Origin: Candidatus Yonathbacteria bacterium
Lineage (GTDB): Bacteria; Patescibacteriota; Minisyncoccia; Phycocordibacterales; UBA1550
Direction of reading: 5' to 3'
Assembly: GCA_016215205.1 (NCBI GenBank)
Contig: JACRKU010000005.1
Span: forward strand, 1 to 38,516
DNA length: 38,516 bases
Part shown: positions 1 through 38,516 of the stretch, in pieces
Layout of the letters: every line of letters begins with the position of its first letter
Numbering within the stretch: the first letter of the stretch is position 1
Made by a program: the position numbers and the translations under genes
The notes under the pieces: generated by a model
Told to the model about the DNA's origin: nothing
The model's input: only the letters and a program-made list of their open reading frames with translations
Databases searched by the model: none

Positions 1-140
1 TCTTCGTTCATATTCCTTGTTTTTAGAATATGAGTATACGTGGAAATGAATCCTTGGGTATTCTGGAACTTGTTGAAAATCCTCATTTTTGCCAGTTTTT
101 AGGCCAGAGAGAATTCTCATATGTATGTGAACTTATTCAA
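1..140 (-). repeat. 140-bp repeat, exact reverse complement of 38376-38515; probable end of a multi-copy element
   Basis: Base-by-base comparison. Identity stops at TTATTCAA|CCAG on the left and TTTA|TTGAATAA on the right. Confidence 0.9.
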
Positions 141-151
141 CCAGAAAAACC

Positions 152-213
152 GCGCATCCCATTTTGTCGCATTTGCTTGATACAGAAAGCAAATGCGACA
201 AATGGGGATGCGC
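152..213 (-). terminator. Long hairpin, probable intrinsic terminator after the nuclease gene
   Basis: 27-nt arms GCGCATCCCATTTTGTCGCATTTGCTT / AAGCAAATGCGACAAATGGGGATGCGC (2 mismatches), followed by a T-run on the minus strand. Confidence 0.65.
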
Positions 214-1097
214 TATCTTTTCATCACATACATATCCTGACTAAAACCCCCCACTCCGACAAATTCTACGGCGGAGTCGCCATTCAAAATAAATTCATAC
301 GGGCGGCAATTTATACACCCCCCCTCTTTGGTCACCACATCATACGCGCCTGCGGGGCAGATGAAAGTTTTTTCTGGGCCATCGCGTTTTGCAGTATCGC
401 GAGCGTCTTTGACCTTCATCGCGACAGCGAGCACATCTCGGCGCGCGGTGTCCGCGTTGGGTAATTCTTTTTCTATCATTTTGTCGCTTTCCAAATACCA
501 ATAACTCGCTTTGGTCACTTTGCGATTTTGAAGCGCGCTCACGAGGAGAATATAAATAGGGAGCTGGAGCGAGCCGTCTTTTTCTTCGTTCTTTCCGGTT
601 TTGAAATCCACGATGTGTAGCGAATTTGTTTCCGGCAAATATTCTATCCAGTCCACAAGTCCGTTTAAAATGATGTTGTGCTCTTCGCTCAAATAAAAAT
701 TGCATGGCATTTTGTCTTGCGGAAGCTTGATGCATTTGTTCACGAGGAAACGCGGGTCACTCATTACCTTTTCGAGCATTACCGTACCGCGCGCTTTGAA
801 CCCCATCTCCTCTTCATCATTTAAAAAGCCTCCCTTCTTTCCGGAAACTTTTTTCCACTCCGCTTCATAGAGCGCGAGTAGGTCTCTGTTCATACGCGAC
901 TCTGCGGGGAAATCCGCAAGCCCTTCGAGCACCTCGTGCACCGCGATACCAAGCGACATGTGCGGCGTGACGATAGAAACTTTATGCCCCGTCTTTGGGT
1001 CCTTGTACATATTGTGCAAGTAGTACGAGCGCGGGCACTTGATAAAGTCCCCAATCGACGAATGCGACACCCATACTGCGGTATATTTATCTGGCAT
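213..1097 (-). CDS. PD-(D/E)XK nuclease family protein (RecB/AddB/Cas4-like, stand-alone)
   Basis: SHSSI..FIKCPRSY, GxAVHEVLE, GLVDWI, IVDFKTG, QLPIY and a C-terminal C-x13-CxxC. Confidence 0.85.
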   Translation of the reverse strand: MPDKYTAVWVSHSSIGDFIKCPRSYYLHNMYKDPKTGHKVSIVTPHMSLGIAVHEVLEGLADFPAESRMNRDLLALYEAEWKKVSGKKGGFLNDEEEMGFKARGTVMLEKVMSDPRFLVNKCIKLPQDKMPCNFYLSEEHNIILNGLVDWIEYLPETNSLHIVDFKTGKNEEKDGSLQLPIYILLVSALQNRKVTKASYWYLESDKMIEKELPNADTARRDVLAVAMKVKDARDTAKRDGPEKTFICPAGAYDVVTKEGGCINCRPYEFILNGDSAVEFVGVGGFSQDMYVMKR

Positions 1098-1105
1098 GAT
1101 TATTT

Positions 1106-1363
1106 TTACTTATAAATACCGTGATCACCAATGGTATGAAAATGCACCGTTTTTTCATCCACAAGATCAAAAATTATTCGGTGTCGGTTGTCAATTGAAA
1201 AAGCCCAGAACCCCGCAAACTTCCCCTTGAGTTTGTGGGTTGCAAGAATTGGGTCTTTCCAATCTTTGCGAAACACTCGCTCTCTCTTTTCAGCAACCAA
1301 CTTCACCTCTTGTGAAAGTTTTTTATACTGTCGCGCAAAGTTTGGTGAATAGTAAATTTCCAT
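1106..1363 (-). CDS. Type II toxin, RelE/YafQ-like mRNA interferase
   Basis: 85 aa, YSPNFARQYKKL...HKLKG...WAFSI...RIIF...IGDHGIY; lies directly after a small RHH-like gene. Confidence 0.85.
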   Translation of the reverse strand: MEIYYSPNFARQYKKLSQEVKLVAEKRERVFRKDWKDPILATHKLKGKFAGFWAFSIDNRHRIIFDLVDEKTVHFHTIGDHGIYK

Positions 1364-1366
1364 GAC

Positions 1367-1582
1367 TTAGCGCAAATCTTTCAAGGAATGGAGTTTCTTT
1401 CCTTTGCTAGACTTAAACTCAAAACGGCTTTGCCCTAAGTCACGCAAAAGCATATTTTCTTTGCGTTCTCGTATGACTGCTCGGAAAAATTCACTTACCG
1501 AAGCGTATCCGCCGGTTTTTACTTCATTCTCCACTTCTTTTTTCACACTTGCGGGAACTGAAATGTTGATGATTGTTCTCAT
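1367..1582 (-). CDS. Ribbon-helix-helix antitoxin
   Basis: 71 aa, MRTIINISVP...GGYASVSEFFRAVIRE (beta strand plus two helices); 3 nt upstream of the toxin. Confidence 0.8.
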   Translation of the reverse strand: MRTIINISVPASVKKEVENEVKTGGYASVSEFFRAVIRERKENMLLRDLGQSRFEFKSSKGKKLHSLKDLR

Positions 1583-1588
1583 AATTTA

Positions 1589-1617
1589 ACTGTAACAAAG
1601 TGTATTACAGAAGTCAA
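1589..1617 (-). promoter_or_regulatory. Sigma70-type promoter of the TA operon with an overlapping inverted repeat (putative operator)
   Basis: TTGACT-17 nt-TACAGT, 6 nt before the ATG; CTGTAA-N9-TTACAG at 1590-1610. Confidence 0.65.
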
Positions 1618-1637
1618 TACATAACATAATATGGCGC

Positions 1638-3290
1638 CTATCTCCCTTTTCCGCGCGCAATGGCGGCCTTGATAAAAGCGTTAAAAATTGGGTGTGGGTC
1701 GAGAGGTCGCGCTTCAAACTCGGGATGAAACTGTGTACCCAAAAAGAACGGGTGCACGCTCGTAGGTAGCTCGGCGATTTCCATAAGCCTGCCATCTGGT
1801 GACATGCCAGAAAACACAAGACCTTTCTCCTCGAGTGCTCCAACATACTCTGGGTTCACTTCAAATCGGTGGCGATGACGCTCCACAACTGAATCTTTTC
1901 CATACGCCCTTTGCGCAATGGTCCCCTTTTTAAGCACTGCTTCATACGCGCCAAGGCGCATACTCCCCCCAAGGTTTCCCTTCTCCATATTTTCTTTTTG
2001 CCCCTCCATAATATCCACGATGAGGTGCTTTGACTTCGAATCAATCTCGCGCGAGGTTGCGTCTTTGAAACCAAGAACATTCCTCGCATACTCAATTACG
2101 GCAAGTTGCATGCCGTAGCAAATGCCAAAATACGGAATCTTGTGTTCGCGCGCAAAACGAATAACATTGAGCTTGCCCTCTACGCCGCGCGAGCCGAAAC
2201 CGCCGGGCACGAGAATACCATCAAAACCAATGAGCTCCGCGAGCGGTGCATCCTTACCTTCAAACGTCGTAGCGCTGAGCCACACGAGCTTTGCTTTTTT
2301 CCCTTGGTGGATTGCCGAATACTTGAGCGCTTCAATAACGGAGAGATACGAATCCGCAAGGACATAATCGCCCGTATCAAAATATTTTCCCACTATCGCA
2401 ATACGAACTTCGTCTTTTACATTGCCAGCCTTGCGCGCAAACGCTTTCCATTCTTTCCATTCCGCGCTTTCCCCTCGTGACTTTAGCTTCAGACGTTTTA
2501 AGATTTTTTCTCCGAGTTTGTCCTTTTCGAAATTGCCCGGAACATCGTAAATACTATCAACATCGGGTGCGGAAATGACGCTCTCTGGAATGACATTGCA
2601 AAAAAGCGCGAGTTTTTCTTTGCGCTTTGCGTCTAGTGCCACATCACTACGCGCGATAATAAAATCTGGCTGAATCCCCGTGCTATTTAGGGCTCGCACC
2701 GCGTGCTGTGTCGGCTTTGTTTTCATTTCTCCGACTTTTGACGGCGTGGGAAGGTAGCTCACAATGGCAAAAAGCACATCATCTGGATTTTTTATTTTGA
2801 GCATTCTCGCCGTCTCGAGAAAAAGAATGTTCTCGTACTCGCCAACGGTACCGCCGACCTCGATGACTACAATCTCGGCGTTCGCCTTGTCCACCGCGTT
2901 GTTGATGCGATCAATGACCTCGTACGGAATATGCGGCACCACCTGTACGCACTTGCCTTTATACGCGAGCGCGCGTTCTTTTTGAATAACAGACAAATAC
3001 ACGCGTCCTGTCGTCATATAGTTGTCACGAGTAAGCGAGGTGTCGAGAAAGCGCTCGTAGTTGCCCATATCCTGATCTGTTTCGTCGCCGTCTTTGAGCA
3101 CAAACACTTCGCCGTGCTCGGTTGGGTTCATCGTGCCAGCGTCCACATTCACATACGGGTCAATCTTCATCGCTGTCACACGGTAACCGTGCGACTGCAA
3201 GATTTTTCCGATAGAAGAAGTCGTGATACCCTTGCCGACTCCGGAAATCACGCCGCCCACCACAAAAATATACTTGCGAATCTTCTTCAT
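1638..3290 (-). CDS. pyrG: CTP synthase
   Basis: GGVISGVGKG, KIDPYVNVDAGTMNPTEHGEVFV, KTKPTQH, GICYGMQ, TQFHPE. Confidence 0.98.
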   Translation of the reverse strand: MKKIRKYIFVVGGVISGVGKGITTSSIGKILQSHGYRVTAMKIDPYVNVDAGTMNPTEHGEVFVLKDGDETDQDMGNYERFLDTSLTRDNYMTTGRVYLSVIQKERALAYKGKCVQVVPHIPYEVIDRINNAVDKANAEIVVIEVGGTVGEYENILFLETARMLKIKNPDDVLFAIVSYLPTPSKVGEMKTKPTQHAVRALNSTGIQPDFIIARSDVALDAKRKEKLALFCNVIPESVISAPDVDSIYDVPGNFEKDKLGEKILKRLKLKSRGESAEWKEWKAFARKAGNVKDEVRIAIVGKYFDTGDYVLADSYLSVIEALKYSAIHQGKKAKLVWLSATTFEGKDAPLAELIGFDGILVPGGFGSRGVEGKLNVIRFAREHKIPYFGICYGMQLAVIEYARNVLGFKDATSREIDSKSKHLIVDIMEGQKENMEKGNLGGSMRLGAYEAVLKKGTIAQRAYGKDSVVERHRHRFEVNPEYVGALEEKGLVFSGMSPDGRLMEIAELPTSVHPFFLGTQFHPEFEARPLDPHPIFNAFIKAAIARGKGR

Positions 3291-3291
3291 G

Positions 3292-4224
3292 TTACTTTGA
3301 AGTCAAGTACTTACGTACCGCTAAATAGCTCGATACTGCCCCAAGTGCGATGCCCGACGAAACAATAATTAGGAAAATCTGTACAAAATTTGCGACGAAG
3401 TAGTGCAATAAATCGACTCCGCCATAAAAAACTTGAGTGGTATTTTTAAGCCAGTAGGTAATCGGGTAAAAAAGAATGAGAGTTAGGAACGACGCCACGA
3501 GGCCGTAAAGAATCCCCTCAACCACAAATGGTCCGCGAATATATTCTTTGCTACCGCCAACGAGACGCATTACTCCAATCTCGTCGCGCGCGATAAAAAT
3601 GGCGAGACGGATTGTGTTGAAAGTAATTAAAATGGAAATGCCGACCATTACCGCGGTGATGATACCGCCGAGTTTTTTGACTCCGACGATAAGTTTTGAA
3701 AGACGCTCAATGGCGGCTTTATTGTCGTTGTAGTTTACCTTGCTTACGATGGAGATAGCGCTTCCGGCTGAAAGCTCGGACTTGTTTAAAAGAAAGTTTG
3801 AGATGCCTTCGTACTGTGAAGGCTCGCGCGCTTTCACGGTGAGGGTAGCTGGGAGCGGATTGTCCCCTATTTCATCGAGAGCTTGAGTGATACGATGGTC
3901 GTTTTCGTGGCGAGAGCGAAACTCATCAAGTGCCCGTTCGCGCGAGATGTACTCAACTGTTTTTACTTCGGGCAAAGTCTCAAGCTGTTTTTTCAAGTCC
4001 ATAATTGCGGATTCAGTGGCTTTTGCGTCTACATAAATATTGATGTCAATTTTATCTTGAAGGTCTTTGAGCGCCGTGCCGAGAAACGCCGTAATGATAA
4101 GTGTTGAAGCAATCATAAAGAGCGCAACGATCATCACAAAAACGGCAGAAAGCGAAACGCTGCCGTTTCGCCAAAAACTGACGAATCCTGCTTTTATAAT
4201 TCTTTTAATGGTTGTCCAGAGCAT
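3292..4224 (-). CDS. ftsX: Cell division permease FtsX
   Basis: TM, extracytoplasmic domain, NPLPA, NTIRLAI, EIGVMRLVG, IRGPFVVEG; follows ftsE. Start placed at MLWTT. Confidence 0.92.
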   Translation of the reverse strand: MLWTTIKRIIKAGFVSFWRNGSVSLSAVFVMIVALFMIASTLIITAFLGTALKDLQDKIDINIYVDAKATESAIMDLKKQLETLPEVKTVEYISRERALDEFRSRHENDHRITQALDEIGDNPLPATLTVKAREPSQYEGISNFLLNKSELSAGSAISIVSKVNYNDNKAAIERLSKLIVGVKKLGGIITAVMVGISILITFNTIRLAIFIARDEIGVMRLVGGSKEYIRGPFVVEGILYGLVASFLTLILFYPITYWLKNTTQVFYGGVDLLHYFVANFVQIFLIIVSSGIALGAVSSYLAVRKYLTSK

Positions 4225-4274
4225 GATGTTATTTGTATTGTAGCATACCACCTACGCGTTCTGCCAATTTTCAC

Positions 4275-4398
4275 AAAACTTCAAAATTTAGATGAAGCTC
4301 AAGGCAAAACCGCGCGTTTCGCCTGAGGTGTACGAACATGTACTCCGAGGAAGAAACGCGTGGTTTTAACGCAGAGATTCGCTAAATTTGGAAGTTTT
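4275..4398. repeat. Nested palindromic (REP/MITE-like) element between ftsE and ftsX
   Basis: Outer arms AAAACTTCAAAATTTAG / CTAAATTTGGAAGTTTT, inner arms AAAACCGCGCGTTTC / GAAACGCGTGGTTTT, core GTAC-N6-GTAC. Confidence 0.7.
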
Positions 4399-5077
4399 AC
4401 AACGCGTATTTGCCTGTAGAGTCATCACGAATAATCTTCCCATGATCCATCGTAATAACACGCTTGCCGAGCGCCTCCACAACCCCTTTGTTATGTGTGG
4501 TCAAAATAACCGTCGTCCCCATATCATTGATTTTCTTCAAAATTTGGACGATTTCGTAGGTGTTAATCGGGTCAAGGTTTCCCGTTGGTTCGTCGGCGAT
4601 AATGAGGTCCGGGTGGTTCACAATAGCGCGCGCGATGGCAACACGCTGGAGCTCACCGCCACTAAGCTGCCGCGGGAAATTCCACATTTTTTGAGAAAGA
4701 TCGACGAGTTCGAGCACATGCGGCACGTCGGAAGCGATTTCTTCTTCTGTTTTTCCGGCGACCTCCATGGCAAACGCCACATTTTCGTATGCAGTCTTGT
4801 TTGGAAGAAGACGGAAGTCTTGAAAAATAATACCGATGCGGCGGCGAAGCTCCGGCATGTCATGCGCTTTCACTTTTTGGATATCAACAGAGTCAAAAGA
4901 CACACTGCCATCCGTGGCAGAATCCTCCCCCAGGAGAAGTTTTACCAATGTGGTCTTTCCTGCACCTGAGTGTCCGACAATAGACACAAATTCTCCCTGC
5001 TTTACAGAAAGTGTTACACCATTCAAAGCTACAGTGCCGTCGGGATAGGATTTTGAAACATTGTCGAAGTAAATCAT
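4397..5077 (-). CDS. ftsE: Cell division ATP-binding protein FtsE
   Basis: [47 protein letters not shown]. Confidence 0.95.
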
Positions 5078-5120
5078 TCTCCTACTTTAACAAATTTTTA
5101 TACATCTGGGAAATCTTTCA

Positions 5121-6005
5121 TCAAAGATTCTTTTCCGCTTCAATGAACGGCATTATTTCGCCATCTTCGAGTACGGCGTCCACATTACTCGTCTCGACAC
5201 CCGTGCGGTGATCCTTTACCATTTTGTACGGATGAATGACATACGAGCGAATCTGGTTCCCCCATTCTATCTCGGTCGTCTTCGAGATATACATTCCGCT
5301 CTCTGCGGCTTTTCTTTCTTCGTCCTGCTTCTTAAAAAGTTTGCCTTTCAAAATTTGCACCGCTTTTTTGCGGTTTTGTTCTTGTGAACGCTCGGTCTCC
5401 ACATGCACGGCAATCCCCGCGGGGATATGCACCACGCGCACGGCGGTCTCCCTCTTGTTCACGTTTTGACCGCCGGGACCGGATGAACGGCTAAACTCAA
5501 CCCTGATGTCGTCCGCGGGAATAACGATTTCATCATTTGCGCCATCTTTGAAATCCGGAATAATTTCCACCATTGAAAACGAAGTATGGCGAAGTTTTTT
5601 TGCATTGAATGGAGAAATGCGCACAAGGCGATGCACCCCGGACTCATTTTTGAGCATGCCGTACGCATTCTTGCCGTGAATCTCGACAGTGATGTTCCTA
5701 TAGCCGCCGTGGTCATTTTTATTTTCGTGGAGAAGCTTCGTTTCAAAATTCTGTTTTTCAAAAAACTTGAGGTACATAGTGAGAAGCATGCTCGAAAAAT
5801 CCTCAGCATCGTCGCCGCCCGCTCCGGAGAAAATGGTCATCACTGCATTACCGCGATCATACTTGCCCACACCGGCAATTTTTTCTTTGAGGTCGGCAAT
5901 TTCTTTTATGACCGCCTGCGCATGTATTTTGTCAGACCAAAAGTCGCCAGAGACCATCTCGGCTTCAAGCTCTGTGATTTTTGCGTGCATTTCTTCTTTT
6001 GTCAT
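5121..6005 (-). CDS. prfB: Peptide chain release factor 2, shortened N-terminal domain
   Basis: GVHRLVRISPF (RF2 SPF motif), RHTSF, GPGGQNVNK, WGNQIRSY. Confidence 0.92.
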   Translation of the reverse strand: MTKEEMHAKITELEAEMVSGDFWSDKIHAQAVIKEIADLKEKIAGVGKYDRGNAVMTIFSGAGGDDAEDFSSMLLTMYLKFFEKQNFETKLLHENKNDHGGYRNITVEIHGKNAYGMLKNESGVHRLVRISPFNAKKLRHTSFSMVEIIPDFKDGANDEIVIPADDIRVEFSRSSGPGGQNVNKRETAVRVVHIPAGIAVHVETERSQEQNRKKAVQILKGKLFKKQDEERKAAESGMYISKTTEIEWGNQIRSYVIHPYKMVKDHRTGVETSNVDAVLEDGEIMPFIEAEKNL

Positions 6006-6018
6006 TTTGGTCAGTATA

Positions 6019-6048
6019 ACAAAAATACCGCGTCCGCGGTATTTTTGT
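6019..6048. terminator. Bidirectional-type terminator after tRNA-Thr(CGT)
   Basis: ACAAAAATACCGCG-TC-CGCGGTATTTTTGT, perfect 14-bp arms. Confidence 0.75.
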
Positions 6049-6054
6049 AAGTTG

Positions 6055-6127
6055 AGCCAACCCCGGGAATTGAACCCGGAACCTACGGTTTACGATACCG
6101 TTGCTCTACCAGTTGAGCTAGGTCGGC
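6055..6127 (-). tRNA. tRNA-Thr(CGT)
   Basis: Acceptor GCCGACC/GGTTGGC, anticodon arm ACGGT-AT-CGT-AA-ACCGT, T loop TTCAATT; CCA not encoded. Confidence 0.93.
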
Positions 6128-6585
6128 TTGTATTTTCTTTGGTAGGGGACAAATAAACGTGCTTCTACTGCCCTTTTACTGCCTGCACGACTATTTCTTC
6201 CTTTTCCCTTATTTAGTGCTGCGTATGTTGATGAAAGTGCATCACAATTTGGGCAAACAAGTCTCAAATTACTTTCCTTGTTATTGCGCCAGTTGCCGTC
6301 AATATGATCAGCGACTAAGGGAACTTGCCCAGTCACAATGTTCACATTAGACCACGAACATAGAACGCACTTATTGCTGTACTTCTCACGCAGGTACCTT
6401 TTAACATGCGTTGAAACTGTACCAAGGCGAGACAATCCACTCTGCCTACCTTCCTTCCAGTTTATAATATACGATTCGTGCTGGTACGCAAGCTGGCAGA
6501 CATTACTGCAATATTTGTATCCTGCGCGAGCTGGCTCCTTCCCGCAGTTTAAACATCTACCATTTAATTTTTTTGCCTTAGGCAC
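6118..6585 (-). CDS. Free-standing HNH endonuclease with zinc-finger motifs
   Basis: CLNC, YCSNVC, CVLC, DHIDGNWRNNKESNLRLVCPNCD; GTG start 6 nt after TATAAT; the stop codon lies inside tRNA-Thr(CGT). Confidence 0.88.
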   Translation of the reverse strand: MPKAKKLNGRCLNCGKEPARAGYKYCSNVCQLAYQHESYIINWKEGRQSGLSRLGTVSTHVKRYLREKYSNKCVLCSWSNVNIVTGQVPLVADHIDGNWRNNKESNLRLVCPNCDALSSTYAALNKGKGRNSRAGSKRAVEARLFVPYQRKYKPT

Positions 6586-6653
6586 GTTTCAATTATATAT
6601 TGAATGCAGACCTAAATCAAATCTAAAAGTGGTCGTTCTTTAACCAACACTTG

Positions 6654-6726
6654 AGCCGATGTCCGGGATTGAACCGGAGACCTCGTCCTTACCAAGGACG
6701 CACTCTACCAACTGAGCTACATCGGC
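6654..6726 (-). tRNA. tRNA-Thr(GGT)
   Basis: Acceptor GCCGATG/CATCGGC, anticodon arm CGTCC-TT-GGT-AA-GGACG. Confidence 0.95.
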
Positions 6727-6877
6727 TTATCTACATTGCTTACCTACCAAGACAGCTACATCGGCTTTAACGATATCTCGACACGATACACTATTTAATA
6801 CATTCTTTCAATACAAGTGAAGCAGTTCACTTGTATTGACCGCGCAAAATTAAAAGCCCTTTTGGGCTTTAATTTTG

Positions 6878-6952
6878 CGCGGTCGATGGGATTTGAACCC
6901 ACGATCTCTTCCGTGACAGGGAAGCGCTTTGGACCAGCTAAGCTACGACCGC
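6878..6952 (-). tRNA. tRNA-Asp(GTC)
   Basis: Acceptor GCGGTCG/CGACCGC with G73, anticodon arm CTTCC-CT-GTC-AC-GGAAG. Confidence 0.95.
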
Positions 6953-7629
6953 ATATTATTTAATTTATCATATTTCTCAAACACAACCTTCTTCCTTTCA
7001 AGAAAAATGCTGTCCTCAATATGGCTCCCATGATTATACATAAAATCGTATAATTTCAAAGTATCACATGTTCCAAATTGCAGACGATAACAATTCTCCT
7101 TTATTATATAAATTGAACCACCTCCAAAATCGTGCGTAGCGAGCCTTTCGAGAATACTCTCCAAAAATACTTTTGAGCATGAAGTGAGCGCTGCCTGAAT
7201 TGCAAAATGTCGTATTTTTCGCTTTTTGTGGGTTATCCCAGACCATACATTCCCATCCCCATCAAAATACCCACGTATGAAGTCGGAAAAATATTTCTTT
7301 GGAACATTCGGCACTGCCATGCTTTTTGTTTTTCGTTCCGAGAATCCAAGTCTTCTTAGGTCCTCGCACATTTCAATACTTCCTATTTGCAGACGATAGA
7401 GAGTACTTTCATTCTCTCTCATAATACGTGTGCTTATCTTATGTTCTGATTGAATAGCATTTCGTATTTGTTTAAGAAGTTTTTTGTCGGTAATTTGAAT
7501 GCACCAAAATTGTCCGCCGCGCTTATTAACGGTAATGTATCCGTCAGCAGCAAAGAAGCCGAGAACGTATGCCATTTCTGGCGACCATTTTTTAAAGAAA
7601 CTTTTATTTACTTTTTTAAGTACGGGCAC
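6943..7629 (-). CDS. Free-standing two-motif LAGLIDADG endonuclease
   Basis: AYVLGFFAADG and FIRGYFDGDG motifs; AT-rich; GTG start 6 nt after TATAAT; the stop codon lies inside tRNA-Asp. Confidence 0.88.
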   Translation of the reverse strand: MPVLKKVNKSFFKKWSPEMAYVLGFFAADGYITVNKRGGQFWCIQITDKKLLKQIRNAIQSEHKISTRIMRENESTLYRLQIGSIEMCEDLRRLGFSERKTKSMAVPNVPKKYFSDFIRGYFDGDGNVWSGITHKKRKIRHFAIQAALTSCSKVFLESILERLATHDFGGGSIYIIKENCYRLQFGTCDTLKLYDFMYNHGSHIEDSIFLERKKVVFEKYDKLNNMRS

Positions 7630-7688
7630 AAAAACATTATATCACGTGACAGGAGATTATACTAACCAAAAACTCCACATTCTAATAG

Positions 7689-7760
7689 TGCCGATGAGTG
7701 GAATCGAACCACTGTCTAGGGCTTATGAGTCCCTCGTTCTGACCATTGAACTACACCGGC
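7689..7760 (-). tRNA. tRNA-Met(CAT), probably elongator
   Basis: Acceptor GCCGGTG/CATCGGC, loop CTCATAA, paired G1-C72; A31-G39 mismatch. Confidence 0.85.
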
Positions 7761-7801
7761 TTTTAAAGCCAAATTTTTTACTAACTTAGTTTAACTCAAT
7801 T

Positions 7802-7852
7802 ACGATGATTACAAAAATGCCGACAATTGCCGGCATTTTTGTAATTTATCGT
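7802..7852. terminator. Hairpin/terminator after the initiator tRNA
   Basis: ATTACAAAAATGCCG ... CGGCATTTTTGTAAT arms with flanking ACGAT/ATCGT. Confidence 0.7.
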
Positions 7853-7853
7853 G

Positions 7854-7924
7854 TTGCGGGGGCCCGAATCGAACGGGCGTCTTCAGGTTATGAGCCTGAT
7901 GAGATACCGCTTCTCTACCCCGCT
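7854..7924 (-). tRNA. Initiator tRNA-fMet(CAT)
   Basis: AGCGGGG/CCCCGCA with a 1:72 mismatch, purine11-pyrimidine24 D-stem GAGA/TCTC, arm TCAGG-CTCATAA-CCTGA. Confidence 0.88.
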
Positions 7925-7939
7925 ATTCTATAGAGGCCA

Positions 7940-7967
7940 ATTTTACCATCTCTATAGGATTTTGCAA
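7940..7967 (-). promoter_or_regulatory. Promoter of the tRNA cluster
   Basis: TTGCAA-16 nt-TAAAAT with a TG extension; CTATAGAG/CTCTATAG inverted repeat flanks the -10. Confidence 0.55.
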
Positions 7968-8023
7968 GAGGTACGGGGCGGGCGAGAAGCGCTCATTCCA
8001 TCTTCCAAATTCTACATTCCACC

Positions 8024-8677
8024 CTAAAGATACCCAAGCTCTTTGAAAGCATTCCCGAATTTTGCGATAGTGTCTCGCGCGAGTTTTTTCGACATGTCCA
8101 TATCAATGGCTCCGCCGTGCGCAATCTGATTGCGCATTTTGTGCGCATCCCAAATATCGTCATAAGAAGCTATCTTCGTGCGACTCATTGTTTTTAATTT
8201 ATCGGCAAGCGTTTCTCCGGCGTATCCTTGGTCTTCGAGTATCTCGTCAAGAATGTTGTCAGCCTCAAGAATTGCGAGTTTCCACTCCGCCGGACTCTCG
8301 GAATTTACATGGTCCAACACAACCTGCCACTGCACGAATTTTTCTTTTGCGGCAATTTCCTCAAGGTGTATTGGTTCATATTTTTCGTGTTCTTTATGAT
8401 GAATTTCTCGTATTTTTAATGTCGCAAAAAAAGTGCCGGCGAGGAAGGCAACTCCCAAAACCGCGAGCGCGCTTTGAATAGAAAGAAAAAAGTTTTTAAT
8501 CGCAAGTATTGGCACTTTGCTCAAAAGGAGAGCTTTCAATGTTTCAGGTGCTTCACCTGAAGCCACTGTCTCAACATTGAGAGGAGTGATGTTGGTGGAT
8601 ACATAAATGATGAGCGCAATTCCAAGAACGATAGCGACATCGCGAATTATTGTGTCTGCTACAGGGTGGTCTTCCAT
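8024..8677 (-). CDS. Hypothetical membrane protein with a helical C-terminal domain
   Basis: Two hydrophobic segments, then WKLAILEADNILD...GETLADKLK...WDAHKMRNQIAH; 3 nt after the gatA stop. Confidence 0.75.
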   Translation of the reverse strand: MEDHPVADTIIRDVAIVLGIALIIYVSTNITPLNVETVASGEAPETLKALLLSKVPILAIKNFFLSIQSALAVLGVAFLAGTFFATLKIREIHHKEHEKYEPIHLEEIAAKEKFVQWQVVLDHVNSESPAEWKLAILEADNILDEILEDQGYAGETLADKLKTMSRTKIASYDDIWDAHKMRNQIAHGGAIDMDMSKKLARDTIAKFGNAFKELGYL

Positions 8678-8680
8678 ATA

Positions 8681-10114
8681 TTAAATACTAACGCCACCGC
8701 GCGCTTTTTCAAAATCCTTGCCCACCGCAAAGAGCGCGTCTTCTCCAAAGTGCGGCGCGATAAATTGAATGCCGAGCGGGAGTTTTGAACCATTCTCTTC
8801 TGCAAAGCCGGAGGGGATTGAAATAGCGGGAACACCGGCAATATTTACCGGCACGGTAAAAATATCAGCGAGATACATTTGTAGCGGGTCATTCGACTTT
8901 TCGCCAATCTTAAATGCCGGTGTTGGCGTGGTGGGTGTTGCAATAATATCCACGCCTTCAAATGCTTTCTCAATATCCCTTTTTAGAGTTTCACGTACGG
9001 CGCATGCGCGACCATAGTACGCATCGTAGTAGCCCGAAGAAAGCACATAAGTACCGAGAAGGATTCTGCGGCGCACCTCGCGCCCAAACCCCTCCCCGCG
9101 CGAACGCATGTAGTCATCAAGAAGATTTACGCCATCTGCATGATAACCGTAACGCACACCATCCAGTCGCGCGAGATTTGAGGACACTTCGGCGGGCATT
9201 AAAATATAGTAAACGGAAAGTCCGTGCGCAAAGGGCGGAAGAGAAATCTCGCGCACTTCATATCCCGATTTTTTCATTTGCTCAAGAGATTCTTCAAAAT
9301 TTTTCAAAACGCGCGGGTCCACCCCTCTTGCCCGCACAAACTCGGTGGGCACACCGATAACTCTGGGCTTTTTGAAATCTTTTTTTGAAAGATTATCTGG
9401 GTATGATGTACTGTCCATCGGATCATGCCCCTTTATGCAATCAAAAATAATTTCTGCATCCTCTACTGTTTTTGCAAAAGGGCCGGCCTGATCAAGTGAG
9501 CTTGCCATCGCAATAAGACCAGAACGCGACACACTGCCGTAAGTGGGTTTAAGTCCGACAACTCCACAAAAAGACGCAGGCTGGCGAATGGACCCGCCGG
9601 TATCGGTGCCAAGTGCCCCGAGAGCCGCCCCTGCCGCAAGCGCTGCCGCCGAGCCGCCTGACGAGCCGCCTGGCACACGCGTTTTATCGTGCGGATTTTT
9701 CGTCACCCCGAAGAAAGACGTTTCCGTTGAGCCACCCATTGCGAACTCGTCCATGTTCGTGCGACCGATAAATATCACTCCGGCTTCGCGGAGTTTTTTT
9801 GTAACAAAAGCATCGTAGGTAGCAACATAATTTTCGAGCATCTTTGATGACGCGCTCGCTGTTCTGCCTTTGATTAAAATGTTGTCTTTCATCGCAAGCG
9901 GAATCCCCGTCATCATTGTCGAACGACCTTCGTCAATCATTTTTTGCGCAACGAACGCCTGCGCGCGCATGTCTGGAAAAATTTCAAGGTATGCGTTGAG
10001 GTCGCGCGAATCCTTTGCAATTTCCAACACTGACTCCGCAAGCTCAAGCACGCTCACTTTTTTTGCAATGAGAAGTTCATGCGCCTCTCTGATGGTGAGA
10101 TTTTTGATGTCCAT
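8681..10114 (-). CDS. gatA: Asp/Glu-tRNA amidotransferase subunit A
   Basis: KDNI, NMDEFAMG, PGGSSGGSAA, GTDTGGSIRQPA, EVSSNLARLDGVRYG, GTYVLSSGYYDAYY. Confidence 0.97.
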   Translation of the reverse strand: MDIKNLTIREAHELLIAKKVSVLELAESVLEIAKDSRDLNAYLEIFPDMRAQAFVAQKMIDEGRSTMMTGIPLAMKDNILIKGRTASASSKMLENYVATYDAFVTKKLREAGVIFIGRTNMDEFAMGGSTETSFFGVTKNPHDKTRVPGGSSGGSAAALAAGAALGALGTDTGGSIRQPASFCGVVGLKPTYGSVSRSGLIAMASSLDQAGPFAKTVEDAEIIFDCIKGHDPMDSTSYPDNLSKKDFKKPRVIGVPTEFVRARGVDPRVLKNFEESLEQMKKSGYEVREISLPPFAHGLSVYYILMPAEVSSNLARLDGVRYGYHADGVNLLDDYMRSRGEGFGREVRRRILLGTYVLSSGYYDAYYGRACAVRETLKRDIEKAFEGVDIIATPTTPTPAFKIGEKSNDPLQMYLADIFTVPVNIAGVPAISIPSGFAEENGSKLPLGIQFIAPHFGEDALFAVGKDFEKARGGVSI

Positions 10115-10115
10115 A

Positions 10116-10406
10116 TTAGAGAATCTTTTTTACAGACACACGATCGCCTTCGCGCGCCGGAGCCTGTTTCAAAATATCCTCGGTGAATATTCCAGACTCG
10201 TGTGGCTCGCTGTCTTCACGCATTACATTATATAGTTCCCCCTGTTCCCCGCGTTCTTTCCGTCCACCCTGTCCCGCTTCCTTTATCTCCGACACATACG
10301 CCAAAATCTCCTCCAAATCGTGCTGAAGTATTTTTTTCTCATCTTCTGAAACAGCAATGCGGGCAAGCCCCGCAAGGTGTTCGACATCCTTTAATCCAAT
10401 CGCCAT
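10116..10406 (-). CDS. gatC: Asp/Glu-tRNA amidotransferase subunit C
   Basis: VEHLAGLARI, NVMRED, ILKQAP; adjacent to gatA. Confidence 0.92.
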   Translation of the reverse strand: MAIGLKDVEHLAGLARIAVSEDEKKILQHDLEEILAYVSEIKEAGQGGRKERGEQGELYNVMREDSEPHESGIFTEDILKQAPAREGDRVSVKKIL

Positions 10407-10434
10407 ATCCGCGAGTATATCACAACTTCAGTCC

Positions 10435-12988
<2,554 letters not shown>

Positions 12989-13004
<16 letters not shown>

Positions 13005-13537
13005 TTAAAAAGATATTCAGTGACAGAGATATTTCCAATATCGCCGCCGGTCCTCCATGTTACCTTTGATGTAACCACGCGTTCATCTGTCCCAATGCTC
13101 GTTATGGTGACTATGCGCCCAAATGGTGTTGCGGTCAATACCGTACTTTGTTGATAAAATCCTTGCGCATCAAGATACACTGGCTGAACCGCGCATGTTA
13201 GACCACAAAAAGCAACTGACGTTGCGGAATTTGCATTAACAACATAATCCCCCGCGCCAAGTCCTGTGTCCCAAGCTGTCGCGGTAAGCATATTGCTGTC
13301 TCTCACTTGGCGGACCGCCTCTATCCCCTCCTCTGCGAGATTAATTGCCACCATCTCGTCTTTTGCATAGTAGAGTTTGTGGAGAGCGTCGCCGATGAGC
13401 GAAATAGGTCCAACAACTGCAACGAGCAATATTGAAATAGCAACAAGCGTCTCGACAAGAGTGAACCCGCCAGAATTTTTATGCGAAGAACTCAATCTGG
13501 CAGAATAATTATTTCTGAGAATATTTTTAGTTGTCAT
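12989..13537 (-). CDS. Minor pilin, PilV-like
   Basis: GG|FTLVETLVAI; AINLAEEGIEAVRQVRD. Confidence 0.85.
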
Positions 13538-14078
13538 ATGCGCGTTGTGTTATCAAAGTCTCTATTTTAAGAGTGGAGCTTGCCGTCCCGACGCCAAGAG
13601 AACCATCAATCGCAACGACAACTTTGGGCTGTTCTGTGTTTCCGGATGAAAAAAGAGCGCTTCCGGAAACAATAAATCTGAGTCCCGTGATGTTAACCTC
13701 GGGAGAAGTCACCTGAACTGACGGGTCAGACCCGATTGTGCGCCAAATAGCATTATTGACTAATGTATAATTCGTTCTAAGTGTGTCTTGCCCGGTGAAA
13801 AACAGGGTGTCACCACCGGACGAACAATCCCCAACACCAAGCGTATCGACGCTCCCGCAATAGTATGTTGACCCTGTTTTGATACGACGCGACATGTCTT
13901 CAAGCGCAATGTTGAGATTGTCGGTAGCAACACGTACGGCGCGCGACTTACGATCAGTATTCACAACAGAAAGAAACGCGCTCGTTGCGACAAATATTAT
14001 GATGGTAAAGAGACCGAGTGATACGGTCATTTCAATGAGAGTAAATCCGCGCGAGTTTTTTGAAAAAATATTATGCAT
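13527..14078 (-). CDS. Minor pilin, PilW/GspJ-like
   Basis: RG|FTLIEMTVSLGLF; ALEDMSRRIK. Confidence 0.85.
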   Translation of the reverse strand: MHNIFSKNSRGFTLIEMTVSLGLFTIIIFVATSAFLSVVNTDRKSRAVRVATDNLNIALEDMSRRIKTGSTYYCGSVDTLGVGDCSSGGDTLFFTGQDTLRTNYTLVNNAIWRTIGSDPSVQVTSPEVNITGLRFIVSGSALFSSGNTEQPKVVVAIDGSLGVGTASSTLKIETLITQRAYDN

Positions 14079-14079
14079 A

Positions 14080-14682
14080 TTATTGAAGAGAGATTTGCCC
14101 CGCCTTCGTGATTTTCACGATTGTAATCTTTCCCGTATTCGCATCTTGCAATGCAACTGACAGCGTGCCATAAGAGGTAAGCTGACCCGCGCTGTTCGCG
14201 ATAAAAGCATCCGGGCTCGGGCGCTTAAACGTAACATTTGCAAGGCTTGGGGTACAGACCGACATGTCGCACGAAAGCCCTAGTATGGAAATTGAATTCT
14301 GCCATTGAATAGTCTCCACGAGAGAGTCGTCTGTCGCTGTATAAACTCGGTCACCATTGGCGTCCGCGAAAATAATGATGCTGTTCGCGCCCTGCGAGAA
14401 ATAAACTCCATAAGGACAGTCAAACTCCGAAAATCCGCCGCAGATTCCCGTTATGTTTTTTTTCACACCCACACCGTATACTTGCGCCTGACGAAGCGCT
14501 AGAACAATATCCTCGGAGGCGTTTGCAAAAAGCGCGTTTGTATTATAACTGCGATAATTAGAAAGAATAATTCCCGTCAAAAGTACAAAAATACCCAGAG
14601 TAACCAAGAGTTCAACAAGAGTAAACCCGCGCGAAGCTCGAGTGGAAAGTGGAAAGTGGAAAGTGGAAAGTGGCAGATTCAT
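14080..14682 (-). CDS. Minor pilin, FimT/GspH-like
   Basis: RG|FTLVELLV; LRQAQVY, YGVYF, ends ITKAGQI. Confidence 0.85.
   Translation of the reverse strand: MNLPLSTFHFPLSTRASRGFTLVELLVTLGIFVLLTGIILSNYRSYNTNALFANASEDIVLALRQAQVYGVGVKKNITGICGGFSEFDCPYGVYFSQGANSIIIFADANGDRVYTATDDSLVETIQWQNSISILGLSCDMSVCTPSLANVTFKRPSPDAFIANSAGQLTSYGTLSVALQDANTGKITIVKITKAGQISLQ
14641..14673. repeat. Perfect heptamer tandem (AGTGGAA)x4.7 in the pilin leader-peptide region
   Basis: Read directly; encodes PLSTFHFPLST. Confidence 0.9.
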
Positions 14683-15485
14683 AGAAATGAAAGAAAATTG
14701 ACTGACCCATCAAAAAAATTTACTCTTGTAAAGTATACAATGAAAACCGCCAAAATAAGAAAGGGACCGAACGGTATTTCACTTTTCATAGAAAGTCCCT
14801 TCTTTGCGTGATAAAAAATTTTTTGCACGCCCATAACAAGGAGCGCGTACGCCGCGCCTATCCAAAACGCGAGCATTATCGCCGAACCTCCAAGTGTCGC
14901 GCCGAGAAACCACCCGATACCAAGAGCAAGCTTGCCATCACCGAGACCGAGCCAACGTCCGCGGGATATAAACCAAAGTGCCCAAAACGGAAAGAACAGC
15001 ATTGGTCCCGCAATAAGCGTCCAAACATAAGGAAAATAAAATGCGCGAGAAACATCGACTGCGAGGAAAAATTTGGCGAGTCCAAGAAGCGCAAAAAGTG
15101 TCACAAGTCCGTCGGGAATAATTTGGTGTCGCAAATCATAAACTGCGATGACAAGAAGCGTCGAAAAAGTAGCGAGAAGGAATGTTGTTTCAAGAATCGG
15201 TTTTCCAAGCAAAAAAACGGCAACAAACATGACACCAGAAAGCGTCTCTATGATAGGATACTGCCATGACAACCGCACTCCGCACGAGGTACATCGCCCG
15301 CGAGAAATGATAAAACTGAAAATTGGAATAAGCTCGCGCCATGATAGTGTTTTTCCGCACGAAAAACACTGAGAACGCCCAGTGAGGGACGATGTTCCGC
15401 TGTTGTAGCGGTAAATGACAACATTCAAAAAACTCCCGATTATCGTACCAAAAATGAAAACGATGATGAGCATTAAAAAATCCAT
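14679..15485 (-). CDS. pilD: Prepilin peptidase
   Basis: GSFLNVVIYR, two CxxC motifs, YDLRHQIIPD, GLGDGKL, IPFGPFL. Confidence 0.95.
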   Translation of the reverse strand: MDFLMLIIVFIFGTIIGSFLNVVIYRYNSGTSSLTGRSQCFSCGKTLSWRELIPIFSFIISRGRCTSCGVRLSWQYPIIETLSGVMFVAVFLLGKPILETTFLLATFSTLLVIAVYDLRHQIIPDGLVTLFALLGLAKFFLAVDVSRAFYFPYVWTLIAGPMLFFPFWALWFISRGRWLGLGDGKLALGIGWFLGATLGGSAIMLAFWIGAAYALLVMGVQKIFYHAKKGLSMKSEIPFGPFLILAVFIVYFTRVNFFDGSVNFLSFL

Positions 15486-15546
15486 ATGTTTATTTTACCC
15501 TAAAACATTTTGTACTCAAAATGTTCGGGTGACCCACTACTGTGGG

Positions 15547-15600
15547 TTTAACCACAAAACAAAAACCCGCCATATGGCGGGTTTTTGTTTTGTGGTTAAA
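15547..15600. terminator. Perfect 54-bp palindrome downstream of the major pilin, strong terminator candidate
   Basis: TTTAACCACAAAACAAAAACCCGCCAT|ATGGCGGGTTTTTGTTTTGTGGTTAAA. Confidence 0.85.
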
Positions 15601-15610
15601 AAATTAATCT

Positions 15611-16024
15611 CTAGCCGCAAATATAGTCGGAACCATCTGCGATTGACGAGGCCGCGGTTGTCGTTGCGGCTCCGGTGCTGTCCACACAATAGAAGCTGGT
15701 AGGCGTAGACTTCAGAGATGCTTGAAGCGCCCAAGCCGTATCTGAATCGGCGCAATTAACGGTTGCGCTTCCGGCATTCGTTGCGCCAGTAATAAACTGC
15801 GCGATGTTGTTCGTCCCTGATGAACATACTGTTGTGTATGTCATTGAATTGTTGTCGTAGAAAAGCTCTGCTTGTGCGCGTGCGTTGGTCACATTTGATT
15901 TGATTGCCGCGTCAGCACCCTTTGCGCGCGCGCTGTTGAGAGATGCCAGAACAACCGATGCGAGGATACCGATGATTGCGATAACAACCAAGAGTTCGAT
16001 AAGTGTAAAACCTTTTGATTTCAT
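15611..16024 (-). CDS. Type IV pilin, probable major subunit
   Basis: MKSKG|FTLIELLVVIAIIGILASVVLASLNSARAK; four Cys; has its own promoter and terminator. Confidence 0.92.
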   Translation of the reverse strand: MKSKGFTLIELLVVIAIIGILASVVLASLNSARAKGADAAIKSNVTNARAQAELFYDNNSMTYTTVCSSGTNNIAQFITGATNAGSATVNCADSDTAWALQASLKSTPTSFYCVDSTGAATTTAASSIADGSDYICG

Positions 16025-16070
16025 AATTTTATAAAACGAATAACTTTAAACTAATAAATCTTTTTTATGA

Positions 16071-16215
16071 GAGAGTGGCATGGCCCGCCTGCCATCGCCC
16101 CAATGCGGTTAAACGGCAAACATAGATTATGGCGCGCCACACAATACCTTATCTCAATCGTAATAATGATTGGCTCTGGCATTGGCGGGCAGGCCATATC
16201 GCCGCCCTCACTCTC
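16071..16215 (-). ncRNA. Candidate structured 5' leader RNA of the major pilin
   Basis: GAGAGTG/CACTCTC closing stem, a 15-bp stem with one mismatch and one G-U, inner hairpins; TGGTAGAAT extended -10 at 16225-16233. Confidence 0.45.
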
Positions 16216-16373
16216 CGCCCATACATTCTACCACTTTTGCTGTTTTTAACGCAATATGATTGTATGGATAACCGAGCACCATCTAATCCTTTTATACGAG
16301 ATTGACAATCCACCCCTCCTCTGCTTAATTGTGGTCTTTCATTTAAAATTGCAGGATGGTGCTCAGCTACACG

Positions 16374-17570
16374 CTATATATTCCCAGCAATTTGGTAAAT
16401 AGGGATAAGCACCGATGCAAGCACTCCGCCCACGCCTATGCCGAGCGCCACAATCATCGCCGGCTCTATCATGGAAATCACCGTATTGATAGCATTCGTA
16501 ACTTCGCGCTGATAAAAAACCGAAAGTTTTTGCAGGATGTTTCCAAGTTCCCCTGTCTCCTCGCCAACTTTAATCATCTGAAGCATCACACTTGGGATCT
16601 CTTTGCGGCCCTCCAGTGTTTTTGAAAGTGGCGAGCCCGCCTTTACCTTTGTCACGGCATCCGTAAGGATGTTTTGGAAAATTTCATTGTCCACCACCTT
16701 TGCGGTAATTTCCAAAGAACGCACCATCGAGATGCCGTTGGAGAGCATCACGAACATATTGTCCGCTACGCGAGAAAGATAGAGCGTGCGATAAAGATTG
16801 CCGATAACAGGAAACCACAACTTTGTATGCGCGAGAAAACTCGTACCGCGAGTAAAACGCCACACGAAGAAAAATACTGTTGCAAGAACCATGGCAACAA
16901 ACATGCCATAATTTACGAGTAAAAAACTCGTCTTGATTACTATCGTCGTATAAAATGGCACATCCTGCCCGCTCTGTGTAATGATTTCGGATAATTTCGG
17001 AATAACGAGAGTGAACATGAGTATCATAACAACAACGAATGTGGAGATGACAAAAGCGGGATAAATGAGCGCGCCTCGCACTTTTGATATGAGCTCATAC
17101 GAGCGTTCAAGATAATCTGCAAGGGCGCCAAAGGTCTCGGCAAGCTTGCCTGACTCTTCCCCGCCGACAACCATATTGACGTAGAAATCTGAAAAAAGTC
17201 TTGGGTGTTTAAAAAGTGCGCCGGAAATTAGAACGCCGTTTTGAATATCATCGGATATTTCTGTGAACTTTTTTGCGATTACGGGATTCTCGGACTCTGA
17301 TGCTACAATACGGAATGTTTTAAGCGCGGGAACATGCGCATCGAGGAGCGTCGCGATTTGCCGTGAAATTATAGAAACTTCTTTTACGGAAACGCGATTA
17401 AATATATTGACATCAAATTCAAAAAAAGGTTTTTTATCCGCAGGCCGCACCAAGACCACCACGAGCCCGCTTCGCTGGAGCGTGTTAATCGCCGAATCCT
17501 GATTTTGAGCCTCAATGTTACCGGAGGTTTCCCTTCCGTCTTTTGTAACTGCCTTATATATAAAGAGCAT
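16374..17570 (-). CDS. pilC: Type IV pilus platform protein (GspF family)
   Basis: GEESGKL, VRGALIYP, GEETGEL, MIEPAMI. Confidence 0.95.
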   Translation of the reverse strand: MLFIYKAVTKDGRETSGNIEAQNQDSAINTLQRSGLVVVLVRPADKKPFFEFDVNIFNRVSVKEVSIISRQIATLLDAHVPALKTFRIVASESENPVIAKKFTEISDDIQNGVLISGALFKHPRLFSDFYVNMVVGGEESGKLAETFGALADYLERSYELISKVRGALIYPAFVISTFVVVMILMFTLVIPKLSEIITQSGQDVPFYTTIVIKTSFLLVNYGMFVAMVLATVFFFVWRFTRGTSFLAHTKLWFPVIGNLYRTLYLSRVADNMFVMLSNGISMVRSLEITAKVVDNEIFQNILTDAVTKVKAGSPLSKTLEGRKEIPSVMLQMIKVGEETGELGNILQKLSVFYQREVTNAINTVISMIEPAMIVALGIGVGGVLASVLIPIYQIAGNI

Positions 17571-17581
17571 TGTAATATAAA

Positions 17582-18658
17582 TTATGCTTGAAGCATCCTC
17601 TCGAGACTTTTTGGATTAAACGAATACAGAAGCGCGTTTTCCGGAGTCACCTCGCCCTTAAGTACGAGTTCGGAAAGACTTCGGTTCATATCAATCATAC
17701 CATCTTTCATTCCTGTCTCGATAACAACATCGACCTCGTGGGTGCGACCCTCGCGAATAAGACTTGATACTGCGGTGTTGTTTATAAGAAGCTCGTACGC
17801 GGGAATAAGCCCGCCCGAAATGCGCGGGACAAGGCGCTGTGAAAAAATGCCGACTAAGCTTCCCGCAAGCTGAACACGAATCTGCGACTGCTGGTCTCCG
17901 GGAAACGAGTCGATGATGCGGTCAATCGTTTGCGAAGCGTTGTTTGTGTGGAGTGTCGAAAGAACGAGGTGTCCTGTTTCCGCGGCGGTCACCGCGGTAG
18001 AGATTGTTTCCGGATCGCGCATCTCCCCGATCATGATCACATCGACATCCTGGCGAAACACAGACTGAAGTCCGGACCTAAAGTCATTTGTATCAATACC
18101 GACCTCGCGCTGGTCAATAATCGCTTTTTGAGAACGGAACAGGTATTCTATGGGGTCCTCAATGGTAACGATGTGCTCCGCGCGGTCGCGGTTGATAACC
18201 TCGATCATTGACGCAAGCGTTGTTGACTTACCCTGCCCCACCGGTCCTACAACGAGAAAAAATCCTTGTTTCTTTCTGGTAAAAATCTCGAGTATCGGCG
18301 GCAAATTGAGCTCCTTGATGGTCTTGACCTGTGTGGGAATCGCGCGGAGGGCGACGCCAACCGCATTTTTCTGGTAAAATGCACTTCCGCGGAAACGACC
18401 TTTACCAAAAAATTCATAAGAGAAATCGAGTTCTCGATTCGCAAGAAATCGCTCTTTGAATGCAGGGGTAACAAGCACTGAAAGCATCCCCATCGTATCC
18501 TCGGGAGTGAGCACCGCGAGATTCATAAGAGGTGTTAAGTTACCAGAAACGCGAAAAGTTGGATAGTGTCCAGCCGACAAATGAATGTCCGATGCGCCAT
18601 CAGAAATAGCGCGCATTATTAAAACTTCAACTTCTTCTTTATAATTGCGACTGGACAT
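17582..18658 (-). CDS. pilT: Pilus retraction ATPase
   Basis: ASDIHL, GPVGQGKSTT, TIEDPIE, GEMRD, AAETGHL, SLIRE (AIRNLIRE-like). Confidence 0.93.
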   Translation of the reverse strand: MSSRNYKEEVEVLIMRAISDGASDIHLSAGHYPTFRVSGNLTPLMNLAVLTPEDTMGMLSVLVTPAFKERFLANRELDFSYEFFGKGRFRGSAFYQKNAVGVALRAIPTQVKTIKELNLPPILEIFTRKKQGFFLVVGPVGQGKSTTLASMIEVINRDRAEHIVTIEDPIEYLFRSQKAIIDQREVGIDTNDFRSGLQSVFRQDVDVIMIGEMRDPETISTAVTAAETGHLVLSTLHTNNASQTIDRIIDSFPGDQQSQIRVQLAGSLVGIFSQRLVPRISGGLIPAYELLINNTAVSSLIREGRTHEVDVVIETGMKDGMIDMNRSLSELVLKGEVTPENALLYSFNPKSLERMLQA

Positions 18659-18678
18659 TGTTTAATTGTTTATTAGAA

Positions 18679-19092
18679 TTAATCTGCTTCCGCGAACGAT
18701 TCTCCGTCATCCAAAACGGTCATTACTTTCTCCATAACCTCGGATGGATTTGCGGACGCTTTTATCACATATCCATTCGCGCCGAGAGCGAGCTCCTTTT
18801 CGGCAAGAAAAGACTGTTCCAAATTTGAAAGCACGATAGCCTTTGCGTTTGGTGCAAGCTTCTCTTTCTTTATGAGCGCGAGGAGCTCAAAGCTGTCCAT
18901 CGCGGGTGGCACCACGTCAAGAAGCATGACATCGGGGATGATTCCTCCTTTCAATTTTCTGAGCGCGTCAACGCTTCCAAACGCTTGAGTCACTTCAAAC
19001 CCCTTCTCTTTAAATTTGAATGTGTACATATCAAGGAGAAATTTGTCATCATTGACGATGAAAATCTTTTTAGATATCTGACTTGATTCCAT
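18679..19092 (-). CDS. Single-domain response regulator receiver
   Basis: IFIVNDD, PDVMLLDV, IVLSN, GANGYVIK. Confidence 0.88.
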   Translation of the reverse strand: MESSQISKKIFIVNDDKFLLDMYTFKFKEKGFEVTQAFGSVDALRKLKGGIIPDVMLLDVVPPAMDSFELLALIKKEKLAPNAKAIVLSNLEQSFLAEKELALGANGYVIKASANPSEVMEKVMTVLDDGESFAEAD

Positions 19093-19170
19093 GACAATTC
19101 TATCATATCATCCGAGAGTTCACAAAGTCAAAAAGTTAGAAACGGACGCAAACACACATCCGCTTTCAAC

Positions 19171-20895
19171 TTACAATGTATTTATCTCTTGAAACGGCAC
19201 AATCTTATCCATACTTTTCAAGATTGCATCTTCTTTCATCGATATCATTCCTCTTTTGCGGGTAGCTTCCCACAAGCGAACCTCTGTCGGCTCAGCCAGA
19301 ATAATCTTTTCGATGTCCTTGTCCACGGAAAAGACTTCAAATACCGCGAGGCGTCCGCGAGTTCCCGATGGACATTCGGAGGTTGACATCGCTTCGTGAA
19401 GCGGTCTCGCAAGATTGAGTTTTTTCTTGAATTCTTGCGGAAAATCCTGAAATTGTTTTTCAATAATCATACTGATCGCTCCCTCATTGAGAACTTCTTT
19501 CGCCCCGCCGGGACAAATCTTTTTTACGAGGCGCTGTGCTACAGAAAGTACGAGCGTTGGCGCAATAAGATATGGATCGATACCCATATCCACAAGACGC
19601 GGAATGGCGCCAATGGCAGTGTTGGTGTGAAGCGTTGAAAGCACGAGGTGTCCCGTAAGCGCCGCCTGAATGGCAAGCTGTGCCGTCTCAGCATCGCGAA
19701 TCTCGCCAACCATAATAATATCCGGGTCCTGACGAAGCGTGGTGCGAAGCCCTGCCGCAAAAGTATACCCAATCTCCGGACGCACCTGAGACTGACTAAT
19801 TCCGCTCATATTATACTCAACAGGGTCTTCAAGCGAAACAATGTTTTTTGTTTCCTTGTCGAGCTCATTCAACATCGAATAAAGAGTGGTTGATTTACCG
19901 GACCCGGTGGGTCCCGTAATGAGAATGATTCCGTATGGACGCGCGAGGGCGCTTCGCACGAGCGCGAGGTGCTCCGGCCGAAAACCGATATCATCAATCT
20001 TCTGAACACCCTTTTGCGTATCCAAAATACGCATTACCACCTTTTCCCCATAATAAGCGGGAAAAGTAGAAACACGAAAATCGATTTTTCGGCCATCGAT
20101 ACGCGCCGAGAAACGCCCGTCTTGGGGTTTGCGCTTTTCGTCGAGCTTCAAAGACGCAAGGATTTTAATGCGCGCGACAACTGAATTATGCACATCAACT
20201 GGAAGCACAAGACTGGTAAAAAGCTCACCGTCAACGCGAAAACGCACGCGCACATTCTCGCCAGTATGTTCAATGTGCACGTCGGATGCGCCGCCTTCGA
20301 CGGCGTGACGCAGAATAACCGCTGTAATCTTTGCCACAGGAGCGTCTTCCACGACACGCGCTTCTTTCTTTGTGGCAACAGTGACCTTTCCGGCGCCCTC
20401 CTTAAGAAGGGCGTCCTTGTCGACATCGCTTATATCAACCTCGAGCTCCGAAAGCGCTTTTGTCACCTCTCCGGTAAGTCCGCGGTAACTCTCGAGAATC
20501 ACCTTCAAATCCTCATCCGATATGAGAAATATCTTGAATGGCATTCCGAGTTTCGTCGCGATAAATTGTAATGCGTCGCGCGCTTCAATATTTTCCGGGT
20601 CTGTAATTCCAATCTCAAGAACTTCGTTCACGACTCCTATCGGAGCAAAATGATAATGTGAAGCGGAATCTTCTGGGATATACTTTAAAATTTCAAAAGC
20701 GACACCTTTGCCTTTCAGATCGCGCGTGGGCAGATTGTAATAAAACCCGCGCCCCTTCAAAATATCTTCTTTTGTCACTCCCGCCTTTGCAAGCACTTCG
20801 TCAATTGACGCTCCTTCATTCAAATGCTTCAAAAGTGCCGGGATTAGCTCCTTTTTTATAATACCGTGAAGCGCGAATGTGTCGAGGATTGCCAT
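19171..20895 (-). CDS. pilB: Pilus assembly ATPase (GspE/PilB family)
   Basis: ASDVHIE, PQDGRF, TGPTGSGKSTT, LRQDPDIIMVGEIRD, AALTGHL. Confidence 0.95.
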   Translation of the reverse strand: MAILDTFALHGIIKKELIPALLKHLNEGASIDEVLAKAGVTKEDILKGRGFYYNLPTRDLKGKGVAFEILKYIPEDSASHYHFAPIGVVNEVLEIGITDPENIEARDALQFIATKLGMPFKIFLISDEDLKVILESYRGLTGEVTKALSELEVDISDVDKDALLKEGAGKVTVATKKEARVVEDAPVAKITAVILRHAVEGGASDVHIEHTGENVRVRFRVDGELFTSLVLPVDVHNSVVARIKILASLKLDEKRKPQDGRFSARIDGRKIDFRVSTFPAYYGEKVVMRILDTQKGVQKIDDIGFRPEHLALVRSALARPYGIILITGPTGSGKSTTLYSMLNELDKETKNIVSLEDPVEYNMSGISQSQVRPEIGYTFAAGLRTTLRQDPDIIMVGEIRDAETAQLAIQAALTGHLVLSTLHTNTAIGAIPRLVDMGIDPYLIAPTLVLSVAQRLVKKICPGGAKEVLNEGAISMIIEKQFQDFPQEFKKKLNLARPLHEAMSTSECPSGTRGRLAVFEVFSVDKDIEKIILAEPTEVRLWEATRKRGMISMKEDAILKSMDKIVPFQEINTL

Positions 20896-20904
20896 GGAAC
20901 ATTT

Positions 20905-21339
20905 TTAAGGGGTTTGTGACTGCACCCCGGAAACCGAAGCGGATTGCGCACCAGACTGAGAAGTTGCGCTCTTTGCGGCCGTTTCTTCAATGGCTCTCAT
21001 TTTTAATTTCCATGCAGTGGGAATGAATGGATTCGACCTCCCCACTGCCTCAATAGGTACCGCAACTGTGAAATCTTGAAGATTTTTAAATGCGGGCAAA
21101 TCAAAAATAATTTTGGAATCCGCCACCGCGCGCTCCAAGTCTCCAAGGTCTTTAACCGTGTAATCAATCTGGGTTCCAATAGACACCGTTTCTTCCGCAA
21201 TCTTGGCAATTGAAGCAACCGAACTCACGGTAGCAGTATCTTTCTTTACGAAAATAAAATATCCGACAATCAAAACTCCCACCGGAACTGCCACAGTCAA
21301 TATGTTTATCAAAAGCGATTTTATTTGTTCATTTTTCAT
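20905..21339 (-). CDS. Membrane-anchored pilus accessory protein (PilP position)
   Basis: One N-terminal TM segment, GRSNPF motif, located after pilO. Confidence 0.6.
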   Translation of the reverse strand: MKNEQIKSLLINILTVAVPVGVLIVGYFIFVKKDTATVSSVASIAKIAEETVSIGTQIDYTVKDLGDLERAVADSKIIFDLPAFKNLQDFTVAVPIEAVGRSNPFIPTAWKLKMRAIEETAAKSATSQSGAQSASVSGVQSQTP

Positions 21340-21343
21340 ATGA

Positions 21344-22018
21344 TTATTTAAGAGAATAGGTCTCTATCGCCACCGTATATTGATAAGTCGGCGGTGCCTT
21401 CGACTTAGAATCGGGCGGCAACATAACAAAAGAGATATCTGTCAGATTAATCAGCCCCAGGCTTTTTTCAAGGTCATTTAAAAAGAGTTGTGATGCCTCG
21501 TAAGAAGCGACAAATGTAAAATTTGCACTGGTGGATACAAATTTTTTACCTGAAACCGAAGCCTTGCCTTCAATTGTTGGATTCATGGTGTATGCCCCTT
21601 GCGCCTGATTTATTTTTGCGCCAAGAGATACTGTGTTTACGATCCCCTGTGTCACGCTGACACCAGATGGTGCAGTGTTTTTGAGCGTGCCGTTTGCGGG
21701 TCCTTCTACCTTGATGTCAGACAAAATAATTCTATTCTTTCTGCCGATATATTGGATATTGTTTGCAAAACGAACCGCATCAATTTTTTCGGGTAGAAAC
21801 ACCTCAAAACGGGACAGGCTGGAAGGCTCAATACCATCCATGTTTTTCTTGGTTTTATCGATTAATGCCTTAATCTCGCCGGATGTACTGAGAACCTTGG
21901 AAAGAGCTACTATATCGTCACGACGTTCTTGGCTCAAGTTGTATGCCGGCACGACATAGAAAAACGCAAAACCAGAAGAGATTATGAGGACAATAAATGA
22001 GATGATTGGTTTAGTCAT
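21344..22018 (-). CDS. pilO: PilO-like alignment protein
   Basis: TM, coiled coil, FLP, YEASQLFLNDLEKSLGLI. Confidence 0.75.
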   Translation of the reverse strand: MTKPIISFIVLIISSGFAFFYVVPAYNLSQERRDDIVALSKVLSTSGEIKALIDKTKKNMDGIEPSSLSRFEVFLPEKIDAVRFANNIQYIGRKNRIILSDIKVEGPANGTLKNTAPSGVSVTQGIVNTVSLGAKINQAQGAYTMNPTIEGKASVSGKKFVSTSANFTFVASYEASQLFLNDLEKSLGLINLTDISFVMLPPDSKSKAPPTYQYTVAIETYSLK

Positions 22019-22027
22019 TATAGTATG

Positions 22028-22930
22028 TTACCAAAATTTAAACTTCGACCAGAGCGACATTAAAAAAGACTGCCACCCTTCCGCCTTCGCGGAGGTACTC
22101 GTGGTAAGTCCGCCCTGTGGAGCCGCGGTCAAGCCGCTCGCTTGACCACCAGTTTCAGTAGCCGGAAGGGACGTAGGTTCAAGAACAGATACCTGTAATT
22201 CTGTTGAAGTTGTTCCGGTGGTGGTGCCCATATCTGCCGCAGAAGATGCAGGTGCCGTGACAATGGGAGCCTTAGCGTTGGTGACAGTAGTAGTTGCGAC
22301 GACGGGTTCCTTCATTTCAAAAGCGGGAGTGATTAAAGCGCTTAAGTTATTTGTATACAATAAATAATCGGGCGCAAACGCCATTGCAAAAGTAAACGTT
22401 ACCGTACCAAATTTTGTAAGACTGACATCGCGCACGGAAAACCCGGAAAGTTCTTTGGTTTGACTTCGGAAAACATCTGCTTGGTACGCGAGCGCCGCAT
22501 AAGTCGGCGCTTCGCCCGAAAGCTCAAGCTGGGAGCCATCTGGGGTCTTCTTAAAAGAAAATCTATCATACAAAATGCTTTCAGTCGTATTTTTTGATAA
22601 GAACGCAAACACCGGAGACACGACAGTATGTGCGTTTAAAAGTTCACGCGCAATATCGGCGCGCGCGCGGAATACCTTCGCCTCTGAAACTTCCGAAGCA
22701 TCGCTGAATTCTTTTTGTACGGATTTTATTTCAGTTGTTTTTGTCGCTACCTCTTGATTCAAAATACCATTGTAATAAAAGAGTCCGGCGTACGCGCCGA
22801 TAATTGAAACAAAAGCAATTCCGGCAATAAATCCCATAACGCTTCGCGGACGGCGCCTTTCCAAAAAGGACTCCTCGCGGACGAGCGACCCTTTTGGAAT
22901 GAACGAAATTTTTGGGTTAGTGCCATCCAT
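22028..22930 (-). CDS. pilN: PilN-like protein with a Thr/Ala-rich C-terminal extension
   Basis: SFIPK N-terminal motif, TM, LSGEAPTYAALAYQ, VTFTF; lies between pilM and pilO. Confidence 0.7.
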   Translation of the reverse strand: MDGTNPKISFIPKGSLVREESFLERRRPRSVMGFIAGIAFVSIIGAYAGLFYYNGILNQEVATKTTEIKSVQKEFSDASEVSEAKVFRARADIARELLNAHTVVSPVFAFLSKNTTESILYDRFSFKKTPDGSQLELSGEAPTYAALAYQADVFRSQTKELSGFSVRDVSLTKFGTVTFTFAMAFAPDYLLYTNNLSALITPAFEMKEPVVATTTVTNAKAPIVTAPASSAADMGTTTGTTSTELQVSVLEPTSLPATETGGQASGLTAAPQGGLTTSTSAKAEGWQSFLMSLWSKFKFW

Positions 22931-22962
22931 AATTATTCTCTTTTATTATACTATGTTTATTA

Positions 22963-24099
22963 TCACTCTTCTAGTCCTTTTAGCGCAATGCCGATAGCCA
23001 CCGCAAAGTTTGGGCTCAACTCTTTCAATGTTGAAGACAAGAATGCCGGCGTATCAACGCGGGCAAACGGGTCGCCGACAAAAAAAGAAGCGTTTGGGAA
23101 ATTTTGTGCCACTATCTTCTCGATACCTTTTAATCGCGCGCCGCCGCCGACCAAAATTACTTTTGATATCTTTGTATTATATTTGCGTTCATAGTTTTCC
23201 GTGAATCGCGCCGCTTCATTCATGATATTCGCAATGATAAGCTCGGAAACTACGAGGACATCTCGCCCTTCCTCGTCGCCAATCATCCCAACGCGACATT
23301 TTATTTCCTCCGCTTGATCAAGGGAAAGCTGGCGAGAGCGCGAGAGCGCGAGCGTAATGTCCTGCCCGCCCGATGAGATAACGTGTGAACCGCGCACAAC
23401 GCCCTCATCCACGAGAGCAAGCTTTGTACTTCCCGCGCCAATGTCGATTACAAGAGTAGGCAAGAGGTCCCGCCCGACGACCGCGCGAAGAGTACTGAAT
23501 ATCTCAATCTCGAAATGCGATGCCTCTCCGGGAATCTGCGCATCACGCTTGATTGATTCATATTTTTTGATAATCTCATTGTGAATCGCGGCAATGATGA
23601 CTTCAGTCTTCCCGATTTGTTTTGCGGAGGAAACTGGAGCGGCAACAACAGCTCCGGCCTTTACTTCCGCTTTGCGTTTTGGCAGAACCCACCAGTCGAG
23701 CGAAACTTCGGTAATAGGTACGGGTATGTATCGTCGTGCTTCTATTGGAATCATTGATTCAAGTTCTTTCTTTTCCACATCGGGAAGCTCGGCAACAGTG
23801 AGCAAGCTCGCGCTAAATGGAATCGCCATAAGCGTGTGGTGAGCAACAATGCCCATTTCCTTCAAAAGGTCGCGGAGCGCTTCCGCAATCTTTTCCGGGG
23901 GGAGATTGGTTGCCTGCCCCGAGGATTTTCCGGCGCGAGGACCAAGGGCAATCTCGCCGTAGTTTCGCAAAACTGCTTTTTCTTCAACCTTTTCAATTGC
24001 GACAACCTTGATGGAAGATGAGCCAATATCAATACCGAGGATTACCCCCTTGTGTCCAGTCGAAAAAACTTTTTTAAATGATTCTAAAATTGAAACCAT
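22963..24099 (-). CDS. pilM: Type IV pilus assembly protein PilM
   Basis: GIDIGSSSIK, EARRYIP, IDIGAGST, LVGGGA, AVAIGIAL. Start placed at MVSIL. Confidence 0.93.
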   Translation of the reverse strand: MVSILESFKKVFSTGHKGVILGIDIGSSSIKVVAIEKVEEKAVLRNYGEIALGPRAGKSSGQATNLPPEKIAEALRDLLKEMGIVAHHTLMAIPFSASLLTVAELPDVEKKELESMIPIEARRYIPVPITEVSLDWWVLPKRKAEVKAGAVVAAPVSSAKQIGKTEVIIAAIHNEIIKKYESIKRDAQIPGEASHFEIEIFSTLRAVVGRDLLPTLVIDIGAGSTKLALVDEGVVRGSHVISSGGQDITLALSRSRQLSLDQAEEIKCRVGMIGDEEGRDVLVVSELIIANIMNEAARFTENYERKYNTKISKVILVGGGARLKGIEKIVAQNFPNASFFVGDPFARVDTPAFLSSTLKELSPNFAVAIGIALKGLEE

Positions 24100-24158
24100 A
24101 ATATATACTATTAGTATATCATGAAAAATGGAATCTTTGGCGCCGGTAAAAATAGAAG

Positions 24159-24167
24159 TTATCCACA
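24159..24167 (+). promoter_or_regulatory. Consensus DnaA-box sequence in the divergent pilM/comF promoter region
   Basis: TTATCCACA; near-matches at 24227-24235 (reverse) and 24246-24254. Confidence 0.45.
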
Positions 24168-24253
24168 AGCGAGTGAGTGAGATAAAAATAAGTTTAATAA
24201 TTTGTTTTTATCTCCGAGCGAGCGAAGTGGATATTGTACCTAGTTATATCCAC

Positions 24254-24925
24254 ATGCACCTACTGTTATCGATATTCACACGACTCATTGATGCCGTATT
24301 CCCTAGCGTATGCGGAGGATGTGGGAAAAGTGGCGGGCTTTTGTGCGCGGACTGCATTGCAAATGTTCCTAGCGCTTCGCCTGCAACACAATCATTCATT
24401 ACTGCAGTTTTCGATTATCAAAATCCGATAATACGCGGGGTAATTTGGAAATTTAAATACAAGAACGCGCGCGGAGTCGCAAAATATTTTGGTATGGCGC
24501 TCTACGATGAAATCATTGGCGAAATCGGCGATGACATTCGCATCTCAAAAAATGAAGTGTTCTTGCTCGTACCAATCCCGCTTCACGCAAAACGATTACG
24601 CGAGCGCGGGTACAACCAGAGCGAACTTCTCGCGCGAGAAATTATTAAATATGCAAAAGAACAAGGAAGCGAAAAAATGTTTAAGCTTGCGCCAGGCGCG
24701 CTCACCCGTACGCGTGCAACTAAACCACAGGCGAAATCTGAGAAACGCTCCACGCGTTTTGAAAATCTCCGCGGAGCGTTTTTTGCATTTCCTGAACTCG
24801 TGCGCGGCAAGCATATTATTCTCATCGACGATGTTACCACCACCGGTGCAACCCTGACCTCAGCGCGCAAAACACTTCTAAAAAACGGCACAAAAACCGT
24901 GCGCGCATACGCAGTGGCGCACTAG
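24254..24925 (+). CDS. comF: ComF family competence protein
   Basis: FPSVCGGC..LCADC, PIPLH, RGYNQSELLA, LIDDVTTTGATL. Confidence 0.92.
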   Translation: MHLLLSIFTRLIDAVFPSVCGGCGKSGGLLCADCIANVPSASPATQSFITAVFDYQNPIIRGVIWKFKYKNARGVAKYFGMALYDEIIGEIGDDIRISKNEVFLLVPIPLHAKRLRERGYNQSELLAREIIKYAKEQGSEKMFKLAPGALTRTRATKPQAKSEKRSTRFENLRGAFFAFPELVRGKHIILIDDVTTTGATLTSARKTLLKNGTKTVRAYAVAH

Positions 24926-24968
24926 AGAAAACGCGCCGAATATGATAAGGTGGTAAAGTTCAACAACT

Positions 24969-25055
24969 GGAGACGTGACCGAGAGGCCGAAGGTACCTCA
25001 CTGCTAACGAGGCAGGGGATAAAACCCCTCGAGGGTTCGAATCCCTCCGTCTCCG
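24969..25055 (+). tRNA. tRNA-Ser(GCT)
   Basis: Acceptor GGAGACG/CGTCTCC with G73, loop CTGCTAA, long variable arm AGGGG-ATAAAA-CCCCT. Confidence 0.93.
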
Positions 25056-25234
25056 CAAAACAAGAAGCTCAACACGAATGTGTCGGGCGACTGTGTTTTG
25101 CGAGAGATGGAGGGATTCGAAAGCGAACGCGGGCACCCGCCTGGCACGGCGGGTCGCGAGAGCAGGGCCGAGAAATTTTTATGAGTGGCGACGAATAAAA
25201 ATGTTCTTGGCCAAAAATCCCTCCGTCTCCGCAA
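25056..25234 (+). repeat. tRNA-anchored structured element, copy 1
   Basis: Antisense copy of the tRNA 3' end at 25094-25121; 19-bp direct repeat 25040-25058 = 25216-25234; core shared with 37264-37452. Confidence 0.8.
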
Positions 25235-25236
25235 TC

Positions 25237-25265
25237 AAAAATCACGCCATTATAGCGTGATTTTT
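25237..25265. terminator. Terminator after the tRNA-Ser element
   Basis: AAAAATCACGC-CATTATA-GCGTGATTTTT. Confidence 0.7.
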
Positions 25266-25281
25266 GCTATACTATAATTCT

Positions 25282-25857
25282 ATGCCTCAACACAACCTCA
25301 CCATCACCGACAAAATTCTGGCGAAAACACTCCTACATCTCATTCCGCACTGGATGACGCCAAACTTAATTTCGTGGCTTCGTTTTGCAAGTGTGCCATT
25401 CATCGGATATTTTCTGTGGAATGAAAGCTATGTGGTCGCGCTGCCACTCTTTTTCATTTCCGCATTTTCTGACGCTGTCGACGGTTCTCTTGCGCGCACG
25501 CGAAACCTCGTAACGGACTTTGGTAAAATGTTTGATCCGCTTGCCGACAAACTTCTCATCTCTGCGGCGGCAATCATAGTCATTCCACGATATCTCGATT
25601 GGAGTATCGTGCTTGCCATAGTCACCATAGAGCTCACCCTTGTCGCAAGCGCTTATGTGCAAAAAACATACTACGGAAAAACAATCCAAGCGGAGAACAC
25701 CGGCAAGCTCAAAATGATTTTGCAGTCGCTCGGCATCGGCGCATTGCTTGTTTATACGATATGGAACATCGCATTGGTTCTCATGCTGGCGCAGTATTTC
25801 TTTTACGCAGCAATTTTCTTTGCGCTTCTGTCTCTCGTAGTGTATCGTGCCATCTAA
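25282..25857 (+). CDS. CDP-alcohol phosphatidyltransferase (PgsA-like)
   Basis: TPNLISWLR, SDAVDGSLAR, FGKMFDPLADK, GKLKM. Confidence 0.9.
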   Translation: MPQHNLTITDKILAKTLLHLIPHWMTPNLISWLRFASVPFIGYFLWNESYVVALPLFFISAFSDAVDGSLARTRNLVTDFGKMFDPLADKLLISAAAIIVIPRYLDWSIVLAIVTIELTLVASAYVQKTYYGKTIQAENTGKLKMILQSLGIGALLVYTIWNIALVLMLAQYFFYAAIFFALLSLVVYRAI

Positions 25858-25875
25858 TCAACCAATAAAATAAAA

Positions 25876-27881
25876 ATGAAACGAACACCTTACACACCAT
25901 CCGATTTCGCGTGGACAAAATGGTCCGCGACTGATATTAAGGCGCTTCCGGCAAAAATTATCGCCGAGAAAAAAGCGCGATTTCTTGCTATTAAAAAATA
26001 GTCTCCGCCAACCGCACATTTGAAAACACGGTATATGCGCTTGAGTCTTCCGACTACGGTATTTCCGAAACCGTCCTTAAAATAGATCTCCTGCAAAATG
26101 TTTCGCCCGAAAAGACCATTCGCGACACCGCAAAGCGCGCGATAGAAGCAATAGAAAAACAAATGATTCGCATTGAACGCGACCCGAAGATATGGCAGGC
26201 ACTCAAAGACTATAAAAACGGCGGGTGGAAAAAAGAAAAAGCGGATATCGCTCCGGAAGACAAGAAATTGTTCCGCGATATATTTCTCATTTATAAGCGG
26301 ATGGGTTTTGACCTCGCACCAAAAAAACAAAAGCGCGTAAAAGAAATAATGGAGCGCCTTTCAAAACTTTCAAACGAATTCCGCCACAACATCAATAATT
26401 ACGAAGACCATATTACGATTGCGGAAACAGAAACAGCGGGGCTCCCAGAGCGCTACACTGCGGGGCTCAAGTGCGACAAAAAAGGAAACTTCATCGTCAC
26501 TCTCGCCTACCCCGACTATGTTCCTTTTATGGAGCTCGCGCAAAACGAAACAAAGCGCAAAGAGCTCAACAATAAATATATGCAAAAAGGCGGAAAGAAA
26601 AATATGGTCGTGCTTGGCGAGATGCTTCTACTTCGCGCCGAACATGCGCGCCTTCTCGGATACAAGACACACGCCGACTACAAGACCGAACTGCGCATGG
26701 CAAAATCAGGAAAAACTGCGCTTGGCTTTGAAATGTCGCTTCTCAAAAAAGTCGAACGGGGCGGAAAACATGACCTTGATGAACTTCGCGACCTCAAGCG
26801 CACGGTCACACAAAATCCTGGCGCGGAACTATACTCCCACGACATAGCCTACTACGGCCACGAGCTCCAAAAAGAGCGATTCAAATTTGACAGTGAAGAA
26901 GTGCGCGCGTACTTCCCACTTGAGCGCGTACTCGATGGAACATTTAAAATTTACTCCACACTCTTTGGGGTGAAGTTTGAAAAGCTTAAGAATTTCCCGC
27001 TCTGGCATCCAGATGCCGCGCTTTATGTGGTCAAGAACCAAAAAGGAAAAATTATTTCCTATTTTGCGCTCGACCTCTACCCGCGCGAGGGTAAATACGG
27101 ACACGCGGCGGCATTTGGAATTATTGGCGGACGCCAAACTTCTCCTACCAGTTACGTTGCACCATTTGCCGCAATGGTAACCAACTTCACGAAACCTTCA
27201 GAGAAAAATCTTTCTCTTCTTTCGCACAGAGAAGTCGAGACGTTCTTTCACGAGTTTGGACATATTATGCATTGCATCCTCACTACCGCGCGCTACGGTT
27301 CGCAATCCGGCTACCACACGGCGTGGGACTTCGTAGAAGCGCCATCACAAATGCTTGAACACTGGGCTTGGGACAAAAAATCTTTGGTTATTTTGTCTGC
27401 GCACCACGAAACCGGCAAACCAATTCCGCCGGCTTTTTTGAAGAATCTCATCGCGAGCGAAAACCACCTCCTCCGCTACGCAACACTTCGCCAGCTCGTT
27501 CTCGGCATATTTGACCTCACGCTTCACTCCGGAGGACACTCGCTCGAACCCGCAAAGCTCTATCGCGACCTTATGAAAAAACATACCGGTATAAATGTGC
27601 CGAAAGATGCAATCTTCCCCGCGGGCTTCGGGCACCTCGACGGCTACGATGCCGGCTACTACGGCTACCTCTGGTCAAAAGTGTATGCGGCGGATATGTT
27701 TACGCGATTTGCAAAAGAAGGAATCCTCAATAAAAATACTGGCGCCGACTACAAGAAATGGATTCTCGAAAAGGGCGGGAGCATGGAGGAGATTGATTTG
27801 GTGAAAGGCTTTCTCGGAAGAACACCAAACAACAAAGCGTTTTTGAAGGAGATTGGCGAATTGGGGTTTTTAAAACCATAA
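25876..27881 (+). CDS. M3A oligopeptidase (thimet/PrlC-like), interrupted by a -1 frameshift at an A6 run; possible pseudogene or assembly indel
   Basis: DLYPREGK, FHEFGH, DFVEAPSQMLE, YYGYLWSKV. The N-terminal 41 codons are in another frame and join to RTFENTV. Confidence 0.85.
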
Positions 27882-27964
27882 TGTAGTTCGGTTTTGAAAA
27901 GCCCAAATTCGTACCGCGGACGCCCCACCAGGGCGCCAAGGAGGTGAAGTAAGTGCAAAAATAC

Positions 27965-28231
27965 CTAGGCGATAACTTTGTGCAAGACAGAGGTGATGAA
28001 TGTTTGATACGACAATCCCTCACGCGACGCACGAGCCTTCAGCTTCATTAAGTCTCGCTCCGAAATGCGCACGTTCACCGTTTTAGTCTTTGCAAGAGTG
28101 ACATTTGCAATCTCGGAATGACGGAGAATCTCTTTCTTTATCAATGGAACAGAGCTAAACTTGCCTGCCTCAATGCTGGCAAGAATTCGTTTCTCTTCTT
28201 TATCTAATGTTAATTTTTTGATTTTCTTCAT
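27965..28231 (-). CDS. Antitoxin, BrnA/CopG-like (C-terminal RHH)
   Basis: LDKEEKRILASIE...KTKTVNVRISERDLMKLKARASREGLSYQTFITSVLH. Confidence 0.85.
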   Translation of the reverse strand: MKKIKKLTLDKEEKRILASIEAGKFSSVPLIKKEILRHSEIANVTLAKTKTVNVRISERDLMKLKARASREGLSYQTFITSVLHKVIA

Positions 28232-28502
28232 AATATTGTGGTTTTAAATACTTTTTAGTTGCCTTTCTGCTTGGAATAATAGTTTTAAGAAAAATTTTCT
28301 CTTTGTCTTCTACAAAAGGAACGTAGTAAACATACTTATCTATTTCAAGTACGTATACATGCTGATGTTCATAAGGAGTTTTATTTTCAATAATGTCCAA
28401 TATCTCACCCTGCTCTATGTAAGCTAAGCACATTTCAAACGAAACACCACGTTCTTGTATGAGTTTCAGATTTTTCTCCTCATCCCAGTCGTGATACTTC
28501 AT
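28200..28502 (-). CDS. Toxin, BrnT-like ribonuclease
   Basis: WDEEKN..LIQERGVSFE...YYVPFVED...FLKTIIPSRKATK; toxin-first gene order. Confidence 0.85.
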   Translation of the reverse strand: MKYHDWDEEKNLKLIQERGVSFEMCLAYIEQGEILDIIENKTPYEHQHVYVLEIDKYVYYVPFVEDKEKIFLKTIIPSRKATKKYLKPQYYEENQKINIR

Positions 28503-28544
28503 ATCTGTATGATATACAATGTATACCATATGTCCAGCGAGGCA

Positions 28545-28667
28545 GCCGACTACAAAAAATGGATTCTCGAAAAGGGCGGGAGCATGGAGGAACTTGAGCT
28601 CGTCAAAGGATTCCTCGGGCGCGCGCCTTCGAACAAAGCATTTTTGAAGGAAATAGGCGCGAAATAG
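28545..28667 (+). pseudogene. Displaced 3' fragment of the M3 peptidase gene
   Basis: Translates to ADYKKWILEKGGSMEELELVKGFLGRAPSNKAFLKEIGAK*, 34/38 identical to the peptidase C-terminus. Confidence 0.85.
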
Positions 28668-28690
28668 AAACATGGTAAAATTGAGAGACG

Positions 28691-30871
28691 ATGAATTCTC
28701 AAAAAAACTCGGTAATCGTCCTGCCACAAACCCTCCTTGCTGATATTTTTCGACTTACCGAGATACAGAAAAAGGGTCTTTCAAAACTTGGCATCATGAC
28801 CGCAAGCGACCTCATTCATTACTTCCCCACACGATACACGAGCACTGCGGAAATAAAACACATTGCTAACCTCATCAAAGGCGAGGAGGCGACGATTTAT
28901 GGGCGCGTGGTTTCGGCGAAGACGGCGAAGGGTTTCAAGTCAAAAATTCCCATGACCGAAGCATTTATCGAAGACTCGACTGGGCGCATAAAAGCCGTGT
29001 GGTTTCATCAAGCATACATTGCAAAGTGGCTTTCTCCCGACGCCATGGCGAAACTTTCGGGACGCATCGAGGAACGAAGCGGGACGCTCTACATTGCAAA
29101 CCCGGAGCTCGTGCGCACAAACGAACTTCCGCTCGATGTGAACGGCTCACTTTTTCATGCAGGACAAGAAACTGTTTTTTACCCGGTCTATTCAGAAACA
29201 AAAAGCATCACCTCGCGATGGCTCCATCATCATATTCAAAAAGTTTTTGTAATGGGCGTGCTTGACCACATCGTAGACCCGATTCCCGAGGACATACTTG
29301 CGCGATATCACCTCCCCACACTTCGCACCGCCATTGTGTGGATTCACGCTCCGCAAAAGGAAAACGACGCAAAAGCCGCACGCAAGCGCTTTGCGTTTGA
29401 AGAAGTTTTTATGATTCAACTTGCAAGACAACGAGAGAGCGCGCAGACAAAAGAGCATAGTGGTTTTCGCATTGAACCTGACCAAAAAGCGCTCGCACAA
29501 TTCACTGCGCGCTTTCCTTTCAAACCGACTGCTTCACAGACACGCGCGCTCGAAGATATTTTTTCTGATTTTAAAAAGGGGTTGCCTATGGCGCGCCTGC
29601 TTGAGGGCGATGTCGGGTCAGGAAAAACATTTGTCGCCGCGGTCGCCGCATACGCGGTCGCAACCACCGCGCCCTGTGACAACAAATTTGGGAATCTCCA
29701 AGTCGCCTATATGGCGCCGACGGAGATTCTCGCCGAACAACATTTCAAAAGTTTTATAGAATATTTCAAAGGTATGCCTATTGAAATCGGGCTTCTGACT
29801 GGCAGTGGCGCAAAAAAATTTCCATCAAAACTCAATCCAATAGGTCCGACCTCTGTATCGAAGGCCCAACTTTTGAAATGGGTGGAGGGAGGCAAACTCC
29901 CTATTCTAATAGGTACACATGCCCTCATTCAGAAAAATGTGCAATTCAAAAATCTCGGCCTCGCTATCGTTGATGAGCAACATCGTTTCGGCACATTGCA
30001 ACGAAGCAAGCTCGCAAAAAAAGATATTGTTCTTCCACATTTTCTTTCTATGACCGCGACTCCAATCCCGCGCACGCTCGCCCTCACTATCTATGGCAAC
30101 CTCGACATCACGCTTCTCGACGAAATGCCCGCGGGGCGACTGTCGATAAAAACAGAGATGGTGACCAAAGACAATCGCAAAAAAATGGAGGAACATCTTC
30201 GCAGTGAAATTAAAAACGGCCGCCAAGCATACATAATCTGCCCGCGTATAAATGAACCTGACAGAGATAAAGAACTCGCGCTTCAAGCAAAATCAGTAAC
30301 CGCGGAAGCTGAGCGCATTGCCGCACACATTTTCCCCGAGTTTGAAGTTGGTATACTCCATGGCAAAATGAAGCCTGATGAAAAAGAATGGACGATGTCA
30401 GAATTCAAAAAAGGCGCAATTCATATTCTTGTTGCGACATCCGTCATTGAGGTCGGAATGAATGTGCCAAACGCCACAATGATTGTCATTGAGGGAGCGG
30501 AACGTTTTGGGCTCGCCCAACTCCATCAACTCCGCGGACGCGTCATTCGGAGCAACCACCAAGCGTATTGCTACATCCTCACCGACAGCACGAGCGAAAC
30601 ATCACAAAAACGCTTGAAGGCGCTCGTCTCGGCAAAAAACGGATTTGAACTTGCCGAACTCGACCTCACGCTTCGCGGTGCGGGAGAACTCTCCGGCGGA
30701 ACACAGTGGGGTATCTCCGACCTCGGAATGGAGGCAATCAAGAATATAAAAATGGTGGAAGCGGCACGCACCGAGGCGGCACGACTCGTTGCGGAAGATT
30801 CAGAGCTCGCAGAACACCCGCTCCTTCGCGCTGTCATCAAGTCAAAACATAAAGATACCCATTGGGAGTAA
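28691..30871 (+). CDS. recG: ATP-dependent DNA helicase RecG
   Basis: RLLEGDVGSGKT, MAPTEILAEQH, DEQHRFG, MTATPIPRTL, QLHQLRGRV. Confidence 0.97.
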   Translation: MNSQKNSVIVLPQTLLADIFRLTEIQKKGLSKLGIMTASDLIHYFPTRYTSTAEIKHIANLIKGEEATIYGRVVSAKTAKGFKSKIPMTEAFIEDSTGRIKAVWFHQAYIAKWLSPDAMAKLSGRIEERSGTLYIANPELVRTNELPLDVNGSLFHAGQETVFYPVYSETKSITSRWLHHHIQKVFVMGVLDHIVDPIPEDILARYHLPTLRTAIVWIHAPQKENDAKAARKRFAFEEVFMIQLARQRESAQTKEHSGFRIEPDQKALAQFTARFPFKPTASQTRALEDIFSDFKKGLPMARLLEGDVGSGKTFVAAVAAYAVATTAPCDNKFGNLQVAYMAPTEILAEQHFKSFIEYFKGMPIEIGLLTGSGAKKFPSKLNPIGPTSVSKAQLLKWVEGGKLPILIGTHALIQKNVQFKNLGLAIVDEQHRFGTLQRSKLAKKDIVLPHFLSMTATPIPRTLALTIYGNLDITLLDEMPAGRLSIKTEMVTKDNRKKMEEHLRSEIKNGRQAYIICPRINEPDRDKELALQAKSVTAEAERIAAHIFPEFEVGILHGKMKPDEKEWTMSEFKKGAIHILVATSVIEVGMNVPNATMIVIEGAERFGLAQLHQLRGRVIRSNHQAYCYILTDSTSETSQKRLKALVSAKNGFELAELDLTLRGAGELSGGTQWGISDLGMEAIKNIKMVEAARTEAARLVAEDSELAEHPLLRAVIKSKHKDTHWE

Positions 30872-30912
30872 CCCAGCACTTGCTCACGGTAGCGAGTAAA
30901 TGCTGGGTTACT
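30868..30912. terminator. Hairpin between the convergent recG and tRNA-Ile genes
   Basis: AGTAACCCAGCACTTGCTC ... GAGTAAATGCTGGGTTACT. Confidence 0.6.
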
Positions 30913-30948
30913 AGACCGCGGAGATATATGGTATTTTTAAATTCTTTG

Positions 30949-31022
30949 TCCGTCCACCAGGACTCGAACCTGGGACCGCAGAGATATAAGCTCTGTGCTC
31001 TAACCAACTGAGCTATGGACGG
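30949..31022 (-). tRNA. tRNA-Ile(TAT)
   Basis: Acceptor CCGTCCA/TGGACGG with A73, D arm GCTC/GAGC, arm CAGAG-CT-TAT-AT-CTCTG, T arm CCAGG-TTCGAGT-CCTGG. Confidence 0.92.
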
Positions 31023-31111
31023 ACAAAAAATTCAAAATATATCAATTAGCCCCAATAGTATACCAAAAATAGAAAAACTGAAACTCACCTATGCCATGCT
31101 ATAATGTCTGC

Positions 31112-32056
31112 GTGAAAACTGAAACATCACGCAAAATAACCATCCTGTTGGCATTAGTCGCTCTCATTTTCGCGTGTGGCATCGGATATTTAGGATACCA
31201 AAACTACCAGCTCACACAGACAAAACTTTCCCTTGAAACAGAGCTTACAAATACCAAACAAGATTTTGCATCAACAACCCAAAAGCTTGCTAGTGATATC
31301 GAGGCGTTCAGAGAGCTTCTCATCGCAACACAGAGCGACAAGGTAAGCGCCGAACAAGACATCCGTAAACAAAAGGAAGTACTCGATGCCATATCAAGCA
31401 CTCTCGGCACGTACGAGAAACTTGCTAACACGGACCGCGAGCTTTTGGCGAAATACTCGAGGGTCTATTTTCTGAATGAAAATTACACCCCAAAGTATTC
31501 CATTACTATTCCCGCTCCGTACACCTATGAACCGGAAAAAGAAAAGATGATTATGGCGGAAGTGTGGCCGTTCCTCCAAAAATTACTGGATGACGCAAAA
31601 ACGGCAAACATTGATTTGAAAATTATTTCGGCATATCGCTCGTTTGACACGCAAGGCAAACTCAAATCTGCGTACACGGTTACTTATGGCATCGGTTCAA
31701 ATAAATTTTCTGCAGATCAGGGATATTCGGAACATCAGCTCGGCACCACGATAGACTTCACAACATCAAAACTCGCGGCAAGTTTTTACACTTTTGAAAA
31801 AACCGCGAGCTATTCATGGCTTATGGAAAATGCTTATAAATACGGATTTATACTTTCGTATCCAAAAAAGAACGGTTATTATATTTTTGAACCGTGGCAC
31901 TGGAGGTTTGTGGGCAAAAGTCTGGCGCTCCGACTCCACGATGGAAATAAAAACTTCTATGATATCCCACAACGGGAAATCAACGAGTACCTCATCTCCA
32001 TTTTTGAAACAGAACCTAAAGTACAAATCGCACCGCTATCATCGTCCACACGATAA
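31112..32056 (+). CDS. D-Ala-D-Ala carboxypeptidase (M15B/VanY family) with TM anchor and coiled coil
   Basis: SAYRS, GYSEHQLGTTID, YGFILSYP, EPWHWRFVG. Confidence 0.9.
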   Translation: MKTETSRKITILLALVALIFACGIGYLGYQNYQLTQTKLSLETELTNTKQDFASTTQKLASDIEAFRELLIATQSDKVSAEQDIRKQKEVLDAISSTLGTYEKLANTDRELLAKYSRVYFLNENYTPKYSITIPAPYTYEPEKEKMIMAEVWPFLQKLLDDAKTANIDLKIISAYRSFDTQGKLKSAYTVTYGIGSNKFSADQGYSEHQLGTTIDFTTSKLAASFYTFEKTASYSWLMENAYKYGFILSYPKKNGYYIFEPWHWRFVGKSLALRLHDGNKNFYDIPQREINEYLISIFETEPKVQIAPLSSSTR

Positions 32057-32300
32057 TCGCCGAAAATGTGCACCAAAAACACCACGCGCGGATGATGCGC
32101 CACTGCACATATAAAAAGTAACATGACATAACGGCGCCGCTAAAAAGAATCAGGTACTCGCCCATTGTTACCGCAGAGGAGGTGTCTCCGGAAAAAATCA
32201 TCCACTCAACAACGGCAAGCGTGGCGTAAAAAATGATGCCGAGAACCTCGTTGGAAACGCCGCACGTTTTACTGTATGAACTTTCCCATACGGCGCTACC
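32016..32300 (-). pseudogene. 5'-truncated vitamin K epoxide reductase (VKOR) family gene
   Basis: AVWESSYSK..GV..EVLGIIFY, three TM segments and WCFWC; TM1 and the loop cysteines are absent. Confidence 0.7.
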
Positions 32301-34338
32301 GAACCGGTATCGAGACAAAAAATGTCGTACCCTCGCCCTCTTCAGAATTGAACCAGATTTTGCCACCGAGAAGTTTAACATACTCTTTCGCCACAAAAAG
32401 TCCGAGACCAGAGCCGGCAATTTTTGTCCCATGATTACTTCCGCGGAAAAACTTGGTGAATATAATTGGCTGGTCTTCGGTGGAAATCCCCCGTCCATGG
32501 TCTCCTATTTCAAAAATGATATTTCCGTCTTGAAGCGAGGTCTGTACATTAACGATTGTTCCCTCGTGTCCATAGAGAATTGCATTATCCATAATCTCAT
32601 ACAACACGCCCTTTAGTAATTTGGGGTCAGTATTAACTTCCAAAGAAACAGGCGTCATCTCGACCGAGAGCGTCACCTTGCGAAGTTTAGCTTTCGGGTG
32701 GAGTTTCTCTTTCAAATCTCCCAGTGCATCATTTATTTTTACGGATACTATATGCGGCACTACCACCCCTCTGTCTATTTCAGAAACAGTAATGAGGTGC
32801 TCTTCGAGATCCTTCACGCTTAGAATCGCGTCGTGAGCAAACTCGAGGTTTTCATTACGCTTCTTCACATTATGCGTCTTTTGCGCCGTTTCAATATTCC
32901 AAAGAGCCTCGGTAACCGGAGTGCGGAGCTGATGCGTCGCATACGAAAAATCAGAGTGCATTCGATCAGAAGCAAGTCCTTTTGAAATATCGCGAAATAC
33001 GATAATTGCCCCCTCGCTCTGCCCGCGCCCATTCACAACAGACGCGGCACTGTCGGCAATCGCTATCTCGCTTCCGTCTTTTCTTACGAGTAAAAGCCCC
33101 TTCTTAACCGATTGTACATTCCCTGAAACAATCGCTTCTTCAATAAACGAAAAATGTTCTTCTCGTTCAGGCTCTTTCAAAAATTTGATAATTGAGCGAA
33201 ATGGTTTTCCAAGCGCTTCTTCATTGCTCCACCCGGAGATAACACCCGCCATCCTATTCCAGAGCGTAATGTTCCAGTTGCGATCAATCGCAACAACACC
33301 GTCGCCAATACTGTCGAGAAATAGCCGCTCGCGATCCCTCTGACCCTGCATCATCGCTTTGTTTTTCAAAATACGATAGGAAGAAAAACCGACAATAACA
33401 ATAATGAGCGCTAAAATAAGAGCAATTTTAACAACTTCTTGATTTCGTCCAGCAAAAGCAATGTCTTTCGGCTGTACAACCATAACACCATACCCGTATT
33501 TTTCCACAGAGGCATATGCGGCCAAGTCCTCCTCATTATCTACAGTATCAAAAAACACATCAACCCCGTGTTCTCCGTTGAGAAGTTTCTTCACTACCGC
33601 AACCGAGGAAAAATCAATCAATTCATCACCACCATTCATTTTCAGATGTCCCACAAGTTGCCCCTTTTTATCCACTACAATAATATATCCATGAGAACCG
33701 ACATTGAGCTCATTGCTCCAATTGACGACCTCGTCAGCTTTTATAGCGAGAAGAAGGAACCCGAGAACATTTTGGTTTGACGACCGTATTGGAATCGCCA
33801 CCGTGACTACATTGTATCTGGGTTCTGGAACACGGAGGAACGCAGCTGAAACATATGGCTTCCATTCTTTGCTCACTCCTTGATAGTAGTCGCGGTAGGC
33901 GAAACTTTTTCCAATTGTTTCAGGCGCCGATGGAATCCTCGCCTTCATCACCCCTTCTTTATCAAAAAGGTTAATCGCATCGATATAAGGAAGATATTGT
34001 TGTATCCCATCTATATTTTCAATCGATTTGCTCCAATTTCCCTTTTCTATATTTTGATAAACCATGGGACGCGAGGCGAGCGACATACCAACATCAACAA
34101 TCCCGTCAAACTTTTCCTTAATAAGGAGCGCGCCCAAAGAAACTATCGCCTCTCTGCGTTCGAACGCGATAGATGTTTGGTGTTTAAATTCTCGAACACT
34201 CAGATACACCCCTGCGATAACTAACGGGGAAATAATCATCGCGAGAATTACCGGCAACGAAAATCTCTTCATTTCATTAACTTTTTCCTTTATTGCCCCC
34301 CCCACGACAATTGAGGTGCCACCTCGTTCGTTATTCAT
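32296..34338 (-). CDS. Sensor histidine kinase (TM-Cache-TM-PAS-HisKA-HATPase)
   Basis: FAYRDYYQ Cache motif, SIGDGVVAID PAS, THQLRTP H-box, DNAILY, DHGRGI, GSGLGL. Confidence 0.9.
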   Translation of the reverse strand: MNNERGGTSIVVGGAIKEKVNEMKRFSLPVILAMIISPLVIAGVYLSVREFKHQTSIAFERREAIVSLGALLIKEKFDGIVDVGMSLASRPMVYQNIEKGNWSKSIENIDGIQQYLPYIDAINLFDKEGVMKARIPSAPETIGKSFAYRDYYQGVSKEWKPYVSAAFLRVPEPRYNVVTVAIPIRSSNQNVLGFLLLAIKADEVVNWSNELNVGSHGYIIVVDKKGQLVGHLKMNGGDELIDFSSVAVVKKLLNGEHGVDVFFDTVDNEEDLAAYASVEKYGYGVMVVQPKDIAFAGRNQEVVKIALILALIIVIVGFSSYRILKNKAMMQGQRDRERLFLDSIGDGVVAIDRNWNITLWNRMAGVISGWSNEEALGKPFRSIIKFLKEPEREEHFSFIEEAIVSGNVQSVKKGLLLVRKDGSEIAIADSAASVVNGRGQSEGAIIVFRDISKGLASDRMHSDFSYATHQLRTPVTEALWNIETAQKTHNVKKRNENLEFAHDAILSVKDLEEHLITVSEIDRGVVVPHIVSVKINDALGDLKEKLHPKAKLRKVTLSVEMTPVSLEVNTDPKLLKGVLYEIMDNAILYGHEGTIVNVQTSLQDGNIIFEIGDHGRGISTEDQPIIFTKFFRGSNHGTKIAGSGLGLFVAKEYVKLLGGKIWFNSEEGEGTTFFVSIPVR

Positions 34339-34367
34339 ATATTTATATAGTACATTTTTTGTGCCAC

Positions 34368-36317
34368 TTATGCCACAGGTTCCTTTTTCTTTTTCGGCAA
34401 AATACCGCTTGCAACGAGAATCTTTTCAAACTCTTCGCGCTCGATAGATTCCTTTTCAACGAGCTCGTTCGCAATGGCATCAAGCGCTTTGCGGTGCGTC
34501 TTGCACGCCTCGCGAGCCCGCGCAAAAGCGTCATTCATAATCTTAGAAACTTCGGCGTCAATTTTTGCCGATACATCCTCCGAGTAGTCGCGACTATCCA
34601 CCCCGCGTCCGCCAAAAAGCGCGCGCCCCCCGGACCCTTCGAGGGCCACGGGTCCGAGCTTTTCTGACATTCCGTATTTGGTCACCATATCACGCGCAAG
34701 GGCAGTCGCTACCTGCAGGTCATTTGATGGTCCTGTCGTAATATCTCCGAAAACCATTTCCTCGGCAACATATCCCCCGAGCGACATCGCAATCTCATCC
34801 AAAAATTCCTTGCGTGATTGCAGGCGTGTTTCTTCAAGGGGAAGCTTTAGCGTGTAGCCCCCCGCATTTCCGCGCGCGATGATTGAAATTTTATGCACAG
34901 GGTCGGCGTGCGGCAGAACCGACGCCACAAGCGCGTGTCCAGCTTCATGATATGCGGTAATTTTCTTTTCTTCTTTCGAAAGGATGTGGCTCTTCCTTTC
35001 GGGGCCGAGCATTACTTTTTCAATAGAGCGTATGAGGTCGTACTGCGCGACAGTCTTTCGGTCCTCGCGCGCGGCTAAAATCGCGCCTTCATTCATAAGC
35101 GAAGACAAGTCCGCTCCGGAAAATCCCGGCGTGCGCTCGGCGACAACTTTCAAGTTCACATCCTCCCCAAGAGGTTTCTTTCGCGCGTGAATATTCAAAA
35201 TTTCCTCGCGTCCTTCGCGGTCGGGAAGCTCAAGGGTTACGCGTCTGTCAAAACGACCCGGACGAAGGAGTGCTGGGTCGAGCACGTCGGGCCTGTTGGT
35301 GGCAGCCATCACGATTACTTTTTCTGATGGCTCAAAACCGTCCATCTCCACGAGGATTTGGTTGAGTGTCTGCTCGCGCTCATCATTGCCACCGCCCACA
35401 CCGCCCCCGCGCACGCGTCCTACTGCGTCAATCTCGTCCACAAAAATAATTGCTGGGGCAGACTTCTTTGCCATTTTGAAAAGGTCGCGCACGCGCGATG
35501 CGCCCACGCCGACAAACATTTCAACAAACTCCGAACCCGAGAGATGAAAAAACGGCACCGCCGCCTCCCCCGCAACCGCGCGGGCAAGCAAAGTTTTTCC
35601 GGTACCCGGCGCGCCCATTAAAAGCACGCCTTTCGGAATACGCGCGCCGATGTCCAAAAACTTTTTCGGATTACGGAGGAAGTCCACAATTTCGACGAGC
35701 TCCTCTTTTGCCTCCTTTGCGCCCGCTACATCCTTAAATGTTACTTTTTGGCTAGCGTCATTCGGATCAATGATGCGAGCTTTTGACTGACCAAAAGAAA
35801 ACGCCTGCATCCCAGCCCCTTTCACTTGTCGCGAGAGCATCCAAAACACAAAACCGATAAGTAGAATTGGTAGAAGAAACGGCAATAAATTAAGCGCATA
35901 GTAACCAAAGCCACTTTCGCTTTTTACTTCCACCTCAACCCTTGCAAGTTTTTCGGCTGTGACGCCATAGTTCACAAGCGTCTGCGAAAGCGACGATTCT
36001 ATTTCTTTTTTGGATTTCTTTTTCGTGCCATCGGTGTACTCGGCATTGATCATTCCGCCTTCAACAACAATCTTTTTCACCGCACCGCCCGAAATATCTT
36101 GCGCGATTTTTGAAACAGACACTTCCTCAACTTTATTCTTGTTTCCAACAACGGCTGAATAGAGCGTTGAAATAATAAGAAATACGAGGACCGCGGTAAG
36201 AAGATTGGAAAAAAATTGCCCTCCGGTCGGCATAGATGGAAGCCCGGGAATTTTCCCTTTATTTCCGCCTTTCCTCTCTTTTACTTTTGTTCCTTTCTTG
36301 TTCTTCAAAATTTCCAT
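34368..36317 (-). CDS. ftsH: ATP-dependent zinc metalloprotease FtsH
   Basis: [39 protein letters not shown]. Start placed at MEILK. Confidence 0.97.
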
Positions 36318-36365
36318 AATAGCAATAGTATACACAAATCATCGTCCGACTGCTAGAATGACAAA

Positions 36366-36812
36366 ATGGCGTTGATTCAGAACAAAAAGGTACACTGGAA
36401 CTACGAGATTATCTCGCGGTTTGAGGCGGGTATAGAGCTTATGGGTACCGAGGTCAAAGCGGTTCGCGATGGGCGCGGCTCGCTTGAGGGCGCGCATGTG
36501 ACTGTTCGCGGAGGCGAGGCGTATTTAGTTGGCGCAACCATTCAACCTTACCAAGCCGGCAATACTCCAAAAGATTACGATGCCGCCAGGAACCGCAGGC
36601 TCCTTTTGACAAAAACCGAGCTCGCGGAGCTTGCGACGCAAGAGTCTAAAAGGGGCTTGACAATAGTGCCTGTTGCGGTGTATAATAAAAGTCACAAACT
36701 CAAGGTTGAAATCGCGGTCGTGCGCGGTAAAAAAACGCACGATAAACGCGAAACGATTAAAAAACGTGAGGCCGAGAGAGATGTGATGCGTGACATAAAA
36801 GGCGTAAGGTAG
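36366..36812 (+). CDS. smpB: SsrA-binding protein
   Basis: NKK, EAGIELMGTEVK, RRLLL, GKKTHDKRE. Confidence 0.97.
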   Translation: MALIQNKKVHWNYEIISRFEAGIELMGTEVKAVRDGRGSLEGAHVTVRGGEAYLVGATIQPYQAGNTPKDYDAARNRRLLLTKTELAELATQESKRGLTIVPVAVYNKSHKLKVEIAVVRGKKTHDKRETIKKREAERDVMRDIKGVR

Positions 36813-36847
36813 CACTTTTACAATTCAGAATAAATGCATTTTAATAC

Positions 36848-37263
36848 GGGGATGATCGGCCTAGACAGGCGGTCAACTCTGGTCAGTGCTATGCCGAGAA
36901 TGTTCAAGACCTCGTTAAATCTTGAATACACAAGTATGTGCAAAAAACACACTTGCAAAAGCTAAGGCTATCGTATCACCATACTTTGGTGCTAACGCCT
37001 TCGCTCCTGCTTACGCTCTCGTAGCCTAAACAGCATTCACATTCAGTACGCCCTCTAGGGAATCGTGGGTGATATAAAAAGAGGGCTCATCATTTGGAAT
37101 GACTCTACCAAATGAAAAAACAAAGAGTATCGGTTGTGTATGATTTGGAATACTTTATACATACACTCCTTAAATTAAGCCTAGCTTAAAAATAAGTATT
37201 CTACGCATAGTAGACTCTAGCCAGAACATCGTCTGCACGGGGGTTCGATTCCCCCCATCTCCA
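36848..37263 (+). ncRNA. ssrA: tmRNA
   Basis: 5' GGGGATG pairs with 3' CATCTCC-A (G3-U70); T arm GGGGG-TTCGATT-CCCCC; directly follows smpB; contains a tag ORF. Confidence 0.93.
36940..37029 (+). other. tmRNA tag reading frame AKNTLAKAKAIVSPYFGANAFAPAYALVA*
   Basis: GCA resume codon after AGTATGT; ends YALVA-TAA. Confidence 0.75.
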
Positions 37264-37452
37264 CAAGTCGCACCGCCCAAAGACGCATGTCTTTGGGCGG
37301 TTTGCGATTGTGTGAGATGTGGGGAATCGAAAAGCGCAGGCGGGCACACTGTGTACTCACAGGGTCGCCGAGCTGGGGTCGCGAACACTTTGTATTTTGT
37401 GAGTAATCGAAACAAAATACTTAGTGATTCGTGACCGATGAACCCCATCTCC
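37264..37452 (+). repeat. tRNA-anchored structured element, copy 2 (on tmRNA)
   Basis: Antisense copy of the tmRNA 3' end ending at 37331; direct repeat CCCCATCTCC 37253-37262 = 37443-37452; core shared with copy 1. Confidence 0.75.
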
Positions 37453-37489
37453 CTTGCGTGAAAAGTAGGTGCGGGAGTATACTATCCCC

Positions 37490-38209
37490 ATGTCTAAACC
37501 TCACCGCATCCTTCTCAAGCTCTCAGGCGAACAATTTGCCGGCAAAAATGTTTTCGGTATTGATACCGATTTTCTTCTTGGTCTCGCAAAAGAGCTTCAC
37601 GAAGTTGTCACGGAGACAAAAGCGCAAATCGTCATCGTCGTCGGAGGCGGCAACTTTCTTCGCGGAGCAACCCTTTCAAAAAAAGAATCGACCATTGAGC
37701 GCGCTACAGCAGACTACATGGGAATGCTTGCAACAGTGATGAACGGCATGGCGCTCGTCGACATCCTCGAGCATTTTGGACAGCCCGCGCGCCTGCAAAC
37801 ACGCCTCCGCATTGAATCGGTCGCGGAGCCGTTCATTCGTCGCCGCGCAATACGCCACCTTGAAAAAGGGCGTATAGTAGTGATTGGCGGAGGGACAGGT
37901 AATCCGTTTGTAACGACCGACACTGCGGCAGTATCTACAGCGCTTGAACTCGGATGTGACATTGTTCTTAAAGCGACAAAAGTGGATGGCGTGTATTCAA
38001 AGGACCCAGACAAGCACATTGACGCGGTAAAAATTGACCGTATGTCGTACCTTGATGTCATTAAGGATAAGGATATTTCCGTGATGGACAATGCGGCAAT
38101 CTCTCTCGCGATGGACAACAATCTTCCTATTCGTATATTCGACCTTCTTACAAACGGCAACATCAAGCGAATCGCGAATGGCTTTGAGGTAGGCACATTG
38201 GTGCATTAG
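37490..38209 (+). CDS. pyrH: Uridylate kinase
   Basis: RILLKLSGE, VVGGGNFLRG, DYMGMLAT, GTGNPFVTTD, KVDGVY. Start placed at MSKPH. Confidence 0.97.
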   Translation: MSKPHRILLKLSGEQFAGKNVFGIDTDFLLGLAKELHEVVTETKAQIVIVVGGGNFLRGATLSKKESTIERATADYMGMLATVMNGMALVDILEHFGQPARLQTRLRIESVAEPFIRRRAIRHLEKGRIVVIGGGTGNPFVTTDTAAVSTALELGCDIVLKATKVDGVYSKDPDKHIDAVKIDRMSYLDVIKDKDISVMDNAAISLAMDNNLPIRIFDLLTNGNIKRIANGFEVGTLVH

Positions 38210-38219
38210 AAACAAAAAA

Positions 38220-38339
38220 CAAAAAGAAATAAAAAGTCCAGGACTTTGTAAAACAAAGTCCAGGACTTTTTATTTCTTTTTGACATACAATCAATTGTGT
38301 CACTTGGAGGCATCACTTGGAGGCCTTGCCTCCAAGTGA
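38220..38339. repeat. Cluster of REP-like palindromes; the first may terminate pyrH
   Basis: 30-bp inverted repeat 38220-38282 with AAAGTCCAGGACTTT in each arm; TCACTTGGAGGC twice plus one inverted copy at 38300-38339. Confidence 0.75.
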
Positions 38340-38375
38340 AGGCCGCCAAAGTAACTTTTTTGTTTTTGTTATTTA

Positions 38376-38516
38376 TTGAATAAGTTCACATACATATGAG
38401 AATTCTCTCTGGCCTAAAAACTGGCAAAAATGAGGATTTTCAACAAGTTCCAGAATACCCAAGGATTCATTTCCACGTATACTCATATTCTAAAAACAAG
38501 GAATATGAACGAAGAA
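38376..38516 (+). repeat. 141-bp end of a multi-copy element, with a possible ORF start (MNEE) running off the window
   Basis: Reverse complement of 1-140; contains TATACT and AAGGA before ATGAACGAAGAA. Confidence 0.9.

What the first reader, a model, noticed from the sequence alone, without database searches (positions are those of the whole stretch)
6055..7629. Two unrelated endonuclease genes each use U8-A9-G10 of the downstream tRNA as their stop codon
Seen: the HNH gene ends AA|G CCG ACC TAG, where GCCGACCTAG is nt 1-10 of tRNA-Thr(CGT). The LAGLIDADG gene ends AT|G CGG TCG TAG, where GCGGTCGTAG is nt 1-10 of tRNA-Asp. Both are AT-rich with the same layout: TATAAT, 6 nt, GTG, ORF, tRNA. 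Established: RNase P cuts before tRNA nt 1, and non-stop mRNAs are rescued by tmRNA-SmpB, which tags the product for proteolysis. Inference: tRNA maturation would remove the stop codon and limit expression of a toxic nuclease, while the nuclease promoter drives the tRNA. This would be a convergent nuclease-as-tRNA-leader strategy for selfish genes. Caveat: an ORF that runs into a tRNA has about a 1-in-3 chance of meeting this UAG in frame.
Basis: partly seen in the sequence, partly recalled or inferred. Interest (0 to 1): 0.82.

Follow-up and report, generated by a model that had tools for sequence, protein, structure and literature searches.

The report
Homing endonuclease genes wedged against tRNAs
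Two selfish nuclease genes have inserted into the spacers of a tRNA gene array so tightly that each borrows its stop codon from the next tRNA, a layout that recurs in many related bacteria and some phages, although the exact 10-base overlap looks like a by-product of reading frame.

Summary
The HNH ORF (6118-6585, -) and the LAGLIDADG ORF (6943-7629, -) both end in TAG at nt 8-10 of tRNA-Thr(CGT) and tRNA-Asp. Each starts at a GTG 6 nt after a TATAAT box. A third endonuclease gene in the same genome (contig C14) runs 22 nt into tRNA-Ser(CGA).

Same-order relatives have short empty spacers at both sites, so these are insertions. I examined 84 homologous loci from three 401-genome searches. In 67 the ORF ends beside a same-strand tRNA 5' end, and in 44 the stop lies inside the tRNA. 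Overlaps range from 1 to 124 nt in all three frames (21/11/12). Only 7 are exactly 10 nt, and 4 of those belong to one HNH/tRNA-Thr(CGT) clade.

The "nuclease in the tRNA leader" layout is therefore real, widespread and convergent. It also occurs in phage tRNA arrays. The U8-A9-G10 stop is not specifically enriched.

Best reading: free-standing homing endonuclease genes that home on tRNA genes. In one same-genus pair the adjacent tRNA was replaced together with the nuclease gene. The RNase P/tmRNA attenuation idea remains untested; I found no usable RNA data.

Novelty: a new variant of a known kind (endonuclease genes in tRNA clusters, such as T4 SegB and T5 hegA).

The parts
7853..7924 (-). 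tRNA-Met(CAT), first gene of the array
   Evidence: ARAGORN; Rfam tRNA 60 bits
7688..7760 (-). tRNA-Met(CAT), upstream neighbour of the LAGLIDADG insertion
   Evidence: In same-order relatives this tRNA is followed by tRNA-Asp after 19-68 nt.
7636..7644 (-). Extended -10 promoter-like box TGaTATAAT, 6 nt before the GTG start of the LAGLIDADG ORF (leaderless layout)
   Evidence: Read from the sequence. The same box-6 nt-start spacing occurs in homologs. The consensus scan did not list it because it has no good -35.
6943..7629 (-). LAGLIDADG homing endonuclease gene (228 aa, two motifs: ...FFAADGYI and ...YFDGDGNV). The last 10 nt, including TAG, are tRNA-Asp nt 1-10.
   Evidence: PF14528, 50.2 bits; phrog_4645, E 1e-39; homologs
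6877..6952 (-). tRNA-Asp(GTC); its nt 8-10 (6945..6943) serve as the stop codon of the LAGLIDADG ORF
   Evidence: 71 bits
6810..6884 (-). Two tandem strong hairpins directly after tRNA-Asp (the first includes the last 8 nt of the tRNA). Probable 3' end of the LAGLIDADG-tRNA-Asp unit.
   Evidence: fold, (-48.2 kcal/mol, z -10.6); terminator-like hit
6754..6765 (-). 12-nt copy of the 5' end of tRNA-Thr(GGT) (GCCGATGTAGCT), 28 nt upstream of the real gene. Possible repair scar.
   Evidence: Read from the sequence; not shown to be more than chance
6653..6726 (-). tRNA-Thr(GGT), upstream neighbour of the HNH insertion
   Evidence: In relative G143, Thr(GGT) and Thr(CGT) are 43 nt apart.
6592..6620 (-). 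Sigma-70-like promoter TTGATT-17-TATAAT, 6 nt before the GTG start of the HNH ORF
   Evidence: 10 of 12 matches
6118..6585 (-). HNH homing endonuclease gene (155 aa; ...DHIDGNWRNN...LVCPNCD...). The last 10 nt, including TAG, are tRNA-Thr(CGT) nt 1-10.
6054..6127 (-). tRNA-Thr(CGT); its nt 8-10 (6120..6118) serve as the stop codon of the HNH ORF
   Evidence: 65 bits

Best explanation
These are two free-standing homing endonuclease genes (one HNH, one LAGLIDADG), each inserted into an inter-tRNA spacer of a conserved array: Met-Met-Asp-Thr(GGT)-Thr(CGT). Each forms a compact unit of its own -10 promoter, a leaderless ORF starting about 7 nt after the box, and the next tRNA gene, with no room for a private stop codon. 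The flush position against the tRNA 5' end is a heritable trait of whole endonuclease lineages in this phylum and in some phages.

Inferred: the enzymes use the conserved tRNA gene as target and/or homology arm. The 5' leader is a safe harbour because RNase P trims it off. The tightest possible linkage keeps the nuclease gene together with a cleavage-resistant tRNA allele during gene conversion. The ORF then simply runs on until the first in-frame stop inside the tRNA. In the frame where tRNA nt 1 is codon position 3, that stop is U8-A9-G10. The identical 10-nt overlap of the two genes is therefore a frame coincidence on top of a real shared architecture.

Shown: the insertions, the patchy distribution, the flush layout, the frame spread, and one case where the tRNA was replaced along with the nuclease gene. 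Inferred: the target site, the immunity of the linked allele, co-transcription and RNase P processing.
For: 1. Insertion. Same-order relatives have Met-Asp spacers of 68 and 19 nt and a Thr(GGT)-Thr(CGT) spacer of 43 nt, against 735 and 525 nt here.
2. Patchiness. The families occur in 37, 33 and 31 of 401 phylum genomes. None of 12 other tRNA-Thr(CGT) loci in the class has the HNH gene. GC is 0.37-0.43 against 0.46 for the genome.
3. Family trait. In 67 of 84 homologous loci the ORF ends next to a same-strand tRNA 5' end (Asp, Cys, Leu, Phe / Thr, Leu / Ser, Tyr, Gln). In 44 the stop is inside the tRNA and in 10 it lies 0-5 nt before it. All three such genes in this genome overlap a tRNA, and no ordinary gene does.
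4. Frame. Overlaps fall in all three frames, 21/11/12.
5. Same-genus filled/empty pairs. In G310 vs G177, homology resumes exactly at tRNA nt 1. In G350 vs G270 it resumes at nt -1. There the adjacent tRNA-Phe is only 84% identical, with compensatory stem changes, while the next four tRNAs are about 99-100% identical. That indicates co-conversion or joint transfer of the nuclease gene and the tRNA.
6. Phage relatives sit in tRNA arrays. A cyanophage HNH overlaps tRNA-Val by 10 nt, an Enterococcus phage HNH overlaps tRNA-Thr by 15 nt, and IMG/VR loci overlap by 10 and 19 nt.
7. Precedent. T4 SegB cuts tRNA genes and spreads with its neighbouring tRNA genes (PMC2330249, abstract and passages).
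8. No intron RNA family was found in 5000-9000.
Against: No cleavage site is known for any of these enzymes, so the tRNA gene as target is an inference from position. In the second same-genus pair (G310/G177) the tRNA differs by only 1 nt, so joint replacement of the tRNA is not general. The window's tRNA-Thr(CGT) is 93-96% identical to that of HNH-free class members, so it looks native rather than imported. 17 of 84 homologous loci are not next to a tRNA 5' end. T5 hegA and two other phage HNH genes follow tRNAs rather than abutting the next one. The excess of stops inside the tRNA (44) over stops before it (23) could reflect selection for the overlap, which this reading treats as neutral. 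The -65..+130 counting window was chosen after seeing the data, the loci are related to one another, and only the best 30 places of 47, 36 and 34 were examined.
Confidence: 0.65

Rival explanations
1. The stop codon is placed inside the tRNA on purpose. RNase P cleavage at tRNA nt 1 removes it, later ribosomes stall on a non-stop mRNA, and tmRNA-SmpB tags the nuclease for degradation. Only a small amount of a potentially toxic enzyme is then made (perhaps only in the first, co-transcriptional round), while the nuclease promoter feeds the tRNA.
For: The stop lies beyond the RNase P site in 44 of 67 tRNA-linked homologs, in three lineages and two folds. There is a promoter directly before each ORF, and no terminator or convincing promoter between ORF and tRNA in the window. 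A tmRNA gene and an RNase P RNA candidate (94 bits, below the 100-bit cut-off) are present. The tRNA-Asp concerned is the only one outside the doubtful contig C6, so the co-transcript must be processed.
Against: 23 of 67 linked homologs stop before tRNA nt 1 (10 of them 0-5 nt before), so the feature is dispensable. There is no preference for the 10-nt frame. Several linked tRNAs have a TATAAT box of their own inside the ORF's 3' end (sequences printed). There is no RNA evidence. In the literature searches none of the listed titles or abstracts described RNase P-generated non-stop mRNAs as a control device.
Confidence: 0.18
2. Domesticated or decaying remnants. The nuclease ORFs no longer act as mobile elements and persist because their promoters now drive essential tRNAs. 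The overlap is a frozen accident.
For: In the window the tRNAs have no convincing promoter of their own. Several homologs are broken (6 loci with short open frames; stops inside matches).
Against: Both window ORFs are intact with their catalytic motifs, and most homologs have no internal stop. The patchy distribution across families and the replaced tRNA-Phe point to ongoing mobility.
Confidence: 0.1
3. Chance or artefact: mis-called tRNA boundaries or spurious ORFs.
For: An ORF that enters a tRNA has about a 1-in-3 chance of hitting nt 8-10, and 22 of 39 tRNAs here read TAG there.
Against: Two programs agree on both tRNA 5' ends. Both ORFs have family matches. The layout recurs in dozens of genomes.
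Confidence: 0.02

Closest known systems
Phage T4 SegB (GIY-YIG free-standing homing endonuclease in the tRNA gene cluster)
   Same: A free-standing endonuclease gene between tRNA genes. The enzyme recognises a conserved tRNA-gene element and spreads its own gene together with neighbouring tRNA genes (PMC2330249, abstract and passages). The replaced tRNA-Phe in G350 fits the same behaviour.
   Different: Different folds (HNH, LAGLIDADG). The host is a small-genome bacterium, not a phage. The ORF is flush with, and overlaps, the 5' end of the next tRNA. In the passages I read there was no mention of an ORF-tRNA overlap for segB.
Phage T5 hegA / F-TflIV and other phage HNH genes in tRNA regions
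   Same: Sequence relatives of the window's HNH over the catalytic half (44.6% over residues 73-128), located in the T5 tRNA region. Relatives in a Streptomyces phage and a Klebsiella phage lie right after tRNA-Thr genes.
   Different: In those three phages the gene follows tRNAs and is followed by CDSs, not abutted to a downstream tRNA. The flush and overlapping form was seen in a cyanophage, an Enterococcus phage and 2 of 8 IMG/VR loci, where two of the genes are not even annotated.
HNH genes linked to long tRNA arrays in cyanobacteria (all8564) and mycobacteria
   Same: A homing-type HNH gene conserved beside or inside horizontally spreading tRNA arrays (PMC8421152 and PMC6582537, passages).
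   Different: Those genes were described as neighbours of arrays. The passages I read gave no ORF-tRNA overlap, no leaderless layout and no LAGLIDADG counterpart.
LAGLIDADG genes in rRNA introns and insertion sequences of CPR bacteria
   Same: The same phylum and the same enzyme family invading conserved RNA genes (PMC11270868 and PMC8172020, passages).
   Different: Those sit inside rRNA genes within introns. Here the genes are free-standing in the tRNA 5' leader, with RNase P trimming inferred to play the part that splicing plays for an intron. The word 'tRNA' does not occur in the main text of PMC11270868.
Mitochondrial tRNA punctuation with overlapping or incomplete stop codons
   Same: A protein-coding frame ends at or inside a tRNA that is cut out of a common transcript.
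   Different: This comparison is recalled from general knowledge and was not checked in any call. It concerns organelles and housekeeping genes, not selfish nuclease genes.

Membership tests
LAGLIDADG homing endonuclease | Two LAGLIDADG motifs, each with a conserved acidic residue, in a single chain; match to the family profile | tested here: met
   PF14528 at 50.2 bits (cut-off 22.5), plus a weak PF00961 match over the second half. Motifs FFAADGYI and YFDGDGNV are in the translation. phrog_4645 E 1e-39.
HNH endonuclease | His-Asn-His/Asn beta-beta-alpha-metal motif with flanking Cys pairs; match to the family profile | tested here: inconclusive
   The window protein scores 20.4 bits on PF13392, below the 24.8 cut-off. 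It matches six PHROG HNH families, the best at E 1.5e-14. Homologs at 40-47% identity over the catalytic half pass PF01844 and PF13392. The last motif position is Asp (CPNCD) where most homologs have His.
Free-standing homing endonuclease gene (mobile element) | Presence/absence polymorphism at the same site in related genomes | tested here: met
   Empty spacers in same-order relatives. 0 of 12 other Thr(CGT) loci hold the HNH gene. Same-genus filled/empty pairs.
Free-standing homing endonuclease gene (mobile element) | Not inside an intron or intein | tested here: met
   No group I or II intron family at E up to 1 in 5000-9000. The ORFs lie between complete tRNA genes.
Free-standing homing endonuclease gene (mobile element) | Site-specific cleavage of the empty allele and co-conversion of flanks | not testable with these tools
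   Only indirect evidence: tRNA-Phe was replaced next to the insertion in G350 vs G270.
   The components exist: tmRNA and an RNase P RNA candidate at 94 bits. No RNA run holds the organism.
   44 of 67 stops are inside the tRNA, 23 are before it, and only 7 overlaps are exactly 10 nt. Frames split 21/11/12.

The most novel reading that the evidence does not exclude
The overlap is functional. In these promoter / leaderless ORF / tRNA units, only ribosomes that follow the polymerase closely, before the tRNA has folded, reach the stop codon. Once RNase P frees the tRNA, the remaining mRNA has no stop and its product is tagged by tmRNA. tRNA maturation would then set a ceiling on nuclease output. 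HNH and LAGLIDADG elements in CPR bacteria and phages would have reached this attenuator convergently.
Probability: 0.15. Interest if true: 0.8.

Novelty: new variant of a known kind. Interest (0 to 1): 0.55.

Why it matters
Homing endonuclease genes in phage and bacterial tRNA clusters are known. This window points to something more regular. At least three endonuclease lineages of two unrelated folds occupy the 5' leader of tRNA genes as self-contained promoter / leaderless ORF / tRNA units, usually with the stop codon inside the tRNA. They occur in roughly 8-9% of sampled genomes of a large uncultured phylum and in some phages.

This has three consequences:
- It flags a class of genes that annotation pipelines tend to drop. 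The HNH genes were unannotated in two phage records.
- It suggests that tRNA genes are gene-drive targets whose alleles can be swapped between lineages.
- It offers a clean natural system for testing whether RNase P processing and ribosome rescue limit expression of a selfish nuclease.

Tried and rejected
1. Insertion inside the tRNA, with the element rebuilding tRNA nt 1-10. I scanned 70 linked loci for a second copy of the first 16 tRNA bases (up to 2 mismatches) within 1.3 kb upstream. There were 0 hits, and 0 in the reversed-query control. Rejected as a general rule. Isolated 5' fragments do exist (window 6754-6765, L040, L095).

2. RNA evidence. The look-up of sequencing runs found one DNA run holding the stretch (share 0.80). 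All RNA runs held 0.05 or less. Read laying on X1, X2, X3 and X19 gave only contigs, mostly of other organisms matching the tRNAs. One RNA-library contig and one DNA contig of relatives join 7062 to 7689. That would be a relative keeping only the last ~120 nt of the LAGLIDADG ORF next to tRNA-Asp, but the sides are only 28-30 nt at 85% likeness, so I draw nothing from it. No 3' ends could be mapped.

3. Contig C6 as an empty-site allele of this array. Its tRNAs are too different from the window's, so it is probably a co-binned relative. I used same-order genomes instead.

4. G256 vs G284. These are too diverged (72%), and the tRNA-Tyr is inverted. Not analysed further.

5. ORFs of 132 and 135 aa reading into tRNA-Thr(CGT) in L097 and L108. 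They have no HNH similarity, and by eye their translations look like non-coding frames. I did not scan them against any protein family.

6. LAGLIDADG relatives in phages. They are 28-32% identical and no tRNA is annotated under the listed matches. Not followed.

7. PDB sequence search for the LAGLIDADG protein. Only a weak match to an mRNA maturase (E 0.005). It adds nothing.

8. Literature. Searches found no paper describing endonuclease ORFs overlapping tRNA 5' ends or tRNA-leader endonuclease genes in CPR/Patescibacteria. Supplements were closed and may hold gene maps I could not see.

Full report
**What is there.** On the minus strand the window carries a tRNA array:
- tRNA-Met (7924..7853)
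- tRNA-Met (7760..7688)
- tRNA-Asp (6952..6877)
- tRNA-Thr(GGT) (6726..6653)
- tRNA-Thr(CGT) (6127..6054)

A release-factor-like gene follows. Two ORFs fill two of the spacers. One is 7629..6943 (228 aa), which matches LAGLIDADG_3 at 50.2 bits and phrog_4645 at E 1e-39. The other is 6585..6118 (155 aa). It has only a sub-threshold HNH_3 match, but it matches PHROG HNH families at E 1.5e-14, and its homologs pass the HNH cut-offs.

Both start at a GTG 6 nt after a TATAAT box. The HNH promoter scores 10 of 12. The LAGLIDADG promoter has an extended -10, TGaTATAAT. Two strong hairpins follow tRNA-Asp, so LAGLIDADG plus tRNA-Asp looks like one unit.

**Is it more than chance?** The exact stop position is not. 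22 of the genome's 39 tRNAs read TAG at nt 8-10, so any ORF entering in that frame must stop there. The reach into the tRNA is more than chance. Across all 39 tRNAs, the only ORFs of 100 aa or more that overlap a same-strand tRNA are these two, a third on contig C14, and one spurious ORF on C6. All other upstream ORFs end at least 23 nt before the tRNA. The C14 gene is a second LAGLIDADG gene (PF14528 at 56.7 bits). It runs 22 nt into tRNA-Ser(CGA) in the same frame, and it reads on to nt 20-22 only because that tRNA has TGC at nt 8-10. So all three endonuclease genes of these families in the genome overlap a tRNA.

**They are insertions.** Same-order relatives carry the same array with short spacers. 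Met-Asp is 68 nt in G178 and 19 nt in G284. Thr(GGT)-Thr(CGT) is 43 nt in G143. None of 12 other tRNA-Thr(CGT) loci in a 101-genome class sample has the HNH gene. The families occur in 37, 33 and 31 of 401 sampled phylum genomes, scattered over many families. GC is 0.37-0.43 against 0.46 for the genome. No intron RNA family matches the region.

**The layout is a family trait.** I analysed the 30 best-scoring places of each phylum search (of 47, 36 and 34 listed). I removed the own-genome loci and three duplicates, leaving 84 loci.
- In 67, the ORF stop lies within -65..+130 nt of nt 1 of a same-strand tRNA. I chose that window after seeing the data.
- In 44, the stop is inside the tRNA.
- In 10, the stop lies 0-5 nt before the tRNA.
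- In 13, it lies further upstream.

The linked tRNAs are Asp, Cys, Leu and Phe for the first LAGLIDADG lineage, Thr and Leu for HNH, and Ser, Tyr and Gln for the second LAGLIDADG lineage. These loci are related to each other, so the counts are descriptive rather than a test.

**The 10-nt overlap is not special.** The overlaps seen are 1, 10, 11, 13-16, 18, 21, 23, 36, 39, 44 and a few longer. By frame they split 21/11/12, the last being the frame that can use nt 8-10. Only 7 overlaps are exactly 10 nt. Four of those are close HNH relatives (59-65% identity) in front of tRNA-Thr(CGT) in four different families. One of the four uses TAA, because that genus has A10 in this tRNA whether or not the HNH gene is present. 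Of 17 linked tRNAs with a stop triplet at nt 8-10, 7 use it, where about 6 would be expected.

**Leaderless units.** A -10-like hexamer lies 4-9 nt before an in-frame start in 31 of 80 intact ORFs, and in 23 of these the spacing is exactly 6 nt. In the own genome, 26 of 598 long ORFs have such a box at 6 nt before the first start. The two tests are not identical, because for the endonuclease genes I accepted any early in-frame start. Several homologs also have a TATAAT box of their own just upstream of the tRNA, inside the ORF's 3' end (sequences). The window's two tRNAs do not.

**How they move.** Two same-genus filled/empty pairs are informative.
- G310 (HNH + Thr(CGT)) vs G177 (109-nt spacer): similarity resumes exactly at tRNA nt 1.
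- G350 (LAGLIDADG + tRNA-Phe) vs G270: similarity resumes at nt -1. The tRNA-Phe is only 84% identical, with compensatory changes in three stems, whereas the next four tRNAs are about 99-100% identical. Identity returns right after the tRNA's 3' end.

In the second pair the nuclease gene and its tRNA arrived together. That is what co-conversion after a break in or near the resident tRNA gene would give, and what T4 SegB does in phage crosses (PMC2330249). In the first pair the tRNA differs by one base, so joint replacement is not universal. The window's own tRNA-Thr(CGT) looks native: it is 93-96% identical to HNH-free class members.

**Beyond this phylum.** The HNH protein has relatives in 193 phage records. 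These include T5 hegA/TflIV in the T5 tRNA region and genes next to tRNA-Thr genes in Klebsiella and Streptomyces phages. In those three the gene follows tRNAs and is not flush with the next one. The flush form does occur in phages:
- An unannotated HNH ORF in Synechococcus phage RN05-S ends with TAG at nt 8-10 of tRNA-Val.
- One in Enterococcus phage iF6 ends 15 nt into tRNA-Thr.
- Among 8 IMG/VR loci the overlaps are 10 and 19 nt, two stops lie 5 nt before a tRNA, one lies 40 nt before, and three are not adjacent.

**Mechanism.** My best reading (0.65) is that these are homing endonuclease genes specialised on tRNA genes. The tRNA supplies a conserved target and homology arm. The 5' leader is harmless to occupy because it is trimmed off. 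Extreme proximity keeps the gene linked to its tRNA allele. The ORF ends at whatever stop the tRNA offers.

Two thirds of linked homologs do have the stop beyond the RNase P site, and the window's units have no other promoter for the tRNA. One third do not, however, and I have no RNA data. Domesticated remnants (0.10) and artefact (0.02) are less likely.

**Novelty.** Endonuclease genes in tRNA clusters are in print: T4 SegB; HNH genes beside cyanobacterial and mycobacterial tRNA arrays (PMC8421152, PMC6582537, passages). LAGLIDADG genes in CPR rRNA introns are also in print (PMC11270868, PMC8172020, passages). In six full-text searches I found no description of the flush, overlapping, leaderless unit in tRNA leaders, nor of LAGLIDADG lineages doing this in CPR bacteria. 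I rate it a new variant of a known kind.

Noticed in passing
own genome, contig C14:23049-23936 (-), with tRNA-Ser(CGA) at C14:22983-23070 (locus L001/L064): A third endonuclease gene (LAGLIDADG, up to 295-aa open frame) runs 22 nt into tRNA-Ser(CGA) in the same frame as the two in the window. Its homologs sit before tRNA-Ser, Tyr and Gln genes across the phylum.
   Followed up: yes
own genome, contig C6:~250-520 (minus strand): A sequence like the window's tRNA-Met (7688-7760) is split in its anticodon region by about 140 nt. The insert contains a complete second tRNA-Met flanked by a 10-nt inverted repeat (CACACCAATT...AATTGGTGTG). It could be a disrupted gene or an unusual nested or split tRNA. 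C6 repeats the Met-Met-Asp-Thr(GGT) array with different sequences and may come from a co-binned relative.
   Followed up: partly
window 6754-6765 (-); also L040 and L095: Short copies of tRNA 5' ends lie upstream of complete tRNA-Thr genes. There are 12 nt in the window, 28 nt in L040 between an HNH gene and its tRNA, and 19 nt of a Thr(GGT)-like 5' end before Thr(CGT) in L095. These may be scars of breaks in the D-arm region. A systematic scan found none in 70 other loci.
   Followed up: partly
L027 (G350) vs L134 (G270): Next to the LAGLIDADG insertion the upstream tRNA-Ile is 100% identical but inverted relative to the empty allele. A further 486-nt segment is present only in G350.
   Followed up: no
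window 30948-31022 (-): tRNA-Ile with anticodon TAT, an isoacceptor that I recall as uncommon in bacteria. PMC6582537 mentions one inside a horizontally acquired mycobacterial tRNA cluster that also carries an HNH gene.
   Followed up: no
whole own genome: Only 26 of 598 long ORFs have a GGAG/GAGG/AGGA word 5-16 nt before the first start codon, and -10-like boxes peak at 6 nt before starts. This hints at little Shine-Dalgarno use and a share of leaderless genes. It is a crude count on unfiltered ORFs.
   Followed up: no
window 36848-37264 (+): tmRNA gene with a long predicted tag of 29 residues ending ...YALVA.
   Followed up: no
L085, L086, L087, L089, L028: A subgroup of LAGLIDADG homologs begins immediately after, or overlapping, the 3' part of tRNA-Leu(CAA) instead of abutting a downstream tRNA.
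   Followed up: no
phage records PV261924.1 (109631-110100) and MT909815.1 (41038-41501): Intact HNH ORFs between tRNA genes are not annotated in these records, probably because they overlap the next tRNA.
   Followed up: partly

What the first reader, a model, noticed from the sequence alone, without database searches (positions are those of the whole stretch)
37244..37452. Second copy of the tRNA-anchored element, matched to the tmRNA 3' end
Seen: TTCGATTCCCCCCATCTCCACAAGTCGCA pairs with TGCGATTGTGTGAGATGTGGGGAATCGAA around a perfect 12-bp hairpin. Then GCGCAGGCGGGC-ACACTGTG/CACAGGGT-CGCCGAGC-TGGGGTCGCGAA...TGAGTAATCGA...TTCGTGACC and a CCCCATCTCC direct repeat (period 190 bp). Stem sequences differ from copy 1 while pairing and junction motifs are kept, which argues for selection on structure. 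It also shows that a tRNA-like T arm/acceptor end is enough as an anchor.
Basis: partly seen in the sequence, partly recalled or inferred. Interest (0 to 1): 0.75.

Follow-up and report, generated by a model that had tools for sequence, protein, structure and literature searches.

The report
Gene-less folded insert behind tmRNA gene
The stretch behind the tmRNA gene is one copy of a small, protein-less, strongly folded insertion element that sits in the ends of many tRNA genes of these tiny bacteria, brings its own replacement gene end and pushes the old one aside; no description of it was found and how it moves is unknown.

Summary
Behind the tmRNA gene (36848-37266) lie a perfect 13-bp hairpin, an antisense copy of the tmRNA 3' end, a conserved three-way-junction core, and a decayed second copy of the tmRNA 3' end (37436-37452).

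It is one of at least 11 strong copies in this 611-kb genome. Nine follow tRNA or tmRNA genes and one sits inside the 3' end of topA. A covariance model built from eight copies finds the family in 56 of 61 genomes of the order. The fold shows strong covariation (90% of cells paired, all 37 pairs with compensatory changes).

Six of 21 tmRNA genes in the genus have no element, so tmRNA maturation does not need it.

My best reading (about 0.5) is a miniature, non-autonomous insertion element. It enters the T-loop at C|GA and brings a new gene end, a hairpin, an antisense segment and the core, leaving the old gene end downstream to decay. The enzyme is unknown: none of five recombinase families tested tracks the element.

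Rfam and four literature searches gave no description.

The scan has noted the same kind of element before on other DNA, in other Patescibacteria, Omnitrophota and Oscillospiraceae.

The parts
36848..37266 (+). tmRNA gene (target gene). Its last ~20 nt, from the T-loop onward, are the upstream copy 'S' of the repeat.
   Evidence: Rfam RF00023 107.5 bits, E 3e-41; ARAGORN tmRNA with tag peptide. An RNA contig of a relative ends at 37265 followed by adapter letters.
37244..37272 (+). Left arm of the long inverted repeat: T-loop, T-stem 3' strand, acceptor 3' strand and 6 nt of trailer (S).
   Evidence: pair I1 (29 nt, 79% complementary).
37272..37301 (+). Perfect 13-bp hairpin with a 4-nt loop and a weak T tail. 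It sits where other copies carry a clear terminator.
   Evidence: pair I2 (100%). The terminator scan did not call it. Copies behind tRNA-Tyr and tRNA-Val(TAC) have hairpins with long T runs.
37303..37331 (+). Antisense segment (AS), complementary to the tmRNA 3' end. Its last bases cover the T-loop TTC on the far side of the insertion point.
   Evidence: pair I1. In the long fold it pairs with the tmRNA end; in the short fold it pairs with the downstream repeat.
37333..37374 (+). P2: conserved stem with an internal loop and a variable apical hairpin (conserved GCGGGCAC ... GGGTCGC flanks).
   Evidence: Fold; consensus structure; pattern hits.
37377..37436 (+). P3: long hairpin whose base holds a conserved G.U pair. 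Its 3' end (GTGACC) abuts the downstream repeat.
   Evidence: The G.U pair is present in 55 of 61 distinct copies.
37436..37452 (+). Downstream repeat S': the displaced, decayed copy of the tmRNA 3' end. Its first 10 nt (CGATGAACCC) close the three-way junction with AS.
   Evidence: repeat D1. CGATG(A/C)ACCC is kept in 6 of 6 tmRNA-linked copies from six genomes.
37490..38209 (+). Downstream gene of the amino-acid-kinase family (UMP-kinase-like). A neighbour, not part of the element.
   Evidence: Pfam PF00696, E 2.6e-30.
25057..25226 (+). Copy 1 of the same family behind tRNA-Ser(GCT) at 24969-25056: hairpin region, AS at 25098-25120, core at 25121-25207, and a 19-nt repeat of the tRNA end at 25208-25226.
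   Evidence: R1 match at 25108-25225, 101.5 bits.

Best explanation
Positions 37267-37452 are one copy of a family of ORF-less, structured insertion elements that enter the ends of conserved genes, mostly the T-loop of tRNA and tmRNA genes between the C and the GA of TTCGA. The inserted unit runs, in order: a replacement gene end (S), a hairpin, an antisense copy of that end (AS), and a three-way-junction core ending in GTGACC. The original gene end (S') is pushed downstream and decays. The tmRNA gene stays intact because the element supplies its last ~20 nt.

Shown:
- the order of parts
- the conserved fold
- presence and absence among relatives
- stacking of units in tandem
- copies in protein genes
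- AS keeps matching S while S' decays

Inferred: the element moves as a folded single strand, probably DNA and possibly a circle. In that form AS pairs with S, so a duplex copy of the target lies next to the conserved junction. An enzyme supplied in trans exchanges strands at C|GA. Which enzyme does this is not known.
For: Family and architecture:
- The same order of parts follows 9 tRNA or tmRNA genes with the R1 core, and 2 more with a second core type, out of 41 tRNA/tmRNA genes in this genome.
- In relatives the model start lies 52-58 nt behind the gene end in 32 of 35 adjacent copies, and S' mostly begins at the GA of the T-loop.

Not tied to tRNA function:
- One copy sits in the 3' end of topA, a 728-aa topoisomerase I by Pfam. 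Its 47-bp identical repeat is followed by diverged tails that encode alternative C-termini, and its 9-nt AS matches the junction.
- Copies behind tRNA-Lys join at the acceptor end rather than the T-loop.

Insertion polymorphism:
- Of 21 tmRNA genes in the genus, 15 carry element sequence, several as stacked units, and 6 carry none.
- At the tRNA-Ser(GCT) locus, S' and its terminator are alike across genomes, while S, the hairpin and even the core type differ.

AS goes with S:
- In 35 copies AS matches S better than S' in 25, equally in 10, and never worse. Mean matches are 14.0 versus 10.1 of 16.

Fold under selection:
- 90.1% of cells are paired, all 37 pairs show compensatory changes, and 0 of 500 shuffles reach the observed value. 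Slid controls pair 33-44%.
- Ten of 35 pairs covary among six tmRNA-linked copies.

Spread and novelty:
- 56 of 61 genomes of the order have matches, up to 32 per genome.
- No ORF fits in 186 bp, and no Rfam family matches.
Against: - No enzyme was identified, and no excised form or precisely empty copy of this very site was seen.
- Y1/RAYT-like genes (48 of 61 genomes) are missing from 11 of 56 element-bearing genomes and present in 3 of the 5 without the element.
- Resolvase-type recombinases occur in 42 of 61 genomes, with no match to element presence.
- IS110 occurs in 3 of 61.
- One Xer-like tyrosine recombinase is in 58 of 61 genomes, including all 5 without the element, so it can be neither linked nor excluded.
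- Copies at a given tRNA type mostly share a core subtype across species, so movement may be rare and much of the pattern vertical.
- The wobble test does not decide which strand folds, or RNA versus DNA. Outside one conserved G.U pair there are 49 G.U against 37 A.C cells.
- The first 10 nt of S' are conserved in tmRNA-linked copies, so the junction closed by S' may also matter in place.
- In one relative (G008) the T-stem 5' strand matches S and not S'. A simple T-loop crossover does not predict this.
Confidence: 0.5

Rival explanations
1. It is a functional cis-acting structured RNA in the tmRNA or tRNA precursor. The trailer pairs with the 3' end of the tRNA-like domain, or alternatively with the downstream repeat, and so controls or assists 3' maturation. 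It could also yield a separate small RNA with a tRNA-like acceptor helix.
For: The fold is strongly conserved, with covariation and conserved unpaired junction bases. A G.U pair is kept in 55 of 61 copies. Two mutually exclusive pairings of AS are predicted. Elements persist in very small genomes across an order. The junction-closing part of S' is conserved in six tmRNA-linked copies.
Against: Six of 21 tmRNA genes in the genus lack it, as do 30 of 41 tRNA/tmRNA genes in this genome. A stable hairpin, a clear terminator in other copies, lies between the gene and AS. AS in the same transcript would compete with tRNA folding. Copies lie in topA and at the 5' end of an opposite-strand gene. S' decays in most copies. 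No transcript evidence exists either way.
Confidence: 0.2
2. There is no dedicated recombinase. The insert spreads between strains by DNA uptake and homologous recombination. The highly conserved gene serves as the left homology arm and the duplicated gene end as the right arm. The self-folding insert loops out so that the two arms lie side by side. AS stays matched to S through hairpin-templated correction during replication.
For: No recombinase family tracks the element. Targets are the most conserved sequences available: tRNA, tmRNA and the topA zinc ribbon. In G008 the whole T arm matches S and not S', as expected if the tRNA body was co-transferred. The topA copy has 47 identical bp followed by diverged tails, typical of a homologous crossover. 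Perfect palindromes of up to 37 bp that include tRNA ends, without any core, occur behind other tRNA genes.
Against: It does not explain how new targets are colonised, why the junction falls at the same T-loop position in many tRNA types, or why a three-way-junction core with conserved unpaired bases is kept. In topA the 9-nt AS pairs with the junction about 100 nt away from the hairpin, so it is not a palindrome extension.
Confidence: 0.15
3. It is a decayed attachment-site scar, or a trans-mobilised mini-derivative, of the integrase-bearing islands that use the same tRNA and tmRNA ends in these bacteria.
For: Large serine recombinase islands sit at tmRNA ends in relatives. In G011 a 546-aa recombinase ORF overlaps the tmRNA 3' end. 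Contig C26 of this assembly has a second tmRNA next to such a gene. Repeats of the gene end are what integration at tRNA genes leaves behind.
Against: Scars would not keep a covarying fold in more than 600 matches across 56 genomes. Nearly the same core hairpin lies at unrelated targets, tRNA-Cys and topA. Resolvase genes were not found in 17 of 56 element-bearing genomes. An antisense copy of the target is not part of known serine or tyrosine att sites (recalled).
Confidence: 0.1

Closest known systems
Genomic islands and prophages integrated in the 3' part of tRNA/tmRNA genes (integrase att sites at the T-loop; recalled knowledge)
   Same: The insertion lies in the T-loop-to-3'-end part of a tRNA or tmRNA gene. 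The element restores the gene with its own copy of the gene end. The displaced old end remains as a direct repeat. Units stack in tandem at one gene.
   Different: It is 150-250 bp with no ORF and no integrase of its own. It carries an antisense copy of the target and a conserved three-way-junction fold. Nearly the same core is found at many unrelated targets.
IS200/IS605-type single-strand transposons, their ORF-less derivatives, and REP/REPIN elements moved by RAYT (Y1 HUH) enzymes (recalled knowledge)
   Same: These are small, non-coding, hairpin-rich repeats. A short segment next to the foot of a hairpin base-pairs with the junction sequence. Two RAYT-like genes are present in this genome.
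   Different: Those elements do not carry a replacement gene end or leave a long repeat. The pairing here is 9-29 nt, not about 4. Presence of Y1 genes does not follow presence of the element.
Integron attC sites and CTX-type folded single-stranded attP sites used by tyrosine recombinases (recalled knowledge)
   Same: Structure is conserved while sequence varies. An imperfect hairpin re-creates a duplex recombination site from one strand. A host recombinase used in trans would fit the lack of any element enzyme.
   Different: No integron integrase or cassette array is present at this locus. The target is a gene end, not attI or dif. An extra three-way-junction core is present. No tyrosine recombinase was found in this 95%-complete assembly, although 58 of 61 relatives have one Xer-like gene.
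Small self-cleaving ribozymes with three-way junctions, such as hammerhead (recalled knowledge)
   Same: Three helices meet at a junction with conserved unpaired bases. The element/target boundary lies exactly at the junction between P3 and P1.
   Different: The junction strands do not carry the hammerhead core. No Rfam ribozyme model matches even at E up to 10. No cleavage evidence exists.

Membership tests
tmRNA (Rfam RF00023), for the gene in front of the element | Covariance-model score above the gathering threshold, tag reading frame, tRNA-like ends | tested here: met
   107.5 bits against a gathering score of 47, positions 36848-37266. ARAGORN gives the tag peptide.
Any Rfam 15 family, for the element itself | Match at or above a family's gathering score | tested here: not met
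   At E up to 10, the only hits are the tmRNA and tRNA ends plus far-sub-threshold hairpin (miRNA-type) matches, for both copies.
tRNA/tmRNA-integrating islands with their own integrase | Insertion in the gene's 3' part with a repeat of the gene end | tested here: met
   The repeat lies at 37246-37262 and 37436-37452. The same holds at 35 tRNA-adjacent copies.
tRNA/tmRNA-integrating islands with their own integrase | Integrase gene carried by the element | tested here: not met
   The stretch is 186 bp between the tmRNA gene and the end of the repeat. The ORFs listed there are 40-92 aa and overlap the tmRNA gene or the structured core.
IS200/IS605 derivatives and REP/RAYT | Presence depends on a Y1 HUH transposase in the genome | tested here: not met
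   Eleven of 56 genomes with the element have no homologue by Pfam model or by this genome's own protein. Three of 5 genomes without the element have one.
IS200/IS605 derivatives and REP/RAYT | Insertion without carrying or duplicating target sequence | tested here: not met
   Repeats of the gene end are 10-19 nt at tRNA and tmRNA genes. The topA copy has a 47-nt identical repeat inside about 75 nt of duplicated gene end.
Integron attC / cassette array | Integron integrase and an array of ORF cassettes each ending in the site | tested here: not met
   No PF00589 match in this assembly. Relatives have one conserved Xer-like gene each. No cassette ORFs lie between tmRNA and the next gene here.
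IS110 with bridge RNA | DEDD/IS110 recombinase beside the non-coding RNA | tested here: not met
   There is one IS110 gene in this genome, on another contig. The family is found in 3 of 61 genomes.
Retroelement (reverse-transcriptase dependent) | Reverse transcriptase in the genome | tested here: not met
   No PF00078 match in this 95%-complete assembly. Relatives were not tested.
Intrinsic terminator, for the 13-bp hairpin | GC-rich stem followed by a T run | tested here: inconclusive
   The stem is perfect, but the scan did not call it because the tail is TTTGCGATT. Other copies have clear T runs.

The most novel reading that the evidence does not exclude
The element is a protein-less, nucleic-acid-guided mobile DNA. 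Folded as a single strand (or as its transcript), its antisense segment selects the target by base pairing across the insertion point. The conserved three-way junction either recruits a housekeeping enzyme, such as the single Xer-type recombinase or a type IA topoisomerase, or is itself catalytic at the P3/P1 boundary. New gene ends could then be colonised simply by changing the guide and the carried gene end.
Probability: 0.2. Interest if true: 0.9.

Novelty: new variant of a known kind. Interest (0 to 1): 0.7.

Why it matters
If the reading holds, a quarter or more of the tRNA genes in many ultra-small (CPR/Patescibacteria) genomes carry a parasite or partner of a design not found in print. 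It is an insert with no gene of its own that rebuilds the gene it enters, carries a mirror image of its target, and keeps a precise fold. That bears on how mobile DNA persists in genomes of about 0.6 Mb. It also bears on annotation: spare tRNA ends, false 'introns' and second tmRNA ends can be misread. Target choice by base pairing next to a compact scaffold would also be of interest for programmable DNA insertion, if shown. For this locus, the last 20 nt of the working tmRNA gene and the hairpin behind it are probably element-borne.

Tried and rejected
- **Known RNA families.** Rfam at gathering threshold on the whole window, and at E up to 10 on both copies, gave nothing for the element.
- **Transcription.** One run search and one lay of four metatranscriptome runs were done. 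The contigs, all from relatives, cover only the tmRNA, and none covers 37292-37624. This says nothing about this organism.
- **Strand or RNA-versus-DNA from wobble pairs.** Inconclusive.
- **Terminator and promoter scan.** It did not call the 13-bp hairpin or any promoter in 36700-37600.
- **Enzyme by co-occurrence.** Y1/RAYT, IS110 (71), resolvase-type (72) and tyrosine recombinase (76) were tested across 61 genomes. Reverse transcriptase and TnpB were tested in the own genome only (48, 69). None tracks the element.
- **Absence of a tyrosine recombinase here.** I first read the lack of PF00589 in this genome as excluding Xer or integron-type routes. I dropped that when 58 of 61 relatives showed one conserved copy; the gap is probably in the assembly.
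- **Phage carriage.** Two pattern scans of viral contigs gave 0 and 3 hits. None of the 3 hits matches the model.
- **Pure fold-back origin.** The idea that hairpin-templated copying made AS and S' was rejected as the sole origin, because of the topA copy.
- **Literature.** Four full-text searches listed no paper on such an element. I saw search listings and abstract starts only and opened no paper. Supplementary files were not consulted.

Full report
**1. What is at 37244-37452**

The window carries smpB (Pfam SmpB) followed by a tmRNA gene at 36848-37266 (Rfam 107.5 bits; ARAGORN). An amino-acid-kinase-family gene starts at 37490.

Between the tmRNA gene and that gene lie, in order:
- a perfect 13-bp hairpin (37272-37301)
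- a segment antisense to the tmRNA T-loop, T-stem and acceptor 3' strand (AS, 37303-37331)
- a stem with an internal loop and a variable tip (P2, 37333-37374)
- a long hairpin (P3, 37377-37436)
- a partial second copy of the tmRNA 3' end (S', 37436-37452)

The only correction is that the hairpin has 13 pairs, not 12.

Folding is far beyond chance:
- The short stretch has z -5.3. There AS pairs with S' and closes a three-way junction.
- With the tmRNA end included, z is -11.8. There AS pairs with the tmRNA end instead.
- The opposite strand folds less well, at -51.8 kcal/mol and z -4.3.

**2. It is a family, not a pair**

A pattern taken from the two window copies hit a third copy behind tRNA-Tyr on another contig. 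The reversed-pattern control gave no hits.

I scanned all 41 tRNA and tmRNA genes of the 611-kb genome for a sense and an antisense copy of their own 3' end within 300 nt. This showed the same layout behind tRNA-Tyr, Ser(GCT), Val(GAC), Glu(TTC), Leu(TAA), Cys, Val(TAC), Glu(CTC) and the tmRNA. A second core type lies behind tRNA-Met and tRNA-His.

Eight copies align to one three-way junction, with 24 of 37 pairs showing compensatory change. A covariance model (R1) finds:
- 16 matches in the own genome at E up to 1, 11 of them strong
- matches in 56 of 61 genomes of the order, including all 28 other genomes of the genus, with up to 32 per genome
- matches in only 5 of 150 other genomes in an even sample of the phylum, at E up to 1e-5

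So this core type is concentrated in the order.

On 63 matches from fetched loci (61 distinct), 90.1% of cells pair and all 37 pairs have changes on both sides. No shuffle of 500 reaches the observed values, and slid controls pair 33-44%. That alignment is fitted to the model and so leans towards it. The independent MAFFT/RNAalifold runs agree with it. One G.U pair at the base of P3 is kept in 55 of 61 copies.

**3. It behaves as an insertion, not as part of the tmRNA**

Among 21 tmRNA genes found in the genus (counts read):
- 13 carry complete element sequence, often two or three units stacked
- 2 more are cut by contig ends
- 6 have none

In relatives, 2-10 kb can lie between the tmRNA gene and the kinase-family gene. 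This includes an island whose 546-aa large serine recombinase ORF overlaps the tmRNA 3' end.

At the tRNA-Ser(GCT) locus, the downstream copy S' and the terminator behind it are alike across genomes. S, its hairpin and even the core subtype differ. So S' is the old gene end, and S came with the insert.

Across 35 tRNA-adjacent copies, AS matches S better than S' in 25, equally in 10, and never worse. Mean matches are 14.0 against 10.1 of 16, and S' matches S at only 10.9 of 16. The old end decays while the antisense segment is kept matched to the working end.

Against a purely decaying S': the first 10 nt of S' (CGATG(A/C)ACCC, which closes the junction with an internal loop) are kept in all six tmRNA-linked copies compared. 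Ten of 35 pairs covary among those six.

**4. The target is a gene end, not only a tRNA**

One strong copy (85.9 bits) lies inside the 3' end of topA (Topoisom_bac, Toprim and zinc ribbons). The last 24 codons of the working gene are followed by:
- a small hairpin
- a 9-nt AS matching the junction
- a core whose P3 is nearly identical to that of the tRNA-Cys copy
- a second copy of the gene end, with 47 identical bases and then a diverged tail encoding a slightly different C-terminus
- a terminator

A copy of the second core type replaces the 5' end of an opposite-strand gene. Copies behind tRNA-Lys join at the acceptor end.

In tRNA copies S' begins at the GA of the T-loop TTCGA, right after the conserved core end GTGACC. 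AS runs 2-4 nt past that point on the other side, so it spans the junction.

**5. Mechanism**

I commit to a miniature, non-autonomous insertion element, at about 0.5. The inserted unit is S, hairpin, AS and core. If that unit is closed on itself, AS:S becomes the stem that joins the hairpin to the three-way junction. A duplex copy of the target then lies beside the conserved junction, and opening it at C|GA against the same site in a target gene gives exactly the observed order. The hairpin after S keeps the host gene separate from AS, which would otherwise compete with tRNA folding. These steps are inferred.

The enzyme is not known. The own assembly (95% complete) shows:
- no reverse transcriptase and no TnpB
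- three large serine recombinases
- two RAYT-like Y1 genes
- one IS110
- no tyrosine recombinase

Across 61 genomes:

| Family | Genomes with it | Element-bearing genomes lacking it (of 56) | Element-free genomes having it (of 5) |
|---|---|---|---|
| Y1/RAYT-like | 48 | 11 | 3 |
| Resolvase-type | 42 | 17 | 3 |
| IS110 | 3 | 53 | 0 |
| Xer-like tyrosine recombinase | 58 | 3 | 5 |

So no element-specific enzyme emerges. A housekeeping enzyme cannot be excluded.

**6. Rivals**

- A cis-acting RNA for maturation (0.2) fits the conserved fold. It does not fit the presence/absence pattern, the intervening hairpin or the protein-gene copies.
- Spread by DNA uptake and homologous recombination, with the gene and its duplicated end as homology arms (0.15), fits three things: the lack of an enzyme, the G008 locus where the whole T arm goes with S, and the topA crossover pattern. 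It does not explain the conserved core or the fixed junction.
- An integrase scar or mini-derivative (0.1) does not explain covariation over hundreds of copies.

**7. Comparison with what is known**

The closest systems share single features:
- tRNA-integrating islands share gene-end replacement and repeats.
- IS200/IS605 and REP/RAYT share hairpins and a pairing segment at a hairpin foot.
- attC and CTX-type sites share a duplex site rebuilt from one folded strand.

None combines a carried gene end, an antisense copy and a three-way-junction core without any gene.

Rfam has no model for it. Four full-text searches listed nothing (listings and abstract starts only).

Earlier notes of this scan describe the same kind of element in other Patescibacteria and, with other cores, in Omnitrophota, Planctomycetes and Oscillospiraceae. 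I used these as leads only.

**8. Verdict**

This is a real, widespread and apparently undescribed element family, of which this is the tmRNA-linked copy. The mechanism is open.

Noticed in passing
window 24969-25226: Copy 1 of the family lies behind tRNA-Ser(GCT). It has a different core subtype (P3 ends TTGGCC) and an exact 19-nt repeat of the tRNA end, followed by the old terminator.
   Followed up: yes
own genome contig C1:76100-76560 (minus strand; loci L006, L133): The same core is inserted in the 3' end of topA. The last 24 codons are supplied by the insert, and the displaced original end encodes a slightly different C-terminus.
   Followed up: yes
own genome C12 tRNA-Arg(GCG), C14 tRNA-Phe, C12 tRNA-Ser(TGA), C16 tRNA-Arg(TCT): These tRNA genes are followed by near-perfect palindromes of up to 37 bp that include the acceptor 3' strand (with CCA where encoded) but have no core. 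The Arg(GCG) and Phe palindromes share the same central hairpin.
   Followed up: partly
own genome C6 (tRNA-Met), C9 (tRNA-His), C23:5450-5900: A second core type (GGGGTCGGG ... CCGTGGGTTT) has the same sense/antisense layout. The C23 copy replaces the 5' end of an opposite-strand gene.
   Followed up: partly
own genome contig C26 (locus L012/L073): A second tmRNA gene, 81% identical to the window's, has no element and lies next to a 524-aa large serine recombinase gene on the opposite strand. It may be an island border or a co-binned relative.
   Followed up: no
own genome C3:7512-8186 (-) and C5:24122-24565 (+): Two divergent RAYT-like (Y1 HUH) genes. The C3 gene has conserved orthologues (52-79% identity) in many relatives.
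   Followed up: partly
own genome contig C27:1597-2640: An IS110-family recombinase gene (363 aa), rare in this order (3 of 61 genomes), lies on a short contig beside a fragment with a weak resolvase match.
   Followed up: no
window 6054-7924 (minus strand): A cluster of five tRNA genes (Thr, Thr, Asp, Met, Met) has ORFs between them. A short duplicate of the tRNA-Thr(GGT) 5' end lies just beside that gene (about 6727-6770).
   Followed up: no
L087 (G011:C18:78900-90000) 455-2095: A 546-aa large serine recombinase ORF overlaps the last ~84 nt of the tmRNA gene on the opposite strand. About 8 kb of island follows before two R1 elements and the kinase-family gene.
   Followed up: partly
window 30948-31022: ARAGORN calls a tRNA-Ile with anticodon TAT (UAU).
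   Followed up: no
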